From: Candidatus Latescibacterota bacterium
GTDB lineage: Bacteria > Latescibacterota > UBA2968 > GCA-2709665
NCBI GenBank assembly: GCA_965219455.1
Contig: OZ244744.1
Coordinates: 1,728,001 to 1,792,000, forward strand
Direction of reading: 5' to 3'
Length of the DNA stretch: 64,000 nt
In this document: positions 1-64,000 of the stretch, one piece after another
How positions within the stretch are numbered: the stretch's first letter is position 1
How the letters are laid out: each line of letters opens with the position of its first letter
Made by a program: the position numbers and the translations under genes
Notes under the pieces: generated by a model
Seen by the model: only the letters and a program-made list of their open reading frames with translations
Databases searched by the model: none
What the model was told of the DNA's origin: nothing

Positions 1-1032
1 GGTCCACGGAATTGCCGGCATTGCATAACAGACGTGCTGCCCGTAAGGCGTATTGCCGCCACCGTGGGGAATGACCGAGATGCCGGCCGCTTCGGCGATG
101 GCGCAGATTTTAACCACCGCGGTCAACCCGCCGACCCAGTTGACGTCCGGCTGAAAAATGTCCAGGAGGTGACGGCTGGCCGCGTGCTGGAAGGGCACGG
201 TTGTGTACCAGTGTTCGCCCGTGGCCAGGGTGGCCCAGGGAAGCCGGCGCCGTAATTCGATGTGCGCGTCCATGTCCTCCGAGCGAAGCATTTCCTCCAT
301 CCACTTGAGTCTGCTGGGCCGCAGTTCCTCCGCCAGGCGCACGGCGTACTCCACGTCGAACGCCATCCAGCAGTCCAGCATGAGTTCCACGTTCTCGCCC
401 GTCAGGTCTCGTGTTCCGGCCACAAGCTCCACGTTCTTTTTCAGACCTTCCAGGCCGTCCGCCGGACCGTAAGGGCACGGCAGCTTGATGGCCTCGAACC
501 CGAGTTCCAGGTACCAGTCGGCGTCACCACCCGTGGCATAGCAGAACATCTCGTCGCGGGCCGGTCCGCCCAGCAGTTCGTATACCGGCCGGTCCAGCAG
601 CTTGCCCTTCAGATCCCACAGCGCCAGGTCGATGGCGCTCACAGCGTAGGCATGCAGGCCGGTGGCGCCGTAAGAGGCCCCCATCCGCACCATCATGTCA
701 TAGCACTTTTCAATTGCCAGGCAACTCTCGCCAACCAGCCGCGGCCCGAGAAAATCGTCGATAACGGCCGCCACGGGGCGCCCGTGGCTGGCTGTGGCGA
801 AACCCAGGGTACCGTCTTCCGCTTCGACAACACAGCCGAAACCGCCCCAATTCGGCATCCAGGACGGACGAAACGCTGCGTAACGCGGATAGCGTGTCAT
901 CGGGTTGGCAACAGGGCCCTGCGCGACCCACGACGGGCGACGCGCCGTCTTGTATTCCAGGGCGCCGGACTTCGCGGATCCATACGTTTCGGGAAAGTCT
1001 ACCTGAACGGCGCGGATGGACTTGATTTTCAT
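1..1032 (-). CDS. Enolase-superfamily (mandelate racemase/MLE) acid-sugar dehydratase, L-rhamnonate dehydratase-like; 3' end lies outside the window
   Basis: Not in the ORF track (no stop in window). Manual translation MKIKSIRAVQVDFP...ANPMTRYPRYAAFRPSW...SAIDLALWDLKGKLLDRPVYELLGGPARDEMFCYATG; GGAGG RBS upstream of ATG at 1032. Confidence 0.85.
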   Translation of the reverse strand, partial: MKIKSIRAVQVDFPETYGSAKSGALEYKTARRPSWVAQGPVANPMTRYPRYAAFRPSWMPNWGGFGCVVEAEDGTLGFATASHGRPVAAVIDDFLGPRLVGESCLAIEKCYDMMVRMGASYGATGLHAYAVSAIDLALWDLKGKLLDRPVYELLGGPARDEMFCYATGGDADWYLELGFEAIKLPCPYGPADGLEGLKKNVELVAGTRDLTGENVELMLDCWMAFDVEYAVRLAEELRPSRLKWMEEMLRSEDMDAHIELRRRLPWATLATGEHWYTTVPFQHAASRHLLDIFQPDVNWVGGLTAVVKICAIAEAAGISVIPHGGGNTPYGQHVCYAMPAIPWT

Positions 1033-1108
1033 GTTGAATATCCTCCTGTCTGCGGTATCGATCCGGAAACCTGGGCGGCGTGGCGGCGGCCACGCTGGCG
1101 CCTCCGTA

Positions 1109-2050
1109 TCACCGCGGCCAATCCGGTGGAAGCTCCAGGGTCCAGACCTCGCTGTTCAAGGGCTCGGCATGCCCCCCAGCGAGCCAGATTCTGTCCTTGA
1201 AGACGTATGCCGAATGCTCGTGGCGCTTTGTCCAGATCACGTTGGATTTGAGTTCCGTCCAGTTCGCCCCGTCCTTCGAGTACCAGACGTCCCCGAAGTT
1301 CCCGTCCCGGCGCGACCATCCACCCAGAACCCACATATGGCCTCGATAGACGACCAGGGAAAACCACATGCGCTTCTTCCACGGCGCTTCGGCCGTTACC
1401 TGCGTCCAGTTCGCGCCGTCATCCGAACACCATACGTCGTTGAGCGGAATGGTCTCGGGTTGCCACGCGCCGCCACCCATGATCCAGATCTTGTTCCTGA
1501 AGACCACGGCCTGCGCGTGCGTTCGCTTCGGCCAGGCGGCATTTTCCACTTCGCATCTCCAATTCCGGCCGTCGGCGGTTGACCAAACGTCATTTTTCAG
1601 CGTCGTGTCATCGTCCTGGTAAAAATTCTCGGTTCCTCCCATGACCCACATGCGGTCTTTGAACACGACAAACGAAGGCGATACCCGCGGGCACCAGCCC
1701 GGATTATCGGTTTCAAGGACCCACTCAGCGCCGTCCGGCGAAGACCATACCGTGTTCGTATTCTCCGCGCCGGGCAATTTCCGCCCTCCCATCAGCCACA
1801 TCCTGCCCTTGAACGGCATGGTCGCAGGCAGGTCGCCGTGTACCCATGGCGCGACCTCCACCGTACGCGTCCAATGCTTCCCGTCGGACGACTTCCAGAC
1901 GTCCCTTGGATTGGGTGTCTGGGGGGTGAACCAGCCTCCAAGAATCCACATATGGCCTTCCCACACCATCTCACCCTGCGAATCCCGCGCCTGCCATGCC
2001 GCCTGCTCCGTGACGCATACCCAGTCCGGACCCTTCGCCTCTCGACTCAT
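1109..2050 (-). CDS. Kelch-repeat / galactose-oxidase-like beta-propeller protein
   Basis: Repeated W-x-x-GG...DVW-x-S-x-DG-x-x-W units; start refined to ATG 2050 (MSREAKG) after AAGGGGG RBS. Confidence 0.8.
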   Translation of the reverse strand: MSREAKGPDWVCVTEQAAWQARDSQGEMVWEGHMWILGGWFTPQTPNPRDVWKSSDGKHWTRTVEVAPWVHGDLPATMPFKGRMWLMGGRKLPGAENTNTVWSSPDGAEWVLETDNPGWCPRVSPSFVVFKDRMWVMGGTENFYQDDDTTLKNDVWSTADGRNWRCEVENAAWPKRTHAQAVVFRNKIWIMGGGAWQPETIPLNDVWCSDDGANWTQVTAEAPWKKRMWFSLVVYRGHMWVLGGWSRRDGNFGDVWYSKDGANWTELKSNVIWTKRHEHSAYVFKDRIWLAGGHAEPLNSEVWTLELPPDWPR

Positions 2051-2247
2051 TACAATTTCCCCCTTGTAGAGATTCATCGCGTCGGCAAACACCAGGGTAT
2101 CGGCAAACCCGGTGTGCCCGGCGACGCAACGCTCAGGTGACGTTCTTCGCCCGCGTCTCGCGCCCGTCCGTTCTGGCACGGTATCGTTGCGTCTTCGCCA
2201 GTGCGACGGATAGCCGCGTTGCTCCTTCTCGTCTCTCCGTCGATCCC

Positions 2248-3288
2248 CTACCTCAGTTGCCAGCCTGAACGATCGACCGCCAGCTTATTGGGCCCCTTGT
2301 AGCGATCGTATACCCCGCGCATGTCCTCGATGCTATCGAAGAAGCCGACGACGTGGGCCGCGCTGAACGTATCGCCGGCCTTCACGGGCATGCCATGCAT
2401 TTCCAGGATCATCACGATGATATCGCCAGGCCGCTGGCTGCACCAGGCCTCGTAGACCACAGAGGGATCCAGCGTAAGGCCGCCCAGCCAGGGCCCATCG
2501 TCGCCCGTTTCAGGATCCCGCAGGCGGTACGCGCGGATGAAATGCTCTGGTGTTCTGTTCAGATCGCGGCGATACCCGAACTTCCGGTCCGGCGGGAATG
2601 GATCGAAGAATTCACTGGACGGGATGCGCAGGCCGTTGGGGCCGCTCAGATAACTGAGATAGATCTCGCTGAACGTATCACCCCGCGTGTGTCGGACGCA
2701 GCCGGGCGTGTCGTTCCTGAGGAACATCCCGGGTGAATCGTTCACACTCTCGATCCGGTCCATCAACACGAAAAACCGTTCGCCTCTGGGAAACACGATC
2801 AACTGTGTCCAATGCGACCCCGCGTTCCGGCCCGGCGCCGCATACTCGAAACGATACCGGGTCCTCACGGCGATGAAGTCCGTCCCGTGGATCACATCCG
2901 GCTGAACGGGCTTCATTCTGTGGCAGAGTTGCGGTCCCTCGACCATGCGTTTGCGATGGCTGCTCCCATGGGCCATGATGGCGCATGAACGCGTTTCCGG
3001 TTCCGTCTCATTCTCATACCATCGGTATTTGCCCACGCCGTGCCCGTCATCGGCAGACACGCCGGCGCCGTAGGATTCATCGCTTCCGGCTTCCATCAGC
3101 CAGTCGACCACCATCAGACCGTCGCCCGCCTCCCGAAAGCCGGTCTTCCTGTCGACAAATGACCCTTTTTCAATCCCGGTCATCCATTGCTTCGGTTCCT
3201 TCTTCGGAATAACGGCTTCGAGTTCGGCGGTTTCGACTGTTATCCTGCGGTCATCCTCGATCACATTTACCCACGCTGCATTTTTCAT
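2248..3288 (-). CDS. Hypothetical protein (346 aa)
   Basis: Long ORF co-oriented with neighbours, coding-like composition; no motif recognised. Confidence 0.7.
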   Translation of the reverse strand: MKNAAWVNVIEDDRRITVETAELEAVIPKKEPKQWMTGIEKGSFVDRKTGFREAGDGLMVVDWLMEAGSDESYGAGVSADDGHGVGKYRWYENETEPETRSCAIMAHGSSHRKRMVEGPQLCHRMKPVQPDVIHGTDFIAVRTRYRFEYAAPGRNAGSHWTQLIVFPRGERFFVLMDRIESVNDSPGMFLRNDTPGCVRHTRGDTFSEIYLSYLSGPNGLRIPSSEFFDPFPPDRKFGYRRDLNRTPEHFIRAYRLRDPETGDDGPWLGGLTLDPSVVYEAWCSQRPGDIIVMILEMHGMPVKAGDTFSAAHVVGFFDSIEDMRGVYDRYKGPNKLAVDRSGWQLR

Positions 3289-3375
3289 GGATCCATTCCC
3301 ATTCGTTTGACTTCAATTTGCCAATCGACGAAAGGCTGTTTAGAGGAGAAAACCAACCCATGGAACTGCGTTCCA

Positions 3376-3436
3376 GGCGGACACAAACCCTACCGCGTCG
3401 TGTTGGAGTCTGTAGGGGCAATCCTTGTGGTTGCCC
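3376..3436. repeat. GTAG-family REP pair (GTAGGGGCAATCCTTGTGGTTGCCC plus a degenerate inverted partner ending CCCTAC)
   Basis: GTAG tetranucleotide followed by GGGCAA..TTGCCC palindrome; near-identical copies at 19314 and 34619. Confidence 0.75.
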
Positions 3437-3495
3437 AAATAGTGGCGCGCAAATCGCCAATTGACGACGCGGGTCCATATCGCCAACCGGTTTTG

Positions 3496-3557
3496 GCTGA
3501 ATGCTGACGGCTGATAGCTGACCGCTGTTTTTCCTGATTGCTGATGGCTGGCGGCTG
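3496..3557. repeat. Tandem heptamer repeat (GCTGAnn)n
   Basis: gctgaat-gctgacg-gctgata-gctgacc-gctg and ctgatt-gctgatg-gctggcg-gctg; same unit at 13076, 19224, 19361, 35006, 41196. Confidence 0.7.
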
Positions 3558-3596
3558 TGCCGCGGGGTGGCCTTCTTACGTCTCCCCTCTAACTTC

Positions 3597-5789
3597 TCAT
3601 GTTTTCAGGTGTTTACGCAAAAACGCAAAGGTGCCCACGCCGTTGATCGTATGGGGGCCGTTGAAGTACTCGATTTCGGTGCGGTCTTCCAGGCCCTGCA
3701 GTGCGTAGTGCCGATATGTTTTGGCGTATTCGTAGGCCACCCATTCGTCAGGGGCGACGCCGTCGTGGTGCCCGCGTTCGACCATGAAGGGACGGGGGCA
3801 GATCATCCAGGACATTTCCGCGTAGTTGAACGTATTGCCGAGGTTGAATTCGGGCATCTCATATTCACGGCTGAAAAGATAGCTGTACCTGTGCCGGGCC
3901 GAAGCGTTCTTCCAGATCCACTCGTTGAAGTCCGCCGAGCAGATGGAGAGACTGTATTGCTCAAGCAGGGCGGGAACCCGCATGGCCGTTTTGCCGCCGT
4001 AGCTGATACCATAAAAGCCGATGCGTTCCGCATCCACAAACGGCAGCGATGACAACCAGGCCAGCGTCTGCTCGTGCTGCCGGACAATGAAGGAAAAAAG
4101 CGAGAGTTTGAGCGGGTTGGCCTTGCGCTGAAGCACCCGATAGACATCTTGTCCGATGTAGGGATTCTGAGGAGCGTATGTGACAAAACCCTCTTTAGCA
4201 AGATCATATGCGAATTTTCTATAGGGATGTCGCGGGCCGTTCGGATCTACAATGGATTGGGGCCTGCCTTCCAACCCGTGCTGGCAGACCACGACGGGAC
4301 GTTTCTCGTCTTTTCGAATACATTTGGGAATCAGCAGGATACCGTAGGCAAAAACGTCGGGGTAGACGTCGAGCATTACCTCGTATGCAGTGGCCACGGG
4401 ATCGTCGTAAAACAGCCGGGTACGCGGGTTGGGAGGCAGCGAAACGGGTGGAAGTGGGCCGATAACGTCGTCCCAGAGCCGCCGGCGGTATTCCTTGAGC
4501 ATATCCGCATCGATGCTTGTATCGGATCCACCGGCTTCGACCCAGTATTCCGCCCGCCGGAATTCGGCGTCCCTCAGGGCGAACTGCGTGTGATCCAGGA
4601 GTTGATTGAACTGACGCCTGGAGCGGGCTTCCGGGGAGGCGCCGTCTCGAACACGGGAGGGCAAGCCCGTCGACGCGGGCGCAGATACGGACCCGCCGAG
4701 CCCATTCAGAAATGCTTCCAGCGTCGCGTCGGCGCCAGGTTTTCCGTCAGGGCTCCTGGTAAGTACCAACGAGCCGGCGTCTCCGCCGGCCAACTCGCAG
4801 GCGCGGTCGAACTCCGACCGGACGGTTTCTTCATCCGGCGTCGTCAGCCGACCCGGCGCGGCGGTTTGTCTTCGACCCTGGGCTTCCGGTGGTCCAGCGA
4901 TTTCGGGATGGTCCGCAATTTCCACAACGAGCGCGCGCGGGGCTATAAGAGATGCGATTTCAGCGTCGCCGAATGCACGGAGCAGGCCGAACAGATTTCG
5001 ATAGATGGGTTGGCGCCAGAGGTCTTCACGGGGTTGAAAATATCCGGAGACCGAAACCGCGCCGATGCGCGCGTCCAGTGCCGCGGCATAAAACGCGAGC
5101 AGCCCCCCCTCCCCGTGCCCGAACAGGCCGACCGGAAGCTCGTCGGAAACCAGTGCGTCGACTGCGGCGAGGATCTTCTGGATTTCGTATCCGATGATGT
5201 GACGGCCCAATTCGTACGCCGCACGGTAGATGAACTCCCGGTGCGGCTGGTTGGTCATACCGATATCCGTATGGCCCGAGTCGTCGCACCGACGATCCAT
5301 GAGGAGAGGAACAAGGACACGGCATCCGTTTTCGGCCAGGCGCCGGGCAACCTGGGCGGGTGCCGGTACGCCGGGTTGCAATCCGGCAATTTGCTCAGGC
5401 GTGAAATCGCAGTCTGGAAGGGCAATGACGTTGGCAACCGGCGGCCCGTCGGGCTGCAGCAGGAGGCCCTCGCCGTCGACACCCTTGAGCGCGGGCCAGA
5501 TGACTTCGAAGATCCGGTAGCCCTGACCCGAGGCCACTTCGGCCGGACCGTCCATAGGTGAAACGACCCGAATGGTTCCGCTTTCGCGGGAATCGATAAG
5601 GCCCAGCATCTCCGAGAGGCGCTGCCGGAGTGCTTCGTCCGACGCCGTATCTCGTTGAGAATCGCGGTCCTTGCGCGCGGATCGAGTCTCACGCATGAGG
5701 AATCGGTCCATACCCGCGACCATGGCGGCGGCCACGTCGCCCTCAATGTCGAGCCGTTTTGTTCCGGGCAATACGCTTTGGGATGTCAT
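3597..5789 (-). CDS. Tandem alpha/beta-hydrolase (dienelactone hydrolase / acetyl xylan esterase-like) protein
   Basis: Two nucleophile-elbow-like motifs GHGEGG and GISYGG; VVCQHGLEG. Confidence 0.8.
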   Translation of the reverse strand: MTSQSVLPGTKRLDIEGDVAAAMVAGMDRFLMRETRSARKDRDSQRDTASDEALRQRLSEMLGLIDSRESGTIRVVSPMDGPAEVASGQGYRIFEVIWPALKGVDGEGLLLQPDGPPVANVIALPDCDFTPEQIAGLQPGVPAPAQVARRLAENGCRVLVPLLMDRRCDDSGHTDIGMTNQPHREFIYRAAYELGRHIIGYEIQKILAAVDALVSDELPVGLFGHGEGGLLAFYAAALDARIGAVSVSGYFQPREDLWRQPIYRNLFGLLRAFGDAEIASLIAPRALVVEIADHPEIAGPPEAQGRRQTAAPGRLTTPDEETVRSEFDRACELAGGDAGSLVLTRSPDGKPGADATLEAFLNGLGGSVSAPASTGLPSRVRDGASPEARSRRQFNQLLDHTQFALRDAEFRRAEYWVEAGGSDTSIDADMLKEYRRRLWDDVIGPLPPVSLPPNPRTRLFYDDPVATAYEVMLDVYPDVFAYGILLIPKCIRKDEKRPVVVCQHGLEGRPQSIVDPNGPRHPYRKFAYDLAKEGFVTYAPQNPYIGQDVYRVLQRKANPLKLSLFSFIVRQHEQTLAWLSSLPFVDAERIGFYGISYGGKTAMRVPALLEQYSLSICSADFNEWIWKNASARHRYSYLFSREYEMPEFNLGNTFNYAEMSWMICPRPFMVERGHHDGVAPDEWVAYEYAKTYRHYALQGLEDRTEIEYFNGPHTINGVGTFAFLRKHLKT

Positions 5790-5884
5790 ATTTGGCCTCC
5801 CGGAATTTTAAGATCCCGGTTCGCAATCCGGATGCTTCCACAAGCTAACCCATGCCGTCCGCAATATCAACAGGCATCGACCGT

Positions 5885-7063
5885 TCAGGAGAGCAGTTCG
5901 CAAAGTTCGTCGCTCTCCCGGGTGATCTGTTCACTCCCGTTCTCCGAAATCACGAAAACGTCCTCCCACAGCATCTGAACGCCTTCCGCGGTCAACCCGG
6001 GCTCGGTGCTCAGGACCATCCCGGGCTCCAGCGGCGTCTGATCGTCCGGATGAATGCTCGGCGGCTCGGTAATCAGCATACCCTGCCCGTGGCCCATCCG
6101 GGAGGGTCCGAACCGGTCCATTCCATTCGTCCTTAAACACGCCTTGTGGATCGCTTCCATTCCTGCCCCGTAGATTTCGGAGCACCTCACGCCGGGGCCG
6201 AGGGCCGCCGCCATGGCGCGATTCACCTCCAGCAGTGCGCCGTGCATCCGTCTCAACGGTTCCGTCGCCCGGCCCAGGACGACCCACCGGGTATAGTCAA
6301 CCGTATACATGCCCACACGGGCGCCCGTATCCACACCGACGACCTGGCCTGCTTCCAGCGGCCTATCGCAACCGAACGGATTCCGCGATCCCGGAAGGCC
6401 CAGCAGCAACATGACAAACGAAGTCCCATCGCCGCCCTCTTCCAGAATCAGCCGCCGCAACAGGCGGGCGGTCGCCCGTTCCGTCATCCCGGGCCGAATC
6501 ATGCCGAACAGCCGCTGCCGGGCCCGGTCCGTCACTTCTCCCGCCTGCCGGATATATGCGAGTTCCTCCTTCGACTTCACCATCCGCAGTTGTAAGATCA
6601 CCTCCGCCGCGTCCACAAACGCGACATCGGACAATGCCCCCGTCAGGTCCTGATATGCCCCCACGGGCATTCCCATCCGCTGTTCCTGCCCCAATTCCAC
6701 ACCCACGGACCCGCAGGCCGCTCCCGCGTCCCGCAGCGCCTGGACTACGACCGCTTGCGGAAACTCGAACAACTCCCCGTACCCTCGCACATCGGTCACA
6801 TAGGAACCCAGCGCCAGATTGTCCTGTCCCTGTGTGACAACAATCGGCTCCCCGTCCCGGGGCAGGATAAAGACCGACGGTCGGGTCAGCGACGCGTGCA
6901 GGGCCACACTCGCCGCCGTCCCCGCGAAATACTGGAAATTCTCCTCGCCGGTAACAAACAGCACGTCCATCCCGCGCCGGTCCATCGCCACCCGCGCGCG
7001 GGCATACCTTCGCTCCATCTCCTCACGGGAGAACATCGCGTATTCGAGATCGTCGGATCTCAT
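5885..7063 (-). CDS. Xaa-Pro peptidase family (M24) protein
   Basis: Creatinase N-domain, LRMVKSKEE, D-TG, DYTR, GHGQGM, TEPG, EDV metal motifs; start refined to ATG 7063. Confidence 0.88.
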   Translation of the reverse strand: MRSDDLEYAMFSREEMERRYARARVAMDRRGMDVLFVTGEENFQYFAGTAASVALHASLTRPSVFILPRDGEPIVVTQGQDNLALGSYVTDVRGYGELFEFPQAVVVQALRDAGAACGSVGVELGQEQRMGMPVGAYQDLTGALSDVAFVDAAEVILQLRMVKSKEELAYIRQAGEVTDRARQRLFGMIRPGMTERATARLLRRLILEEGGDGTSFVMLLLGLPGSRNPFGCDRPLEAGQVVGVDTGARVGMYTVDYTRWVVLGRATEPLRRMHGALLEVNRAMAAALGPGVRCSEIYGAGMEAIHKACLRTNGMDRFGPSRMGHGQGMLITEPPSIHPDDQTPLEPGMVLSTEPGLTAEGVQMLWEDVFVISENGSEQITRESDELCELLS

Positions 7064-7371
7064 CGACCTCCAGCCTTCCTTGCGTCTCCGATCCGATACG
7101 GCTCGTTTCAGATCGACGGAACAACCGTCCCGGAAAATATCGCACTTACCCACATCGGGCCACCCCACCAGGGTATCTCTATCCAACGTCAACCCGATCG
7201 CCGCCGTCGGATCGCAGCGAAAATCCACAACTAACTTACGTCACGTTGCCGGCGGCGACGGATTTCCTCCCACTGAATTCTTTAGTCCTCAAGGGTAAAT
7301 TAAATAATTTGTATATTGTTTTATATTTATCACTCAATAATGTGTATTTTGAATTATATTATACGTAAATA

Positions 7372-7400
7372 TTGACATATTGATAATATATCGATATATT
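7372..7400 (+). promoter_or_regulatory. Sigma70-type promoter with overlapping 16-bp palindrome
   Basis: TTGACA(7372)-17 bp-TATATT(7395) at the end of an AT-rich tract; perfect palindrome AATATATCGATATATT 7385-7400. Confidence 0.7.
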
Positions 7401-7653
7401 CTCGATCAGGTCGCCCGTTTAGCAAAGCACGGCAAGCTGATGTCGTAAACGGCCGTACCACCTGAAGGTTGGGCCCTCGATCGAAGTAACCGATTCAATC
7501 GGCAGACGGCGGGCACGCAAGATAGTTTCCGCCCGGTACAGGCGCAAGCCACTTTGCCGGACGATTCGACGTACGCAAGTCCGGCCGGCGGAGAGACGCG
7601 TCTGTTTTCTCGATAGCTGAAATTCAGTCAAACTGGAAAGGAGTAAGCCAACC

Positions 7654-8043
7654 GTGCGGAAGGTATTGGAGAAATGTCCGACATGCGGCGGCGAACTGAC
7701 GATATCAGGATTGCAGTGCCACGCCTGCCACACCAGAATCGAGAGTCAATATTCGACGTGTCCCTTCTGTCGTCTGTCCCAGCAAGACCTCGACTTTATT
7801 GAGATCTTTGTCAAGAACCGGGGCAATATCAAGGAACTGGAACGCGAACTCGGTATCTCCTATCCCACGGTTCGCAACCGCCTGAATGCCGTCATCGCGG
7901 AGCTTGGCTATGAAGTCCGGGGCGACGCGCCCACTTCCGACGAAAGCTCGGAAAAACGCCGTGAGATCCTGAAACAACTCGATGAAGGGGAAATATCCGC
8001 TGAAGAGGCGGCCGAACTGATAAAGCAACGGAGGAGGAAATAA
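7654..8043 (+). CDS. DUF2089 family protein (Zn ribbon + HTH + SHOCT-like tail)
   Basis: CPTCGG...CHAC...GNIKELERELGISYPTVRNRL...GEISAEEAAELI; GTG start with AAGGAG RBS. Confidence 0.9.
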   Translation: MRKVLEKCPTCGGELTISGLQCHACHTRIESQYSTCPFCRLSQQDLDFIEIFVKNRGNIKELERELGISYPTVRNRLNAVIAELGYEVRGDAPTSDESSEKRREILKQLDEGEISAEEAAELIKQRRRK

Positions 8044-8045
8044 CA

Positions 8046-10765
<2,720 letters not shown>

Positions 10766-10826
10766 CGGGAGGATGCTTCCCGGTCTCAGAATCGCGGCGA
10801 ATCGCCACGGACCCCTCCCGGAGGAG

Positions 10827-12179
10827 TCATCGAACCAAACGTCTGAACAGATCCTCCCGCATCTCGCACTCCAGTAATTCATCCAGCCGCCGGTTCTCCA
10901 ACCCGTCTCTAATCACCGCGAAGCTCTGCCTCACCACCGCCTCGGTGTGGTCCAGCGCCGCCTCGTCGTGCGCGCAATTGAAGAAAAATCCGGTCGACAG
11001 AATCAACCCGCGTCTGGCGTTCTCCTGGACAAACAGCGTCGTCACTTTCCTCGCGGTCTCTCCGTCGGCAACCTGAAACCGGATGCCCGGGTGTGCGGCA
11101 ACGCCGACGCATTCGGCGGCCACTCCCGCCTCTCGCGCCGCCCGGTTGATCCTCTCTTTGAACGACGCCCCCACGCGCTCGAAATGCGTCACCGCATCCC
11201 TTCGCTCCAGTTCTCGCAGGGTCGTCAAGGCAGCCACGGTTCCGATGGGATCGTCCCAGTAGGCGCTGGAAATGAACATCCTCGACGCCGGTTCCATCAC
11301 CTCCCGTTTGCCAACCACGGCAGCCATCGGGTACCCGTTTGAGATCGCTTTCGCGAACACCGACAGATCGGGTACCACGCCCGTATACTCCTGTACCCCG
11401 CCCAGCGCAATACGGAAACCGGATGACACCTCGTCAAAAATAAGAACCACACCGTACTTCGTTGCCAGGTCCCTCACCCCGTCCAGATACCCGGGGGGCG
11501 GCAACTCCGTCCGCATCGGCTCCATCATAATGCACGCGACCTCGTTTCCGTGCGTCTTCAGCAGATCCTCCAGCATTTGCAGGTCGCCGTACTCGAACGG
11601 AATTGTGGTCCCTTCCAGCACCCGCGGCACGCCGATCGGCTCGATTCCCGGCCTGAGGTGGCGGTCGAGCCGTTCTCCACCCAGATTTGCCGCCAGGTAC
11701 CAATCGTGCCATCCGTGATAACCGCAGAACAGCACCTTGTCCTTCCCGGTAACCCCGCGCGCGATCCGTACCGCCACGGTACACGCCTCTCCCCCTCCTT
11801 TGGCGTAACGCACCATCTCCGCGGACGGAATCAGCCGGACCAGTTCTTCGGCCAGTTCCACGGCGCTTTCATGCACAATGCTGCAGATGCCGCCTCGTTC
11901 GATCTGCTGTTTGACTGCCGCGTCCACAACATCGTCCGCATAGCCCAATATGATCGGCCCCACCCCGCTCATCCAATCGACGTACTCGTTGCCGTCGACG
12001 TCCCAGATCCGGCATCCCTTCGCCTTCGCGGCGTAAACCGGGCTCACCCCCAGCGCCGCCTGTGTCGGACGCCGGCTGAGCAACTGGGTCACACCCGGAA
12101 TCACTTCCTTCGCCCGCTCATACACGGCCATCGACCGGACAACCGAATGCTGCGCAGGCATTGTGTTCTTCTCGTTCAT
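10827..12179 (-). CDS. Class-III PLP aminotransferase (glutamate-1-semialdehyde aminomutase-like)
   Basis: IWDVDGNEYVD, GYHGWHDW, LIFDEVSSGFR, FAKAISNGYP. Confidence 0.88.
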   Translation of the reverse strand: MNEKNTMPAQHSVVRSMAVYERAKEVIPGVTQLLSRRPTQAALGVSPVYAAKAKGCRIWDVDGNEYVDWMSGVGPIILGYADDVVDAAVKQQIERGGICSIVHESAVELAEELVRLIPSAEMVRYAKGGGEACTVAVRIARGVTGKDKVLFCGYHGWHDWYLAANLGGERLDRHLRPGIEPIGVPRVLEGTTIPFEYGDLQMLEDLLKTHGNEVACIMMEPMRTELPPPGYLDGVRDLATKYGVVLIFDEVSSGFRIALGGVQEYTGVVPDLSVFAKAISNGYPMAAVVGKREVMEPASRMFISSAYWDDPIGTVAALTTLRELERRDAVTHFERVGASFKERINRAAREAGVAAECVGVAAHPGIRFQVADGETARKVTTLFVQENARRGLILSTGFFFNCAHDEAALDHTEAVVRQSFAVIRDGLENRRLDELLECEMREDLFRRLVR

Positions 12180-12252
12180 TGCCGATCCTCCCAAAGGACG
12201 GGTTGGACACATCCCGGCGGCGATGGCGCACGGCCCCTATTCGTTTCCGGAC

Positions 12253-13050
12253 CTACCACGCTGTCCATCCACCGTCGATCGTCAAATTCTGCCCGGTCAT
12301 ATAGCTGCTCGCGTCACTGGCGAGAAACACGATCGCCCCCTTCAATTCATGCGGCTCCCCCATTCGTCCCATCGGGCTCTTCGTACACAACCGGTCCACC
12401 ATCTCCGCCGGCGCCTTGCTCATATTGGGAAACGGCCCCGGGCTCAGACAATTCACCCTCACGCGGTCCGCCGCCCAGTAAACCGCCAGGTGGCGCGTCA
12501 CGTGGATGATCCCGCCCTTCAACGCGTGATAAGCGGCAGGGCTGGCAGGACAGACCCCGGCATACGCGTCGGGGTAGGAGGCCACCTGACCGTACATGGA
12601 CCCGAGCATCACGATGCTCGCGGACCCGCCGCGTTCCACGGCGTCGTTTCGCATCAGACGGGCAAGCGTGAAATAGCCGGCCACGTTTGCCTGTTGCCAC
12701 GCGAACTGCTCGTGTGTCACGTCCGTCCAGTCGTTCAACAGGCCCTCGTGTCCGTTGTTGACCAGCACGTCGATCTGTCCGGTCGTTTCCACCGCCTCCG
12801 CAAAACCGGCCTCGATGGATCCTCCATCCATATGATCCAGCTCGACCCCCAGGTGCGAGGCGTCGCCGGGCAACGCCGCCACCGCAGCCTCGGCCCGGCC
12901 GCGGTCCCGGCTGCTGATGACGACCCTGGCCCCCGCCTCGGCCAACGCCCGGGCGAACGCCGATCCCAGAAACCCCGTTCCTCCCGTCACCAGCGCCACC
13001 TTTCCGCTCAAGTCGAACAACCTCTGCACCTTCGGTTCGCTCGTTGCCAT
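12253..13050 (-). CDS. SDR family oxidoreductase
   Basis: TGGTGFLG, YHALKGG, NCLSPG, GQNLTIDGG. Confidence 0.92.
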   Translation of the reverse strand: MATSEPKVQRLFDLSGKVALVTGGTGFLGSAFARALAEAGARVVISSRDRGRAEAAVAALPGDASHLGVELDHMDGGSIEAGFAEAVETTGQIDVLVNNGHEGLLNDWTDVTHEQFAWQQANVAGYFTLARLMRNDAVERGGSASIVMLGSMYGQVASYPDAYAGVCPASPAAYHALKGGIIHVTRHLAVYWAADRVRVNCLSPGPFPNMSKAPAEMVDRLCTKSPMGRMGEPHELKGAIVFLASDASSYMTGQNLTIDGGWTAW

Positions 13051-13085
13051 CTTATCGTCTCCCTGTCTGAAAAAACTTTCAGCCT

Positions 13086-13259
13086 TTAGATTTCAGCGGT
13101 AAGATCGCCCATACCCGCCACGTTCCCGTGGCCGAAGATCCCGAACATCACCGGAATCAGCCGCCGTTGCTTTTCGTCCCGCTCGCTGTACTGTACCGAT
13201 AGGTACTTTACCAGCGCCTGGGCCGTGGTCAGCCGGATCGTCCTGCGGTTGTCTGACAA
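13086..13259 (-). pseudogene. iolD: 5' remnant (57 aa) of IolD, TPP-dependent trihydroxycyclohexanedione hydrolase
   Basis: Manual translation MSDNRRTIRLTTAQALVKYLSVQYSERDEKQRRLIPVMFGIFGHGNVAGMG matches the diagnostic IolD N-terminus, then stops; full IolD is about 600 aa. Confidence 0.82.
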
Positions 13260-13261
13260 CG

Positions 13262-15181
13262 CTAACCCCCCTCCGACAACGGAATTATCGGAAGCACAAC
13301 GTGCGAGGGCCGTGCCAGGTCCATGTAAACCGTATTGCGGGCCACGACCGAGTGGGTATGCCTTCCCACGGGTTCGCCGGTATTCGGATTCACGTCGAAA
13401 CGGGGGAAATTGCTGCTGGAGATATCGACACGAATCCGGTGCCCGCGTTTGAACAGGTTGCTGGTGGGCGGCAGATCGATCCTTACGGGAACCACCTCAC
13501 CGGGCGTCATCATCTCCGGCGCCTCCCACCCGTTCCGATAGCGGGTGCGGATGATGGAATCGACCAGATTCATGTGATAGCCCGACGGATAGTCTTCGTT
13601 GGAAGGATAGACGTCGATCAGCTTCGCGGTAAAGTCCGTATCCACGGCGGAGGAAGAGATCCAGAGATTCACGGAAAGCGGACCCGTCACCTCGACGTCC
13701 TCGTCCAGCGGATCTGTCTGAAAGACGATGACGTCCGCCCTGGACGCCAGGGGCAGATACGGCGGTTCGGCGCCCACGATACCCGGCGCCTCCTGCTGGT
13801 GGGCCGCTCCGTCCAGCACAATGCTGCGCATCCGCGCCCTGGGGGGCGTGTACCTCTCGACCATCCCCTCCCCCAGCGGCACCAACTCGTAGAAACCGGT
13901 CACATTTCCTGCAACCGTAGGTACCGGGTGGTCCGGGTCGTGCAGATAACACGCCGGCGCGCCGTCCTTACCGGGGGTATCCGGGCTGAGGCCGCCGCCG
14001 TGTAAATAGTACGCCGTGTACCTGGTACGGGCAAGCGGCCACTCCCGTTCGGACCGCCACGCGCCGCCATGGTTCAGGCGGCCCTCCCCGTTGCGCCGGC
14101 CGTCGCCTCCTCCCATCACGAATATACGCGCCGGGGGATCGTCCTCCACGCCGTTGGAAATATCCTTCAACCAGCGGTCGAACCAGCGCACGCGTTCCCG
14201 GTTGTACACGTCGTCGCCCCACGCCGAATCGGGTCCGAAATCCACGTCGCCCGCAAACGAACTTCCCTCCCCGCGTATTCCCCCGTGGTTCCAGGGACCC
14301 ATCAGCAGCCGCTGGGGGGTCCGGTTGCGCTTCGACATTTCCGTGAAGTAATTCGTGGTCGCCACGGCGAACGGATCGTACCAGCCCCCGCTGAATACGG
14401 AAGGAATATCGCCGTGCCTGTCGAAGTGGCGCTCCTGGTCGCAGCAGTCCTGTTGCCAGAACTCGTCGTACTCGCCGCGATGGTAATAATCGAACAGCAC
14501 CCGTTCGAGATTGGGTACCAGGGCCAGGGGCGTGTCCCCCGGCCTGAACGGCGTTGAATAAACCAGCTCCCTCATCCGCTCCATCGTATCCACGAATGCC
14601 TGCACCGCGGAGGGGTCGTCCGCGATCTCCTGGGCATCGTGCCCGTGCAGGAACAGGGCCCCGAACATGTGGAGCGCCATCGCCCCTCCCTCCCGGGAAC
14701 AGTGCGCGTACATATTGGTCGGGCCCACGTCCTGCCACGTCGCCGTCAGACTCGTCGGCCGGTACAACGCCATGACCGCCTGAACGATCGCTCCGTGCGA
14801 ACTTCCCACCGTGCCCACCCGCCCGTTGGACCAGGGCTGTTCCGCAATCCAGGCCACCGTATCGTAACCGTCCCGGCCCTCGTCCGGATTGGCGGTATGG
14901 AAGTATTGCCCGGTACCTTCCGACCGATGCCGGCCCCTGAGATCCTGAATCGCCACAACATAGCCGCGACGGGCAAAGTACGTCCCCACGGGTTCAACCC
15001 ACATTTGAGGACTGCTCTTATCGTAGGACGTCCGTCCCAGAATCGCCGGAAACCGACCGGGCGCGGGTTCCCCGTCGACGGCCGGGCGGTAGACATCCGT
15101 CGCCAACCGCACACCGTCCCGCATGGGTACCCTGACGTCCCTCGCAACAACGATCCCGTACTCGGGTTCCGAACTCATCAT
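13262..15181 (-). CDS. CocE/NonD family hydrolase
   Basis: VPMRDGVRLATDVYRP, QDLRGRHRSEG, GGWYD, GPWNH, ISSSNFPRFDVNPNTG. Confidence 0.92.
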   Translation of the reverse strand: MMSSEPEYGIVVARDVRVPMRDGVRLATDVYRPAVDGEPAPGRFPAILGRTSYDKSSPQMWVEPVGTYFARRGYVVAIQDLRGRHRSEGTGQYFHTANPDEGRDGYDTVAWIAEQPWSNGRVGTVGSSHGAIVQAVMALYRPTSLTATWQDVGPTNMYAHCSREGGAMALHMFGALFLHGHDAQEIADDPSAVQAFVDTMERMRELVYSTPFRPGDTPLALVPNLERVLFDYYHRGEYDEFWQQDCCDQERHFDRHGDIPSVFSGGWYDPFAVATTNYFTEMSKRNRTPQRLLMGPWNHGGIRGEGSSFAGDVDFGPDSAWGDDVYNRERVRWFDRWLKDISNGVEDDPPARIFVMGGGDGRRNGEGRLNHGGAWRSEREWPLARTRYTAYYLHGGGLSPDTPGKDGAPACYLHDPDHPVPTVAGNVTGFYELVPLGEGMVERYTPPRARMRSIVLDGAAHQQEAPGIVGAEPPYLPLASRADVIVFQTDPLDEDVEVTGPLSVNLWISSSAVDTDFTAKLIDVYPSNEDYPSGYHMNLVDSIIRTRYRNGWEAPEMMTPGEVVPVRIDLPPTSNLFKRGHRIRVDISSSNFPRFDVNPNTGEPVGRHTHSVVARNTVYMDLARPSHVVLPIIPLSEGG

Positions 15182-15217
15182 CCTGCCGCTCCTCTGAGAA
15201 TCGGACTTGAAACGCGT

Positions 15218-17902
15218 CTATTGAATCAAATCTCCGTTTCCGGCGACAATTCGGGGGGCGCCGGCATCAAACCGCACCTCGACGAAATCCGTCTTCGCCT
15301 TCAATTCAAGGCGGGTATCCCCAATGTGTAACGAACTGCCGTTGCAGACTGAGACGGCCATAACCTCGCCGTCCCCATCCAGGCGCACCATGCACAACTC
15401 CCCATCGGCCCGAATGCCCCGATCGTCCTGTACCATCTGCCCGCCGTCCCTCTCCGCGATGTCCACGTCCCCTGCCAGAATCACGTCCCGCCGTCCATCC
15501 GCGAGTTCGATTTCCACGGCCACGTCGGCCACCTGACTTAACCCTCCGTTGCCTCCTTCCAGGCGAAGACGCCTGACGCCGGAAATCTCGGGCGCCCCTT
15601 CATAGGCTTCGATGACGCCCACAAACGTGGACGCCAGCGGATCCACGTCCGACTGCCGCCGCACCATCACCCGCGGGATCCAGGCCGTCTCATTGCCGCC
15701 AAAGCCGCGAAGCGCGACCCACGCCTCGGCCGTAGAAACCTCCGCGCCTTCCGTCAGGTCGGTATACCTCAGGTGGATGTCACGGTTCCCTTCCAGATAT
15801 TCGTACCGATCCTCCACCTTCCAGTCCACGTGCCAGCCCGGAGCCGAACGTGCGTCACGCATGAAATTCCGCATTTGCGTTTCGTACCCGTAATCCGCGG
15901 CCGGCTCCAGCGAAAGGCCCCGAGTCGAAATCATGCCGAAATGACTGTGCATGAACTTCGCGTGGTCTCGCCCGCCCACGACGCGGAACACGTCAAGGAG
16001 GTAACCGCTGTCCTCCGAGACGTCCACCATCGCCACCGTTCGTTCATAGCGTGGAATCCGGTAGAGCGCGGATCCGCTCGCCCTGACTGCCCGGAACTGC
16101 CCGCCATCCGCCCACAATGTCGATTCGCCGTCCGATGGGCGCTCCTGGTCCTTCCCGTCCACGACCACGGTGTTGTGACCGGCGGTGCTTACGTACCAGT
16201 GAAATTTCGGCCCGCTCCAGCCTCCGTAATGTACCGGCGGGTATCCGAAGTCCGGCATCAGGTCCAGGCCCATTGCAAACAACCCCAGATTCATCCCATC
16301 GGCATGCCCGTGAGGCCCGCCCGAATCGTAGTCCAGCCACGCAGCGCGACGACTGTCGCCTCGACCCGAACGAAGCACGGCCAGCCGCCACTCCGTTTTG
16401 TTTACGCCGGCCTGTTCGATCTCCGTTCCATGGGCGTCGATAACCGCCCGCACTTCGTCCTGAAACGCGCGCGGGTCGTCCGCAAAGAGATCGTGCGGCA
16501 GCCCCTCCACGGTACTGCCATTGGCCTGGAACAGAGCCTGAACGTAAGCCGGATCACCGGTCTCCCGATAAAGATGCCACAGGAACGCGAACATCGACGA
16601 TTCCAGTCCGGGGTCCTTCGTAAAGGAGACCCCCACGTAGCTATCGACCTTCGCCGCGTAAGATCCCGTGTCGCCCACCTGGGGATAGTATTGTTGAAGG
16701 CACCACGTATCGATATGAAACCGATAGGTCTGCCCCAGCTTCGGATGTCTCGCCAGCATATCCCGCAGAAAATCCGCGTCCACCCGGCTGAACCGCGCCA
16801 GAAACTGCGCCAGGCTCTGAATCACGCTGGAGCAGTATCCCGCGAGGCCCTTTTCGCCTGTCACCCCGTCCACCGCCGTCGCGCGTTCCATCATCTCGTC
16901 GATCAACCCGTACACTTTCTCCCGGTTTCCCTCCCAGTCCAGGACCGAATGAATCGTGATCAACGCGATTTCCTTGCGGGGATAGTTGGAACGGATACGA
17001 TCGTGGTTCACAACCGTATCCTGCAATATTCCCTCCTCGATATGGCGCGTGACGTCCTCCGGCGATGCCTTGCTCGACACAATGCCATACTTCGCAGCCT
17101 TCTCGCTCAAGAAATCCGCCAACGCCTCATCGCTCCGCAGTGCCTCTCGAACCTGGTCGTAAGCCTGCGCCAGTTCCCGCGCCTCCTCGCACGCATCGTG
17201 CCAGGTGGACACGTACCCGGCGTGCGCCGGCCCTTCGTACATCATCGCCTGATCTTTGAAAATAAACGTCGTATACAGATCCGCCACGCGGTCCAGCAGC
17301 ACACCCGCCCGGTGCGCATACCCGGTCTCCCCGGTTGCCGCATAAGCCGCCGCCAGCGCCCTGATGCCGCCCTGGACGATCTGCTTCCATTGCCCGTAGA
17401 CCAGGTACGTCCCGACGAACCACCAGGTGTTCCCGCCGTCCCGGTACCCCTCGCCGTCGTCCACGCCAAACCGGTGCAATGGATCTCCCGGGTCCGGATG
17501 CTCCGTATTGAATAACAGGGAACCGTCTGCCAGATCGTGTTGAAATACCCCGTGTTCGTCCAGGCCGGAGCGGTAATACGCATGGAAGTCGTTCTTGGGA
17601 AACAACGCTTCGCAGCGCGGGCAGCGGAGCTTCCACGGCAGGCGCAGTGCCTGGATACGCCAGTTGTACATCGGGACGCCCTCTCTGCAAGCCGGGCAAT
17701 GGCCGTTCGACCACACCATCCAGGATCTTCGGATGGTGCTTCCGAACATCAGGTCCCACAGTTCATCGTCCGAAAATGCCATCCACGGCTGGGCCGCCTC
17801 GACGATCCGGTCCCTGGCCCGCTTCGCCCACGCGAAGTCCTCCGCGTTGCGCTTTGCCTTCTCGATCAATTCCGCCGGGTAAAACAAACTACCCCTGGTC
17901 AC
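15218..17902 (-). CDS. Heparinase II/III family protein
   Basis: HGHADGMNLGLFA..DLMPDFGY, TAGHNTVVVDG; N-terminal CPAC/CPRC pair. Confidence 0.8.
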   Translation of the reverse strand: MTRGSLFYPAELIEKAKRNAEDFAWAKRARDRIVEAAQPWMAFSDDELWDLMFGSTIRRSWMVWSNGHCPACREGVPMYNWRIQALRLPWKLRCPRCEALFPKNDFHAYYRSGLDEHGVFQHDLADGSLLFNTEHPDPGDPLHRFGVDDGEGYRDGGNTWWFVGTYLVYGQWKQIVQGGIRALAAAYAATGETGYAHRAGVLLDRVADLYTTFIFKDQAMMYEGPAHAGYVSTWHDACEEARELAQAYDQVREALRSDEALADFLSEKAAKYGIVSSKASPEDVTRHIEEGILQDTVVNHDRIRSNYPRKEIALITIHSVLDWEGNREKVYGLIDEMMERATAVDGVTGEKGLAGYCSSVIQSLAQFLARFSRVDADFLRDMLARHPKLGQTYRFHIDTWCLQQYYPQVGDTGSYAAKVDSYVGVSFTKDPGLESSMFAFLWHLYRETGDPAYVQALFQANGSTVEGLPHDLFADDPRAFQDEVRAVIDAHGTEIEQAGVNKTEWRLAVLRSGRGDSRRAAWLDYDSGGPHGHADGMNLGLFAMGLDLMPDFGYPPVHYGGWSGPKFHWYVSTAGHNTVVVDGKDQERPSDGESTLWADGGQFRAVRASGSALYRIPRYERTVAMVDVSEDSGYLLDVFRVVGGRDHAKFMHSHFGMISTRGLSLEPAADYGYETQMRNFMRDARSAPGWHVDWKVEDRYEYLEGNRDIHLRYTDLTEGAEVSTAEAWVALRGFGGNETAWIPRVMVRRQSDVDPLASTFVGVIEAYEGAPEISGVRRLRLEGGNGGLSQVADVAVEIELADGRRDVILAGDVDIAERDGGQMVQDDRGIRADGELCMVRLDGDGEVMAVSVCNGSSLHIGDTRLELKAKTDFVEVRFDAGAPRIVAGNGDLIQ

Positions 17903-18022
17903 GACGATTCCTCCTTATTTTGTTCCGGCGCCGATACAATCCTGCTTGATCGTCCGACCCGGACACCCTATTTTCGCTCAGGACGATTGACCTCGAATCC
18001 CCAAGAATCAGGGAGCGCATCC

Positions 18023-19219
18023 ATGCTGATTGCCACGCAGGACTTTTGCTGGCACGACCGCGGTGAAGGTGCCGCCTACGTCTTCGGTGAGGACGGCTAC
18101 CTGACGATTGACGGTTCAAGAGGCCGCGCGCGCTGCTCCCGTCGAATCGACAATCCCATCCGGCGCCCCAGTGACGCCCTTGCGTTAAGGCTTCGGGTCG
18201 CCCTCGGGAAATGCTACCACATCTATTTCTATGACGAAAACGAACGGCTCGCATTGGATTGCCGCATCGACGTCGACGGTCGGATCCACCTGGATGGAGC
18301 CGCCGGCTCCGTGGATACCGGCGAATCATTGACTTTTCACTACGGCAAGCCCTATGCCGACCCTGAGATTCGCCAACAGTACGTCGTACCGTCCGACGAA
18401 CATCTTCTGACCTTTGGCGGATTTGAATTCGCGCGGGGAAAGCTGTGGTTCTCTCTGGACAAAAACGACCCGGTCGAAATTTCCGAATGCCTCGGGAAGG
18501 GCATTGAAGAACTCACCAGGATCGAACTGGTCACGGTGTCGGTTGAACCCGGCAGCCTGTTACTCTTGCGGGAATACGCGGAGTGCAACGGCGGTTCCCC
18601 TGTCTGCAGGGAGACTTTCCCACTCCACTGGGCGCCTGTTGCGCCACCGCCGGACGGCACGCCGGACGACAACGTCTGTGAGACTGTGATGCGACCCGTC
18701 GATTACCGATGGCTCGAGACGGCCACCCGGTACGGCTATGTCAAAGTCCGCATCCCTTCCCTGAAAGCGGGCGCCGTCGAATTCGAGATGAAGCCGGCAG
18801 ACACAAAGCAGGAGGCCTGCCTCATCCTGGAAGAATACCAGGGCATCATCAAGTACGGAAATATCCAGTTCGGGTTGCTCAGGGGCAAGATAATCATCTG
18901 CACCGCCGAAGGCATCACCGAATTCGATCAGGCCCTCGAGGTTGCGGACGGCAGGGTGTACAGGTTCCGGATTGAGTGGGATACGCGGGGCGGCGTGGTT
19001 CGTCTCCGGATCGACGACGAACCGATGACACACGGAGGGTCTGCCCTGTTCTCCTTTGCCAACCTTCCGGATAACGGTATCGATACGATCACCCTCCATC
19101 CGGGAGACGTGAGGGCGAGACGAAGCCTGATGCAGAAGCGTCTGGGCGTGAAGACGAAGGAGGTGCCCACGTCGATCACACATTGGGGCGCCTTCAGGGT
19201 ATACGATCTTTCCGACTGA
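18023..19219 (+). CDS. Hypothetical protein (398 aa, beta-rich)
   Basis: Non-overlapping part of ORF 17537..19219; ATG 18023 with GGGAG RBS, divergent from the heparinase gene. Confidence 0.65.
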   Translation: MLIATQDFCWHDRGEGAAYVFGEDGYLTIDGSRGRARCSRRIDNPIRRPSDALALRLRVALGKCYHIYFYDENERLALDCRIDVDGRIHLDGAAGSVDTGESLTFHYGKPYADPEIRQQYVVPSDEHLLTFGGFEFARGKLWFSLDKNDPVEISECLGKGIEELTRIELVTVSVEPGSLLLLREYAECNGGSPVCRETFPLHWAPVAPPPDGTPDDNVCETVMRPVDYRWLETATRYGYVKVRIPSLKAGAVEFEMKPADTKQEACLILEEYQGIIKYGNIQFGLLRGKIIICTAEGITEFDQALEVADGRVYRFRIEWDTRGGVVRLRIDDEPMTHGGSALFSFANLPDNGIDTITLHPGDVRARRSLMQKRLGVKTKEVPTSITHWGAFRVYDLSD

Positions 19220-19223
19220 TAAT

Positions 19224-19500
19224 GCTGTCAGTTGTCAGCATTCCGCTTGAACCAACAATCGGCTCACACGGAGACACAGAGACACAAAGGGAACCCGGAA
19301 TCACCCGAAAGGCGGGCAACCACAAGGGTTGCCCCTACGAATCAGGAATCAGCGACCAATTGTCAGTTGTCAGCTTGCAGCGAAACCGCCCTCACCCCCC
19401 GACCCCCTCTCCCAAGGGGAGAGGGGGACCAAAGGAAAACCAAGCGGCCATCAAGCGATGACAGTTCCCCCCTTCCTTCAGGAAGGGGGATAGGGGTAGG
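19224..19500. repeat. Composite intergenic repeat cluster (heptamer, CACAGAGA-type, GTAG REP, CCCCTCTCCC hairpins)
   Basis: gtcagttgtcagc at 19224 and 19361; cacggagacacagagacaca 19267; gggcaaccacaagggttgcccctac 19314-19338; hairpins 19389-19427 and 19466-19500. Confidence 0.75.
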
Positions 19501-19560
19501 TCTCGAAGGCGGGAAGACGTAAAAAGCAAGAAGCTATAGGACCACACCCCAACTGTTCCA

Positions 19561-20358
19561 TTATCTGAACCCCAACTCAACGAGTTTTGCCACCATTCCA
19601 CGAATTCGCGGGCGTTCACTGCCAAGAAATGCATCCTCGTACACACGGCCCGACTGGGTGAACTGCATCGTCTCCACAAATTTCAGATTGCTCCGGTAGA
19701 CGCGCTTCAGATATGCAATGTGCGCGTCTTCAGTGGGCTTTCTTCCAAAATTGAGGGTGAACATACGCCTGCCGGTTTTGCCGCCAAACGAGGCGTGCCA
19801 CAGGTCCTGATTGAAAAATACCACGTCTCCCGGATTGGATTCCAGCGGGAAACATGGCACTTCCTCGGGGCCGACGTCAAACGGCGACGTCTCCGGGTCC
19901 TCCCGCTGCCGCGAGAGCGGCCTGAGCTTATCGTGCATCGGCGCCGCGTGCGATCCCGGGATGACCCTGAGGCAGCCGGTATTCGTGGACACGAGATCCA
20001 GATAAAACGCCACCTTGATCCGGCGGTAACCCGGATCCGACCCGTCCGGATGCCATCCGGTATCCCCCACGTACAGATTACCGTCCGATCCGATCCACAC
20101 GAAATCCGGCCCGAGCAGCTCCCGAATGGGGCAATAGATCCGGTTGTCCTCTACCAGCCCGGTCAAGACGGGATCTTTTTCGATACATCCCAGCACCGCC
20201 TGCCGCGATCCACCCTTGAACGGCAGTCCCTGCCGGTCCTCGTCCAGCACCCTGTCAAAAGCCCTTGTGAGGGTCTCAATTTCCTCGGCGGAAAAGTACT
20301 CGCGCATCACGAGAAAACCGAACGTCTCAAAATGCAGTCGCTGCGCCGCGGTCAACAT
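19561..20358 (-). CDS. Phytanoyl-CoA dioxygenase (PhyH) family protein
   Basis: FETFGFLV, WHPD, CLRVIPGSH, PGDVVFFNQDLWHAS. Confidence 0.88.
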   Translation of the reverse strand: MLTAAQRLHFETFGFLVMREYFSAEEIETLTRAFDRVLDEDRQGLPFKGGSRQAVLGCIEKDPVLTGLVEDNRIYCPIRELLGPDFVWIGSDGNLYVGDTGWHPDGSDPGYRRIKVAFYLDLVSTNTGCLRVIPGSHAAPMHDKLRPLSRQREDPETSPFDVGPEEVPCFPLESNPGDVVFFNQDLWHASFGGKTGRRMFTLNFGRKPTEDAHIAYLKRVYRSNLKFVETMQFTQSGRVYEDAFLGSERPRIRGMVAKLVELGFR

Positions 20359-20742
20359 CGGGGTTCTCCCTCACGGTTTCTGTTAAGATCATATAAACGT
20401 GGCATATTCCGTAATGCTCCGGCGCCACCCGCGAGTACGGGTGATCACGCGCGGACAACCGACATTATGTTTGATGGAACCTGCGCCCGGTCGGCTTCGT
20501 CAGCTGAATACAGGACCCGGGCATGCGATCGAACTTGCACACACCCTCCTGCAATGATCCTGTACGCCTTTCGTAAGTAGGCCCGTGCACGATTTTACTC
20601 CAGAATTCACATGAGATTCTATCACCATGCCGCCGCCGCATTGAATAACCGGCCGCGCCAACGGACGATTCGACGGGAAGAACGGTCGGAATTCCGGCAA
20701 GGAATGCGAAGTCCCGCTGCGAATCAACAACAGTATACGCTC

Positions 20743-20770
20743 TTGACTTTCCGGTTGTATTCGTTAATTT
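20743..20770 (+). promoter_or_regulatory. Putative sigma70 promoter
   Basis: TTGACT-16 bp-TAATTT about 225 nt upstream of the GTG at 20996. Confidence 0.45.
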
Positions 20771-20816
20771 CAGTGCGGCACGCCGCGTAATAGCCTGCAA
20801 TCTCGGCATACCACCG

Positions 20817-20990
20817 TGGTCGCGGTCCGGCGGCGGTCCGGATCAGCGCCCCGGCAATGTGAAAGCGTTTGACCTGTTGAGAGAGGCATTTCGCCGTGTT
20901 CAATGGTCCGACTGACCTTACGGAACCCCCGTCGACGGACTGAATCCAGTAAATACCTACCTCCCGCCGTCAGGAGGAATCAAGGAGGCG
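20817..20990 (+). promoter_or_regulatory. Candidate structured cis-regulatory leader RNA
   Basis: Nested helices 20825-36/20929-40, 20837-40/20921-24, 20843-46/20912-15, 20852-59/20887-96; CCTCC anti-SD at 20960 with two GGAGG partners. Confidence 0.5.
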
Positions 20991-20995
20991 CATTC

Positions 20996-22264
20996 GTGCA
21001 CGTCGCCATTATCGGCAACGGCGTCACCGGTGTTACCGCGGCGATCAGGCTTCGGCGCAAACAGCCCGACTGGCGCATTACCCTCATCTCCGGCGAATCC
21101 AAGTACCACTACTCCCGGCCGGCCCTGATGTACATTTACATGGGCCACATGACCTACAAGGGCACCAAACCCTTCGAAGACGACTTCTGGTCCATAAACC
21201 GTCTCGACCTGCGCCGCGACTGGGTCACCGCGATCGACGCCGCGCAGAAATGCCTTACCCTTCACCGAGGCGGAGATTTCCACTTTGACAAATTGCTCAT
21301 CGCCACCGGCTCCAAGTCCAACAAATTCGGTTGGCCGGGCCAGGACCTCAAAGGCGTCCAGGGTCTCTATTCCCTGCAGGACCTCCGCACCCTCTACGAA
21401 AGTGCAAAGGACACCCACCACGCCGTTATTGTCGGCGGCGGCCTTATCGGCATCGAACTCGCCGAAATGCTGCATTCGCGAAACATTCACGTCACCTTTC
21501 TCGTTCGTGAACCGACTTACTGGGGCAACGTCCTCCCCAAAGAAGAGTCCGGCATGGTCAACGAGATTATCCGGGAACAGGGCATGGGTCTCAAACTCCA
21601 GGCCAGTCTGAAGGAAATACTGGACGACGGGAACGGCAGAGCATGCGGCGTTGTAACGGAAGACGGCGAACGGATGGAATGCCAGTTCGTCGGCCTCACC
21701 GCCGGTGTTTCTTCCAATGTCGACCTTGTAAAGGCGTCCGCCATAGAAACCGGCCGGGGCATTCTGGTCGATCACCGTTTCCAGACGAATGTTTCAGACA
21801 TTTACGCCGCGGGCGACTGTGCGGAAATTGTAACCGGCGGCGACCGCAACCTGCTCCAACAGGTCTGGTACACCGGCAAAAAACAGGGCGAGGTCGCAGC
21901 GGACGTCATCGCGGGCGAAGACCGTTCCTACGACCCCGGCATCTGGTTCAACTCCGCCAAATTTCTGGACCTGGAATACCAGGTCTACGGCCGGGTCAAC
22001 CTCAACGTGCCGGGCGAAAGGAACCTTTTCTGGCAGCACCCGTACCAGCGCCAGTCCGTGCGTATTGTGTACACCGATCAGGGCGTGATCGGCTTCAACC
22101 TCATGGGCATCCGCTACCGCCACGAAGTCTGCGAGGCCTGGATTTCGGAAGAGCGCCCGGTCAACTTCATTCTGGAACACCTTGCGGAAGCCAACTTCGA
22201 CCCCGAGTTCTACGACCGTCACGAATCCGAAATCGTTCCTGCCCTAAGGGAGCAACTGTCATGA
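20996..22264 (+). CDS. NAD(P)/FAD-dependent oxidoreductase (rubredoxin reductase/NirB-like flavoprotein)
   Basis: IIGNGVTG, LLIATGS, VGGGLIGIELA, IYAAGDCA; GTG start after AAGGAGG. Confidence 0.88.
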   Translation: MHVAIIGNGVTGVTAAIRLRRKQPDWRITLISGESKYHYSRPALMYIYMGHMTYKGTKPFEDDFWSINRLDLRRDWVTAIDAAQKCLTLHRGGDFHFDKLLIATGSKSNKFGWPGQDLKGVQGLYSLQDLRTLYESAKDTHHAVIVGGGLIGIELAEMLHSRNIHVTFLVREPTYWGNVLPKEESGMVNEIIREQGMGLKLQASLKEILDDGNGRACGVVTEDGERMECQFVGLTAGVSSNVDLVKASAIETGRGILVDHRFQTNVSDIYAAGDCAEIVTGGDRNLLQQVWYTGKKQGEVAADVIAGEDRSYDPGIWFNSAKFLDLEYQVYGRVNLNVPGERNLFWQHPYQRQSVRIVYTDQGVIGFNLMGIRYRHEVCEAWISEERPVNFILEHLAEANFDPEFYDRHESEIVPALREQLS

Positions 22265-23760
22265 TAGATACCGCCACCCTCGACTATGATTTCGACGAAG
22301 AAACGCTTGGCTTCGAAGAACCGCCCGCGCAGCCCGCGCCGCCGGCATCCTGGTCTGAAAGGCTCTCCATTTCCGCCGTTGCCCTCGGCTTCCTTGCCCT
22401 CATCGTCACCCTGCTCGGTCCCCTTTCCGGCACATGGACCGGCCTGCTGCTCAGCTTCGGCCTTATCGTGCTCGGATCGGCTGCGTTTTTCTGGTCCACC
22501 TACAGGAACACCGTTCCCGGCATCAAACACGATGGCATCATGTTCGGCAGCGCGACCCATCTGGGTCTCATCGGGTGGGGTCTGGGCACTGCGATCACAG
22601 GGTTTTACGTCGTGCTCTACTGGTGGCCCGAATACCTGGATCGCGGTGTTCGGCTCGTCGAACCTCTATCCCAGGCGCTCGCCGGCGTCCCGGCGGACCG
22701 ATGGTTCTTCTACGGCTTTCTGTACACGCTCGCCATCCTCGTGTTCGGCGTTCGCATGTTCATGAAGTACCGCCATAACCGCTACCAGATCATCCGCACC
22801 GCCTCCGTCATGTTTTTCCAACTCGGGTTCGCCTTTCTCATTCCGCAGCTGCTCAAGAGCTTTAACCAGCCCGAGTTCTATTTCACCTATTTCTGGCCGC
22901 TCAAGTACGACTACCTTTTCCCCTCCACCGTGGGCAGTCTGACCAGCCATCCGGGCGCCCTTGGCGTCTTTATGGTCTTTTGGGGCGCCGTGGCCACCTT
23001 TATAGCCACGCCGGTGCTCACCTACTTTTACGGAAAACGCTGGTACTGCTCATGGGTATGCGGTTGCGGCGGCCTCGCAGAGACCATGGGCGATCCCTTT
23101 CGCCAGCTGTCCAGCAAGTCAACCCAATCCTGGAGGATCGAAAGAGGCATCGTCTACTCGGTCCTCGTCTTCGTTACTGTCACCACGGCCGCGCTCTGGA
23201 TCAATTCCGCCACGGAAGGCCGCGTTTTCGGCCGCCTGTCCGGGCCGCTTGCCAGCGCGTACGGTTTCTACATCGGCGCCCTGTTTTCCGGCGTCATCGG
23301 CGTGGGTTTCTATCCTCTGATGGGAAGCCGCGTCTGGTGCCGTTTCGGCTGCCCCATGGCCGCAATTCTGGGCATCTTCCAGCGTTTCTTCTCCCGCTTC
23401 CGAATCACCACCAACGGCGGCCAGTGCATGTCCTGCGGCAACTGCTCCACATACTGCGAAATGGGCATCGACGTCCGGGCGTACGCCCAGCGCGGCGAAA
23501 ACATCGTACGGGCTTCGTGCGTGGGATGCGGCATCTGCTCCGCCGTCTGCCCGCGCGGCGTGCTCAAACTGGAAAACGGTTCCACGCACGCCGACCGGTA
23601 TCCAGGCGCCGATCGGCCCCTGGCGGCCTTCCAGGAAGCGTTGAGCGCGGCAAAAGTCTACGAGGGGAAAAACGGGTCGGCTGCTGCGCCTGAACCCGTC
23701 GATCCTTCCCTCCACAGCCAGCGCAGGCCGCTCAAATCGCAATTCAGGCGGCGTCTATAA
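22261..23760 (+). CDS. Polytopic membrane 4Fe-4S binding protein (NapH/FixG-like, dicluster)
   Basis: YCSWVCGCG, WCRFGCP, CMSCGNCSTYC, CVGCGICSAVCP; ATGA overlap with upstream gene. Confidence 0.88.
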   Translation: MIDTATLDYDFDEETLGFEEPPAQPAPPASWSERLSISAVALGFLALIVTLLGPLSGTWTGLLLSFGLIVLGSAAFFWSTYRNTVPGIKHDGIMFGSATHLGLIGWGLGTAITGFYVVLYWWPEYLDRGVRLVEPLSQALAGVPADRWFFYGFLYTLAILVFGVRMFMKYRHNRYQIIRTASVMFFQLGFAFLIPQLLKSFNQPEFYFTYFWPLKYDYLFPSTVGSLTSHPGALGVFMVFWGAVATFIATPVLTYFYGKRWYCSWVCGCGGLAETMGDPFRQLSSKSTQSWRIERGIVYSVLVFVTVTTAALWINSATEGRVFGRLSGPLASAYGFYIGALFSGVIGVGFYPLMGSRVWCRFGCPMAAILGIFQRFFSRFRITTNGGQCMSCGNCSTYCEMGIDVRAYAQRGENIVRASCVGCGICSAVCPRGVLKLENGSTHADRYPGADRPLAAFQEALSAAKVYEGKNGSAAAPEPVDPSLHSQRRPLKSQFRRRL

Positions 23761-25972
23761 TGGTATTGAAGGTCTGGCTGGGACGCATTGCCCGGGCCGT
23801 CAGGACCGGATCGGGCACATAATAGCCGCCGAGATCAACGGGCGCACCTTGAGCGGCCAATACTTCGGCAGTAATCCTGTCCTCGTTGTGCTCGAGTTTT
23901 TTCGCAACGTCCCCGAACCGCGCTTTCAGTTCCGAGTCACTGTCCTGCGCCGCCAGGGCCTGCGCCCAGTACATCGCGAGATAGAAGGTGCTGCCCCGGT
24001 TGTCGATCTCGTTCACCGTGCGAGAGGGCGACCGTGAGTTCTCCAGGTATCTCGTGATGGCCTGATCCAGCGTATCGGCGAATAGCGCGGCCTTTGTATT
24101 CCCGGTGTTTTCCACAATCAGGCGAAACGAGGGCACGAGGGCGCAGTATTCCCCCAGCGAGTCCCACCTCAAGTGCCCCTCGTCCAGGAACTGCCGGACG
24201 TGCTTGGGCGCCGATCCGCCCGCCCCGGTCTCGAACAGCCCGCCGCCGTTCATCAATCTCACGATAGACAGCATCCTCGCGCTGGTTCCGAGTTCCAGAA
24301 TAGGGAAGAGATCCGTCAGATAGTCACGAAGTACGTTGCCCGTCGCCGCAATCGTATCTTCTCCCCTGCGGATCCGTTCCAGCGAAAACCGCATCGCGTC
24401 CTGAGGCCTCATCACGCGGACGTCCAGACCCGAAGTGTCATGCTCGGGCAGATAGGCATTCAGTTTCCTGATGATTTCCGCATCGTGCGCCCTGCGTTGG
24501 TCCAACCAGAACACCACCGGCGTGGCGGAGGCTTTCGCTCGTTTCACGGCCAGGCCGACCCAGTCTCGAATCGCGGCGTCCTTCGTCTGGCACATTCGGA
24601 AGATATCGCCGACTTCGACCGCTTGGTCGAGCATCACGTTACCGGACAGGTCGACAACGCGAATCTCTCCTTCGGCAGGTGCTTCAAACGTCTTGTCGTG
24701 CGACCCGTACTCCTCGGCCTTCTGCGCCATAAGACCCACGTTGGACACGCTGCCCATTGTGGCCGGATCGAACTGCCCCCGCGCTTTCGCGTCTTCGAGA
24801 ATCTCCTTATACATGGTCGCATAACATCGGTCGGGCACCATGGCGATCGTATCCTTCGGTTCTCCGTCCCGATTCCACATCTTGCCGCCGTCGCGGACCA
24901 CGTTCGGCATTGAAGCATCGATAATGACGTCGTTGGGCATATGCAGGTTGGTGATACCGCGATCGGAATCGACCATGGCCAGTCCCGGACGACTGACGTA
25001 AACCGATGTAAAATCGGCCTCGATCTCGGCCTTTTTGTCCGCGGGCAGGCGGTCGAGCCGGCCCAGCACATCGGCCAGGCCGTAGTTCACGTCGGCCCCG
25101 ACCGCTTCCAGCGTATCGGCATGTTTGTCCAGCGCCTCCTGGAAATACACCGACACACAGTGGCCGAACATAATGGGATCGGAGACTTTCATCATCGTGG
25201 ATTTGAGATGCAGTGACAGCAGCGCCCCTTCCCGCTTTGCAGCGTCTATCTGCTCCGCATAGAATCGCCGGAGGGCTCTCACGTTCATCACCGCGGTGTC
25301 GACCACCTCGCAGGCTTCCAGCGATATCCCGTCTTTGAGCAGGGTTACCTGGCCGTCGTCAGCCACGAACTCGATCCGCACACTGTTCGCCGCGCTCACT
25401 GTTCTCGATTTCTCGCTCTCGAAAAAATCCCTTCCGGTCATGTGGGCGACCCGGGCCCTGGATCCGGACTCCGGCCATGGCCGCATCATTTTATGGGGAT
25501 GTTTCCGGAAGAATTCCTTGACCGACGCCGCGGCGCGCCGGTCCGAGTTTCCCTCCCTCAGAACCGGATTGACCGCGGAGCCGAGCACCACCGCGAATCG
25601 GGCCTGCAGCGCGCGCTCGGCGTCGTTCCGGGGTTCGTCAGGATAGTCGGAAATGTCGTAGTCCCTGTCCTGCAACTCCTTAATTGCCGCCTTCAGTTGC
25701 GGGACCGTCGCGCTGATATTGGGGAGTTTGAGAATATTGGCCTCGGGTTTCCGGGTCAGGGCGCCGAGTTCACTCAGACAATCGGGAATACGCTGCGCTT
25801 CGGTCAGGTTTTCCGGGAAGTTGGCAATGATCCTGCCGGCAAGCGAGATGTCGCTGAGTTCGACTTCGATGCCGGATCCCCGGGTGTACGACTGAACAAT
25901 CGGCAGTAACGCACAGGTGGCAAGCGCGGGCGCTTCGTCGATCTTCGTCCAGGTGATTTTTGCTGTTGCCAT
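23744..25972 (-). CDS. icd: NADP-dependent isocitrate dehydrogenase, monomeric type
   Basis: [47 protein letters not shown]; 742 aa. Confidence 0.95.
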
Positions 25973-26030
25973 TTACGGTCCTTTCCTTCACATGTGGAAT
26001 CAACGGGCGTGAGACGCGTCTCGGCCCAAC

Positions 26031-29000
26031 TTACGCGCCGACGCGCAGAAATCGCATACCGGAATTCTCCCGCCCGAATACCAATACGTCCTTTTCACCG
26101 TCCGGCCGGTGAACCGCCAGGCGTTCGCCGTCCCAACCGCAAGCGGGCGATTCGGTCTCATGGCGTTCCGGCCAGATAACGGCGAGCAACTCGATCTCCC
26201 GTTCCGCCGCCGTGGTTGCGTGAAGCGCCCGCTCCGTGAGTCGGGTCATCACGCAGTCCGGCGAGGGCACGCGGTGTGTCGTAACCGCCGATCCGGCAAA
26301 CGCCATTGACAGTCGCGTCTTCTTGCCACGGATCTCGCACCGCCCGGCATCGCTGTGTATTTCCCCGGCCGTTTGCGCCATAAACGTCACCCGGACCGGG
26401 CGGTCAGCCCTTACTTCGTCCACGACAACCAGGTACCGTCCGTCCACCATGATGATATGCCGCCGGACCCGGCTGACGCCCTCTCCGAACGAACGGTCCG
26501 CCTCCGCCGCGATGGCGAGATGCCGGGACGCCTCCTCCCAATACAGGAACGTGCCCGTACCCGGCCCCTGCGGCTTGCCGTTTACCAGCGTGGTGCTGTA
26601 TCCCTCCGGCGGCGTACTGTAGTCGTGGCTTCGCCGGATCAGCGGTTCTCCTCCCGCCACCACCTGGATCGCGTTCAGATCCCGGCTCGAATGCCCGAAA
26701 CCGGGAGCGGCGTACCCGCTCTTGAATGACACGTACAGCGCCGGGTCCGGCCAACCCGAGGCGAGCGCGGCCCAACGGATCTCCTCGTAGACCTGCAGGC
26801 GCTTTAACCCCGTCATTTCCGATCCCAACGCCGCGGGTGCGGGCCTGTCGCCCACCGCGGTACGCGGCGCGGGGGGCAGATAGGGAATCCCGGGAGAACG
26901 CCACATGACCGTATTCCAATCCGAACGCCTGTTTTCACCTCCACCGCCGTACGCATCCGCATATAGGGAGAAAACGGGCTCGTTATACCGGCGCGCCAGC
27001 AGATGAAGAAAAGGGGCCGCTCCTTCATTCATGCCGTCGTTGAACCCGGCCGGCACGCCCCGAGGCGTAAAGTAAATGGGGAAATATCCCGTGTTCCGCA
27101 TGCCGGCCAGTGAAAAAACCCCGTCGTCCGCACCCGTTGCGGACTCCATCGCCGCACCGTGCAATATCACCCCGCGCAGGAACACCGCCCAGTAGTTTAT
27201 GGATTCCGGCCAGGACCCGTCAGGCGGGAACGCACGCATCGGCGTTCCGATGTCTTCCCTGGCAATCCTGAGGACGGCTTCCGCGTCCAGCGCCTCATCC
27301 CTGAGGCAAAGCGCCAGCGCGGTCGCCACGCTATCCGAAATTGGCGTCAGATTTGCAATCCTCCCCTTCCAATAGGCCTGATTGTTCTCCATGGCCCACA
27401 GGTACACCAGCAACCCGTTCTCTACCAATCGATCGCTCAGCACCCGCCGCTCGTCCGGCGTGAACAGGCCCCCAAGCCAGTCCATCGCCAGTGCGCAATA
27501 CATCGCCTTCCACATCAGGTCGGGGTCCGCCCCGTATACCCTCGGGTCTCCCCAGAGCACGTGTTCCACGAGCACCCGGACCATCTTATTGGCAAGCAAC
27601 CCGTACCGGACATCTCCCTCGATCAGATAAACGAGAGCCGCAGCCATCATCTGGTGAGGGTCCCGCTGAAAGAGCGTATCTTCCGCGTGGCCCTGCATCA
27701 GCAGCTCTTCGCCGGCCAGCAGGTCGTCGATCCCGATCTCACGGACCTCCGTCCCCTCGGGTGAGAGGCTGCGTTCCAGAATCGTACCCCGTTCAAGCAC
27801 CTCATCCACCCCGGCCTTCATCGCCAGATAATGCGGTTTCAGACCCCCTTCCTTCGCCTCCACCCGCAGCCGTACGACGTCTTCGTGGCCCAACATCACA
27901 AAGGGCTGAGGCCTCGCACCCATTACGTTACACGGGCATTCCAGATGGCCTGCCGCGTTCAACCCCGCCGGGGTCAGACGCAATACGTAACGCCCCCTGG
28001 GCACTTCTCCGATACCCACGTCAAAGGCCACGTCGTCCGAATCCGCCAGGACCCGGCCCCTGTCCAGGGCCTCGCCCGCGTCATTCACCAGCGACGCCTG
28101 CCACTGTGTGCCCGCAAGGCCTTCCCCTGACATCCGAAACCGGCCCGTGCCGCGCTGATTGTTGCCCAGACACAACGGATCCAGGCGGACACGCCGGGAT
28201 GGGTTAAACTCACACCGCTCATCCGCCAGCATCGCCCCGGTCTCAGGATCGGATACCGAAACCGTGAGACGGTACGGATACAGAAAACCCCTGAACGCAC
28301 CGAACGTATAATCCAGCAGCATCCTCATCTCTCCGGCGCCCTGAACCCTGTCTACAAATACCGTCTCCCTGCCATACGGATCCGCAAGCACGACGCGTAC
28401 ATCAAGCGTATCGGGCAGTGTCGGCGCGGGCCTTAGATTCAAATCCAACGCCTTTTGCGTCGGGCCCACGTCGCGCAGCCTCAAGTCCCCGATTGTCAGC
28501 CGAGGGCTCAGCACCAGGCGGCCCAGCCGGTCGGCCCGTAGCGGATCACTAGCGGTTGGATACCGCATCATCCGGCTCAACGTGCTGACTTCCAGCCCCG
28601 GCTGGATGCGCGTGAGACCGTTGACCACAAACCCGCCGGATAGCATCGCGGGCGGCGGCGTGTCCGTCCAATTCACGAACCGCGCGACGTTGAGAGGAAG
28701 CTGCAGCCCGGGTCGCGGCCGTACGCCGAACATCGCCCACGGTACCGTCAGGCGCGCCGACCAACCGTTCCCTGGCGGCTCGACGTCAAACGTCGCCCGC
28801 CCCGCTCCTTCCGGCAACATGGCCGTCCCATCCGACATACACTCGAACTGGAGAAGGTTGTCTCCCCCCGGGGCCACCATCACGACAATACGATCTTCCC
28901 CGTCGGTCTGCCCTTCGCATGCGGCCGAGACCACCAGCGCCTCCTCGGTCCAACACGCAAAAACCCGTGTACGTCCCATGGGTTGATTAAGAAGCGGCCT

Positions 29001-29189
29001 GACGGGATCCATCATATTTCGCGTGCCCCGACGCTTTGCGTACTCGAATCCGGTCAGCTTGGAGCTGTGACGGCTATCCCAGATATGCTTCGCGATCTCC
29101 ATCCGGGCAAGTTCGCCCAGCGCCGTGGGTTCACGCCCCACGGGCCATTCGTCTTTCCGTTCCAGTTCGATTTCCATTTCGCGAGTCAA
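26031..29189 (-). CDS. Large protein with CBM9/DOMON-like N-terminus and heparinase II/III-like (alpha/alpha toroid + beta) C-terminus
   Basis: WSARLTVPW...LPLNVARF; DGSWPESINYW, FNDG, GHSSRDLN, STTLVNG. Confidence 0.65.
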   Translation of the reverse strand: MTREMEIELERKDEWPVGREPTALGELARMEIAKHIWDSRHSSKLTGFEYAKRRGTRNMMDPVRPLLNQPMGRTRVFACWTEEALVVSAACEGQTDGEDRIVVMVAPGGDNLLQFECMSDGTAMLPEGAGRATFDVEPPGNGWSARLTVPWAMFGVRPRPGLQLPLNVARFVNWTDTPPPAMLSGGFVVNGLTRIQPGLEVSTLSRMMRYPTASDPLRADRLGRLVLSPRLTIGDLRLRDVGPTQKALDLNLRPAPTLPDTLDVRVVLADPYGRETVFVDRVQGAGEMRMLLDYTFGAFRGFLYPYRLTVSVSDPETGAMLADERCEFNPSRRVRLDPLCLGNNQRGTGRFRMSGEGLAGTQWQASLVNDAGEALDRGRVLADSDDVAFDVGIGEVPRGRYVLRLTPAGLNAAGHLECPCNVMGARPQPFVMLGHEDVVRLRVEAKEGGLKPHYLAMKAGVDEVLERGTILERSLSPEGTEVREIGIDDLLAGEELLMQGHAEDTLFQRDPHQMMAAALVYLIEGDVRYGLLANKMVRVLVEHVLWGDPRVYGADPDLMWKAMYCALAMDWLGGLFTPDERRVLSDRLVENGLLVYLWAMENNQAYWKGRIANLTPISDSVATALALCLRDEALDAEAVLRIAREDIGTPMRAFPPDGSWPESINYWAVFLRGVILHGAAMESATGADDGVFSLAGMRNTGYFPIYFTPRGVPAGFNDGMNEGAAPFLHLLARRYNEPVFSLYADAYGGGGENRRSDWNTVMWRSPGIPYLPPAPRTAVGDRPAPAALGSEMTGLKRLQVYEEIRWAALASGWPDPALYVSFKSGYAAPGFGHSSRDLNAIQVVAGGEPLIRRSHDYSTPPEGYSTTLVNGKPQGPGTGTFLYWEEASRHLAIAAEADRSFGEGVSRVRRHIIMVDGRYLVVVDEVRADRPVRVTFMAQTAGEIHSDAGRCEIRGKKTRLSMAFAGSAVTTHRVPSPDCVMTRLTERALHATTAAEREIELLAVIWPERHETESPACGWDGERLAVHRPDGEKDVLVFGRENSGMRFLRVGA

Positions 29190-29309
29190 TTTGTAGTCCT
29201 CTTACCACGCCGGTCCACGTATTAGCGAGAGCAGTAATAGGGATCATAGTCCCATCGCCAGCCATCAGGCTGCCGAAACGTGGTCATTGCGTGCGTTATT
29301 TGCGCTGCG

Positions 29310-29508
29310 TGTGCTGAGCCTGTCGAAACGACTTTGTCGAAGCGTGGTCATTGAGCTTGTCGAAATGCCCGCGTTTCGATTCCCTTCGACCGTCTCTGGG
29401 CACTGGCTCACATTGCATTGTTTAGCGCCATTCCACAGCCCTTCGCCGACCCTTCGACCCTTCGACAGGCTCAGGGACCGCAAGCTCAGGGAGCGACTCA
29501 GGGCAGGG
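29310..29508. repeat. Cluster of CTTCGACAGGCTCAG / CTGAGCCTGTCGAA palindromic repeat units
   Basis: ctgagcctgtcgaa and ttgagcttgtcgaa followed by inverted cccttcgac.. units, cttcgacaggctcaggga and aagctcaggga. Confidence 0.7.
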
Positions 29509-29998
29509 CTGTCAGAATTCCGTTCACCGCTTGCTTCTTTCGTTGTTTACTGCCTGTGTTCAACCAGTCGATCTTCGCGCGTGTCGGGCACCCCTTCTTC
29601 GCGATCTTCGGGATAGCGTCATACATCCGGATTCAATTAAGCGAAATCCGATTCAATACAAAAACGAATCGTTGATATAGATTATATTCCAAAAAGGAAT
29701 AGATTGTAACTGCCTGGATGGGCTTGCCGAAACACGCGGTCTCGATGCGTCGTTTACGGTGAGCTTCTCGAAACGGCCTATCTAAGTGCCAGCGTTTCGC
29801 CACCCTTCGGCGGGCTTGTGGGCCACAGGTTCATAGTGGACCGTCCAGGCTTTCCATAAGGGAATTATAACCCATAGTAACATTTAGGACGATGGTTTTG
29901 TCCGGGGGGTGAGGTCGGAATGCAGGTATATTGGTGACAGAGGTTATTAAGGATGATTAGAATCGTGGGAGGTAGAGAAAGGGCGCGGAGGCTGGAGA

Positions 29999-30189
29999 CT
30001 CGCGGACGTCTCGGGACTGGTGTTCCCTTCGGCGCGGAGCCGCACGGGTTCCGGTCGAGCTACCGGGATTGGGCGGCGGAGCGCTCGGACGCGCCGCGGG
30101 AGGTGTGCGAGCTGGCGCTGGCGCACGTGAACACGAACAGCATCGAGGCTGCCTACCGGCACACCGACATGTTCGAGCGGCGGCGTGCA
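29999..30189 (+). pseudogene. Remnant of P4-like tyrosine integrase C-terminus
   Basis: LADVSGLVFPSAR in one frame joined to PHGFRSSYRDWAAE...ELALAH...EAAYRHTDMFERRR in another; no N-terminal domains. Confidence 0.82.
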
Positions 30190-30504
30190 TATGACACGCT
30201 TGGCCCAAGACTACAGGACGCTCGCCGCGACATTGCGCGGGCGCTGGGTGTGATGCACCCGCGTGGGCGTCCGCGCGGACCCGAGAGGAACTATGGTCCG
30301 AGCCGCTGAAATTTCTCGGCGGCGCATAGCGTTTGGAACCTACTTGGGATTGCAGCATTCCGAAGGGAGCCGCGGCACGTAGCCCACCGCCAAGTGCACA
30401 CCGAACCGCACACAGACCTGCGACGGGGCGAAAGCATCATCTGGCACTCACGGAACGTGCTCTAACCCGGTAGTCACTTACGCTCCGGCATGATCCGAAT
30501 GTGT

Positions 30505-31599
30505 TCATTTGTTGGATTTTCTGCGATTGCACGGCTTGCACAGCATTTGACAGTTCTGTTCGTTTGTCTTGCCGCCCTCCGACCAAGGGGTGATGTGGTC
30601 GGCCTCCATTTCCGAAATCTCAAACGCCTCCGCGCATGACTTGCAGATGCCGTTTTGCATTTCGAACGCCTTCTGCTTCATGGCATTGGAGAAGGCGCGG
30701 ATATTGAGATGCCTCTCCTCGCCGGTGAGGAGATACGGGTAGATGCCCGCCTTCTTTGTTACATCGTCGTCCAGCATCAGTCGGGCAACTTTGGCCTCAA
30801 GCGCTTCAGGATCCAGGCTCTCGTCCTTGAGTCGTCCGTAAAGCCCGCCCCAATCCACTCCTTTCATTGGCGTGCGGTAGTTCGGGAAAACCGCTTCCAC
30901 CCGGTTGATTACCGACTGGAAGTGACTCCACAAGGCGATTGCGGTCATGTCGTGCTGATGCTCGGCCATGTAGTCCTCAACCGTCTGGCCCTCGTCCTTG
31001 ATCCATTGGATTGCGGTTTCGAGGTACTCCTGGCGTTCCGCCCTCCCATTCACAAACCGGCTGCCGATCGCATAAGCAGGGCAAGCGGCCCCCTTTCGGC
31101 TGAAATACCGCTTTGCGTTGGACACCCAAGGGCCAGCATAGACCGCATTCCGCAGTTCCTGAGCGGTCAGCTTTTCACCTGCGATGTTGATGATCCTGAA
31201 CCAAGCTAGCTTTTCGCTGGCGCTCCCCTCGCAGACATAAACCTGCAATGGGTAATTGAGAATCTGCTCCTGCTCGTCGTCTTGCAGGTTGTGGAAATAC
31301 CTCCCGCCAAGGGAGTAGGCGCTTTTCACGTACTGTGCGGCTGAGATCGTGCGCTGCTGGCCGTCGATAACCTCATACGTTCCGTCTTGGCGCACGGCCC
31401 AATACATCACATTTAGCGGAAAGCCCTTGTTGATCGTCTCGATCACAGCATCGCGCTGCTTGTCCTTATAGACGAACTCGCGCTGAAACGGCGGACGGAT
31501 ATCAAGCTTGCCGCCATAGCCGCGCACCCCACCTTCGCCGTCGTCATGGTAGTCCTCCACAAGGTCGCGGACTGCGATTTTCTTGAGTTCGATTTCCAT
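30505..31599 (-). CDS. DUF262 (GmrS-like) + HNH endonuclease
   Basis: RPPFQREFVY, IDGQQRT, FRIIN..G..L, C-terminal CKSC..EADHITPWSEGG..NCQMLCKPCN. Confidence 0.9.
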   Translation of the reverse strand: MEIELKKIAVRDLVEDYHDDGEGGVRGYGGKLDIRPPFQREFVYKDKQRDAVIETINKGFPLNVMYWAVRQDGTYEVIDGQQRTISAAQYVKSAYSLGGRYFHNLQDDEQEQILNYPLQVYVCEGSASEKLAWFRIINIAGEKLTAQELRNAVYAGPWVSNAKRYFSRKGAACPAYAIGSRFVNGRAERQEYLETAIQWIKDEGQTVEDYMAEHQHDMTAIALWSHFQSVINRVEAVFPNYRTPMKGVDWGGLYGRLKDESLDPEALEAKVARLMLDDDVTKKAGIYPYLLTGEERHLNIRAFSNAMKQKAFEMQNGICKSCAEAFEISEMEADHITPWSEGGKTNEQNCQMLCKPCNRRKSNK

Positions 31600-31608
31600 G
31601 AGCGCACC

Positions 31609-32736
31609 TTAGTCTGGATTGGACCGCCTTTTCCTCTTGATGAAAATCCTTCTGTATAAGGTATACACCACTTCCTCGCCCCTAATAAGATAGTTTCCCT
31701 TGGGCGATCTACCCCTCAAGACGGGATAGCCGCTGGCCTTTTGGCCGGACATGCCAGTTTTCGTCCCATCCGGCCTCATCTCGGCGAAATCGCCGTAATA
31801 CGTGTGACTCTTGAAGCCGTCATCCCACAAAGAGGAAAAGCCCAGTATCTCAAACTGCTCCGGGTTGTGCTTGTCCAGAAACGTGACCGGCACCCCCATC
31901 GCCCCATCCCAATCCATCGGTATTTCGGCAATCTTGTCCACGTTGATCGCATCGTAGTTGTCGTAGGCCGGGTATTCCTCCGGAGAGTAGCGCTTGTAGA
32001 GGATCAATTCCTCGTGACGCTTCTTATGGTCGAGATTGGTGAACCAGGCTGCGTTGCCCAACCGTCCCTTGACAACCCCCTCGACGACTCTATAAGCGCT
32101 CCCCTCCTTTGCGGTCGCCACCAATTCCTGCGCGTAAGCCTCCGGCACATCGAACAGCATATCCTGGCCCTTCGGGGTGACACCAAGCCACATCCTGTTG
32201 TCCTTGATTAGTGGGAAAATCTCCTTGTAGGTGACGGCGTTCTGACTCCCGACGATCAGGAACTTCTTGCCGTACTGCACCAGTTGGGCGACGTATTCGC
32301 GGAACAGCGAAAACGGTGGATTGGTCACCACGACTTCCGCCTGCTTCAGGAGCTCTATGCATTCCGCGCTGCGGAAATCGCCGTCCCCTATAAACTCACG
32401 GATTCCGATATCCCCGACGTCGGGCACCCTGCCGCCCTTCGCGTTTCCCTTGTATTCGAGCCATATCGCCCGCTCCGAATCGTGACGACTGAACAGATCG
32501 CGCTCTTGGTTCTTGTAGCCGGCGGTAATGAGTCGCTTCAGACCCAGGCGCTCGAAGTTGTACGAGAAGTAGTGGAAGAAGCTGGAGACGCGGGGATCGT
32601 CGCAATTGCAGTACACGACCTTGCCCTGGAAATGTCCGGTGTAGTGGCGCAGCTCGTTCTCGATGTCGGAAAGCTGCGTGTAGAACTCGTCGTTCTTTTG
32701 CCGCTTGGCTTTTCGCAAGTTTTCATTCAGAGACAT
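31609..32736 (-). CDS. Adenine-specific DNA methyltransferase, EcoRI family
   Basis: KNDEFYTQL, VYCNCDDP, GDFRS.EC, VTNPPFSLFREY, MGVPVTFLDK. Confidence 0.9.
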   Translation of the reverse strand: MSLNENLRKAKRQKNDEFYTQLSDIENELRHYTGHFQGKVVYCNCDDPRVSSFFHYFSYNFERLGLKRLITAGYKNQERDLFSRHDSERAIWLEYKGNAKGGRVPDVGDIGIREFIGDGDFRSAECIELLKQAEVVVTNPPFSLFREYVAQLVQYGKKFLIVGSQNAVTYKEIFPLIKDNRMWLGVTPKGQDMLFDVPEAYAQELVATAKEGSAYRVVEGVVKGRLGNAAWFTNLDHKKRHEELILYKRYSPEEYPAYDNYDAINVDKIAEIPMDWDGAMGVPVTFLDKHNPEQFEILGFSSLWDDGFKSHTYYGDFAEMRPDGTKTGMSGQKASGYPVLRGRSPKGNYLIRGEEVVYTLYRRIFIKRKRRSNPD

Positions 32737-32775
32737 GGGTTTGCTGCCGAATTAAGGTGCTAAGAGGACATTCCA

Positions 32776-33270
32776 TCATTCCCACAGCTTTTTCAAAAAT
32801 TCCTCTGGCGACTCACAGACGTTTTCCGACGCAGGTTCGTTCTGAGCCTCATGAATCATGGCTTGCCATCGAAGGTCCTGGCACATACCGATCATCGCTT
32901 TAACGGATTCTATCAAAGTGCTCAGCGCGTCTACCTTCCTGTTGTCGGTTTCAGGTCCCGCGCTATTGAGAAGCGGGACGAAAGTCTTCAGACACTTTCT
33001 TAACATTTCCTCGAAATTTTCCAAATACTCGACGGACGCATCTATGTCCTCATAGGGCATCAGGTGCTTTAATCTGTCGGGATTCTTAACCGCCTCATTG
33101 TAGATGTTTTGCAGGAACGCGGTATGTCGCTTCGTATCCCTGTTCATTTCACCTGCAATCTTGACAAAGGACATGACGGATTTTTCTCTAAAGTCCCCGC
33201 TAACCCACGGAATATCAACGCTTAACATACCCTGATTGAATGCCATCACGGTTGGCGCAAAATCGGTCAT
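32776..33270 (-). CDS. Hypothetical helical protein (164 aa), paralog of 58710..59201
   Basis: Lower GC, own promoter, shared NP[DE]..K...D...L..RK and Q[DE]..W...I....N...LW motifs. Confidence 0.72.
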   Translation of the reverse strand: MTDFAPTVMAFNQGMLSVDIPWVSGDFREKSVMSFVKIAGEMNRDTKRHTAFLQNIYNEAVKNPDRLKHLMPYEDIDASVEYLENFEEMLRKCLKTFVPLLNSAGPETDNRKVDALSTLIESVKAMIGMCQDLRWQAMIHEAQNEPASENVCESPEEFLKKLWE

Positions 33271-33310
33271 TGCCCTGTTTCCCCCTCAGTTGCCTTTTGC
33301 GCAACTCAAA

Positions 33311-33340
33311 AAAGTACGTCAGGAGTGTACTGTTTGTCAA
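33311..33340 (-). promoter_or_regulatory. Sigma70-type promoter of the orphan-MTase-nuclease operon
   Basis: TTGACA-18 bp-TACTTT on minus strand. Confidence 0.55.
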
Positions 33341-33420
33341 GTCTATTTGCAAAAGTACTGGGGCGGTACGGGTGGCTGTGAGTACGGTCGCTTACCGGAG
33401 TCAACATCCCGTCACCCACC

Positions 33421-34395
33421 TCATCCCACCTCTGTAATTTGATACAGCGGGTCCAGCCCCTGCGCGATCCGTTCCACGTTCTCCGCACAGGCCTCCCCGC
33501 GCCTCCTCGATGTACCATAGGTCTGGCCTGCGGTATGGGGCGTGGCGACTACGTTCGGCATTTGCAGAAACGGATGGTCCGCAGGCAGCGGCTCCTCGGC
33601 GAACACATCCAGCCCGGCGCCCTTGATCCGCCCGCTGTGCAACGCCTCGACAAGTGCGGCCTCATCCGCGATTTCCCCTCTGGCCACGTTGATCAGCACC
33701 GCCGTGGGCTTCATCGCCGCCAGCGCTCGCTTGTCGATCATATGCCGCGTTTTCGACGTCAGCGGCACGTGCAGCGACACGTAGTCCGCCTGGGCGAGCA
33801 CTGTTTCCAGTTCAGATGGATCCACAAACACTTCCACCCCCAATTCATCCAGCCTCTCTGGCGGGATCTCCACGGCATCGACGGCCGCAATCCGCATTCC
33901 CATCGCTTTCGCCCGCGCCGCCAGCGCCTGTCCGCTCGCGCCCAACCCCACCAACCCGAGCGTCTTTCCCGCAAGTTCCTCGCTCAGCGGCAAGTAAAAC
34001 ACCTCCGACCGGAGGTTACGCACGTGCTCGTCGAACCGTTTCGCGAAATACAACATCAGGAACATTGCGTGCTCCGCCAGCGCCACCGCGCTGAACGGAC
34101 CCGGCGTATTGGCAAGCGCCAGCCCTTTTTCAAGGAAATACGCCACGTCCACGTGGTCCACCCCCGTGCCCAGCACCTGCCACAGCTTGACGCGGGCGGA
34201 CAGCGCGGCGTCGATCAGGGCTCGAGTGCCCACCGACCCCCCCTGATCCACCACGACTTCCGCGCCCTCGAACTGTTCGGCCATGGGTTTCGCCGGATCG
34301 TACAGGCACACCTCATGCCGCTCATCGACCGCCGTCCTGAAGTCGTCGTAACACGGTTGCAGCATATCCTCCACACTCAGATATAAGACCTTCAT
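33421..34395 (-). CDS. D-isomer-specific 2-hydroxyacid dehydrogenase
   Basis: GLVGLGASG, LHVPLT, INVARG, GLDVF.EEP, TPHTAG. Confidence 0.92.
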   Translation of the reverse strand: MKVLYLSVEDMLQPCYDDFRTAVDERHEVCLYDPAKPMAEQFEGAEVVVDQGGSVGTRALIDAALSARVKLWQVLGTGVDHVDVAYFLEKGLALANTPGPFSAVALAEHAMFLMLYFAKRFDEHVRNLRSEVFYLPLSEELAGKTLGLVGLGASGQALAARAKAMGMRIAAVDAVEIPPERLDELGVEVFVDPSELETVLAQADYVSLHVPLTSKTRHMIDKRALAAMKPTAVLINVARGEIADEAALVEALHSGRIKGAGLDVFAEEPLPADHPFLQMPNVVATPHTAGQTYGTSRRRGEACAENVERIAQGLDPLYQITEVG

Positions 34396-34537
34396 CTGTC
34401 ACGATCCTCCCGGTTGCGTTTAGACACTCACCAGTTAGAATCTCACCACCCCCATAACGTCCCCTATTCCCTTGCCCTTTTTAGGTAGACTGCGAAAGAC
34501 CATTTTGTAGGTTCGTGCTTTTGCCGCGCGGAAGAGC

Positions 34538-34644
34538 GGGCGATTCGCGAACCGCCCCTACACCAAACGGCCATCAGTGGTATTCTTATCGCCGTGTTAC
34601 GCGGCCATCGTCGGATTTGTAGGGGCAACCCTTGTGGGTTGCCC
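34538..34644. repeat. Inverted pair of GTAG-family REPs
   Basis: gggcgattcgcgaaccgcccctac 34538-34561 and gtaggggcaacccttgtgggttgccc 34619-34644. Confidence 0.75.
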
Positions 34645-34785
34645 TCGTGAAGGCGCAGTCATCGGCGATAGGCATCACGCGGCAGTATTGCTAACCAATA
34701 TTGGGTGTCTGTCGACAACTGATTGCTCCTCGCTGGTGAGAAACTCAATGAAATTTACGATTAAAACGCCTTTCCAGAGGACTAA

Positions 34786-34994
34786 CAGAGCAGAGCGCGC
34801 TATTCCGTCCAGCGCTGAAGATTGGAGTACCTGCGAGGTTAGCAGGGCAGAGTACCCGGTGCGTCTGCGGCGTGATTCGCGCTGTGCATATGGCAGGCCC
34901 CGCGCCCAGCGGCGACTTTTGGTTCCTTTTGGTCGCTTCAAAAGGAACACGCCGTAGGCAGGGAATTAGGGGAGATGTGGATGTTGAATTTGGT
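34786..34994 (-). repeat. ~210-bp structured intergenic element, copy 1
   Basis: Reverse complement aligns to 41276-41486; 120-nt core 34875-34994 has 4 mismatches by manual alignment. Confidence 0.88.
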
Positions 34995-35043
34995 TTTCGC
35001 TCTTAGCTGACGGCTGAGAGCTGATGGCTGGTTTTTTAGGATT

Positions 35044-37044
35044 CTAATAATTGTGAAACCCGTGCCCATGCCCAGGAAACCAGATCAGGTCGATCACCTG
35101 CGCAATGCCGATTCCAACGCAATAGCCGATCACCGTTCCGTAGAAAAACGGTTTCGCCTTCTGGTACATCCGGGGCCCCCCGTAGTGCACGATCAGCAGC
35201 TTCGCCGCCCACACCATCATGATGCTAAACACATAATATCTCGGGCCGGTTGTATACTGGAACGCCAAGCCCAGCGGGTGCAATGGCCACCATGGAAACC
35301 AGGTCCGCAACAGGGCCAGCAGGCCCGCTTCGGCCGCGCCGAACAGCCAGACCCCCAGCTTCTGGGGGTCGAATACGGTCCGGTCCGCCTCACCGATGGA
35401 CGTTGCCAGGCCGTTGAATATGCCGTGCGGCCCCTCCCATAACGTCCACGATCGCAGAAACAGCGCGGACTCCGTATAGCAGAAATAGATAATTAAGCCC
35501 ACGCATACCAGGAAGCTGACCACGAATCCCGAAAAAACCGTCCCGCCAATCCATCCCCGGCGGGATTTCAGACGGTCCATCGCCTTCAGATGATGCGGCA
35601 ACATCTGAATCGTCTGCAGCCGGCCCCCTCCAAAAAATATACTGCTGTTCAAAAGCCCCAATCCGACCAGGTTGCGGGTATCCATTGTCGCCGTGCCCGT
35701 GATGGACTTCAGCCACCATCCGCCCTTGCCGCCCACGGGTACGAGGTATCCGAACCCGGTCGCCGCCATGTATTTCGCGACCGTGAAGTACGCAATGAAC
35801 ATCAACGTCATCTGTCCCAGGGCAAGGCTGAACGAGAGGCCCACCGCCATGAAGAATCCGCAGACAAAACTCGCGCAGATCACAAGCCCCGCCACCGCGG
35901 TCCGATAGGACACCGGACCCTCTCCCGCGTCCCCTCCTTCCCAGGTCTTCTTCCATACGTAAGCGAGGTGACGCCTGGCCATCCAGATGGACCACACCAC
36001 CAGGATCGTCATCGCCCCGTGGCTTTCCAGATTGACGATTTCGTTGCCGGTCGAGGGCTGCCCCGCCAGGCCCACCGTGAACCCGGTCCGATTCATCACA
36101 CCGACCTTCACCACCGCCAGCAAACCCATAAACCAGAAACTGAACAGCAGATCCAGGCGGCACAGATAACCCAGACCGATCACCAGCGGAAGTACGCGAT
36201 AGTAGACGCGTGGGAAATTCTGGGCCACCACCATCCACTTGGTATTCACCGAATCGAAGAGCGTAACGCGCGGCACCTGGGGATACCAGAACGTGATGAT
36301 GTTCCAGCAGATGATGCCCGCGGTCCAGGCGAAACCGAACCAGAACAACGGAGACCGGAAGAGCATCGGAATACAGCGACCGCGTCCGATCCCCTCGGTA
36401 AGGTCCGCTGGAAAACTCACCAGGGGGTAGGTCAACCGCTCCGCATCGGCCCATTGGCGATGAAAGATCGTGGTAACAAAAAAAGCCACACCCACCATGG
36501 CGAGGCTGCCTGTCAGCCACCAGCCCACCGGCGCAAACCACCCGGACCACGGAACCGTCTCCCCTTTGCGCAGCCCGAAATAGAACCGGTCCACAATTTC
36601 CGGCACGGGTTCGGGAAACGCCCAGTGCGGCAACTCGTCCAGGAACAGGTCTGCCCAGCGATTCTCGGGAGTGGCGAAAAAATGCGGCGCGGGAAGCGCG
36701 CCCGTCATATACCCCGTCCAGCCCACCCCCGGCATCATTCCCGCAATCCACGCCATGGCGAAGATGACCATCATTTCGGTGCGGGAAAGCACGCTCCGGG
36801 GCGCAACCCGGGCGATCACCATATTGATGGTCACCCAGATTGTAAACAACAGGATCAACGATACGGGAAAATTGGACTTTACCAGCGACCCCACGTGCAG
36901 CACCATCGACCCGGCAATACCGTAATAGGCCGACGCGGCCGCCGTCACCAGACCCAGAACCACCGATCGCGCCGTGATGCCGTTCCGCCCCGGAACGGGG
37001 TCTTCAAAACCGTCCTGGCTGTCTGTAAGACGCGCCTGAGCCAT
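35044..37044 (-). CDS. DUF6785/DUF6784-type polytopic membrane protein (putative OPT-like transporter)
   Basis: RQWADAERLTYPL, WWPLHPLG, YGGPRMYQKAKPFFYG; many TM segments. Confidence 0.78.
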   Translation of the reverse strand: MAQARLTDSQDGFEDPVPGRNGITARSVVLGLVTAAASAYYGIAGSMVLHVGSLVKSNFPVSLILLFTIWVTINMVIARVAPRSVLSRTEMMVIFAMAWIAGMMPGVGWTGYMTGALPAPHFFATPENRWADLFLDELPHWAFPEPVPEIVDRFYFGLRKGETVPWSGWFAPVGWWLTGSLAMVGVAFFVTTIFHRQWADAERLTYPLVSFPADLTEGIGRGRCIPMLFRSPLFWFGFAWTAGIICWNIITFWYPQVPRVTLFDSVNTKWMVVAQNFPRVYYRVLPLVIGLGYLCRLDLLFSFWFMGLLAVVKVGVMNRTGFTVGLAGQPSTGNEIVNLESHGAMTILVVWSIWMARRHLAYVWKKTWEGGDAGEGPVSYRTAVAGLVICASFVCGFFMAVGLSFSLALGQMTLMFIAYFTVAKYMAATGFGYLVPVGGKGGWWLKSITGTATMDTRNLVGLGLLNSSIFFGGGRLQTIQMLPHHLKAMDRLKSRRGWIGGTVFSGFVVSFLVCVGLIIYFCYTESALFLRSWTLWEGPHGIFNGLATSIGEADRTVFDPQKLGVWLFGAAEAGLLALLRTWFPWWPLHPLGLAFQYTTGPRYYVFSIMMVWAAKLLIVHYGGPRMYQKAKPFFYGTVIGYCVGIGIAQVIDLIWFPGHGHGFHNY

Positions 37045-37202
37045 ACCCCCGGTCCTCTGAGCAAAACCCGGCAGGTCGCCGGCAATCGGTCATCCCCTTT
37101 GTCTCAATCAGGCGCCGTTGAACCCCACGCCGACGTCCTCATCGCATCTGTCTCCCCCTTCAGCACGGCGAAGGAGGCTCGACGATCGGGCTTCGCGGTG
37201 CT

Positions 37203-38033
37203 TCAGCCGCCGGGAACAAACCGCCTCAGATAGTCCACGGCCCTGGGAACCGCCGTCTCCTCCGCTTCCACGGCCTGTCCTTCGTAGACCACCGAAACCC
37301 AACCGTTGTAATCCACGCCTCTCAAAATCTCAAAAATCCTGGGATAGTCCAGCCAGGCCTCCTCACCGGTCTGAATCCTGTAAATCTTCGCGCGCACGTG
37401 CACGGCCATCGGCGCCGTCTCCGCGATGCTCCCGTAAAAATCCAGCGCGGGATCTTCCCGCCCGTTTGCGCCGCTCGCCCCCGGCGACCCCACGTACTGA
37501 CCGGTATCGAGAATATGCGAGAGATAGGCATTGTCCACCGTCTCGATGATGCGGCGCACATCCTTTCCCGTACGGGTCACACACCCGTGGTTGTGGTTGT
37601 GCAGACCCAGGACGACTCCCTTATTCTCGCCATACGCGGCCACCTCCCGCATACATGGCATCATCCGTTCCCACACCTCCTCTTCCGACGCGCCTCCGCG
37701 CACCCACGCCGCAAAAATCCGCACCAGGGGCACACCCATGAAAGCAGCCACGTCCACCCACGATTTCACCTCGTCAACCGCGCTGGGCAGCTCGGGCACC
37801 GGCCTGCCGAAATCGTTGCTCACCCCGATATAGGAAATCGCCAGCCCGCGCTTCAGGCATCGCATCCTGACATCCCGCAGATACGCCGGCTCGGTGGACG
37901 CAAACGCCCGCGTATGAATATCGATCCCATCCAGCCGCAGTTCATGCGCCCTGTCGATAAACCCGGCCAGGTCTAACTCTCCGTTCGCAAATTGATCCTT
38001 GTAGCTGAGCGACATACAGCCCAATTTCATCAT
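37203..38033 (-). CDS. Sugar phosphate isomerase/epimerase (xylose isomerase-like TIM barrel)
   Basis: VRIFA, LHNHNH, LDTG, YNGWVSVVYEG; start refined to MMKLGCMSL. Confidence 0.82.
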   Translation of the reverse strand: MMKLGCMSLSYKDQFANGELDLAGFIDRAHELRLDGIDIHTRAFASTEPAYLRDVRMRCLKRGLAISYIGVSNDFGRPVPELPSAVDEVKSWVDVAAFMGVPLVRIFAAWVRGGASEEEVWERMMPCMREVAAYGENKGVVLGLHNHNHGCVTRTGKDVRRIIETVDNAYLSHILDTGQYVGSPGASGANGREDPALDFYGSIAETAPMAVHVRAKIYRIQTGEEAWLDYPRIFEILRGVDYNGWVSVVYEGQAVEAEETAVPRAVDYLRRFVPGG

Positions 38034-38088
38034 CCTGTCGTTCTCCTTGAAAAAGCCGGCGAACCGCCCGTTTTCGACCGCCAGCAAC

Positions 38089-39216
38089 TCAAAACGCGGC
38101 AAGGACTTCAACAAGCCTGTCGACGTCCGCGCTGCCGTTGTACAGATGCGTGGACACCCTCAGGCGGCCGTATTCGCCCCAGCACAGTACCCCTTTCGCG
38201 GCCAGACGCATTTCCAGCCCCTTCGCATCGTCCACGGCAAAGCAGGTATTTCCCGACCGCGCCCGGCGTTCCATGGGACTGATTACCGAAAGTCGGAGCC
38301 GCTCCAGACCGGCGCTCACCTGCTCCGACAGATCGCGCGCATGCGTATCGATCCGATCCATACCCACGTCCAGCAAGACCTCCAGCGCCTTGTCCAGGTG
38401 CATCACCACCATCATCGCGGGGTTTCCCGGCTCCATCCGGTCCGGCATCGGTTTCTCGTCCACATCGGGATGGCGCTCGGCGCGCTGGGCCGGCCAGACC
38501 GCCAGGTTCCGCCAGCCAAAGCACGTCGTCGCGATCTGAGCCTCCGCCCGTTCGCTCACGTAACACGGCGCGACACCATGCGTCGCCAGCATCCATTTGT
38601 AACTGCTGCTCACCGTCAGATCCGCCAACCCGGCATCGACCCACACCACCCCGGACGCGTGGGTCGCGTCAACCGCCAGCAGCACCCCCCTGCCCCGCGT
38701 CCCCTCGGAGAGCCGTTCCACGTCCAGATTCTGCCCCGTGTAGAAACTCACCTGGCTTACGGCCAGCACCCGCGTGCGTGCGTCCACCGCCGCCAGGAGA
38801 TCCGCCTCGTGGACGAACCAGTCGCGGTGCGGCACCATACGCACCTCCACACCCAGTCGATCCAGTTGTTTCCACGCATAGGCTACCGACGGGAACTCCA
38901 GGTTCGTCGTCACCACGTTATCCCCCTCCCGCCATTCCAGCCCCCTCGCCAGCCAATTGATGCCCTCCGCCGCCGACGGCATGAAGGCAATACGTTCCGC
39001 TGGCACGCCCCAGAGTTCGCTCAGACGGCCCCGGCACCGGTTACCAACGTCATAAATCTCGCCCCGCCCGTCATATCCTCCGCTCTTCAGGCGCGCAAAC
39101 TCGGCATAGACCGCCTGTTGTGCCTTCAGCCAGGGGCTTTCTCCTCCTGTACACAAATGCGTGACGCCTTCCAGTCCCACAAATTCATCCGGCGATATCA
39201 ATGGCGCGATCTTCAT
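38089..39216 (-). CDS. Class-V PLP-dependent aminotransferase (cysteine desulfurase/IPN epimerase-like)
   Basis: EFPSV, VDATHASG, SSYKWM, RVSTHLYN. Confidence 0.88.
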   Translation of the reverse strand: MKIAPLISPDEFVGLEGVTHLCTGGESPWLKAQQAVYAEFARLKSGGYDGRGEIYDVGNRCRGRLSELWGVPAERIAFMPSAAEGINWLARGLEWREGDNVVTTNLEFPSVAYAWKQLDRLGVEVRMVPHRDWFVHEADLLAAVDARTRVLAVSQVSFYTGQNLDVERLSEGTRGRGVLLAVDATHASGVVWVDAGLADLTVSSSYKWMLATHGVAPCYVSERAEAQIATTCFGWRNLAVWPAQRAERHPDVDEKPMPDRMEPGNPAMMVVMHLDKALEVLLDVGMDRIDTHARDLSEQVSAGLERLRLSVISPMERRARSGNTCFAVDDAKGLEMRLAAKGVLCWGEYGRLRVSTHLYNGSADVDRLVEVLAAF

Positions 39217-39255
39217 AGACCCTCGTCCTCGAACGGACACGGAACGCCGCGTCCC

Positions 39256-40299
39256 TCATACATGAAAAATGTACAGATCCCGATCCACTTCGGACGGCTC
39301 TACCCGGGCCCCGTTCCGGCGGTGGCTCTCGGCCACGGCAAAACAGGCCTCCGTGATATGGTGAGTTACCTCCACGTTGCCCAGCGACGGTTCGCCCGAC
39401 TCGTATGCCGCCACCAGATCCTCGAGACACGCAACCACGGCGCTTTGTGGATCCACCTCCGGAAACGCCGCTGCTTCCACAAACCGGTGTCGTCCTCGCG
39501 GGGCGCCCGTCTTGCGCAATTCCCACCCCACCCCGTTGTTGCGCGAACGGATCGCACCTTCAGCGCCCACCACCTCAAACTCCCAGTGACCCGCGGGAAT
39601 GGTCCAGGCTTCAACCTCGTTCTCGAATTCCAGATGATATCGGGATACCGGATCCTGATCCAGCCGGTTGTTCTCGATGACCAGGTCCTCCGGAAGAAGC
39701 TCGCCGCGCACCCGCGCGATCTTCGGATCGCCCAGCAGATACGAAAGCGTGTCCATCGAATGGACGTGTCCGTGCAGCAGATTCGAACGGGCAAAGTGCA
39801 CCGCCACGTTGACCTTGCCGATTTCACCCTGCGCGATCAGCGCCCTTGCCGCGTGGTAACGGTTGTCGAATCGCCGCAGGACGCCCGTATTGAACACGGT
39901 TCCGTGTTCCAGGCAGGCATCCCGGACCGCGTCGGCTTCCGTCATTGAACACGCCATTGCCTTCTCCAGGTAGAGCATCGGTACGCCCGCCCGGGCGACC
40001 TCCACCCCCATGTCGGCGTGCAGGACCCCCTTCGTGCATACGGCCACCATATCGGGCCGTTCGACCTCGATCATCTTCAGGTAATTCCCGTATAACGCCG
40101 ACACCCCCCACTTCTCGCCAAAGGCCCGCCGTTTCTCCGCCACCAGATCCGATCCCGCCACGAGTTCCAGTCGCTCGCTGGCCTTGCACGAACCGGCCAC
40201 CGAATACGGCAACGGAATGGAGGGGTAGTCCACTACCTCCTCGTCGATCGTACTGCCCATCCGTCCCAGACCCACAATCGCAACCCGATACGTCTTCAT
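39256..40299 (-). CDS. Gfo/Idh/MocA family oxidoreductase
   Basis: VAIVGLGRMG, YLEKAMA, RRF, HGHVHSMD. Confidence 0.88.
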   Translation of the reverse strand: MKTYRVAIVGLGRMGSTIDEEVVDYPSIPLPYSVAGSCKASERLELVAGSDLVAEKRRAFGEKWGVSALYGNYLKMIEVERPDMVAVCTKGVLHADMGVEVARAGVPMLYLEKAMACSMTEADAVRDACLEHGTVFNTGVLRRFDNRYHAARALIAQGEIGKVNVAVHFARSNLLHGHVHSMDTLSYLLGDPKIARVRGELLPEDLVIENNRLDQDPVSRYHLEFENEVEAWTIPAGHWEFEVVGAEGAIRSRNNGVGWELRKTGAPRGRHRFVEAAAFPEVDPQSAVVACLEDLVAAYESGEPSLGNVEVTHHITEACFAVAESHRRNGARVEPSEVDRDLYIFHV

Positions 40300-40474
40300 G
40301 TACTGACTCCTTTCGGCTTTGAAAAAGACAACGCGCCGACAATTCAGCACGGAAGTCCGCCTACGAGCAAACGGACGTTACGTGTATCGATATCATACCC
40401 GCTGCCTTCGACGCGAATCCGCAGCGATCACATTCCATAATCCGGCGTTGTGCTCCTTTACGCCGTGGAGATGC

Positions 40475-40503
40475 ATTTTAACACCCCAAAACAGACCCGT
40501 CAA
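40475..40503 (-). promoter_or_regulatory. Sigma70-type promoter for the Gfo/Idh/MocA operon
   Basis: TTGACG-17 bp-TAAAAT on minus strand. Confidence 0.55.
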
Positions 40504-40657
40504 GCCCAAAAACGAACTTTCAGGTAGCTCCACGGCGCTTGCGCCGGTGCCTGCCATGCTCTATTTTAGTCCTGCGTATCGAGATATCCTCCGAGCGCAC
40601 CATATTTCCTGACCTATAGCCCTTCCTCAATCGACTTCGGCAGCACGGGCATTCGCC

Positions 40658-41197
40658 ATGCAAGAAGGCAACGTCGTTGCGTCTTTCCCGATTGAAGGAA
40701 CCGAGACGCTCTTCCGGTACCCGCGGTGGCGCGATCTGGACGCCTTCATCGACATGCACCGCACGCTGACGTGCGAAAAAGTCATGTGCAGGCGCCTTGA
40801 ACTCGACGCCGTTTCCGGGGGCCGTGAGCTTTCGCAGGCCCTGGTCGGCATTAAACGGAACCGGTCGAGTTATCTCCTGGTCGAACAGCACGGCGTCCTT
40901 CTCGGCGAGGGATTCACACAAAAAAGCGGTCACGACTACTGTACGATAGGCCTTGCCCTCATTGCCCTCGGCCGGGGGCGGGGGATAGGCACTCGGCTGA
41001 TGCATGCCCTCGAGAGTGAATCCCGCCGCCTCGGCGCGCGACGGCTATTCCTCACCGTCTGGTCCGCCAATACCTCCGCCGTTCATGTCTACGAAAAAGT
41101 CGGGTACATCGAATCCGGGCGCCGCCCGGACTGGGTGTTGATGGACTCCGGCGACACCTGCGATCTCATCGACATGGTGAAAATCCTGGATGAGTAG
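40658..41197 (+). CDS. GNAT family N-acetyltransferase
   Basis: RGRGIGTRLM, N..A...YEKVGY. Confidence 0.85.
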   Translation: MQEGNVVASFPIEGTETLFRYPRWRDLDAFIDMHRTLTCEKVMCRRLELDAVSGGRELSQALVGIKRNRSSYLLVEQHGVLLGEGFTQKSGHDYCTIGLALIALGRGRGIGTRLMHALESESRRLGARRLFLTVWSANTSAVHVYEKVGYIESGRRPDWVLMDSGDTCDLIDMVKILDE

Positions 41198-41275
41198 CTG
41201 TAAGCTATCAGCCGTCCTCGGACCTCTCCCCCCGGCTGCTCGCCTCCGGCGGGTGAAGAAAAAAAACAGGGTAAT

Positions 41276-41486
41276 ACCAAATTCAAGATCCACATCTCCC
41301 CAGATTCCCTGCCTACGGCGTGTTCCTTTTGAAACGACCAAAAGGAACCAAAAGTCGCCGCTGGGCGCGGGGCCTGCCATATGCACAGCGCGAATACCCA
41401 TTGGAGACGGTACTGGGGATTTTGTCCTGCCAGCCACGGAAGAACGGCGATCCTCGGTGCTGGACGGAACAACGCGCTCTGCTCTG
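41276..41486 (+). repeat. ~210-bp structured intergenic element, copy 2
   Basis: Inverted copy of 34786-34994; hairpin GTTCCTTTTG-aaacgac-CAAAAGGAAC. Confidence 0.88.
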
Positions 41487-41603
41487 GGAGCGCTCGAGAA
41501 AGACCTCGCGTTTGACAAGCGAATGCCACTCTGAGGGCGAGCGATCAGCGGGCCTGTCGCAGTTTCAATTTAGGGTATCGTCAAGAATTCTCCGGAGACT
41601 TCA

Positions 41604-42842
41604 ATGAAATTAACGCATGAAGAGAAGGCGATGCGGGCCGGAGAGATGGGGCAGGCCGCGGGGGAGGCCCTGGCGCAGCAAATGAAGGTTGGGGCGTTCT
41701 TTCGTGCGGCTGACTTCGTGCCGGTACGAACCGTGCACGTGATGGCCGATATCGAGGCGCTTGCGGATCCGGGGCTTCGTTTTCTGGAAGAAACAGCGGC
41801 GGGGGGCGGACGTTTCCGGGTCCCGGTCACCACCAATCCCAGGAGTGTGGATTTCTCGCTCTGGAGGGAGGTGGGACAGGAAGAGGAGGAGGTGATCAAA
41901 GAGCGCCGCATCGTGGATGCGTTGACGGCGATGGGCGCACTCCCGTGCAACACCTGCATCAATTATCAGACCGTGGACCCTCCCAGGTTCGGCGAACACC
42001 TGGGATGGGGCGATACGGGCACGGTGATCTTTGCGAACTCGGTTGCCGGCGCCAGGTCCAATTTCGAGGCGGGTCCCGCGGCCGTGTGGGCCGGGCTCAC
42101 CGGCCGGGTTCCGCGTTACGGGTTTCACCTGCCCGAACGGCGGCGCGGCACGTTACGCGTCGTGGTGGCCGATCAGCCCCGGACGAACAGCGATTGGGGG
42201 GCGCTTGGCTGCGTGGTGGGACGGCAGGTGGACGACTACTGGCGGGTTCCGGTATTCGAGGGCGTGAAGGATCCGCCGTCGATCGACGACCTGAAACACC
42301 TGGGGGCGGCACTGGCCAGCTACGGATCGCTGGCAATGTTCCATATGGTGGGCGTGACGCCGGAGGCGCGCACGTCCGACGAGGCCTATCAGGGTCGGAA
42401 GCCGGATGAGACGATTGTCGTATCGCCAGGGACGCTGCAAGCGGCGTACGATTCCTTCCAGCCGGAGAAGGAGGCCGTGGACCTGGTGGTGTGCGGCACG
42501 CCGCAGCTATCTCTGTTCGAGCTTGAGTCGATTGTGGATCTGCTGCGCGGAAGACGGGTGCACCCGGACACGACGCTGTACCTGGCCACCAACTATCAGA
42601 TCAAAACGCTGGCGGATCGAATGGGACACACGGAGACCGTGGAAAAGGCGGGCGGAAAGATCCTTACCGGTGTCTGCTTTTATATCATGAACGCCCGGGG
42701 GCTGCGGGAACGGTTTCAATATCGCACGCTGGTGACGAACTCGGCGAAACTGGCGAATATCATCTCGGGCTACGGATACAACCCGGTATTCCGACCGGTG
42801 GAAACGTGCGTGGATGCCGCGGTAACGGGAAAAGTCACGTGA
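41604..42842 (+). CDS. Aconitase X catalytic (large) subunit, DUF521
   Basis: TCINY, ANSVAGARSN.E, LTGRVPRYGFH, LGAALASYG..AMFHMVGVTPEA, TNSAK. Confidence 0.88.
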   Translation: MKLTHEEKAMRAGEMGQAAGEALAQQMKVGAFFRAADFVPVRTVHVMADIEALADPGLRFLEETAAGGGRFRVPVTTNPRSVDFSLWREVGQEEEEVIKERRIVDALTAMGALPCNTCINYQTVDPPRFGEHLGWGDTGTVIFANSVAGARSNFEAGPAAVWAGLTGRVPRYGFHLPERRRGTLRVVVADQPRTNSDWGALGCVVGRQVDDYWRVPVFEGVKDPPSIDDLKHLGAALASYGSLAMFHMVGVTPEARTSDEAYQGRKPDETIVVSPGTLQAAYDSFQPEKEAVDLVVCGTPQLSLFELESIVDLLRGRRVHPDTTLYLATNYQIKTLADRMGHTETVEKAGGKILTGVCFYIMNARGLRERFQYRTLVTNSAKLANIISGYGYNPVFRPVETCVDAAVTGKVT

Positions 42843-42901
42843 ACGACTGACTCGATGGGGTTTCCCGCTCGTCGGACCTCCACGGAAAGTCGAGAGCGTT
42901 T

Positions 42902-43333
42902 ATGATGACCGATACTATTGTACTGCACGGGCATCCGGGCGTCGGGCCAGACGCTGAAGGCGTTGCGCTGGTATGCAACGAAGGCTTCAGCGCCCGGTAC
43001 GATTATGACAGGTACAGGGGAGTCATCAGCCGGGAGACCCACCCGCTCTTCGGGCAGTCGATCGCTGGAAAAATCGTCGTGTTTCGCACGTCCAAGGGCG
43101 GCGTGGCCACGTCCTGGATGATGCTGGACATGGTGGCGCGGGGCACCTGCCCGGCGGGATTCATATTCGGACGCACCAACCCGGTAATGGTACAGGGCGC
43201 GGTGCTGGCTGACGTGGCGTTGATGCACGAACTGGAACCCGATCCACTCGCGACCGTCCAGACCGGAGATACCGTCCGCATGCGCCCGTCGGAAGGTGTG
43301 GTGGAGGTCGTGAGAAAATTTCAGTGTCGCTGA
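42902..43333 (+). CDS. Aconitase X swivel (small) subunit, DUF126
   Basis: HPLFGQSIAGKIVVFRTSKGG. Confidence 0.87.
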   Translation: MMTDTIVLHGHPGVGPDAEGVALVCNEGFSARYDYDRYRGVISRETHPLFGQSIAGKIVVFRTSKGGVATSWMMLDMVARGTCPAGFIFGRTNPVMVQGAVLADVALMHELEPDPLATVQTGDTVRMRPSEGVVEVVRKFQCR

Positions 43334-43386
43334 GCACGGCGAAGCTGCGGCAGGCGAGGATCGGTACAATTGAGGTACCGCAAATT

Positions 43387-44058
43387 ATGAAACAGGAAAT
43401 ACGGTTGGGGCAGGTGATCATCCTGAACGGCGCTCCGCGATCTGGAAAATCAAGCATAGCCACAGCGATCCAGGAAGCTTCGGATGAGTTGTGGGTGAAC
43501 CTGGGCGCAGATTGGTATATACGCATAACACCCGAACGGTACCGGCCAGGGGTGGGGCTTCGTCCGGCGGGGATTGAGAAAATGGAAGAAAAACCTTTTG
43601 TACAAAGGAATAAAATAGAACGTATCGTGCCTTTAATGTATGCAGCGATGTATGAGTCGATTGCGGCGCACAGTCGTTTGGGTTTGAACGTTGTTACCGA
43701 CGTCGGCCATCATGACGACTACGGAAGTCCTCAAGGAATCCTGTACGACTGTGCGCGCCGTATGGAAGGTTTGCCCGTCCTGTTCGTCGGCGTGCGCTGC
43801 CCTGTTGATATCGTGTGGGAGCGGCGGCGTAGCACGTGGCTCAAGGAGCAGGAAATTCCGGATGGCACGCCCCCGCCTTATCGGGTGCATCGATGGAATC
43901 GCGAGGTGCACAACCCCGGGATATACGACCTCGAAGTCGATACCTCAACGATGAGTCCGGAGGAATGCGGCCGGGTAATACTGAGACACCTGGAACATGG
44001 CCCCCAACCCACAGCCCTCAAAAGGCTGGCTGCAATGTCTGCACGGGACCGGAAATAG
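43387..44058 (+). CDS. Chloramphenicol phosphotransferase-like (CPT) P-loop kinase
   Basis: IILNGAPRSGKSS, LFVGVRCP, YDLEVDTS. Confidence 0.85.
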   Translation: MKQEIRLGQVIILNGAPRSGKSSIATAIQEASDELWVNLGADWYIRITPERYRPGVGLRPAGIEKMEEKPFVQRNKIERIVPLMYAAMYESIAAHSRLGLNVVTDVGHHDDYGSPQGILYDCARRMEGLPVLFVGVRCPVDIVWERRRSTWLKEQEIPDGTPPPYRVHRWNREVHNPGIYDLEVDTSTMSPEECGRVILRHLEHGPQPTALKRLAAMSARDRK

Positions 44059-44240
44059 CAACAATTCCGAAGACGACTCGTTGTTGACACATCCGCCTTC
44101 ACGTCGCCTGCCAACGGCCACAAATAAAGGACGCTCCCAAGACATAATACCGGGAGCGTCCAGACCCTACCCCGCTAATGGCTAAACTCCTGCGTCACGC
44201 CACGTCAATTATTGGTAAATCGCCGCCTGACGACCCTCCG

Positions 44241-45563
44241 TCATTCTGCCTTAGTCAATCCCATCACCCACGTCAACTGATCTTCCATGGATGCCTTGAA
44301 ATCGCTACTCAGTCCGGTTTTTTCGTAGCGGATGTACCCTTCTCGATCTACGATACACGTATACGGTATTTTGTCGAATCCGAATTGTCGCTGTACTTCC
44401 TCATTGCCCATCAGATAGGTCAGGCCAGGCGCCAACCGCGCCTTTGTGTCAGAAATGAGGTCCTTGCGCTTACCCTCGTCCTGCGTATCCAGGTTGACGG
44501 CCAGGAACTCTATTGACTTCTGACCAAAAGTACGCTTCAAAAACTCGAGTTGGGGCAGTTCGTCAAGGCATGGTCCGCACCAGTTCGCCCAGAAATTGAG
44601 CACCACGACCTTCCCGTTTAACGCATCCAAACTCACCGATTCATCATTCAAGGTCTTCAAAGTGAACATCGGTGCCAGTCGCCTCACGCGCCTTTCAACC
44701 AGTCGGGCCTTTCGCGATTCTTCAATCTCGGCCTTCAAATCGGCGTATGCGTAAATAATCCCTTCCGCAGAGCCGAACTTCCCGACATATGCCGTGCCCC
44801 AGAGTCCATAAGCGTCTTTACGGATTACCGAATTCTTCAAGAGTTGGCATCCAAGTTCGTAGGCAGGGTCAAATCGCTCCTGCTCAATGTATAGCCTCAG
44901 CAGATCCAGCCGAATCCCGTCAACGGTTTTCTGGTGGGTTGCCTGATCCGGGAAGGCCGTCACCGGCATCGCCTCCGCCTGCTGCAAGCTGCGCCGGATT
45001 ACCTTCAATGCCTCCTCCGGCTGATTCGCCAACTGAAAAGCCCGGCTCAACAGTCCACGTCTTTCGATAATCCCTCGCTGGTAGGAATCACCGGCATTGG
45101 CCTGTATGCTCTCCGCGATTGCCAGTGACTTCTGTGCGAAAATGAGGGTTCGACGGGGAAAAATCTTCTTGTCAATAAAGGTCTTCACTATCTGTCTGTA
45201 TAAGCCGTTTCGATTCGGCTGTAACGCAATGGCTTCCTCAGCCAAACGAAGGAGGAACCGAGGATCATCGACTACCATGCTGTAGTGATAAAACAACCTT
45301 TCCAGCGCATCTACCTTCAAATTCGTCTGCGGATACTCTGCGCGGAATTCTTCAAGGGCCAAGATCCCATCCCAGCGCTCTTCTGTTTCTTTTGCGAGAG
45401 CAAGCTTCATTACCGCCTGTGAAAAGCGCCTTTGTTCCTCGAAGGAATGTGTCGGCGGGCTGGCATAAACAGCCGAAACCAGAAAATTCGCAATCAACAT
45501 CAAATTAACGATATCCTTGAATTGACTATTTCTATACTTCATTTCTGCCGTGGATTTCAACAT
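44241..45563 (-). CDS. TPR-like + TlpA thioredoxin-like disulfide reductase, probably exported
   Basis: Hydrophobic N-terminal stretch; LNFWANWCGPC. Confidence 0.85.
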   Translation of the reverse strand: MLKSTAEMKYRNSQFKDIVNLMLIANFLVSAVYASPPTHSFEEQRRFSQAVMKLALAKETEERWDGILALEEFRAEYPQTNLKVDALERLFYHYSMVVDDPRFLLRLAEEAIALQPNRNGLYRQIVKTFIDKKIFPRRTLIFAQKSLAIAESIQANAGDSYQRGIIERRGLLSRAFQLANQPEEALKVIRRSLQQAEAMPVTAFPDQATHQKTVDGIRLDLLRLYIEQERFDPAYELGCQLLKNSVIRKDAYGLWGTAYVGKFGSAEGIIYAYADLKAEIEESRKARLVERRVRRLAPMFTLKTLNDESVSLDALNGKVVVLNFWANWCGPCLDELPQLEFLKRTFGQKSIEFLAVNLDTQDEGKRKDLISDTKARLAPGLTYLMGNEEVQRQFGFDKIPYTCIVDREGYIRYEKTGLSSDFKASMEDQLTWVMGLTKAE

Positions 45564-45575
45564 TCGGGCCTCCCA

Positions 45576-46880
45576 TTATCGTCTGTCCGCCCAGAAAAGA
45601 CTTAAAAGCCTCCGCTCGGAATGCGCTCGAGACCGGTTTATAGTGAGATCAACAAAATAAACGCCGTCCGACAGTGGCCGTTTTTCGAGTAGAAATGTAT
45701 GACTTCCCACGCTTTGGATGTCGTCTACAAGCAATGCAGCCAGCATTCCAGACATATTGTAGACTTTGAGCCCAACGTGCACGGAGTCCTTAAAGGTGGA
45801 GTCGGGAATTGTGTAGGTAATCGTTACCACGGAATCCGCCGGCGAATGGGACAGAGTCAACGCAGGTCTGGGTGGATTGTCCGTCGATGCTCCGACTGCT
45901 TGCGTGGTTTGGCTGGCGTCGGTACTCTTGACCAGCCCATTTGCGTTTCCCTTCTTTGCGCTTTGCTGAAGGGCAGCTTCCGCCTGCTTGGGGCGATTGA
46001 CGGGGTTGGACACGTCGTCTATTTCAATTTCGATTGTCATCGGCGCGGGGCTCGCCCCAGGCTTCGATACGTTATTCGCGTTGTCTTCCCACTGGACAAT
46101 GGCGACGAATCCGGAATAGTAGATCCCCGTTCCCACAACCGACGCCGTCAGAATACCTCCAGATCTCCAGTATGGACTTCGGCCAAAGAACCGCTTTACA
46201 CTCGCCCATATCGAATCCGGAGTCAACAGGAGCATCGGCGGCAGTGCAGCCATTACTTTTCGCGTCAGTTCAGACGTCGGTTGCTGCTCCTTCAATGTCT
46301 CCTCGACAATCGGCAACAGCTCTTCCCGAAGCTGATCGCGACCCACCTGGAGCCGGCCGAGCACGGTGCTTTCAGGGACCTCCAGCATCTCGGCGATTTC
46401 CCTGTATTTCAACCCCTCCATGTAGTGGAGGAGCACGACTTCACGATACCTCTCCGGAAGCCGTTCGACGGCCCGAAGCACGTAGTTTCGCATCTCTTCC
46501 GTTTCGTATTCGCTGTCCGGCGCCGTCGGCAAGCGAACGAATGACGCCGGCAGGACTTCGCTATGAAGCGCCGCTTCGTTCGAATTGTCCAAATCATCAA
46601 TCGGTACGTTCCGCGTGCGTTTCCGAATCCAATCATTGGAAAGATTCATCGCGATACCCCGGACCCACGCCCGAAATCTGGCCGGGTCCTTCAACGATTT
46701 CAGATGCCGAAATGCCTCAACGAAGGTTTCCTGGACGATGTCTTCCGCGGAGGCGAAATCTCCCGTCTTTCCCACCACCAGGGCGTAGACCGTCCCCTTG
46801 TGCCGCTCAACGAGCGGTTCAAATGCGTCTTTATTGCCCGACAGGACTTGCTGGACAAGTATACCGTCTGTTCCGATCAT
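45576..46880 (-). CDS. ECF sigma factor with TM segment and C-terminal T9SS-CTD/FlgD-Ig-like domain
   Basis: AEDIVQETF (region 2), LPERYREVVLLHY..LKYREIAEML (region 4); tail ITYTIP...LKVYNMSG...LSDGVYFVDL. Confidence 0.8.
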   Translation of the reverse strand: MIGTDGILVQQVLSGNKDAFEPLVERHKGTVYALVVGKTGDFASAEDIVQETFVEAFRHLKSLKDPARFRAWVRGIAMNLSNDWIRKRTRNVPIDDLDNSNEAALHSEVLPASFVRLPTAPDSEYETEEMRNYVLRAVERLPERYREVVLLHYMEGLKYREIAEMLEVPESTVLGRLQVGRDQLREELLPIVEETLKEQQPTSELTRKVMAALPPMLLLTPDSIWASVKRFFGRSPYWRSGGILTASVVGTGIYYSGFVAIVQWEDNANNVSKPGASPAPMTIEIEIDDVSNPVNRPKQAEAALQQSAKKGNANGLVKSTDASQTTQAVGASTDNPPRPALTLSHSPADSVVTITYTIPDSTFKDSVHVGLKVYNMSGMLAALLVDDIQSVGSHTFLLEKRPLSDGVYFVDLTINRSRAHSERRLLSLFWADRR

Positions 46881-47372
46881 AAGTTCCCCGCTTTGAGGGA
46901 TAGGCCCGGGTTCATTGCCAGAGTCTCCCGTATCAGTTCCGGCTCCTACCATAATAGTGGGGCCGGAGGCCGAATCCTAAAAAAATACCCCTCATAATCC
47001 GCTTTGCACCCGAGATTCCGCATTCTGCCCTGCAAAATAGCAGGTTGGAGAAACCTGGTATCATCGTGGCCGATTGCAGTTATTGCACCGGAGTTGGCGC
47101 TTCTTCCATCGTTAAGTCGCGATGCAATGGGACTGGAGTTTTTTCTGCGCCGAATCTGCAATCGAGTGATGAGACGGTGCCATAGCGTCGATCTCCACCG
47201 AATCGTCGGGCGCTCCGCAAAGGACGCTTGCAGCGCCGGACGTGGAAACGGCGCTCTTTTGCGCTTGACATCCAACGAACGATGCTTACATAATGACACG
47301 CGGGCACCTGCTCGTGTCGGTAACCGGCGCCAAGCCGCATTCACAACGCAGTCTATTCACAGTCGGAATCGG

Positions 47373-48245
47373 GTGGGGTATTCCAATCGAAGGGTCGATT
47401 CCCGGAACATTGGGGATATCCGCGTAACCGCGCTGGATGCCGGGCGGTTCAGCCTCGACGGGGGCACGATGTTCGGCGTGGTCCCCCGGGCGATCTGGGA
47501 AAAGAAGATTCCGCCCGACGAGAGAAACCGGATCCAACTCGGCCTGAACTGCCTGCTGGTGGAAACGCGAACGGAGACGGTGCTGGTGGAAACCGGCATC
47601 GGCGCCTCAAAACTGCCCCCGAAGTACAGGGACATATACGGGGTGGACCCGTCCCGGGGCGTGATCGAAGCGCTGGCTGAAGCGGGCGTGGCGCCTGAGG
47701 CGGTGGACCGGGTGGTACTCACCCACCTGCACATGGACCACGCGGGCGGGACGACGGTTCGGACGGAGGACGGGTTCGAACCGGCGTTCCCCAACGCCAG
47801 GTACACGGTGCAGCGACAGGAGTGGGAAGACGCCCTGGGCGCCGACCGGCAGACGGTTCGAGGCTATAACGCCGCGTCGGACCTGATGCCCCTGGAGCAC
47901 ACCGGCGTTCTGGAGTTTGTCGAGGGAGACGTGGAAGTCTGTCCAGGGGTGCGTGTTTTTCTCACGCCCGGGCACACCCGCGCGCATCAGTCCGTCCTGG
48001 TGCGGTCGGACGGCGAAACCATCTGTTTCGTTGGAGACCTGGTACCCACCAGACATCACGTGCACCCGGTCACCATTATGGCGTTCGACCTGTATCCGAG
48101 GAAGACATTCAAGGTGCGGCAACAGGTGTTGAAACGGGCGGCCGGGGAAGGCTGGCTGATGGCTTGGCCGCACGATCCGGAGCAGTACTGGGGATATATC
48201 AGGATTGACGACAGGGGTGAGTTCACACCCGTGGAGGAACAATGA
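47373..48245 (+). CDS. MBL-fold metallo-hydrolase (YtnP-like); start uncertain
   Basis: LDGGTMFGVVP, THLHMDHAGG, PGHT..H, GDL. Confidence 0.85.
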   Translation: MGYSNRRVDSRNIGDIRVTALDAGRFSLDGGTMFGVVPRAIWEKKIPPDERNRIQLGLNCLLVETRTETVLVETGIGASKLPPKYRDIYGVDPSRGVIEALAEAGVAPEAVDRVVLTHLHMDHAGGTTVRTEDGFEPAFPNARYTVQRQEWEDALGADRQTVRGYNAASDLMPLEHTGVLEFVEGDVEVCPGVRVFLTPGHTRAHQSVLVRSDGETICFVGDLVPTRHHVHPVTIMAFDLYPRKTFKVRQQVLKRAAGEGWLMAWPHDPEQYWGYIRIDDRGEFTPVEEQ

Positions 48246-48246
48246 G

Positions 48247-49209
48247 ATGGCTGTGAAAATGGTGTTCTGGCCGGCCTTCAAGCCGGATTGGATGGCTCGG
48301 GTGAGAGACCTGGGCGTAGAGGCATGCGAAGCCGAGTCCGAGGCGGCGGCGTTGGATCTGATTGTGGACGCGGACGCGTTTTACGGGCGCATGACGCCGG
48401 CGCTGCTGGCAGCGGCAGGGAAGCTGCGATGGGTGCAGGCGACGAGCGCCGGACTGGACGGTTATTTCTTCCCTGAGTTGAGGGAGAGCGAAGTTATCGT
48501 AACCAACCTGCGCGGGATTTACAGCGACGTCATTGCCGAGCACGTGTTTGCGCTGCTGCTTTCCCTGGCCAGGGGCATTCCGGTTTATTTCCGCAGTCAA
48601 CTGGAAGGGCGGTGGGAGAAACGAGTCGCGCCGGTGATCCACGTGGCAGGTACCACGCTGGGTGTGCTGGGTCTGGGCGGCATCGGACTCGCGGTTGCCG
48701 AACGGGGTCACGCATTCGGAATGCGCGTGCTGGCATTGGACCCGGCCCCGAAGGGACGTCCCGACTACGTGGAACGGATATACGGGGTGGATGAATTGCA
48801 CGCGATGCTGGGAGAAGTGGATTTCTTCGTGATCTGTGTGCCGCATACCGGTCAGACCGACCGGCTGATCGACGCCGCGGCATTGAAGGCGATGAAGCAG
48901 AGCGCCATATTCATCAACATCGGGCGGGGTAAGGTGGTGGACCTCGCCGCGCTGACGCGGGCGCTCCAGCAGGGCGAACTGGCGGGCGCGGGGCTGGATG
49001 TCTTTGAAGAAGAGCCGTTGCCGGAGGGACACCCGCTCTGGGCGATGGAGAATGTGATGATAACACCTCACGTCGGTGCGGAATCGGACCGGATCGAGGA
49101 TCGTCGGCTCGGTCTGATCCTGGAAAACGTACGGCGGTTCCGGGACGGGTCGCCGCTTTTGAACGTCGTGGACAACAAGGAAGGGTACGTAGTTTCACTG
49201 AATGCGTGA
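48247..49209 (+). CDS. D-2-hydroxyacid dehydrogenase
   Basis: GLGGIG, INIGRG, GLDVFEEEPL, TPHVG. Confidence 0.9.
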   Translation: MAVKMVFWPAFKPDWMARVRDLGVEACEAESEAAALDLIVDADAFYGRMTPALLAAAGKLRWVQATSAGLDGYFFPELRESEVIVTNLRGIYSDVIAEHVFALLLSLARGIPVYFRSQLEGRWEKRVAPVIHVAGTTLGVLGLGGIGLAVAERGHAFGMRVLALDPAPKGRPDYVERIYGVDELHAMLGEVDFFVICVPHTGQTDRLIDAAALKAMKQSAIFINIGRGKVVDLAALTRALQQGELAGAGLDVFEEEPLPEGHPLWAMENVMITPHVGAESDRIEDRRLGLILENVRRFRDGSPLLNVVDNKEGYVVSLNA

Positions 49210-49320
49210 GCGCGCCGGACCGGACGTGGCCGTTCGTCCGCGTGACTTCCACTATCCGGAAGCAAACAATGCCCGTCTGAATCCGGTTTGTCGACGGGCG
49301 CGCTGAAAAGGAGGCTGGCG

Positions 49321-50379
49321 ATGTTCGGTAGCGAAATGGAACCGTTGGGACAGACCTGGATCGAGATTTCGGGCGAAGCATGCGGCGCACGGGCAGATGA
49401 ACGGGGGCCCATCGGCGGGGGCGAAGGATATAAATGTGCGGTATCGTCACCCGTGAACGCGGTGTCCACGCTCGACCAACTGCTGGAAGCGCTGGCGCAG
49501 GCCAGACCGGGGGACGTGGTATACGTGGCCGGCGAGGCGGAAATCGACTGCACCGAACGGGTGTATGTCGAATTTCTCGTGCTGGAGATTCCGGAGGGGG
49601 TCACCCTGGCCGGTAACCGGGGCACGGACGGGTCCGCGGGTGGGATGATATTGTGCGATACATTCGATACAAGACCCCTGATCCGGGCGACCGGGCCGGA
49701 CGTCCGGGTTACGGGATTGCGCATAAAGGGCCCCAATCCCAAGCGGTGCCTGGAACACCACAACCGTTCGTTCCGCGAGGGCAGGGGACACGAGTATTAC
49801 TATAAATTCCCGACGTCCGACGGGCTCGTGACCGGATGCGCGAGACTCGAAGTGGACAATTGTGAACTGGGGGGCTGGAGCCACGCGGCGGTCTACCTCC
49901 AGGCCGGAGACGGTCATCACATCCACCATAATTTCATCCATCACAATCAATATAACGGACTGGGTTACGGGGTGAGCCACGACGAGGCGTTTTCGCTGAT
50001 CGAGTACAACCGGTTCGACTACAACCGCCACTCGCTGGCGGGAACCGGGAGGGCGGGCAGCGGATACGAAGCGCGGCACAACGTGGAAATCGGCGAATCG
50101 CTGAGCCATTGTTTCGACATGCACGGCGGAAGGGACCGAAAAGACGGAACCGAAGTGGCCGGTACGTGGATGAAGGTGCATCACAATACGTTCCGCTGCC
50201 CGAAGACGGCTGTCGTGGTGCGAGGCGTGCCCGAAGAGGGCGTTGACATCCACCACAACTGGCTGTACCAGCAACCGGACGAGCTCTCGGTACGGTCCGA
50301 CGGAAGGACGCGGATCCGAAACAACGCTTATGGGCCGAGCGATCCGGTGCTGGTGGCAAATGCCCAGGCGGGACCGTAG
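49321..50379 (+). CDS. Right-handed parallel beta-helix repeat protein
   Basis: HIHHNFIHHN, IEYNRF, VHHNTF Asn-ladder repeats. Confidence 0.78.
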   Translation: MFGSEMEPLGQTWIEISGEACGARADERGPIGGGEGYKCAVSSPVNAVSTLDQLLEALAQARPGDVVYVAGEAEIDCTERVYVEFLVLEIPEGVTLAGNRGTDGSAGGMILCDTFDTRPLIRATGPDVRVTGLRIKGPNPKRCLEHHNRSFREGRGHEYYYKFPTSDGLVTGCARLEVDNCELGGWSHAAVYLQAGDGHHIHHNFIHHNQYNGLGYGVSHDEAFSLIEYNRFDYNRHSLAGTGRAGSGYEARHNVEIGESLSHCFDMHGGRDRKDGTEVAGTWMKVHHNTFRCPKTAVVVRGVPEEGVDIHHNWLYQQPDELSVRSDGRTRIRNNAYGPSDPVLVANAQAGP

Positions 50380-50506
50380 CGATTTCGGGCGGCCCTTCGC
50401 CCGCCTCGAACACCCACCACCCGGTGTGCCTGTCCCAACACTCGGCCCTTCCCTGGGCTTGACGCCGACGGCTCCCGGGTGGCGGTTTATTTTCTGGAGA
50501 AATGGC

Positions 50507-51520
50507 ATGTCGCCGTTGGTTCGTTTTGCATTCGCGTTCACGCTTCCGGTCCTGCTGGTGCTGGGCGGCACGGCGGGGTATGCATGGATTGAGAAATGGA
50601 CGGTGTGGGAAAGCCTGTACATGACCGTGATTACCGTATCGACCGTCGGCTATGGCGAGGTCCATCCGTTGTCGCCGACGGGTCAGCGGTTCACGATCCT
50701 GCTTCTTACGTTCAGTGTGATCGCCGTCGGATATTCGATGACAACATTAATCGGGTTCGTCTTCGAGGGTCAGATTCTCCACGCGATGCGAGGGCGCAGA
50801 ATGACACGTTCCGTTTCAAAGCTGAAGGATCATTATATCATATGCGGAGGCGGGGTGGTCGGCAAAGAGGTGGCGCAGGAACTGAAGCATGCGGGAATGC
50901 ACTTCGTAATCGTGGATAAGGATCCCGAACATTCTGAGTTGGGCCGTGACGAAACGGTATTGTTCGTGGAGGGTCACGCGGAGGACGACGAGGTGCTGGT
51001 CGAGGCGGGCATCGATAGGGCCAAAGGGTTGATCGCGGTACTGAGGGAGGATGCCCTGAATGTCTTCGTGGTGCTTTCCGCGCGCCAGGCGAATCCGAAC
51101 TTGAAGATTGTGGCGCGCGCGGCGGAGGAGCAGAGCATTGGCAAACTGATGACGGCTGGCGCCGACCGGGTGATGTCACCCTACCAATTGGCGGGGAGAC
51201 GGATTGCGTCGGTGATTCTGCGGCCGTCAATCGTGGATTTTCTCGACGTCGTCGTGGGCACGGGGGAGGCGGCAATGCGGCTGGAGGAGTTCCACGTGGG
51301 CGAGGGGTCGCCGCTGGTGGAAAAGCAATTGAAGGAAACGGATATCGGGCAGCGGACAGGAGCGATTGTCGTGGGCATCCAGGGGCATGACGGAAAGCCC
51401 AGGATCCACCCGGCCGCATCGGCGGGGTTGTCGGGTGTTACGATTCACCGGGGCGACGTGCTGATCGTGCTGGGAACCGACGGGCAGCTGAACCGGTTGA
51501 AGGCCATGGCGGAGTCATAG
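50507..51520 (+). CDS. Potassium channel protein (2TM pore + RCK/TrkA-N and TrkA-C)
   Basis: TVSTVGYGE selectivity filter, IICGGGVVG. Confidence 0.92.
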   Translation: MSPLVRFAFAFTLPVLLVLGGTAGYAWIEKWTVWESLYMTVITVSTVGYGEVHPLSPTGQRFTILLLTFSVIAVGYSMTTLIGFVFEGQILHAMRGRRMTRSVSKLKDHYIICGGGVVGKEVAQELKHAGMHFVIVDKDPEHSELGRDETVLFVEGHAEDDEVLVEAGIDRAKGLIAVLREDALNVFVVLSARQANPNLKIVARAAEEQSIGKLMTAGADRVMSPYQLAGRRIASVILRPSIVDFLDVVVGTGEAAMRLEEFHVGEGSPLVEKQLKETDIGQRTGAIVVGIQGHDGKPRIHPAASAGLSGVTIHRGDVLIVLGTDGQLNRLKAMAES

Positions 51521-51646
51521 ACGATGTTTCAGCGAAACGGAACCGTGGATGGCTGTGGAAACGCGTTCCGGATCTGCTCAACAGACAAAAAGGATCCCGG
51601 CGAATAACAGGCCGGGCGAACCATTCTCAATTGAAGGAGATGTATC

Positions 51647-53329
51647 ATGCGGCTTCCGCTCTGTGTGGTGACCGATCCGGAAGGGCAGACAGGCTCGGAC
51701 GGTTCGCGCTGTTACGGCGGGTTTTACATTCGTGAAATACTCGCGCACGCGGGCATTCCATTTGACGAGAAGGAACGTCCGCTGGTCGATCTGGATGGAT
51801 TTCAAGTGGTACTGCTGCCCTGGCATCTTCAACTGTCGGAGGCAGAGCGGACGCTGCTGGCGGAATTCGTCGAATCGGGCGGGGCGTTAATCGGCCTGGG
51901 AGGGTTGTCGGGGTTGGACGACGTGTTCGGCGCGGTGGATCGCGGCGACATGGCGGACGGGTATTTGCATGTGGCGGCAAAGGACCACCCGGTAACCTCA
52001 GGGTTCAAGAGCAGTCTGCACTGTTTCGGCGGGCGGCGAATCAAAGCCGTGAACGGCACGGCGCTGGCGAGGGCAATGGGCGCGAGCGACGGGGTGGTGG
52101 AGCATCGGACCGGTGCCGGTCTGGCGATCGCCGTGGGCCCGGACGTGGTCCGGACCATCGTGCATATCCAGCAGGGGCATCAAATACCTCCCGCGTCGGG
52201 TCCCACGCGGATCGACGTGATCAAGGGGCTCGCGCTGGACCTGGACAGGGACCGATCGCCCGTACCGGGCGAGGAGGATAACCTTGTTTTCATGGAGCCG
52301 ATAGCGGATGAATTCCGGGCATTAATCATCAAAGCCGTTCTGTACGCCTGCCGGGAGCGCGGCGTCTCCCTGCCCGTCCTGTGGTACTGGCCGGACAATC
52401 TGCCCGCGATCGCGCATATGTCGCACGACTCGGACGGCGGAGACGAAGCCCTCGGCTGGTCGTTGCTTCGCCTGACGCAGGAGGTGAACGCACGCACGAC
52501 GTGGTGCATCATGGCGGGACACTACGAGCCGGCATTCTACCGCGCGATCCAGGACTGCAGATCGGAGGTGGCCCTGCACTATGACGCTCAGACCTGGCAG
52601 ACGGCGTCGGACGATCAGAAGCCGGACGTCGCCCAATTAAAGTGGGGATATCGGGAGTTGGCCGCACAGCTTGACACGGTCACGAAAGCCGCTGGGCGGC
52701 CCGTAACGACCAACAAGAACCATACGCTCCGCTGGCAGGGCCGGCTGGAGTTCTTCCGCTGGTGCGAACGCGCTGGCATCACCCTGGAGCAGAGCCGCGG
52801 GCCGAATACGCCCTATACCAACGGGTTTCCTTTTGGGGGCTGCCACCCATGGTTTCCGATTGACGACGAATCGCCCGGCGGACCGCCGATTGACGTGCTG
52901 GAGGTGAACCTGACGGTGCAGGATATTCACAAGCGGTGCTCCACCCGCCTGGCGCATTGTTTCGCGGACCGGGCGCTCCAGCACCATGGCATCGCCCATT
53001 TTCTCTTCCACCCCGCGCACGTCTGGGAGCCGGCCGTACGCGGTGGGCTCCGGGAAATTGTGGGGTACACGAGAGATAAGGGCATGCCGTGGTGGACCGC
53101 GGCTCAAATCGACGCCTGGGAACGCGCGCGGCGCACGGTAAGGTTCGGACTTCGCGAAAACGGCGCGTACGAGGTCTCCGCGGACGCGGACTTGAAGGGC
53201 GCAACAGTGCTGGTCCCGGCCGGAGAAGCTGACACGCAAGGGGACGTGGTGGAACGGTACGGGGTCCGGTTCCGCGCCGTCACGATGGATCTGGATCGGG
53301 GGAAGCGCGTAGAGTTACCGCTGGTCTGA
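51647..53329 (+). CDS. Hypothetical protein: GATase1-like domain + polysaccharide deacetylase-like domain
   Basis: LAEFVESGGALI; SHDSD, EVALH, LFHP. Confidence 0.65.
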   Translation: MRLPLCVVTDPEGQTGSDGSRCYGGFYIREILAHAGIPFDEKERPLVDLDGFQVVLLPWHLQLSEAERTLLAEFVESGGALIGLGGLSGLDDVFGAVDRGDMADGYLHVAAKDHPVTSGFKSSLHCFGGRRIKAVNGTALARAMGASDGVVEHRTGAGLAIAVGPDVVRTIVHIQQGHQIPPASGPTRIDVIKGLALDLDRDRSPVPGEEDNLVFMEPIADEFRALIIKAVLYACRERGVSLPVLWYWPDNLPAIAHMSHDSDGGDEALGWSLLRLTQEVNARTTWCIMAGHYEPAFYRAIQDCRSEVALHYDAQTWQTASDDQKPDVAQLKWGYRELAAQLDTVTKAAGRPVTTNKNHTLRWQGRLEFFRWCERAGITLEQSRGPNTPYTNGFPFGGCHPWFPIDDESPGGPPIDVLEVNLTVQDIHKRCSTRLAHCFADRALQHHGIAHFLFHPAHVWEPAVRGGLREIVGYTRDKGMPWWTAAQIDAWERARRTVRFGLRENGAYEVSADADLKGATVLVPAGEADTQGDVVERYGVRFRAVTMDLDRGKRVELPLV

Positions 53330-53791
53330 AGCGCGGCAGATGATTTTTCAAACGTAAAAAGCGAGTCTTGCAACCAGGCGGTAAATCGAACGTCGGTGGA
53401 AACGGATTGAACTAAGGACTCCGCACCGGATTCGATAGCGATTCACGCCGCCTTGATACCGCTCACTCATGCCTTTCCCGCCTCCCTGGTCTTACTACCC
53501 CCTCCTGCATCAAATCTCAGTTAATTCGATACTCCTGCATCCTGTCATCTCACGGGGCATAAAGCGCAGTGTCCATGCAGGACCGTACAAAGCGAACAGG
53601 AACTCGTTCAGAACGCTGAACGACTCAGGCTGCATTGGCAATCCCGTTCCGAAGCCAAAACCTCGCAAACCCTTCACTTACAGAACGACACCGAATATCT
53701 CACCCTGAAATCGGACAATGAAACCGTCTCGTTAACAAGGGGCACAGCGGGGTATGAGATACCGTTTTGTGAGCAGGTTTAACAGAGCACC

Positions 53792-53820
53792 TTGACATAA
53801 TGTATCGAATCCCCTAACTT
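53792..53820 (+). promoter_or_regulatory. Sigma70-type promoter
   Basis: TTGACA-17 bp-TAACTT upstream of the GWxTD gene. Confidence 0.55.
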
Positions 53821-53996
53821 TGTGTATAAATATCTCTTTAATTGAGTCGGCGTGCCCGGTCAATCTTGTGTTGGCGAAGGCAGGATTTGTAGTCTCGGCT
53901 AACGTGTTGGCGCTGGTCCAAGATCTGCCGAAGCAAGAAACGCTACCCGGTTTTTGTCGCCTCCTTTGCGTCCATAAATGCCAGGAAGGAAACGCG

Positions 53997-56900
53997 ATGA
54001 AGTGGATTACAACGACTCTACTGCTATGTGTATCCTGCGTTCTGGCAATACCGTGCCTCGTGGAGGCCGGGGATCGTGAGTTTCTCGCTGCTACGTCGCG
54101 GTTTCAGGACACGGCTTATGTTGTCGGACGCGGTGAGGGGCCAATTTCGTTAACGGAGATATGGGTCGTTTCCAGGGGCAACGATAGACCCGGAAAGCTC
54201 AAGACCTATCCCGGAGAACCCGGAACTCTGTTTTTCGATCCGGCTGGTGAATCCTTGATATATCTGGAACGAAGCTTACGAAATCAAGTCTGGGCATCTT
54301 ATTACTATGGCGGACAGTCTCTTCCAATTACAAGAAACGGGATATGGAAAATAAGCCTGGACGGCGCGGAAGAGGACTTGTGGCCGCTTCCGGTGGATTT
54401 TCAACCGAACGAAATTGCGCTATCTCCGGATGGACGCACATTGGCGATCATAGGATACAGGGGTAACTTTTTCGAGAGAATCAACAATGGCCTATGGGTA
54501 TCGGATAAGACGGGCGACATCAAGCTTCTGTTTGCCGGCAAAGTAACGACTCCGGTGTCGTGGTCGGATGATGGAACGTCTGTTACATGCAGAATTCACG
54601 ATGGATCGAAGACGATCCGTGTTCACGTCGCCACCGGAGAGATCATTCCGTCGCAAGCCACTGAAAGCAAGGCCAAAAACGATAAGCGAGACAGGGAATC
54701 CATTTCTACTGCGCCTTCTACTGCTGCTTTGGAGCAAACGGAATCTTCGGAAATCGTGCTGGGCATGATCGGTACTGGTCTCGACCTCTATATACGCGGC
54801 AAGAATGCGCTGCACAGAGGAAACGAAAAGAACGCGGTTGAAAAGTTCAAGAATGCCAGAAGTGCATTTAGACGCCTCTACGATAAAGCACGGAAATACG
54901 GCCTTTCCAGGAAGAGCTCCGAGAGATATATCGAAGCCTGTGAATTTTGGATCGACTCAAAGAAACACATGATAGAAACCGTCATATGTCAAGAGCATTT
55001 GGTCGGCATGCTGGGCTTGATACAGGAGTTTCAGCGAGTCCACGACAATAGGGATCCTTCGGATCTTGAAGAACTACATCAGTGGACGGTTCAAAAGAAG
55101 CTCGGAGGTTCACCAGCGGGAAACGAACGAAAAGACAAGATCTCGATCCTCGGCGTGGTGTTCTCCTGCCCGGCCAACCGGGAATACGCATTTCTCAGCG
55201 ATTATCTATATCAGCATGAAGGTTTGCCGGGTTCGCCTCCCGTGGCCTGTTTCTGGCACCGCGGCGAGCAGATCGACGGAGTCGCCGGCAACGACGGCGA
55301 CCGGACCACGGTTTCAAATATACAAGCGGCGAGAGTGGACAGCCTGGCGTCGAGCGGCCGTCGCGCGATGGACACGGATAAGTTGGATCGGGCACGGTTG
55401 ATCTTTCGGAACGTCGCGCGCCAGCGCCCGAGGGATCCCGATCCATATATCCATCTCGGTCACATTCTCTTGAAACTGAAACGATACGAGGAATCGAAGG
55501 AAGCGTTTCACCGAGCTCTGAGACTGGGAAGTAAGGCGGAGGCGCACTATGGTCTGGGAATGCTCTATAAGACATGGCCGATGCAGCGGCATTATGCCAT
55601 CCACCATTTCACGGAAGCGTTGATCAAAGATCGGAATTTTGTAGATGCGCGGTATCAGATGGCCAAAGTGCGTTATGAGATGAAAGAACGCGATGCCGAG
55701 CTGGAAGCAAAGAGAGTGTTGGAAATGGACCCCGAGCATGCCGGTGCTTATTTGCTGATTGCAGACTATTATTTGTACTTGTCCTGGGAATTCGAGAAGG
55801 CTGTTGTCTCGTATACAGAATACCTCGCGCTTCGCCCGGAAGATGCGGATGCGCAACGTAGCCTTGGAATTGCATACTTGAAAGTCAGAGATTATTCGAA
55901 GATTATGAACCACCTATTCGACTTCGTACAGAGGCATCCAGAGTCGATAGAACTGATGCCCATCGTTGCTATTTCTGCCATCAAGCAGGACAGTCTGGAT
56001 ATGGCAATGCGGTTCTTCGCGGATTACATTTCCAATCTTGATCCGGATAAACGAAGACTGTACGAAGATATAACGCAACTTGCATCTAGCGACGAACTAA
56101 AGGCCCTTGGCGAAACCGAGGGTTCCGACCGTGCAGGCTATTTGGAGCGCTACTGGAATTCCAGGGATCCGGATCTGTCAACGCCCGTTAACGAACGTCT
56201 GCTGGAACACTACAGAAGGGTCTGGTACGCGCTCACGGAGTTCTCAAAAAACCTGAAGCCCTGGGATGCACGAGGTGAAGTCTATATTCGGTTCGGAGAA
56301 CCCGACCATCGATCAAGATCGGACGAACCCAACTTCAAGCAGAGCCTGGAAGTTCAGCGGGTTAAGGAGCGACTCGCTTTCGATATCTACAAGGGCGACG
56401 TCGGGGCGCACACGTTTGTCGGACCCGTATACCCTGTACGTAGCCTCAAACAACTGGATGGCGCGTGGTATGAACTGAGTGACGTCAACATTGAGAACGC
56501 ATCGGCGTCGTCCGGTGGGGACGAGGCAGCCGATGTAGCCGCCGATGATCGGGGCGGTATCGTCGGCTCGGGGATTGAGGGACAAAGCACGTCTATTGAT
56601 GAAGGCGTAACGACGCCATCAGCAGCGCCTGATGACAATGTCCGTATAGGTATTTTGCCAACGGAGGAACGGCTGGGATTCGGCGACTATCATCCGGTTA
56701 CGGCAGGCGACGATCCGAGTACGGTGCCCTGGGAGACGTGGATCTATATTGACGCGGGAGGCGGAATCGAAATCACGTTTACAGACGAAATCGGTTCCGG
56801 AACATATGACTATGCCCCGATACCACCGAACCAGGGAGGAATTTCAATACGACGGACCGCTTCGTTGAGCACCCATTCTCCGCGTTCCGTCTACCAGCGA

Positions 56901-57761
56901 GCGACGTCGGTTACTCCCGATTTCTATGCCCCCGAAGACGATAGACCGCCTCTCGATTTCCACTATTCGCTGGCTGACTTTCGAGGAGGGAACAACCTCA
57001 GTCTGTTGGAAATTTACTATGGTGTTCCAGTGCTTCCAGGTCACTATATTTCAGAAGAAAACCTGACTCGGCAGGTTCTGACGCACCACGCCGCGCTCAT
57101 TTCATCCTCGCTTGACACGGTCTACCGGAAAACGAACGAGATGACCTACGTAGCTGAGGGCAACCGGGCCGGAGAGGGTCTACTTGTGCCGGACGTGCTG
57201 AAGTTGAACCTGCCACAGGGTACCTATCGTTTGGAGGTGAAATCGCAGGACCGCGTGAGAGGAAGAATGGGCATCTATCAGCAGCAGGTCGTCGTGGAGC
57301 CATATGGCGAGGAAGAATTGCAGATAAGCGACCTGGAATTGGCATGGCAGGTTGGCGCGGAACAGGCGGATAGCCGGTTCAGAAAGGGTGACCTGAACGT
57401 GGTCCCCATGCCTTCAAGAACGTACAAAAGGGGACACAGTGTATTCGTCTACTACGAAATCTACAATCTGTCGAAGGACGAATTCGGACAGACGAACTAC
57501 ATTGTCTCCTATACGATCACATCCAGAGACACACCGGGCAGGGTGGGCAACATCTCTCGCTTGTTCCGTTGGGGAACCGGCAGGAGGGAAGAATTGGCCG
57601 TAACGTACGAACAGCAGGGAGACTCTTCCCAGGAAGTGGAATACGTGGAACTGGCGCTTGACGAGCAACTTCCCGGTCGATATTCATTAAAGGTATCGAT
57701 CAACGAAAACAACAGCAGCGAGTCGGCGGAGAAAGACGTCGTCTTCGTCATTTCGCGATAG
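53997..57761 (+). CDS. Secreted multidomain GWxTD-family protein (TolB-like propeller, TPRs, GWxTD, C-terminal Ig-like domains)
   Basis: Signal peptide MKWITTTLLLCVSCVLAIPC; LSPDG/WSDDG repeats; TPRs; YWNSRDPDLSTPVNERLLEHYRRV..PWDARGEVYIRFGEPD. Confidence 0.82.
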   Translation: MKWITTTLLLCVSCVLAIPCLVEAGDREFLAATSRFQDTAYVVGRGEGPISLTEIWVVSRGNDRPGKLKTYPGEPGTLFFDPAGESLIYLERSLRNQVWASYYYGGQSLPITRNGIWKISLDGAEEDLWPLPVDFQPNEIALSPDGRTLAIIGYRGNFFERINNGLWVSDKTGDIKLLFAGKVTTPVSWSDDGTSVTCRIHDGSKTIRVHVATGEIIPSQATESKAKNDKRDRESISTAPSTAALEQTESSEIVLGMIGTGLDLYIRGKNALHRGNEKNAVEKFKNARSAFRRLYDKARKYGLSRKSSERYIEACEFWIDSKKHMIETVICQEHLVGMLGLIQEFQRVHDNRDPSDLEELHQWTVQKKLGGSPAGNERKDKISILGVVFSCPANREYAFLSDYLYQHEGLPGSPPVACFWHRGEQIDGVAGNDGDRTTVSNIQAARVDSLASSGRRAMDTDKLDRARLIFRNVARQRPRDPDPYIHLGHILLKLKRYEESKEAFHRALRLGSKAEAHYGLGMLYKTWPMQRHYAIHHFTEALIKDRNFVDARYQMAKVRYEMKERDAELEAKRVLEMDPEHAGAYLLIADYYLYLSWEFEKAVVSYTEYLALRPEDADAQRSLGIAYLKVRDYSKIMNHLFDFVQRHPESIELMPIVAISAIKQDSLDMAMRFFADYISNLDPDKRRLYEDITQLASSDELKALGETEGSDRAGYLERYWNSRDPDLSTPVNERLLEHYRRVWYALTEFSKNLKPWDARGEVYIRFGEPDHRSRSDEPNFKQSLEVQRVKERLAFDIYKGDVGAHTFVGPVYPVRSLKQLDGAWYELSDVNIENASASSGGDEAADVAADDRGGIVGSGIEGQSTSIDEGVTTPSAAPDDNVRIGILPTEERLGFGDYHPVTAGDDPSTVPWETWIYIDAGGGIEITFTDEIGSGTYDYAPIPPNQGGISIRRTASLSTHSPRSVYQRATSVTPDFYAPEDDRPPLDFHYSLADFRGGNNLSLLEIYYGVPVLPGHYISEENLTRQVLTHHAALISSSLDTVYRKTNEMTYVAEGNRAGEGLLVPDVLKLNLPQGTYRLEVKSQDRVRGRMGIYQQQVVVEPYGEEELQISDLELAWQVGAEQADSRFRKGDLNVVPMPSRTYKRGHSVFVYYEIYNLSKDEFGQTNYIVSYTITSRDTPGRVGNISRLFRWGTGRREELAVTYEQQGDSSQEVEYVELALDEQLPGRYSLKVSINENNSSESAEKDVVFVISR

Positions 57762-57888
57762 ACTTCCCGGCGTGTCGAAATATTGCGAGAAAACCTTCCC
57801 TCCGAGTTTAATGTAGTATATTGGGCGGAAATGAAGAGCCATCGGGTGAAATGGCTTCAAGTACCGAGCCCGTATCGACGAAAATCGT

Positions 57889-57917
57889 TTGACTCGCAAA
57901 GTACGATCAGGTACCTT
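57889..57917 (+). promoter_or_regulatory. Sigma70-type promoter of the SLATT-like gene
   Basis: TTGACT-17 bp-TACCTT. Confidence 0.5.
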
Positions 57918-57983
57918 CAGTTGAGAGGATGAAGCCCGCGTTTTGTCGTTGCGACGGGATGTAGTTGACTTCGGAGGTCCGCC

Positions 57984-58499
57984 ATGGTCAGTGACGCTAC
58001 TCGAAGGATGGCCTGGAATGAGTATCTGGATGTAGAGAGGGCGGCCAGATACTACGATGAACTTTCCCGTTATTATCGCAGGCGACACAATGCTATCATG
58101 ATAGGACTTGCGCTCTGCGCAATAGCCGGGGCTGGTCGCTTTATGTTTTCGGACTACATAGGTAGGCTGGCTGAAGTCATAGTAGATCTGGGCATTGTTG
58201 CAGTTAGTGTGCTTGGCCTACTTGGGAATCATGCAAGAAAATCCGCCAGTCTTCATGCGGTAAGCGTCATGTGTTTTGATTTGCAGGACAAACACAAAGC
58301 GTTGTGGTCGAAGATAGAAAACAACGCGATAGACAATAATGAAGCCTACGATATACTGATGGATCTTATTGAATCCGGCGAGAGGGCAACAAGCATTCCT
58401 GGTTGGGCAGATATCTCGGTAAATGACAAATTCAACATCAAAAGCCAAAGAGAAGCAGATAATTCACTGGTAGATCAATATTCAATCAGGGAGGCCTGA
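57984..58499 (+). CDS. SLATT-like 2TM membrane protein
   Basis: RYY...YRRRH preceding two hydrophobic helices, then a KSASLH helical region; GGAGG RBS; lower GC. Confidence 0.68.
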   Translation: MVSDATRRMAWNEYLDVERAARYYDELSRYYRRRHNAIMIGLALCAIAGAGRFMFSDYIGRLAEVIVDLGIVAVSVLGLLGNHARKSASLHAVSVMCFDLQDKHKALWSKIENNAIDNNEAYDILMDLIESGERATSIPGWADISVNDKFNIKSQREADNSLVDQYSIREA

Positions 58500-58663
58500 T
58501 GGGAGAAAGAGGCGGGCAAGAAAGAGCCATAAGACCCCCGCGTAATCCCGCAAGCCCGAGACCGGCACCGCCTCCAAGACCTGAAACTCCTCCACAGTCA
58601 CCACCCAGGCCACAATCACCGCCCGGACCACGAGAAAACAGCGGCACAAAGAAGCCGAGGTGA
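58499..58663 (+). CDS. Unannotated 54-aa Pro/Arg-rich peptide
   Basis: TGATG overlap with upstream stop, GGGAGG RBS; MGERGGQERAIRPPRNPASPRPAPPPRPETPPQSPPRPQSPPGPRENSGTKKPR. Confidence 0.62.
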   Translation: MGERGGQERAIRPPRNPASPRPAPPPRPETPPQSPPRPQSPPGPRENSGTKKPR

Positions 58664-58688
58664 AAACCTCGGCTTCTTTGTGCCGCTG
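58639..58688. terminator. Perfect 23-bp inverted repeat with GAAA loop between convergent genes
   Basis: CAGCGGCACAAAGAAGCCGAGGT-GAAA-ACCTCGGCTTCTTTGTGCCGCTG. Confidence 0.7.
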
Positions 58689-58709
58689 AAAGAAACGATC
58701 CAGCCACCT

Positions 58710-59201
58710 CTAACTCCACAAATCGGCAATCGCCTCGTCTATCGAAAACGCCTTCCCCGTGCTGGCCTGATTCTCCCGATGCAAAATCAACAGGGTCCAG
58801 CTTACTTCTTGAAGCAGGGCGCCATAGGCTTCGATATTTTCGTCCACCACTTTGAATTTTTCGTAAATGCCGGGATGGTGTTCCTTAAGTGTTTTTCCAA
58901 GGGTCTGCCAACTTCCTTTTCGCACCGTCTTCCCGGCTTCATCCAGGCCAGCGATTGCCCCCTCTACATCACCGTCGCGACACATAGATTTGTACTTTTC
59001 CGGGTTCTGTTCAAGCAGCTTCAGAAACTTATACCAATCAGCCATTGCATCCAGAACGGATTTATTGGTTGCTTCAAATTCTCGGTAAATTTCACCTATA
59101 ATTAAAAAGTGTGACAATGCATCCAAGTTTTTTTGCGCCGAACGATCTATAAGGGACGACAATTCTCCCGCAACAGGCACATCCATGACTGCTACGCCCA
59201 T
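58710..59201 (-). CDS. Hypothetical helical protein (163 aa), paralog of 32776..33270
   Basis: GGAG RBS, near-consensus promoter, shared motifs with 32776..33270. Confidence 0.72.
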   Translation of the reverse strand: MGVAVMDVPVAGELSSLIDRSAQKNLDALSHFLIIGEIYREFEATNKSVLDAMADWYKFLKLLEQNPEKYKSMCRDGDVEGAIAGLDEAGKTVRKGSWQTLGKTLKEHHPGIYEKFKVVDENIEAYGALLQEVSWTLLILHRENQASTGKAFSIDEAIADLWS

Positions 59202-59275
59202 GTCTCACTCCCTGTGGTTTCTTTCGCAAACGCATTTCTCCCACGATCCCAACTTCCCGGCAAGCATCTGCGAAA

Positions 59276-59304
59276 AGTATAGCTTAGAACATAGACCATG
59301 TCAA
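59276..59304 (-). promoter_or_regulatory. Near-consensus sigma70 promoter
   Basis: TTGACA-17 bp-TATACT on minus strand. Confidence 0.72.
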
Positions 59305-59485
59305 CTTAATAGATGTGGTTGTCTCATGCGCAGCAAGAAATCATCTTAGATTTGCATAATAATGGCACTTTATTAGAAGAATTATCTATTTTCTGCATAA
59401 TTTGAGCCGCCGGATACCTCTTCTGACCGCCCCGCGTTAACACTTCATTGAAGTCGACTGGAGTGCCGATTCGGCCATCGAGCGT

Positions 59486-59954
59486 TCAATCCGTGGTCAC
59501 GTTGAACAACGACGCCGCGTTATTCCAGAAGACGTCCTCCACCTGGCTGTCGGTGAGCCGCTCCGACCAGCACGCCCACTTCAGCGAGCGCAGTTGCTCC
59601 AGACCGACCAGCACCGGATCGACCCTGCCGTACTTCTCGCCCCAGACCGGCGTGTCTTCGTAGAGCCACAGGAACGAGTCCGCGGCGCACAACGATCTCC
59701 CACGCAGATGGCTTACGGGAAAGTCGGAACCGTACATCAGCTTCCGGTGTCCGAAGACGCGAATGATGCTCTGGTGCGCGATCGGCTCACAGTTGACACT
59801 GCAATCGAAATACAGATTCTCCAATCCCTCCAACTGCGCCAGACCCTCCAGATTGTGCGCTGGCTGAAACCCTGTCGGGCACGAACGATGCCAGTTCGCG
59901 CTGGAAAAACGCCACGTCCTCGTCACGCGCGTACCTGGTCAGATCCAGTGGCAC
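59486..59954 (-). pseudogene. Amidohydrolase family pseudogene with large internal deletion
   Basis: N-terminus VPLDLTRYARDEDVAFFQRELASFVPDRV joined out of frame to GFQPAHNLEG..NLYFDCS..KLMYGSDFP..VFWNNAASLF. Confidence 0.72.
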
Positions 59955-59986
59955 GTTCAGTCCTCTCTTCCGTGGCGGGCGCAGGC

Positions 59987-60816
59987 TTACCGGAGAATCC
60001 CCGCTTCCCGCAGAAAGCGTTCGACTTCGCGCCAGAAGGCCGGCCAATCGGGCGGGCAGTTGTTGTGCCCAGCTCTATAGGTTATCAGCCGGCCGCGTTT
60101 GGCCACACTGTGCAGGGCGACGCCGTGGCTATACGGAATGATGGCGTCCCGTGTGCCATGGGCGATGAAAACTGGACTGGGATAGTCCTTCAGGATTGTC
60201 AGATTGTCGAAAGTATCTCGAGCGAAGAATGGAGGGACGAAGAATTTTTCCGCAGCCATGGCGTTGACGCTCTTGAAGGTGGAAATCAGGACCAACGCCG
60301 CAGGACGACGTTCGGCCGCAAGCGCGCACACCGCACCGCCTCCGAGCGAGCGACCGATGAAAACGATGCGGTCCGCGTCTATGGCCTCCCGGGCGGCCAG
60401 CATGTCGTAAGCGGCGACAAAGACTTCCGTGACACTGGTTTGAGAGGAGCGCCTTCGGACCGCCCGTAACCCGGGTATTCCACCAGCAGTACGGCGAGTC
60501 CCAGACGGGTGAGGGCCTCCATTTCTTCGTCCCAGTGATCGATGAGTTCCGCATTTCCGTGAGCGAAGATGACCGCCGGAACGGGGCGGGCGTCCAATCT
60601 TGGCGAAAGCAGCCAGGTTTCCGTTCGACCAGCGCCTGTATTTAACCAGATGCGTTCGATTCCGGAAGCATCCGTCGGGGTTGGGGCCGGCGTCCGGATC
60701 AGGTGGCGCGGAAAAATGAAGCGGCGCTGCATGAAGAAGAGGATCGCGCCGTAGACTAAATAGAGTGCCAGGCCGCCGAGGAGGATTCGGAGCAGGATTT
60801 GGAGTTTCGTATCCAT
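59987..60816 (-). pseudogene. Alpha/beta hydrolase (ABHD13/Bem46-like) with 1-bp frameshift near 60445
   Basis: FAHGNAE..EYPGYGRSEGAP in one frame, SQTSVTE..GRSLGG..HGTRD..GHN in another. Confidence 0.78.
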
Positions 60817-60989
60817 GTTTCGACAAAGGCAAAAAAGGCCCCGGGAGACATCTTCACCGGGGCTTTTTAATGGAAAATGCGGGTCTGATCGGGCTCCAGT
60901 GTTCCGTCCCGGAAAAATGTCACCATTCATCCGCCGGTTCATCCCGTCTCGGCGGCCGAATTCAGGCAATCTATTTCAGGGACAGAACA

Positions 60990-61856
60990 CTAGCAGGTGA
61001 CGTCTTTTCCCTCGCTGCCGAATACGGCCAGGCGTTCCTGTGACGTGGTTGCCTTCACGCGCGCGGGACAATAGTGGAGTTGAATCGCCCGACGCCTGTA
61101 GGACGTGGTGTTGGCCGGGGTGCCGTGATGAATCATGCCGGACCAGAGGAGGCAGCCGCCCGGTTCGAGCGGGACCGCAACGACGTGGTTACGGACCAGG
61201 TGCGTATCGCAAATCTGCCAGTCGCGGCGCTTGAAATGAACCCTGGGACCCTGCAAGTGCGTGCCGGGGATCACCCGCATGCAGCCGTTTTCGGGCGTGG
61301 CCCGGTCCAGGGAAATCCACATACTCACGATGGGGGTGCCCATCGGCAGATTGAAATAGGCGTGGTCCTGGTGCCAGGGTTTTTCGCGCCCCACCCTGGG
61401 TGGCTTGAGAATGGCCTGGTGCGAATAGAGCGCCGGCTCTTCGCCGATGATCCGGGCCATGACGTCCAGGATTTTAGGGTGTTCGGCCAGAGCGGTCAGG
61501 CGGTGGTCGTAGCCCATGAAATACTGGAGCTTTCGCACCGCGTCCCACCGTTCGTCATCTGAAAGGGCGTGCAGCGTGTCCTTGTAACTGGCTTCGAACT
61601 GCACACCTTTGAATTCCGGATTTTTCCCCTTGATGAGATCCATGAGGCCGTTGAGCATGTCGTCGATCTCGTCGCTCGTGAACGCTTTCCTGACGGCCAG
61701 ATATCCGTTCCGCTGAAAATGCTCCACGTCCGCACCGGTCGCGGCGTCGAGGCTTTCGATACCTTCGTCGATTTCTTGATATTCGTAGAGGTCTGCCGTG
61801 TAGCCGCCGTCGTTGACGTAATTGTCAAAGGCGGCCCGTTCAAGGGTCTGTTCCAT
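60990..61856 (-). CDS. Phytanoyl-CoA dioxygenase (PhyH) family protein
   Basis: KPWHQDHAYF, NGCMRVIPGTH, HHGTPAN. Confidence 0.9.
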   Translation of the reverse strand: MEQTLERAAFDNYVNDGGYTADLYEYQEIDEGIESLDAATGADVEHFQRNGYLAVRKAFTSDEIDDMLNGLMDLIKGKNPEFKGVQFEASYKDTLHALSDDERWDAVRKLQYFMGYDHRLTALAEHPKILDVMARIIGEEPALYSHQAILKPPRVGREKPWHQDHAYFNLPMGTPIVSMWISLDRATPENGCMRVIPGTHLQGPRVHFKRRDWQICDTHLVRNHVVAVPLEPGGCLLWSGMIHHGTPANTTSYRRRAIQLHYCPARVKATTSQERLAVFGSEGKDVTC

Positions 61857-61972
61857 CGGTGTCTCCTCCGGGCAGGAACGGGTTTTCGGACCCCCGGACG
61901 TCGGGGTTGGGCCCAAAAGGGGACTAGCCCCTCGTTCCCACGGTTTTCAGACTGCGTATATCGCGATATCCA

Positions 61973-62057
61973 AACCTAACGCAAGCGGGCTTTTCTGTCA
62001 AGCCAAAACCGGATCAACGGGTAACCTCTTGCATTTCCCTGACGTTGACCTTATCTT
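61973..62057. promoter_or_regulatory. Divergent sigma70-like promoters
   Basis: Minus TTGACA(62001)-17-TAGGTT; plus TTGCAT(62029)-17-TATCTT. Confidence 0.45.
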
Positions 62058-62193
62058 CCCGGTTCGCAGTGCGGTCGGGCCGAGGGAACACGAAGGCTAT
62101 CACGAGGTTTTGGGGGCGCGCGGTGCGGTCTTCTTGCGTCTCCCGTCTCACGTCTTCCCTGTTACGTCTCACGCTCTACATGGAGGGTTCGCG

Positions 62194-63081
62194 ATGGAGA
62201 CACGCACGCTGGGAAGGACTGATCTGGTCGTCACCCGCCTGGGGTTTGGCGGCGCCAGGATCGGGCTCGAAGACGTAAACCCCGATCGGGTGGGAAGGGT
62301 GCTGAACCGGCTGCTGGACGACGGGATCACGTTGATCGACACCGCCGCATGCTACCACGACAGCGAGGAACTGATCGGCCGGTACATCGGTGGGAGGCGG
62401 AACGAATACGTGCTGGCCACGAAGTGCGGCCACGTGACCGGAGACGCAACTGGCGAGCCGTGGACACGGGCCGTGATCGAGGAAAGCATCGACCGGTCGT
62501 TGCAGCGGCTGAGGACGGACCACGTCGACCTGGTCCAACTCCACACCTGTTCGGCGGACGTGCTCCGGGAGGGAGAAGCCGTAGACGCCGTGATGCGGGC
62601 GAAGAAAGCGGGAAAGACGCGGTACGTGGGTTACAGCGGCGACGGCGATGACGCGCTGGAGGCGATCCGGATGGGGGTATTCAGCACGCTGCAGACGTCG
62701 TTCAACCTGGTGGATCAGAAAGGGCGCGCCGACGTGCTTCCGGAGGCGAAGGCGGCGGAGATGGGCGTGATCGCCAAAAGGCCGATTGCGAACGGGGCGA
62801 TCGGGCAGTCAGCGTCGCCGTACGGTTACGCCGACGCCTACTTTAAGCGGGCGCGGCAGCTTGAGATTCCGGATGGGGCCCCCGAGGATCCCATCGAACT
62901 TTCGCTACGTTTTACGCTTTCACAGGATGCCATCGATACGGCCATTGTGGGAACGACGAATCCGGATCATGCCCGGGATAACCTGGAACTGACGGAAAAG
63001 GGACCTCTCGCCAACGCCGTGCTGGATTCCTTTTACAGCCAGTTCGATGCCCTGGGGGCGGAGTGGAACCCGCAGACGTGA
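62194..63081 (+). CDS. Aldo/keto reductase
   Basis: IDTAACY, LATKCG, SLQRLRTDHVDLVQLH. Confidence 0.92.
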   Translation: METRTLGRTDLVVTRLGFGGARIGLEDVNPDRVGRVLNRLLDDGITLIDTAACYHDSEELIGRYIGGRRNEYVLATKCGHVTGDATGEPWTRAVIEESIDRSLQRLRTDHVDLVQLHTCSADVLREGEAVDAVMRAKKAGKTRYVGYSGDGDDALEAIRMGVFSTLQTSFNLVDQKGRADVLPEAKAAEMGVIAKRPIANGAIGQSASPYGYADAYFKRARQLEIPDGAPEDPIELSLRFTLSQDAIDTAIVGTTNPDHARDNLELTEKGPLANAVLDSFYSQFDALGAEWNPQT

Positions 63082-63239
63082 ATAAAGGAAACACGAGTTC
63101 GCTCACTTGAGATGCATGGAGCCGCGACAAACGTCTCGTAGTGGGAAGGTGAGTCCGATCGGAGACCCGCACGGATTCCCGTTCGACGCGGGGATGCGAA
63201 ATCGGTTGACGGGTCGTCGATTTTTGACTTGGGATTCCC

Positions 63240-64000
63240 CTACCGACAATCCCAGCGGCTGGGGTTGATACCGGGCGCGTCGCTGGCCATGTCGGCCGGT
63301 TTGTTGCCGCCCTGGAAGTCCCAGTGGCGGGTGTTGGGATCGGCAAACAACGGGCGCACGGTTTCGGGCAGGGCGGCGAGATCGGCGTCGTTCCACGCGG
63401 GGACCTCGGCAATGGGGCCGGCCCACGCGGGGCGGTAGGCAATAGCGAGCATTTCACGGGCATGGGCGCCGGTGTTCGGGAAGTTCCCGTGAAAAACTTT
63501 GTGGTTGATCAGAACGGCGCCGCCTGTATTGACGGGGACCATCACCTGTTCGGGATGGTCCTCGTAGCGTTTGTACGGGTTGGCGTCGGCATGCATGGAC
63601 AGATGGGAGCGGGGTATGACCCGGAAGGGCGAGACATCCCGCGTGAGGTCGTCCAGGTAATACAGCACTCTGGCCATGAACGGAACGCTGCCGCCGTAGC
63701 CGAAGATCCGGGAGCCGTAGGGCTGGCCGTCGGTATGGAGGCTGATGCCGGGGTGGCCGGGTTCGGAGCGGGCGTACGTGCAGGACATGAAGATGGTCTC
63801 GCCGCCGAAGAGTTCGTTCAGGAAGGCGAGAGTGGGAGGATGGGCGATGAGCTCGGTGATGTGGCCGCCGGTGAACTGCAGATTCGGGCAGACCTGCTGG
63901 TGGACGCTATAGTCCACCGGCCGGGTCTCCAACCTGCCGGTCTCCGCCTTGAGCGCGGCGACGTGCCCGGGAGTGAGCAGATCGGGCAGGACAAGGTATC
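63240..64000 (-). CDS. Phytanoyl-CoA dioxygenase (PhyH) family protein; 5' end lies outside the window
   Basis: LHTD, RVIPRSH, FHGNFPN; frame open to the window end (YLVLPDLL). Confidence 0.85.
   Translation of the reverse strand, partial: YLVLPDLLTPGHVAALKAETGRLETRPVDYSVHQQVCPNLQFTGGHITELIAHPPTLAFLNELFGGETIFMSCTYARSEPGHPGISLHTDGQPYGSRIFGYGGSVPFMARVLYYLDDLTRDVSPFRVIPRSHLSMHADANPYKRYEDHPEQVMVPVNTGGAVLINHKVFHGNFPNTGAHAREMLAIAYRPAWAGPIAEVPAWNDADLAALPETVRPLFADPNTRHWDFQGGNKPADMASDAPGINPSRWDCR

Follow-up and report, generated by a model that had tools for sequence, protein, structure and literature searches.

The question raised by this locus is whether the long leader in front of a two-gene operon of a Latescibacterota bacterium is a new, riboswitch-like regulatory RNA or an ordinary 5′ untranslated region (UTR). 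The stretch of DNA that we analyzed, 64,000 nucleotides long and referred to below as the window, belongs to a complete genome of 5.84 Mb with 58.3% GC, and the leader lies in a 637-nt intergenic gap with a minus-strand gene upstream and a plus-strand operon downstream. A first-pass annotation of the window had proposed that the leader folds into a long nested rod and ends in a translational switch, in which a pyrimidine tract pairs either with a decoy or with the true Shine-Dalgarno (SD) sequence.

Genomic context and start of the flavoprotein gene

The gap is bordered upstream by a PhyH-family gene (19561–20358, minus strand). Downstream, on the plus strand, lies a gene for a 422-aa flavoprotein with a GTG start (20996–22264), which matched Pfam Pyr_redox_2 (E = 1e-48) and gave only sub-threshold matches in NCBIfam, to ferredoxin- and rubredoxin-reductase-like families. 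Its stop codon is overlapped by the start of a gene for a 499-aa membrane Fe-S protein (22261–23760, plus strand), which carries Pfam Fer4_5 and Fer4 dicluster domains and has a match to NapH/MauN (E = 2.9e-15) that falls below the curated cut-off. The leader heads a two-gene electron-transfer operon, encoding a Pyr_redox_2 flavoprotein and a NapH-like polyferredoxin, whose neighbors are the PhyH-family gene and an isocitrate dehydrogenase gene, with no linked regulator gene.

Relatives of the flavoprotein are widespread, occurring in 594 of 600 candidate stretches from records titled Saprospiraceae, other Bacteroidota, Planctomycetota, Acidobacteriota, and others. Their distribution is patchy: the flavoprotein is absent from 4/5 genomes from other genera of the window's family, and the operon is present in only one of five. 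Two long minus-strand ORFs (20465–20809 and 20957–21775) run across the promoter, the leader and the coding region of the flavoprotein. The former is without a Pfam match, and both are probably spurious products of a GC-rich genome.

Mechanical ORF calling began the first gene of the operon at an in-frame ATG at position 20903, which gave a 453-aa protein (ORF 20903–22264). Under this reading the leader would be partly coding and the flavoprotein 31 residues longer. The ORF does stay open in frame, but just 5 of the 15 leaders in the alignment keep the ATG, the frame is disrupted by single-base indels between clades, and in 16/16 leaders an invariant GGAGG, a 7-nt spacer and a GTG codon stand ahead of a canonical Rossmann-fold N-terminus. 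From these three observations it follows that the region is non-coding. We regard a coding extension as extremely improbable and effectively refuted already, and the gene start is now fixed at GTG 20996 (not 20997) instead of the ATG.

A conserved promoter-like block upstream of the leader

About 225 nt 5′ of the start codon sits a conserved promoter-like block (20743–20771, plus strand), made up of TTGACT, a 16-nt spacer and TAATTT plus a C. The exact 20-base pattern was found at 16/16 orthologous loci, a similar block is retained in the sister genus, and within the window the pattern is unique even when 3 mismatches are allowed (0 expected). A consensus promoter scan of 20200–21200 returned no plus-strand promoter or terminator; as the block was not flagged there, it is from conservation alone that we infer its function, and TTGACT-16-TAATTT (20743–20770) is most likely a sigma-70-like promoter. 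Transcription would then start at 20776–20787 on the plus strand, 5–15 nt 3′ of the −10-like hexamer.

Contigs from four RNA libraries (two studies) read through from the leader into the coding sequence, bearing in mind that such libraries may contain DNA and that contigs do not mark RNA ends. Two of them, one contig per study, end at 20784 (X16) and 20787 (X18), while those of X15 and X17 extend further upstream, to 20570 and 20721, respectively. The former ends are compatible with the putative start and give a weak hint of it. Positions that the contigs leave uncovered were not counted as evidence, and neither were two RNA runs labeled as a metagenome of an animal host, which contained only a small part of the sequence words. 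With the promoter block some 225 nt upstream and contigs that run into the coding sequence, the proposal that the flavoprotein/NapH-like Fe-S operon has a long leader was borne out.

When we scanned metagenomes for the promoter pattern, it was found at 10 loci, only one of which (L107) has an orthologous leader. In the complete genome, the only other site within 3 mismatches of the pattern lies on the minus strand at G000:C1:5653802–5653830 (locus L157), and what follows that site is unrelated in sequence. A second conserved block is found 5′ of the promoter at 20474–20515, and is readable as a 27-codon ORF (MEPAPGRLRQ..., extending to 20557). Of 14 genus loci displayed, ~10 have a similar block upstream of the promoter, at a distance that varies. 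The block may represent a small gene or a hairpin, or it may serve to regulate the divergent PhyH gene.

A clade-specific insertion supplies the 5′ arms of the rod

The long nested rod had been proposed on the basis of sequence complementarity, and this complementarity is real, with 19 of the 20 proposed pairs able to form. The arms at 20825–20836 and 20929–20940 are complementary at 11/12 positions, including one G-U, and the 4-bp helices 20837–20840/20921–20924 and 20843–20846/20912–20915 are complementary throughout. As a structure, the rod did not stand. The minimum free energy (MFE) of 20777–21005 was −77.3 kcal/mol, compared with −80.1 ± 4.8 kcal/mol for 200 shuffles (z = +0.59), and 144/200 shuffles folded as well or better. 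The rod is missing from the MFE structure; when forced, it reached −74.4 kcal/mol, ~3 kcal/mol above the MFE, and its pairs had ensemble probabilities of 0.010–0.015.

Alignment of 16 leaders revealed a clade-specific insertion of ~111 nt (20780–20890, plus strand, boundaries ± 10 nt). It is carried by the window and by two of its relatives (G011 and G013) only, all with leaders of 224 nt, and the remaining 13/16 leaders, of 111–115 nt, are without it. Every 5′ arm of the rod falls inside this insertion, and because its 5′ half is clade-specific, the rod is absent from those 13 leaders. We found no homologs of the rod with covariation, an outcome that the first-pass annotation had itself named as counting against it. 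G011, G013 and the contigs of all 4 RNA-library runs have an A at 20828, which creates an A-G mismatch, and the 3′ arm is unchanged in G011 and G013, so that this change is uncompensated. A T at 20836 is among the differences listed for the X17 and X18 contigs. From this, we concluded that the rod is a complementarity between a young, GC-rich insert and an old leader, and that it is not a selected structure. A GC-rich, lineage-specific insertion is evidently able to produce a convincing-looking long rod.

Also among the differences listed for the X17 and X18 contigs is a 7-nt tandem duplication after 20865, inside the insert, which shows that the insert continues to change from strain to strain. 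The possibility that the insert arose from the core leader by tandem duplication and then diverged was tried and rejected, since the local alignment score of 25 was equalled by 102/1000 shuffles; with other insert boundaries the score was 29, equalled by 9/300 shuffles, which we judged not significant. As a repeat or mobile element, the insert gave only short, GC-rich chance matches across the genome and the phylum.

A search of the 64-kb window against Rfam returned 0 matches at gathering score, as did a search of 20 diverse ortholog loci from other phyla. In the first-pass annotation the leader had been said not to resemble the TPP, FMN, SAM-I, cobalamin or c-di-AMP consensus, and no Rfam family reached its threshold. 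In E-value mode, the only plus-strand match within 20300–21100 was to RF02954 (DUF3577), at 20762–20864, with 17.9 bits (E = 1.3) against a gathering threshold of 42.6 bits. The region shares a hairpin and a linker sequence with this model, but the match covers the promoter and the insert and not the conserved core. We take the usual context of RF02954 to be upstream of a DUF3577-domain gene, hence the family name, whereas the protein downstream of our leader matches Pyr_redox_2 and related FAD/NAD families only. No publication on the DUF3577 RNA motif was found in the portion of the literature that was accessible.

These observations bear on whether the ~111-nt insert is itself functional, as a miniature mobile element or as an RNA distantly related to the DUF3577 motif. 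The weak RF02954 match includes several consecutive identical bases in the linker, which is single-stranded, and in the MFE structure the insert folds back on itself. Against this, the match lies far below the gathering score and the gene behind the insert does not encode a DUF3577 protein; the insert is single-copy in its own genome, and among the 168 genomes of the phylum it is found in its three carriers and nowhere else; and its own fold is unremarkable, with a z-score of −0.48. Because the three carriers are 95–99% identical over the insert, covariation within it is unreadable. We consider a function of the insert highly improbable.

Extent and conservation of the core leader

What the genus shares is a core of ~107 nt in the window (20889–20995, plus strand), delimited by two alignments (A1 and A2) and a covariance model (R1). 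This core corresponds to the entire leader in the 13 relatives without the insertion, where its length is narrowly kept at 111–115 nt. A BLAST search of 20740–21000 against 40 related genomes matched 13/14 congeners and 0/26 genomes outside the genus, and all matches were directly 5′ of the orthologous flavoprotein gene. Model R1 gave a single match of 84–117 bits in each of 15/15 genus genomes; outside the genus, nothing exceeded 24 bits in 7 family genomes from other genera and 136 genomes of the phylum, and none of the weak matches that were checked adjoins an ortholog. The sister-genus ortholog keeps the promoter block and has a leader of merely ~55 nt. A more distant ortholog in another Latescibacterota genome (locus L046, 2800–3000; 72% protein identity) has an AT-rich leader that is unrelated in sequence and contains several ATTGAA-type words followed by inverted TTCAAT-type words, which could form a long hairpin or serve as operators.

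Within the genus, between-clade identity of the leader is 0.58, compared with 0.66 for the 4-fold codon sites in the flavoprotein gene next to it (65 pairs), a yardstick that is not strictly neutral given the codon bias of a 58% GC genome. The only stand-outs in between-clade identity are an internal block at 20934–20946 on the plus strand (0.77; A1 columns 53–65, ending in GAAUC), the AAUCAA that precedes the SD (0.82), and the SD (1.0). An aptamer-like core conserved across divergent taxa is absent, with leader identity below that of the 4-fold sites and the element found in one genus only.

Folding and covariation of the core

For 15 single-sequence leaders, fold z-scores ranged from −0.43 to +1.40 (mean +0.36) under nearest-neighbor models, which are blind to tertiary or ligand-stabilized folds. 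With no aptamer-like conservation, a mean z-score of this order and no Rfam family, the description of the leader as riboswitch-like was not supported, and nothing indicates a ligand-binding aptamer.

RNAalifold predicted just two helices, of 5 bp each, and the consensus energy was −6.0 kcal/mol. Column shuffles gave −1.8 ± 1.6 kcal/mol, and the consensus energy was equalled by 9/500 of them when all 15 rows were used and by 109/500 with 10 less redundant rows. Helix H1 (20889–20893/20921–20925, plus strand) is paired in 89% of cells, and in 3/5 of its pairs both sides have changed, across three clades. It is the only helix to show compensatory changes, and it is missing from the MFE structure of the window. 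A competing 5′ hairpin, P1, excludes H1 and is paired in 73% of cells. The consensus energy and H1 give some signal of selected structure in the core. As only ~four clades of one genus are available, the power to detect covariation is low.

Further candidate pairings were rejected. Helix H3, which would join 20939–20943 or the block columns to the start-codon region (columns 114–118), is paired in 89% of cells with no two-sided change, and this count is uninformative because there is no covariation; the result equals that of every shuffle. A small hairpin at 20920–20932 is found in many leaders, in three alignment registers, is lost in G005 and was not taken as covariation; the register of a long-range GACGG:CCGUC pairing is inconsistent between clades.

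In the 5′-UTR stabilizer type exemplified by the Escherichia coli ompA leader, a hairpin stands at the 5′ end of the transcript. Every clade of the genus likewise has some hairpin near the start of the inferred transcript, within ~35 nt of its 5′ end, namely P1 in most clades and a 4–5 bp GC hairpin at ~20777–20790 in the clade of the window. Unlike a conserved stabilizer, these hairpins are non-homologous between clades, and P1 is not paired in all cells.

The anti-SD, decoy and SD tracts

The first-pass annotation had placed a CCTCC tract at 20960, a decoy GGAGG at 20973 and the true SD GGAGG at 20984, and all three are present on the plus strand at these positions (20960–20964, 20973–20977 and 20984–20988). 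In the MFE structure, the decoy forms the 3′ arm of a local hairpin with the anti-SD tract; the SD, 7 nt before the start codon, is invariant in 16/16 leaders. Across the genus, 92% of cells allow the anti-SD tract (A1 columns 79–83) to pair with the SD, and 79% allow it to pair with the decoy. The exact CCTCC occurs in 8/16 leaders, 12/16 have five or more consecutive pyrimidines, and a decoy purine tract is found in every A1 row. The genome has 919 GGAGG-led ORFs of ≥150 aa; CCTCC precedes 21 of them at no more than 45 nt, a purine decoy precedes 48 at no more than 20 nt, and this locus alone combines the two. The triad exceeds chance and its tracts persist across the genus, so the arrangement that had been described is real and conserved, and its persistence argues for a functional, possibly regulatory, 3′ module.

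The step from this arrangement to a translational switch was not supported. In partition-function models, the SD was masked no more than in shuffled leaders: its opening energy was below the shuffled-leader mean in 14/16 leaders and never significantly above it, and the highest case (G011) was matched by 11/100 shuffles. The MFE structure of the window has the CCTCC tract paired with the decoy and the SD left open. Because the SD is invariant, compensatory evidence on the anti-SD:SD helix is not possible. In these models, the CCUCC/decoy hairpin would occupy the anti-SD tract and leave a strong SD (GGAGG, 7 nt, GTG) free, from which it follows that the default state, as modeled, would be efficient translation.

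Leaders that sequester their SD, including riboswitch expression platforms, commonly use alternative pairing between anti-SD and anti-anti-SD segments. The leader of the window resembles them in having an SD-complementary pyrimidine tract within 25 nt upstream of the SD, and a second purine partner that yields, on paper, two mutually exclusive hairpins. It differs in that we found no sensing domain, no masking of the SD beyond chance and no covariation on the SD helix, and in that the element is confined to one genus.

Discussion

We think it probable that the leader is an ordinary 5′ UTR of an electron-transfer operon, restricted to one genus and drifting fast. Transcription would start a few bases 3′ of the conserved sigma-70-like block; the ancestral leader of the genus would have been ~113 nt long, as against ~55 nt in the sister genus, and the clade of the window would have gained ~111 nt directly after the start site. 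Regulation, if any, would be exerted mainly at the promoter block and not via a ligand-binding RNA. The conserved features at the RNA level are short and local, consisting of helix H1 and the CCUCC/decoy hairpin.

Two other explanations assign a regulatory role to conserved pieces of the leader, for which the sequences span only ~four clades of one genus. According to one of them, the conserved pieces are protein-binding sites, recognized either by a DNA repressor 3′ of the promoter or by an RNA-binding translational regulator. The candidate sites comprise a pair of direct repeats with the pattern G-W-C-N-G-R-C-N-G-A-A-Y, ~29 nt apart (20905–20917 and 20934–20946), and two GAAUCA motifs. The second repeat is the most conserved internal block (0.77), its invariant positions being by turns G and C (G, C, G, C, G over A1 columns 53–61), and identity rises to 0.82 in the AAUCAA block; the sister genus, too, has a GAAUCA-like motif ahead of its SD. 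A perfect 10-bp inverted repeat lies just past the start zone in G010 and G005, with imperfect versions in other members of their clade. Yet the operon has no linked regulator gene, the repeats were chosen by eye, and the locus was kept even though the insertion shifted the first repeat away from the promoter by 111 nt. CsrA, which might have been titrated at GGA motifs, is absent from the complete genome: PF02599 gave 0 matches in this 100%-complete sequence, in a search whose positive controls were matched in 3/14 control genomes. We consider protein-binding sites in the leader unlikely.

According to the other explanation, which we hold to be quite unlikely, the leader is a genus-specific translational switch in which translation is on when CCUCC pairs with the decoy GGAGG and off when it pairs with the true SD. 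Its trigger would be a small ligand, temperature, or a trans-acting RNA or protein that acts at the decoy, the loop or the upstream core (H1 versus P1). The triad speaks for this, as it is conserved, can pair in both ways (SD in 92% and decoy in 79% of cells) and is unique among the 919 SD-led ORFs, as do the mutually exclusive 5′ helices (H1 paired in 89% and P1 in 73% of cells) and a consensus fold that was better than column shuffles in 491/500 trials with all rows. These points are set against leader z-scores near zero, the missing aptamer-like core, an SD masked no more than by chance in 16/16 leaders, and anti-SD:SD pairs without compensatory change, the SD being invariant. In addition, the decoy pairing changes register between clades, the motif was not found beyond one genus, and the clade of the window tolerated a 111-nt insertion that parts the 5′ elements from the core.

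On our preferred reading of an ordinary, fast-drifting 5′ UTR, the outcome is the removal of a false riboswitch candidate, which has little importance beyond annotation, together with the marking of a strongly conserved promoter block for a Latescibacterota operon. The conserved triad, unique in its genome, is the only point of possible wider interest. It is distinctly improbable, in our estimation, that the 113-nt core has only recently become a cis-regulatory RNA, peculiar to this genus, in which CCUCC sits on the decoy (on) or on the SD (off), as set by a trans-acting factor or metabolite. If this were so, the clade of the window would have added a further structured domain of 111 nt, and the locus would provide an uncommon glimpse, within an uncultured phylum, of a regulatory leader that is just arising or has only lately arisen.

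Follow-up and report, generated by a model that had tools for sequence, protein, structure and literature searches.

Positions 57,889 to 58,688 of the window (the whole 64,000-nt stretch of Candidatus Latescibacterota contig OZ244744.1 analysed here) form a self-contained unit consisting of a promoter-like TTGACT, a gene for a 171-aa protein with two transmembrane (TM) segments, a 54-aa proline- and arginine-rich small ORF (sORF) and a hairpin terminator. Judged by codon comparison among related loci, the sORF evolves as a protein-coding gene, and the 171-aa protein appears, by its predicted fold and by transitive profile matches, to be a remote relative of the SLATT superfamily of 2TM effectors. 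The reading that we favor, tentatively and as somewhat short of probable, is that the unit is bicistronic and that the peptide works in the cytoplasm beside a standalone SLATT-type effector, as its partner or co-factor, through a mechanism that we infer.

The unit opens on the plus strand with TTGACT (57889-57894), followed after a 17-nt spacer by TACCTT (57912-57917), a promoter-like site recognized by upstream conservation: TTGACT was unchanged in all 10 aligned upstream regions, and the hexamer 17 nt after it read TACCTT in seven, TACTTT in two and a deviating sequence in the related locus L003. In three other related loci (L006, L007 and L008) the block shared with the window begins exactly at 57889; a generic sigma-70 promoter scan did not flag the site at this position. 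The Shine-Dalgarno (SD) sequence of the 171-aa gene, read from the sequence as GGAGG at 57973-57977 on the plus strand, lies 6 nt 5' of the ATG, and GGAG was constant across the 10-locus upstream alignment.

At the other end stands the hairpin terminator (58639-58688, entered without a strand and identified as an inverted repeat with a strong folding energy), the arms of which (58639-58661 and 58666-58688) are 23 nt each, 100% complementary and 4 nt apart, giving a perfect 23-bp stem; the other eight of the nine inverted-repeat pairs reported in the 64 kb were imperfect overlapping palindromes. Its folding energy was -51.3 kcal/mol (z = -10.3), and none of 200 shuffles folded as well. The terminator scan scored it as a minus-strand terminator, and the hairpin probably serves both strands. 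An Rfam scan of 57600-58900 returned nothing but sub-threshold hairpin look-alikes. Nine of the 10 related loci have a hairpin, in L006-L009 as a shorter GCCGAGG stem followed by T6-7 and in the paralogous locus L010 with an unrelated sequence, whereas L001 has none and yet retains an intact sORF. The window alone has a sORF that extends into the hairpin, its stop codon (58661-58663) lying inside the structure, in the loop; at the other loci it stops just 5' of the stem. The first-pass annotation, which had described a lower-GC two-gene unit with its own promoter and hairpin end, was thus borne out for both ends of the unit. Its statement on composition held for the 171-aa gene (GC of 0.462 versus 0.59 for the whole window) but not for the sORF (GC of 0.611), although the GC3 of the latter (0.426) matched that of the upstream gene (0.468).

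The 171-aa protein (57984-58499, plus strand) was characterized from its ORF, its hydropathy, an AF2 model and its relatives. Hydrophobic segments were found at residues 37-55 and 62-80, and the AF2 model (pLDDT 95.7, pTM 0.86) contained five helices (4-54, 61-81, 83-112, 118-141 and 148-170), so arranged that the two predicted TM helices are flanked by helices as in the SLATT fold. The dN/dS of the gene over nine orthologous sequences was 0.056. Searches with the protein itself were largely silent: a Pfam scan at E <= 1 returned no SLATT family and had Invas_SpaK as its top entry (E 0.0017, below cut-off), PADLOC models gave 0 matches, NCBIfam gave nothing close to its cut-offs, and tblastn against plasmids and phages gave no match. 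Foldseek found no match to the 171-aa model at E <= 0.001 in any of the libraries searched (best E 2e-3), a poor model and a good model alike had 0 matches in the PDB at that threshold, and the family profile reached a best E of 0.11 against PDB sequences.

The connection to SLATT runs through the relatives of the protein, which fell into 282 clusters. At E <= 0.01, SLATT_4 matched 13 of 102 family members (best E 4.7e-6) and left 89 unmatched, while SLATT_1 matched seven, DUF4231 five and SLATT_6 one; the PADLOC model for the CBASS '2TM effector' (PDLC00696) matched 13 of the 102, and RT-associated SLATT models matched three. None of 99 profile matches carried a precomputed Pfam domain. The top Atlas match of the 171-aa protein (score 0.96) was a cluster of which 19% of the members carry SLATT_4, and among the best 30 fold matches in the viral library BFVD, 10 were named SLATT (probability 0.99-1.00, TM 0.45-0.68). 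The family members P0185, P0201, P0105 and P0114 gave no tblastn match to plasmids, and one further candidate relative, P0123 (1033 aa, seven matched stretches), was rejected as a GBS Bsp-like repeat protein with a spurious match. The window protein shares with the known SLATT 2TM effectors (Pfam SLATT_1 to SLATT_6 and DUF4231; type I CBASS, DRT10/UG17, RADAR and GAP1) a size of ~170-190 aa and a modelled succession of N-terminal helix, two TM helices and C-terminal helical part, and its fold matches include proteins named SLATT. The profile matches of its relatives (SLATT_4, SLATT_1, DUF4231 and CBASS 2TM) are weak, and the window protein differs from the known effectors in having no direct match to a SLATT model. 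The original label of a SLATT-like 2TM gene can accordingly be kept at the level of superfamily and fold, where BFVD agrees with it and transitive profiles point the same way, but not at the level of a family match in Pfam, PADLOC or NCBIfam.

The sORF (58499-58663, plus strand) begins within the stop codon of the upstream gene, the TGA (58497-58499) and the ATG (58499-58501) overlapping by one base (TGATG), and its own SD sequence, GGGAGG (58489-58494, plus strand), lies in the last codons of that gene, 4 nt 5' of the ATG. GGGAGG or AGGAGG is retained in nine of the 10 orthologous sequences (window and L001-L009), as is the pairing of an SD sequence with ATG(ATG), the window included; in L008 the SD sequence is degenerate (AAGGAAG) and the same sORF carries an 85-nt deletion. 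The encoded peptide has 18 Pro (33%), 9 Arg (17%) and 2 Lys and a net charge of +7; the Pro and Arg counts, the TGATG overlap and the GGGAGG were all found as first annotated. Across the intact peptides the net charge ranged from +2 to +7 with three to seven acidic residues, the Pro/Arg-rich composition and the RPP, PRP and PPP motifs were conserved, and PPP occurred one to three times in each of the seven, paralogue included. The string ERAIRPPRNP was nearly invariant, and 16 alignment columns were fully so. No signal peptide or hydrophobic stretch was present, the top 19-residue hydropathy being -1.1 to -1.8. The sORF contains an 18-nt tandem repeat of 2.2 copies (58592-58631, plus strand; Tandem Repeats Finder score 52) that encodes PQSPP(R/G).

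Composition alone does not set the sORF beyond chance, since this GC-rich window has many off-frame ORFs that are rich in Pro: its Pro fraction of 0.33 tied for the top among the 523 window ORFs of at least 40 aa, and several others reached 0.25-0.33. The comparative evidence is therefore what counts. Over a 38-codon core in nine orthologous sequences (window, L001-L007 and L009, with L008 left out for its deletion), the sORF frame gave pS of 0.395, pN of 0.074 and dN/dS of 0.138, compared with dN/dS of 1.99 and 3.60 in the other two sense frames; 26 of 42 variable columns fell on codon position 3, and two Arg codons alternated between AGR and CGR, a change that is silent in this frame only. 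The antisense mirror frame, which is Gly-rich, also had a low dN/dS (0.215); such a value is expected from Pro and Gly codons, so dN/dS alone cannot tell the sense from the antisense frame. The antisense frame is, however, interrupted: in L002, L004 and L007 it meets stops at the hairpin loop, and in L010 it is cut internally. No RNA structure signal was detected in the sORF (z = 0.17). Database searches with the peptide were negative: none of 835 candidates from the 5.8-billion-protein collection aligned at E <= 10, a count to which the HMMER composition filter may contribute, and Pfam, PADLOC and NCBIfam scans gave no match.

The paralogous locus, an old copy, has the same layout. In L010, a TTGACA-type promoter, an SD sequence, a 167-aa gene, a second SD sequence (AAAGAGG), a 48-aa Pro-rich sORF and a terminator follow one another in that order, and the upstream protein is 43% identical to the 171-aa protein. 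Compared with each of the six intact peptides in the orthologous group (window included), the L010 peptide scored 94-101, composition-preserving shuffles scored 60-67 +/- 8, and the observed scores were reached by only 1-4 of 2000 shuffles, a similarity beyond composition. From the TGATG overlap, the SD sequence, the dN/dS of 0.138 and this paralogous sORF, the earlier view of a real micropeptide coupled to the upstream gene appears correct.

The related loci, found with a 10-sequence alignment, comprise nine orthologues (L001-L009) and the one paralogue (L010), all from a single lineage, so the downstream DNA represents 10 loci of one lineage as against ~280 further clusters of relatives. Homologs lacking a downstream Pro-rich ORF, an outcome set in advance as counting against the pairing, were not what we observed, since the sORF is intact in six of the 10 related loci and recognizable but broken in the other four. 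The breaks are two stops (L002 and L005, in each case beside an intact 2TM gene), a 1-nt frameshift that is a change in the length of an A-run (L003) and the 85-nt deletion in L008; each sits on its own terminal branch with an intact sister. By comparison, the 171-aa ORF was full length and stop-free in 11 of 11 loci, and four disruptions in the sORF against none in the 513-nt upstream gene gave P = 0.0026 if disruptions are uniform per base. The breaks may thus mean that the sORF is dispensable, or they may stem from errors of assembly.

Flanking genes were examined by domain scans of ORFs of at least 90 aa in chosen stretches, and the flanks of L006, L008 and L009 were assessed by DNA synteny with the window only. 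No signal-making or nucleic-acid enzyme (CD-NTase/SMODS, SLOG, RT, TIR or GTPase) was encoded among 32 flanking proteins from the window, L001-L005, L007 and L010, and none of these classes appeared among 10 further window proteins or the immediate neighbors, in agreement with the initial observation that no nucleotide-signal enzyme lies beside the unit. The flanks vary from locus to locus, and the unit is inherited at one variable chromosomal spot in a Latescibacterota lineage. The host organism is represented by metagenome-assembled genomes only. For the convergent 163-aa neighbor, searches of Pfam, PADLOC, NCBIfam and the Atlas gave nothing usable. A ParA-like gene beside the unit in L004 and L005, which resembles the PCTM systems with their SLATT effectors, was rejected as a partner because it lies on the other strand and at two loci only. 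The unit accordingly differs from the SLATT conflict systems in having no CD-NTase, SLOG, RT, TIR or GTPase partner gene and in having as its sole conserved partner a Pro/Arg-rich peptide of 48-54 aa. No Pro-rich peptide partner of a SLATT protein was reported in the literature searched.

In the reading that we favor, the 2TM protein would be an inner-membrane protein whose Arg-rich N-terminal helix and acidic C-terminal helical domain (net -6) both lie on the cytoplasmic side, and, by analogy with other SLATT proteins, could be able to permeabilize the membrane. The basic, non-hydrophobic and probably extended peptide would be made in fixed proportion to the 2TM protein by termination-reinitiation at TGATG; a precedent for such coupling is offered by DRT10, in which the stop of the SLATT gene overlaps the start of its RT partner gene. 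The peptide may then bind the cytoplasmic domain of the 2TM protein as a dedicated partner, an idea with which the charges are consistent (net -6 for the C-terminal domain, +2 to +7 for the peptides), and would serve as a co-factor or trigger-sensing adaptor required for the activity or control of the effector and not as an indispensable antidote. Fused forms fit a partnership as well, two of 243 family proteins, P0105 and P0114, having a Pro-rich tail at the C-terminus. The conserved PPP motif would make peptide output dependent on EF-P.

The same opposite charges could be taken to favor a toxin-antitoxin pair, as proposed originally, in which the 2TM protein forms a pore with constitutive toxicity and the peptide is an antidote that plugs or neutralizes it. 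SLATT proteins are predicted pore-forming toxins, and the unit resembles two-gene toxin-antitoxin modules: it is compact and autonomous, its two genes overlap and have a promoter and a terminator to themselves, and it occupies a variable patch of the chromosome. Loss of an essential antidote, however, should be lethal or bring decay of the toxin, whereas here the small gene was disrupted four independent times while the presumed toxin stayed intact under strong purifying selection. In a type II-like pair the antidote cannot be lost while the toxin remains functional, and the losses found here lie on four separate terminal branches; repeated loss of the sORF with an intact membrane gene argues against an essential antidote, and the plug proposal is not sustained. 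In addition, the peptide gene lies 3' of the presumed toxin gene, whereas type II pairs usually have the antitoxin gene first, and the small protein differs from those of such modules in having no fold or DNA-binding domain and no PADLOC, Pfam or NCBIfam match. We consider a toxin-antitoxin pair unlikely.

We likewise give little credence to a switch in which translation of the polyproline sORF, and not the peptide, is what matters, with the EF-P-dependent progress of ribosomes through PPP governing the terminator hairpin or mRNA life and thereby tuning the 2TM gene or read-through into the convergent gene. The presence of PPP in all seven intact peptides would fit such a switch, as would a sORF stop that falls in the terminator stem or only a few nt from it. 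Published work adds that EF-P keeps ribosomes coupled to RNA polymerase so that terminator hairpins are prevented (PMC5021804) and that leader ORFs with Pro codons sense EF-P at the Salmonella mgt genes (PMC5299641); to the sensor ORFs of that class (mgtP and related leader ORFs) the sORF is alike in being short, having consecutive Pro codons and lying by a terminator hairpin. It differs from them in lying downstream of a gene and not in a leader, and in that its whole amino acid sequence, not the Pro run alone, is under purifying selection, with non-proline residues conserved too (ERAIRPPRNP, 16 invariant columns, dN/dS of 0.14). A regulatory arrest or leader peptide lies upstream of the gene it controls, whereas here the 171-aa gene precedes the sORF and the terminator comes next, with no plus-strand gene beyond it; furthermore, L001 keeps an intact sORF without any hairpin.

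Very unlikely, in our judgment, is an effector role for the peptide itself, in which it would target the ribosome tunnel or DnaK in the manner of a proline-rich antimicrobial peptide (PrAMP), with the 2TM protein as conduit, immunity or release factor. Animal PrAMPs of the oncocin, Bac7 and apidaecin type are high in Pro and Arg, carry PRP and RPP motifs and have no hydrophobic core, and the peptide shares these features (33% Pro, 17% Arg) and a similar length, a likeness in composition only; the loss of the peptide with retention of its partner also resembles the pattern of orphan immunity genes. Against this, the peptide is bacterial and made in the cytoplasm without a signal, pro-region or hydrophobic stretch, it contains Ser/Thr/Gln and three to seven acidic residues that bring the net charge down to +2 in some orthologues, and no export, maturation or immunity genes were found conserved near the unit in the scanned flanks. 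Finally, that the sORF is no gene at all but a frame left open by chance in C-rich 3' untranslated sequence, or that the Gly-rich antisense frame is the real gene, is hardly credible, for although Pro-rich off-frame ORFs are common in the window, the protein collection yielded no match to the peptide, four of 10 loci are broken and the mirror frame has a dN/dS of 0.215, these points are outweighed by the third-position bias, the AGR/CGR switches silent in the sense frame only, the SD and ATG(ATG) conserved in nine of 10 orthologous sequences, the paralogous sORF with its own SD and similarity beyond composition, the interrupted antisense frame and the missing RNA structure signal.

The reading of the peptide as partner of a standalone effector bears on a wider question, because SLATT proteins rank with the most common of the effectors predicted for bacterial immune systems, and the DRT10 preprint names the way in which they are switched on as an open question. 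The described SLATT cases all pair with a signal-making enzyme; the distant SLATT-like family considered here has none at the loci scanned, and the partner conserved with it there is a hidden polyproline peptide, non-hydrophobic and under purifying selection. Should the pairing prove general, the unit would be the simplest known system for SLATT gating and would add a functional micropeptide that every gene caller has missed. The case also shows the value of comparative codon analysis for recovering small ORFs from uncultured phyla. If instead the peptide is dispensable or the protein inert, the sORF would be an ordinary lineage-specific small gene.

A bolder extension, which we regard as a long shot, is that standalone SLATT-family pores in many phyla (the 282 clusters) have a coupled Pro/Arg micropeptide as their sole partner and constitute a minimal suicide or defense module, in which EF-P-dependent polyproline translation would set the ratio of peptide to pore and a block of translation, for example by phage, would release or arm the pore; the peptide would then take the place held by the nucleotide second messenger in CBASS-type systems.

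The 171-aa gene (57984-58499, + strand, as read from the sequence) encodes a two-TM protein, and its TGA (58497-58499) has one base in common with the ATG (58499-58501) of a 54-aa Pro/Arg-rich sORF read on the same strand (58499-58663). GGGAGG (58489-58494, + strand) lies 4 nt 5' of the sORF ATG and GGAGG (57973-57977, + strand) 6 nt 5' of that of the 171-aa gene; the unit closes with a hairpin of 23 perfect pairs (arms 58639-58661 and 58666-58688; -51.3 kcal/mol, with 0 of 200 shuffles equally stable) whose loop contains the sORF stop codon. The TGATG overlap, GGGAGG Shine-Dalgarno (SD) site and hairpin end described in the first-pass annotation were all confirmed in the sequence, and its other claims on anatomy held in part. 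The proposed promoter TTGACT (57889-57894) was unchanged in all 10 upstream regions aligned, 9 of which had a TACCTT/TACTTT hexamer 17 nt beyond it, but a generic promoter scan did not flag the site. Lower GC applied to the 171-aa gene (0.462 versus 0.59 across the window) but not to the sORF overall (0.611), which is GC-rich because of its Pro and Arg codons; the GC3 of the sORF (0.426) was close to that of the 171-aa gene (0.468), unlike that of the neighbouring 1313-aa gene (0.583).

Genome contigs searched for relatives of the 171-aa gene yielded 10 loci: nine orthologous (L001-L009; protein identity 89-99%; labelled as seven Latescibacterota MAGs, one uncultured bacterium and one Gemmatimonadota) and one paralogous (L010; 43% identity); L009 and L010 belong to one genome. 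With the window counted, the 171-aa ORF kept its full length, with no stop inside it, in each of the 11 copies. An intact Pro-rich sORF lay 3' of the gene in the window, L001, L004, L006, L007 and L009, beginning ATGATG or CTGATG across the upstream stop, and L010 carried a separate sORF of 48 aa with the SD AAAGAGG, a start 17 nt past the stop, and then its own terminator. The sORF was broken by a TGA at codon 9 in L002, a TAA at codon 8 in L005, an A-run 1 nt shorter directly past the ATG in L003, and an internal 85-nt deletion in L008. Checked across the homologues, the proposed downstream sORF was thus intact at 6 of 10 loci (L010 included) and broken but recognisable at the other 4.

Of the 54 residues of the peptide, 18 are Pro, 9 Arg, 2 Lys and 4 Glu; it lacks any hydrophobic stretch, and an 18-nt tandem repeat inside the sORF encodes PQSPP(R/G). 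Off-frame Pro-rich ORFs are numerous in the window, and Pro-rich composition by itself is unremarkable. Codons were compared over a 38-codon core in nine orthologous sequences (the window, L001-L007 and L009, with L002, L003 and L005 retained despite their broken sORFs and L008 omitted because of the deletion). The sORF frame gave pS of 0.395, pN of 0.074 and dN/dS of 0.138, against 1.99 and 3.60 for the remaining two sense frames and 0.056 for the 171-aa gene, and 26 of the 42 variable columns were third codon positions. The mirror antisense frame, with Gly in place of Pro, also had a low dN/dS (0.215) as expected of codons that are four-fold degenerate on both strands; that frame contained stop codons in L002, L004, L007 and L010, its start was not conserved, and AGR/CGR switching at two Arg codons was synonymous in the sense frame only. 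The L010 peptide scored 94-101 against the orthologous peptides versus 60-67 ± 8 for shuffles, 1-4 of 2000 of which matched the observed score, so that the likeness exceeds composition. No RNA structure signal was detected over the sORF region (z = 0.17). We conclude from these comparisons that the peptide is very probably made and kept under selection as a protein; we regard the sORF as a secure finding, and the claim of a real micropeptide gene is borne out by dN/dS, the third-position changes and the paralogous sORF with its own SD. The label "hidden" likewise fits, since 835 word-sharing candidates among 5.8 billion predicted proteins included none at E <= 10, a blank to which a composition filter may contribute.

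A tree built from the 171-aa gene placed the broken sORFs on four terminal branches with an intact sister beside each, and the distribution of disruptions (4 in the ~150-nt sORF, 0 in the 513-nt gene) had P = 0.0026 under uniform per-base hits. This pattern of substitutions and breaks suggests that the sORF is a useful but dispensable component, conserved over the long term and lost repeatedly in recent time. MAG assembly error could also have produced the apparent losses, above all the homopolymer change in L003. The idea of a peptide plug or toxin-antitoxin pair, in which the peptide is the antidote to an active pore otherwise lethal to the cell, is spoken against by four recent sORF losses beside a whole 171-aa gene.

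Direct scans of the 171-aa protein against Pfam, PADLOC and NCBIfam gave no family. An exhaustive phmmer search returned 282 clusters at E <= 0.001 and 45 at E <= 1e-10, with relatives mostly 160-180 aa long. A 102-sequence alignment (A2) comprised the window protein and 101 of 156 collected relatives, taking near-full-length matches ranked to P0122 and omitting near-identical, truncated and much longer rows. Its members matched Pfam SLATT_4 (13; best 4.7e-6), SLATT_1 (7), DUF4231 (5) and SLATT_6 (1), the others having no SLATT-type Pfam match; in PADLOC, 13 of 102 matched the CBASS "2TM effector" model and 3 the RT-associated SLATT models. The top look-alike in the protein Atlas (score 0.96) was a cluster in which 19% of members carry SLATT_4; of the 99 proteins recovered by a profile search, none had a precomputed Pfam domain. 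The AlphaFold model from A2 (pLDDT 95.7, pTM 0.86) ran from a long N-terminal helix continuing into TM1, through TM2 and a long post-membrane helix, to two more helices. Foldseek found no match in the PDB; SLATT-named entries made up 10 of the best 30 matches in BFVD (probability 0.99-1.00, TM 0.45-0.68), with E-values of just 2e-3 to 6e-2. Together, the Pfam and PADLOC matches of relatives, the Atlas look-alike and the fold matches make "SLATT-like" correct at the superfamily or fold level, but not as a direct family match, and the family appears to be an unannotated, remote SLATT-superfamily branch. Pro-rich C-terminal tails were present in 2 of 243 collected family proteins, P0105 (231 aa, full length, with weak SLATT_1 and DUF4231 matches) and P0114 (155 aa, family-like for 107 residues, then a Met-initiated Lys-rich polyproline tail), a hint that gene-peptide pairing may reach past the Latescibacterota lineage.

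The flanking genes encode a K+ channel, dehydrogenases, PhyH, an alpha/beta hydrolase, Kelch proteins, a ParA-like ATPase, a zeta-toxin-like kinase with DUF5677, a patatin-like protein and an IS1595 transposase. No CD-NTase, SLOG, RT or TIR protein was found among those scanned, so the gene pair stands alone, in agreement with the claim that it lacks a nucleotide-signal enzyme neighbour.

In published accounts SLATT is a signal-responsive effector, predicted to form pores, and how it becomes active is not understood; known SLATT systems also give precedent for stop/start-overlapping partner genes. With its bicistronic anatomy, coding sORF, pattern of loss and predicted SLATT-type fold, the unit would by analogy work like SLATT effector modules, but no profile matches it directly and no signal-making enzyme lies beside it. 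Because these two membership features failed, we class it as a remote branch of the SLATT superfamily whose partner is of a new kind, and not as CBASS, DRT or toxin-antitoxin. None of the papers in the literature searched brings SLATT, effector and proline together. In the mechanism we propose, both termini of the 2TM protein would be cytoplasmic; its TM hairpin is bordered by Arg-rich segments, and its C-terminal domain has a net charge of -6. The peptide, which is basic (net +2 to +7), would be produced via termination-reinitiation, bind this acidic domain and serve as a co-factor or adaptor, not an antidote. Its synthesis would depend on EF-P via a conserved PPP motif, as expected from what is established on polyproline stalling. 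Overall, the first-pass observation was confirmed and its interpretation only partly supported.

The unit is located in a small variable patch (~53350-59980) of an elsewhere syntenic chromosome. The 1313-aa TPR/GWxTD gene 5' of it (53820-57761) is missing from L004-L009, and patch occupants elsewhere are a ParA-like AAA_31 gene with a 175-aa ORF, a zeta-toxin-like AAA_33 gene with DUF5677, and Kelch proteins. The conserved block starts precisely at 57889 in L006, L007 and L008; it ends in the hairpin (~58682) in L007, in L006 it extends into the 163-aa gene, and in L008 the 85-nt deletion breaks it. This convergent 163-aa ORF (58710-59201, - strand; GC 0.474) has the hairpin in common with the unit and had no matches in Pfam, NCBIfam, PADLOC or the Atlas. 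Copies next to the unit are confined to the window, L006, L008 and L009; only fragments occur in L004, and in L002 the ORF lies beyond a ~410-bp insert (L002:5696-6105) that follows the hairpin, the match to the window restarting within the right hairpin arm at 58671. At L001:5655-5739 the sORF end is joined straight to window 59789, without the hairpin, the 163-aa gene and ~1.1 kb, and the sORF is intact nonetheless. The promoter-gene-sORF-hairpin block at L003:4850-5699 is the sole window match in a 10.5-kb locus, next to an amidase, RNase PH, Ham1 and a patatin-like protein; with so different a context, either the unit moved or its surroundings were replaced. L008, labelled Gemmatimonadota, has gene order in common with the window and Latescibacterota-labelled records at ~80% DNA identity, and its gene is nested within the tree of Latescibacterota-labelled copies; the records thus conflict in their phylum labels.

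Orthologous loci differ in the orientation of the terminator loop (window 58639-58688; L002-L009 ~5650-5700; L006 ~4605-4650), which is TGAAAA in L005, L006, L009 and the window but TTTTCA in L002, L004 and L007; since even the sisters L004 and L005 differ, the loop has probably flipped repeatedly between the arms. The window stem has lengthened from ~12-16 bp to 23 perfect bp, with loss of the ancestral stop codon and a peptide longer by 5-6 residues. Ahead of the 171-aa gene, in its 5' leader (57940-57965 and aligned loci), a small stem seen by eye varies on both sides (GTCG...CGAC in the window versus TCAC...GTGA in L004 and L005) and may be a conserved leader hairpin.
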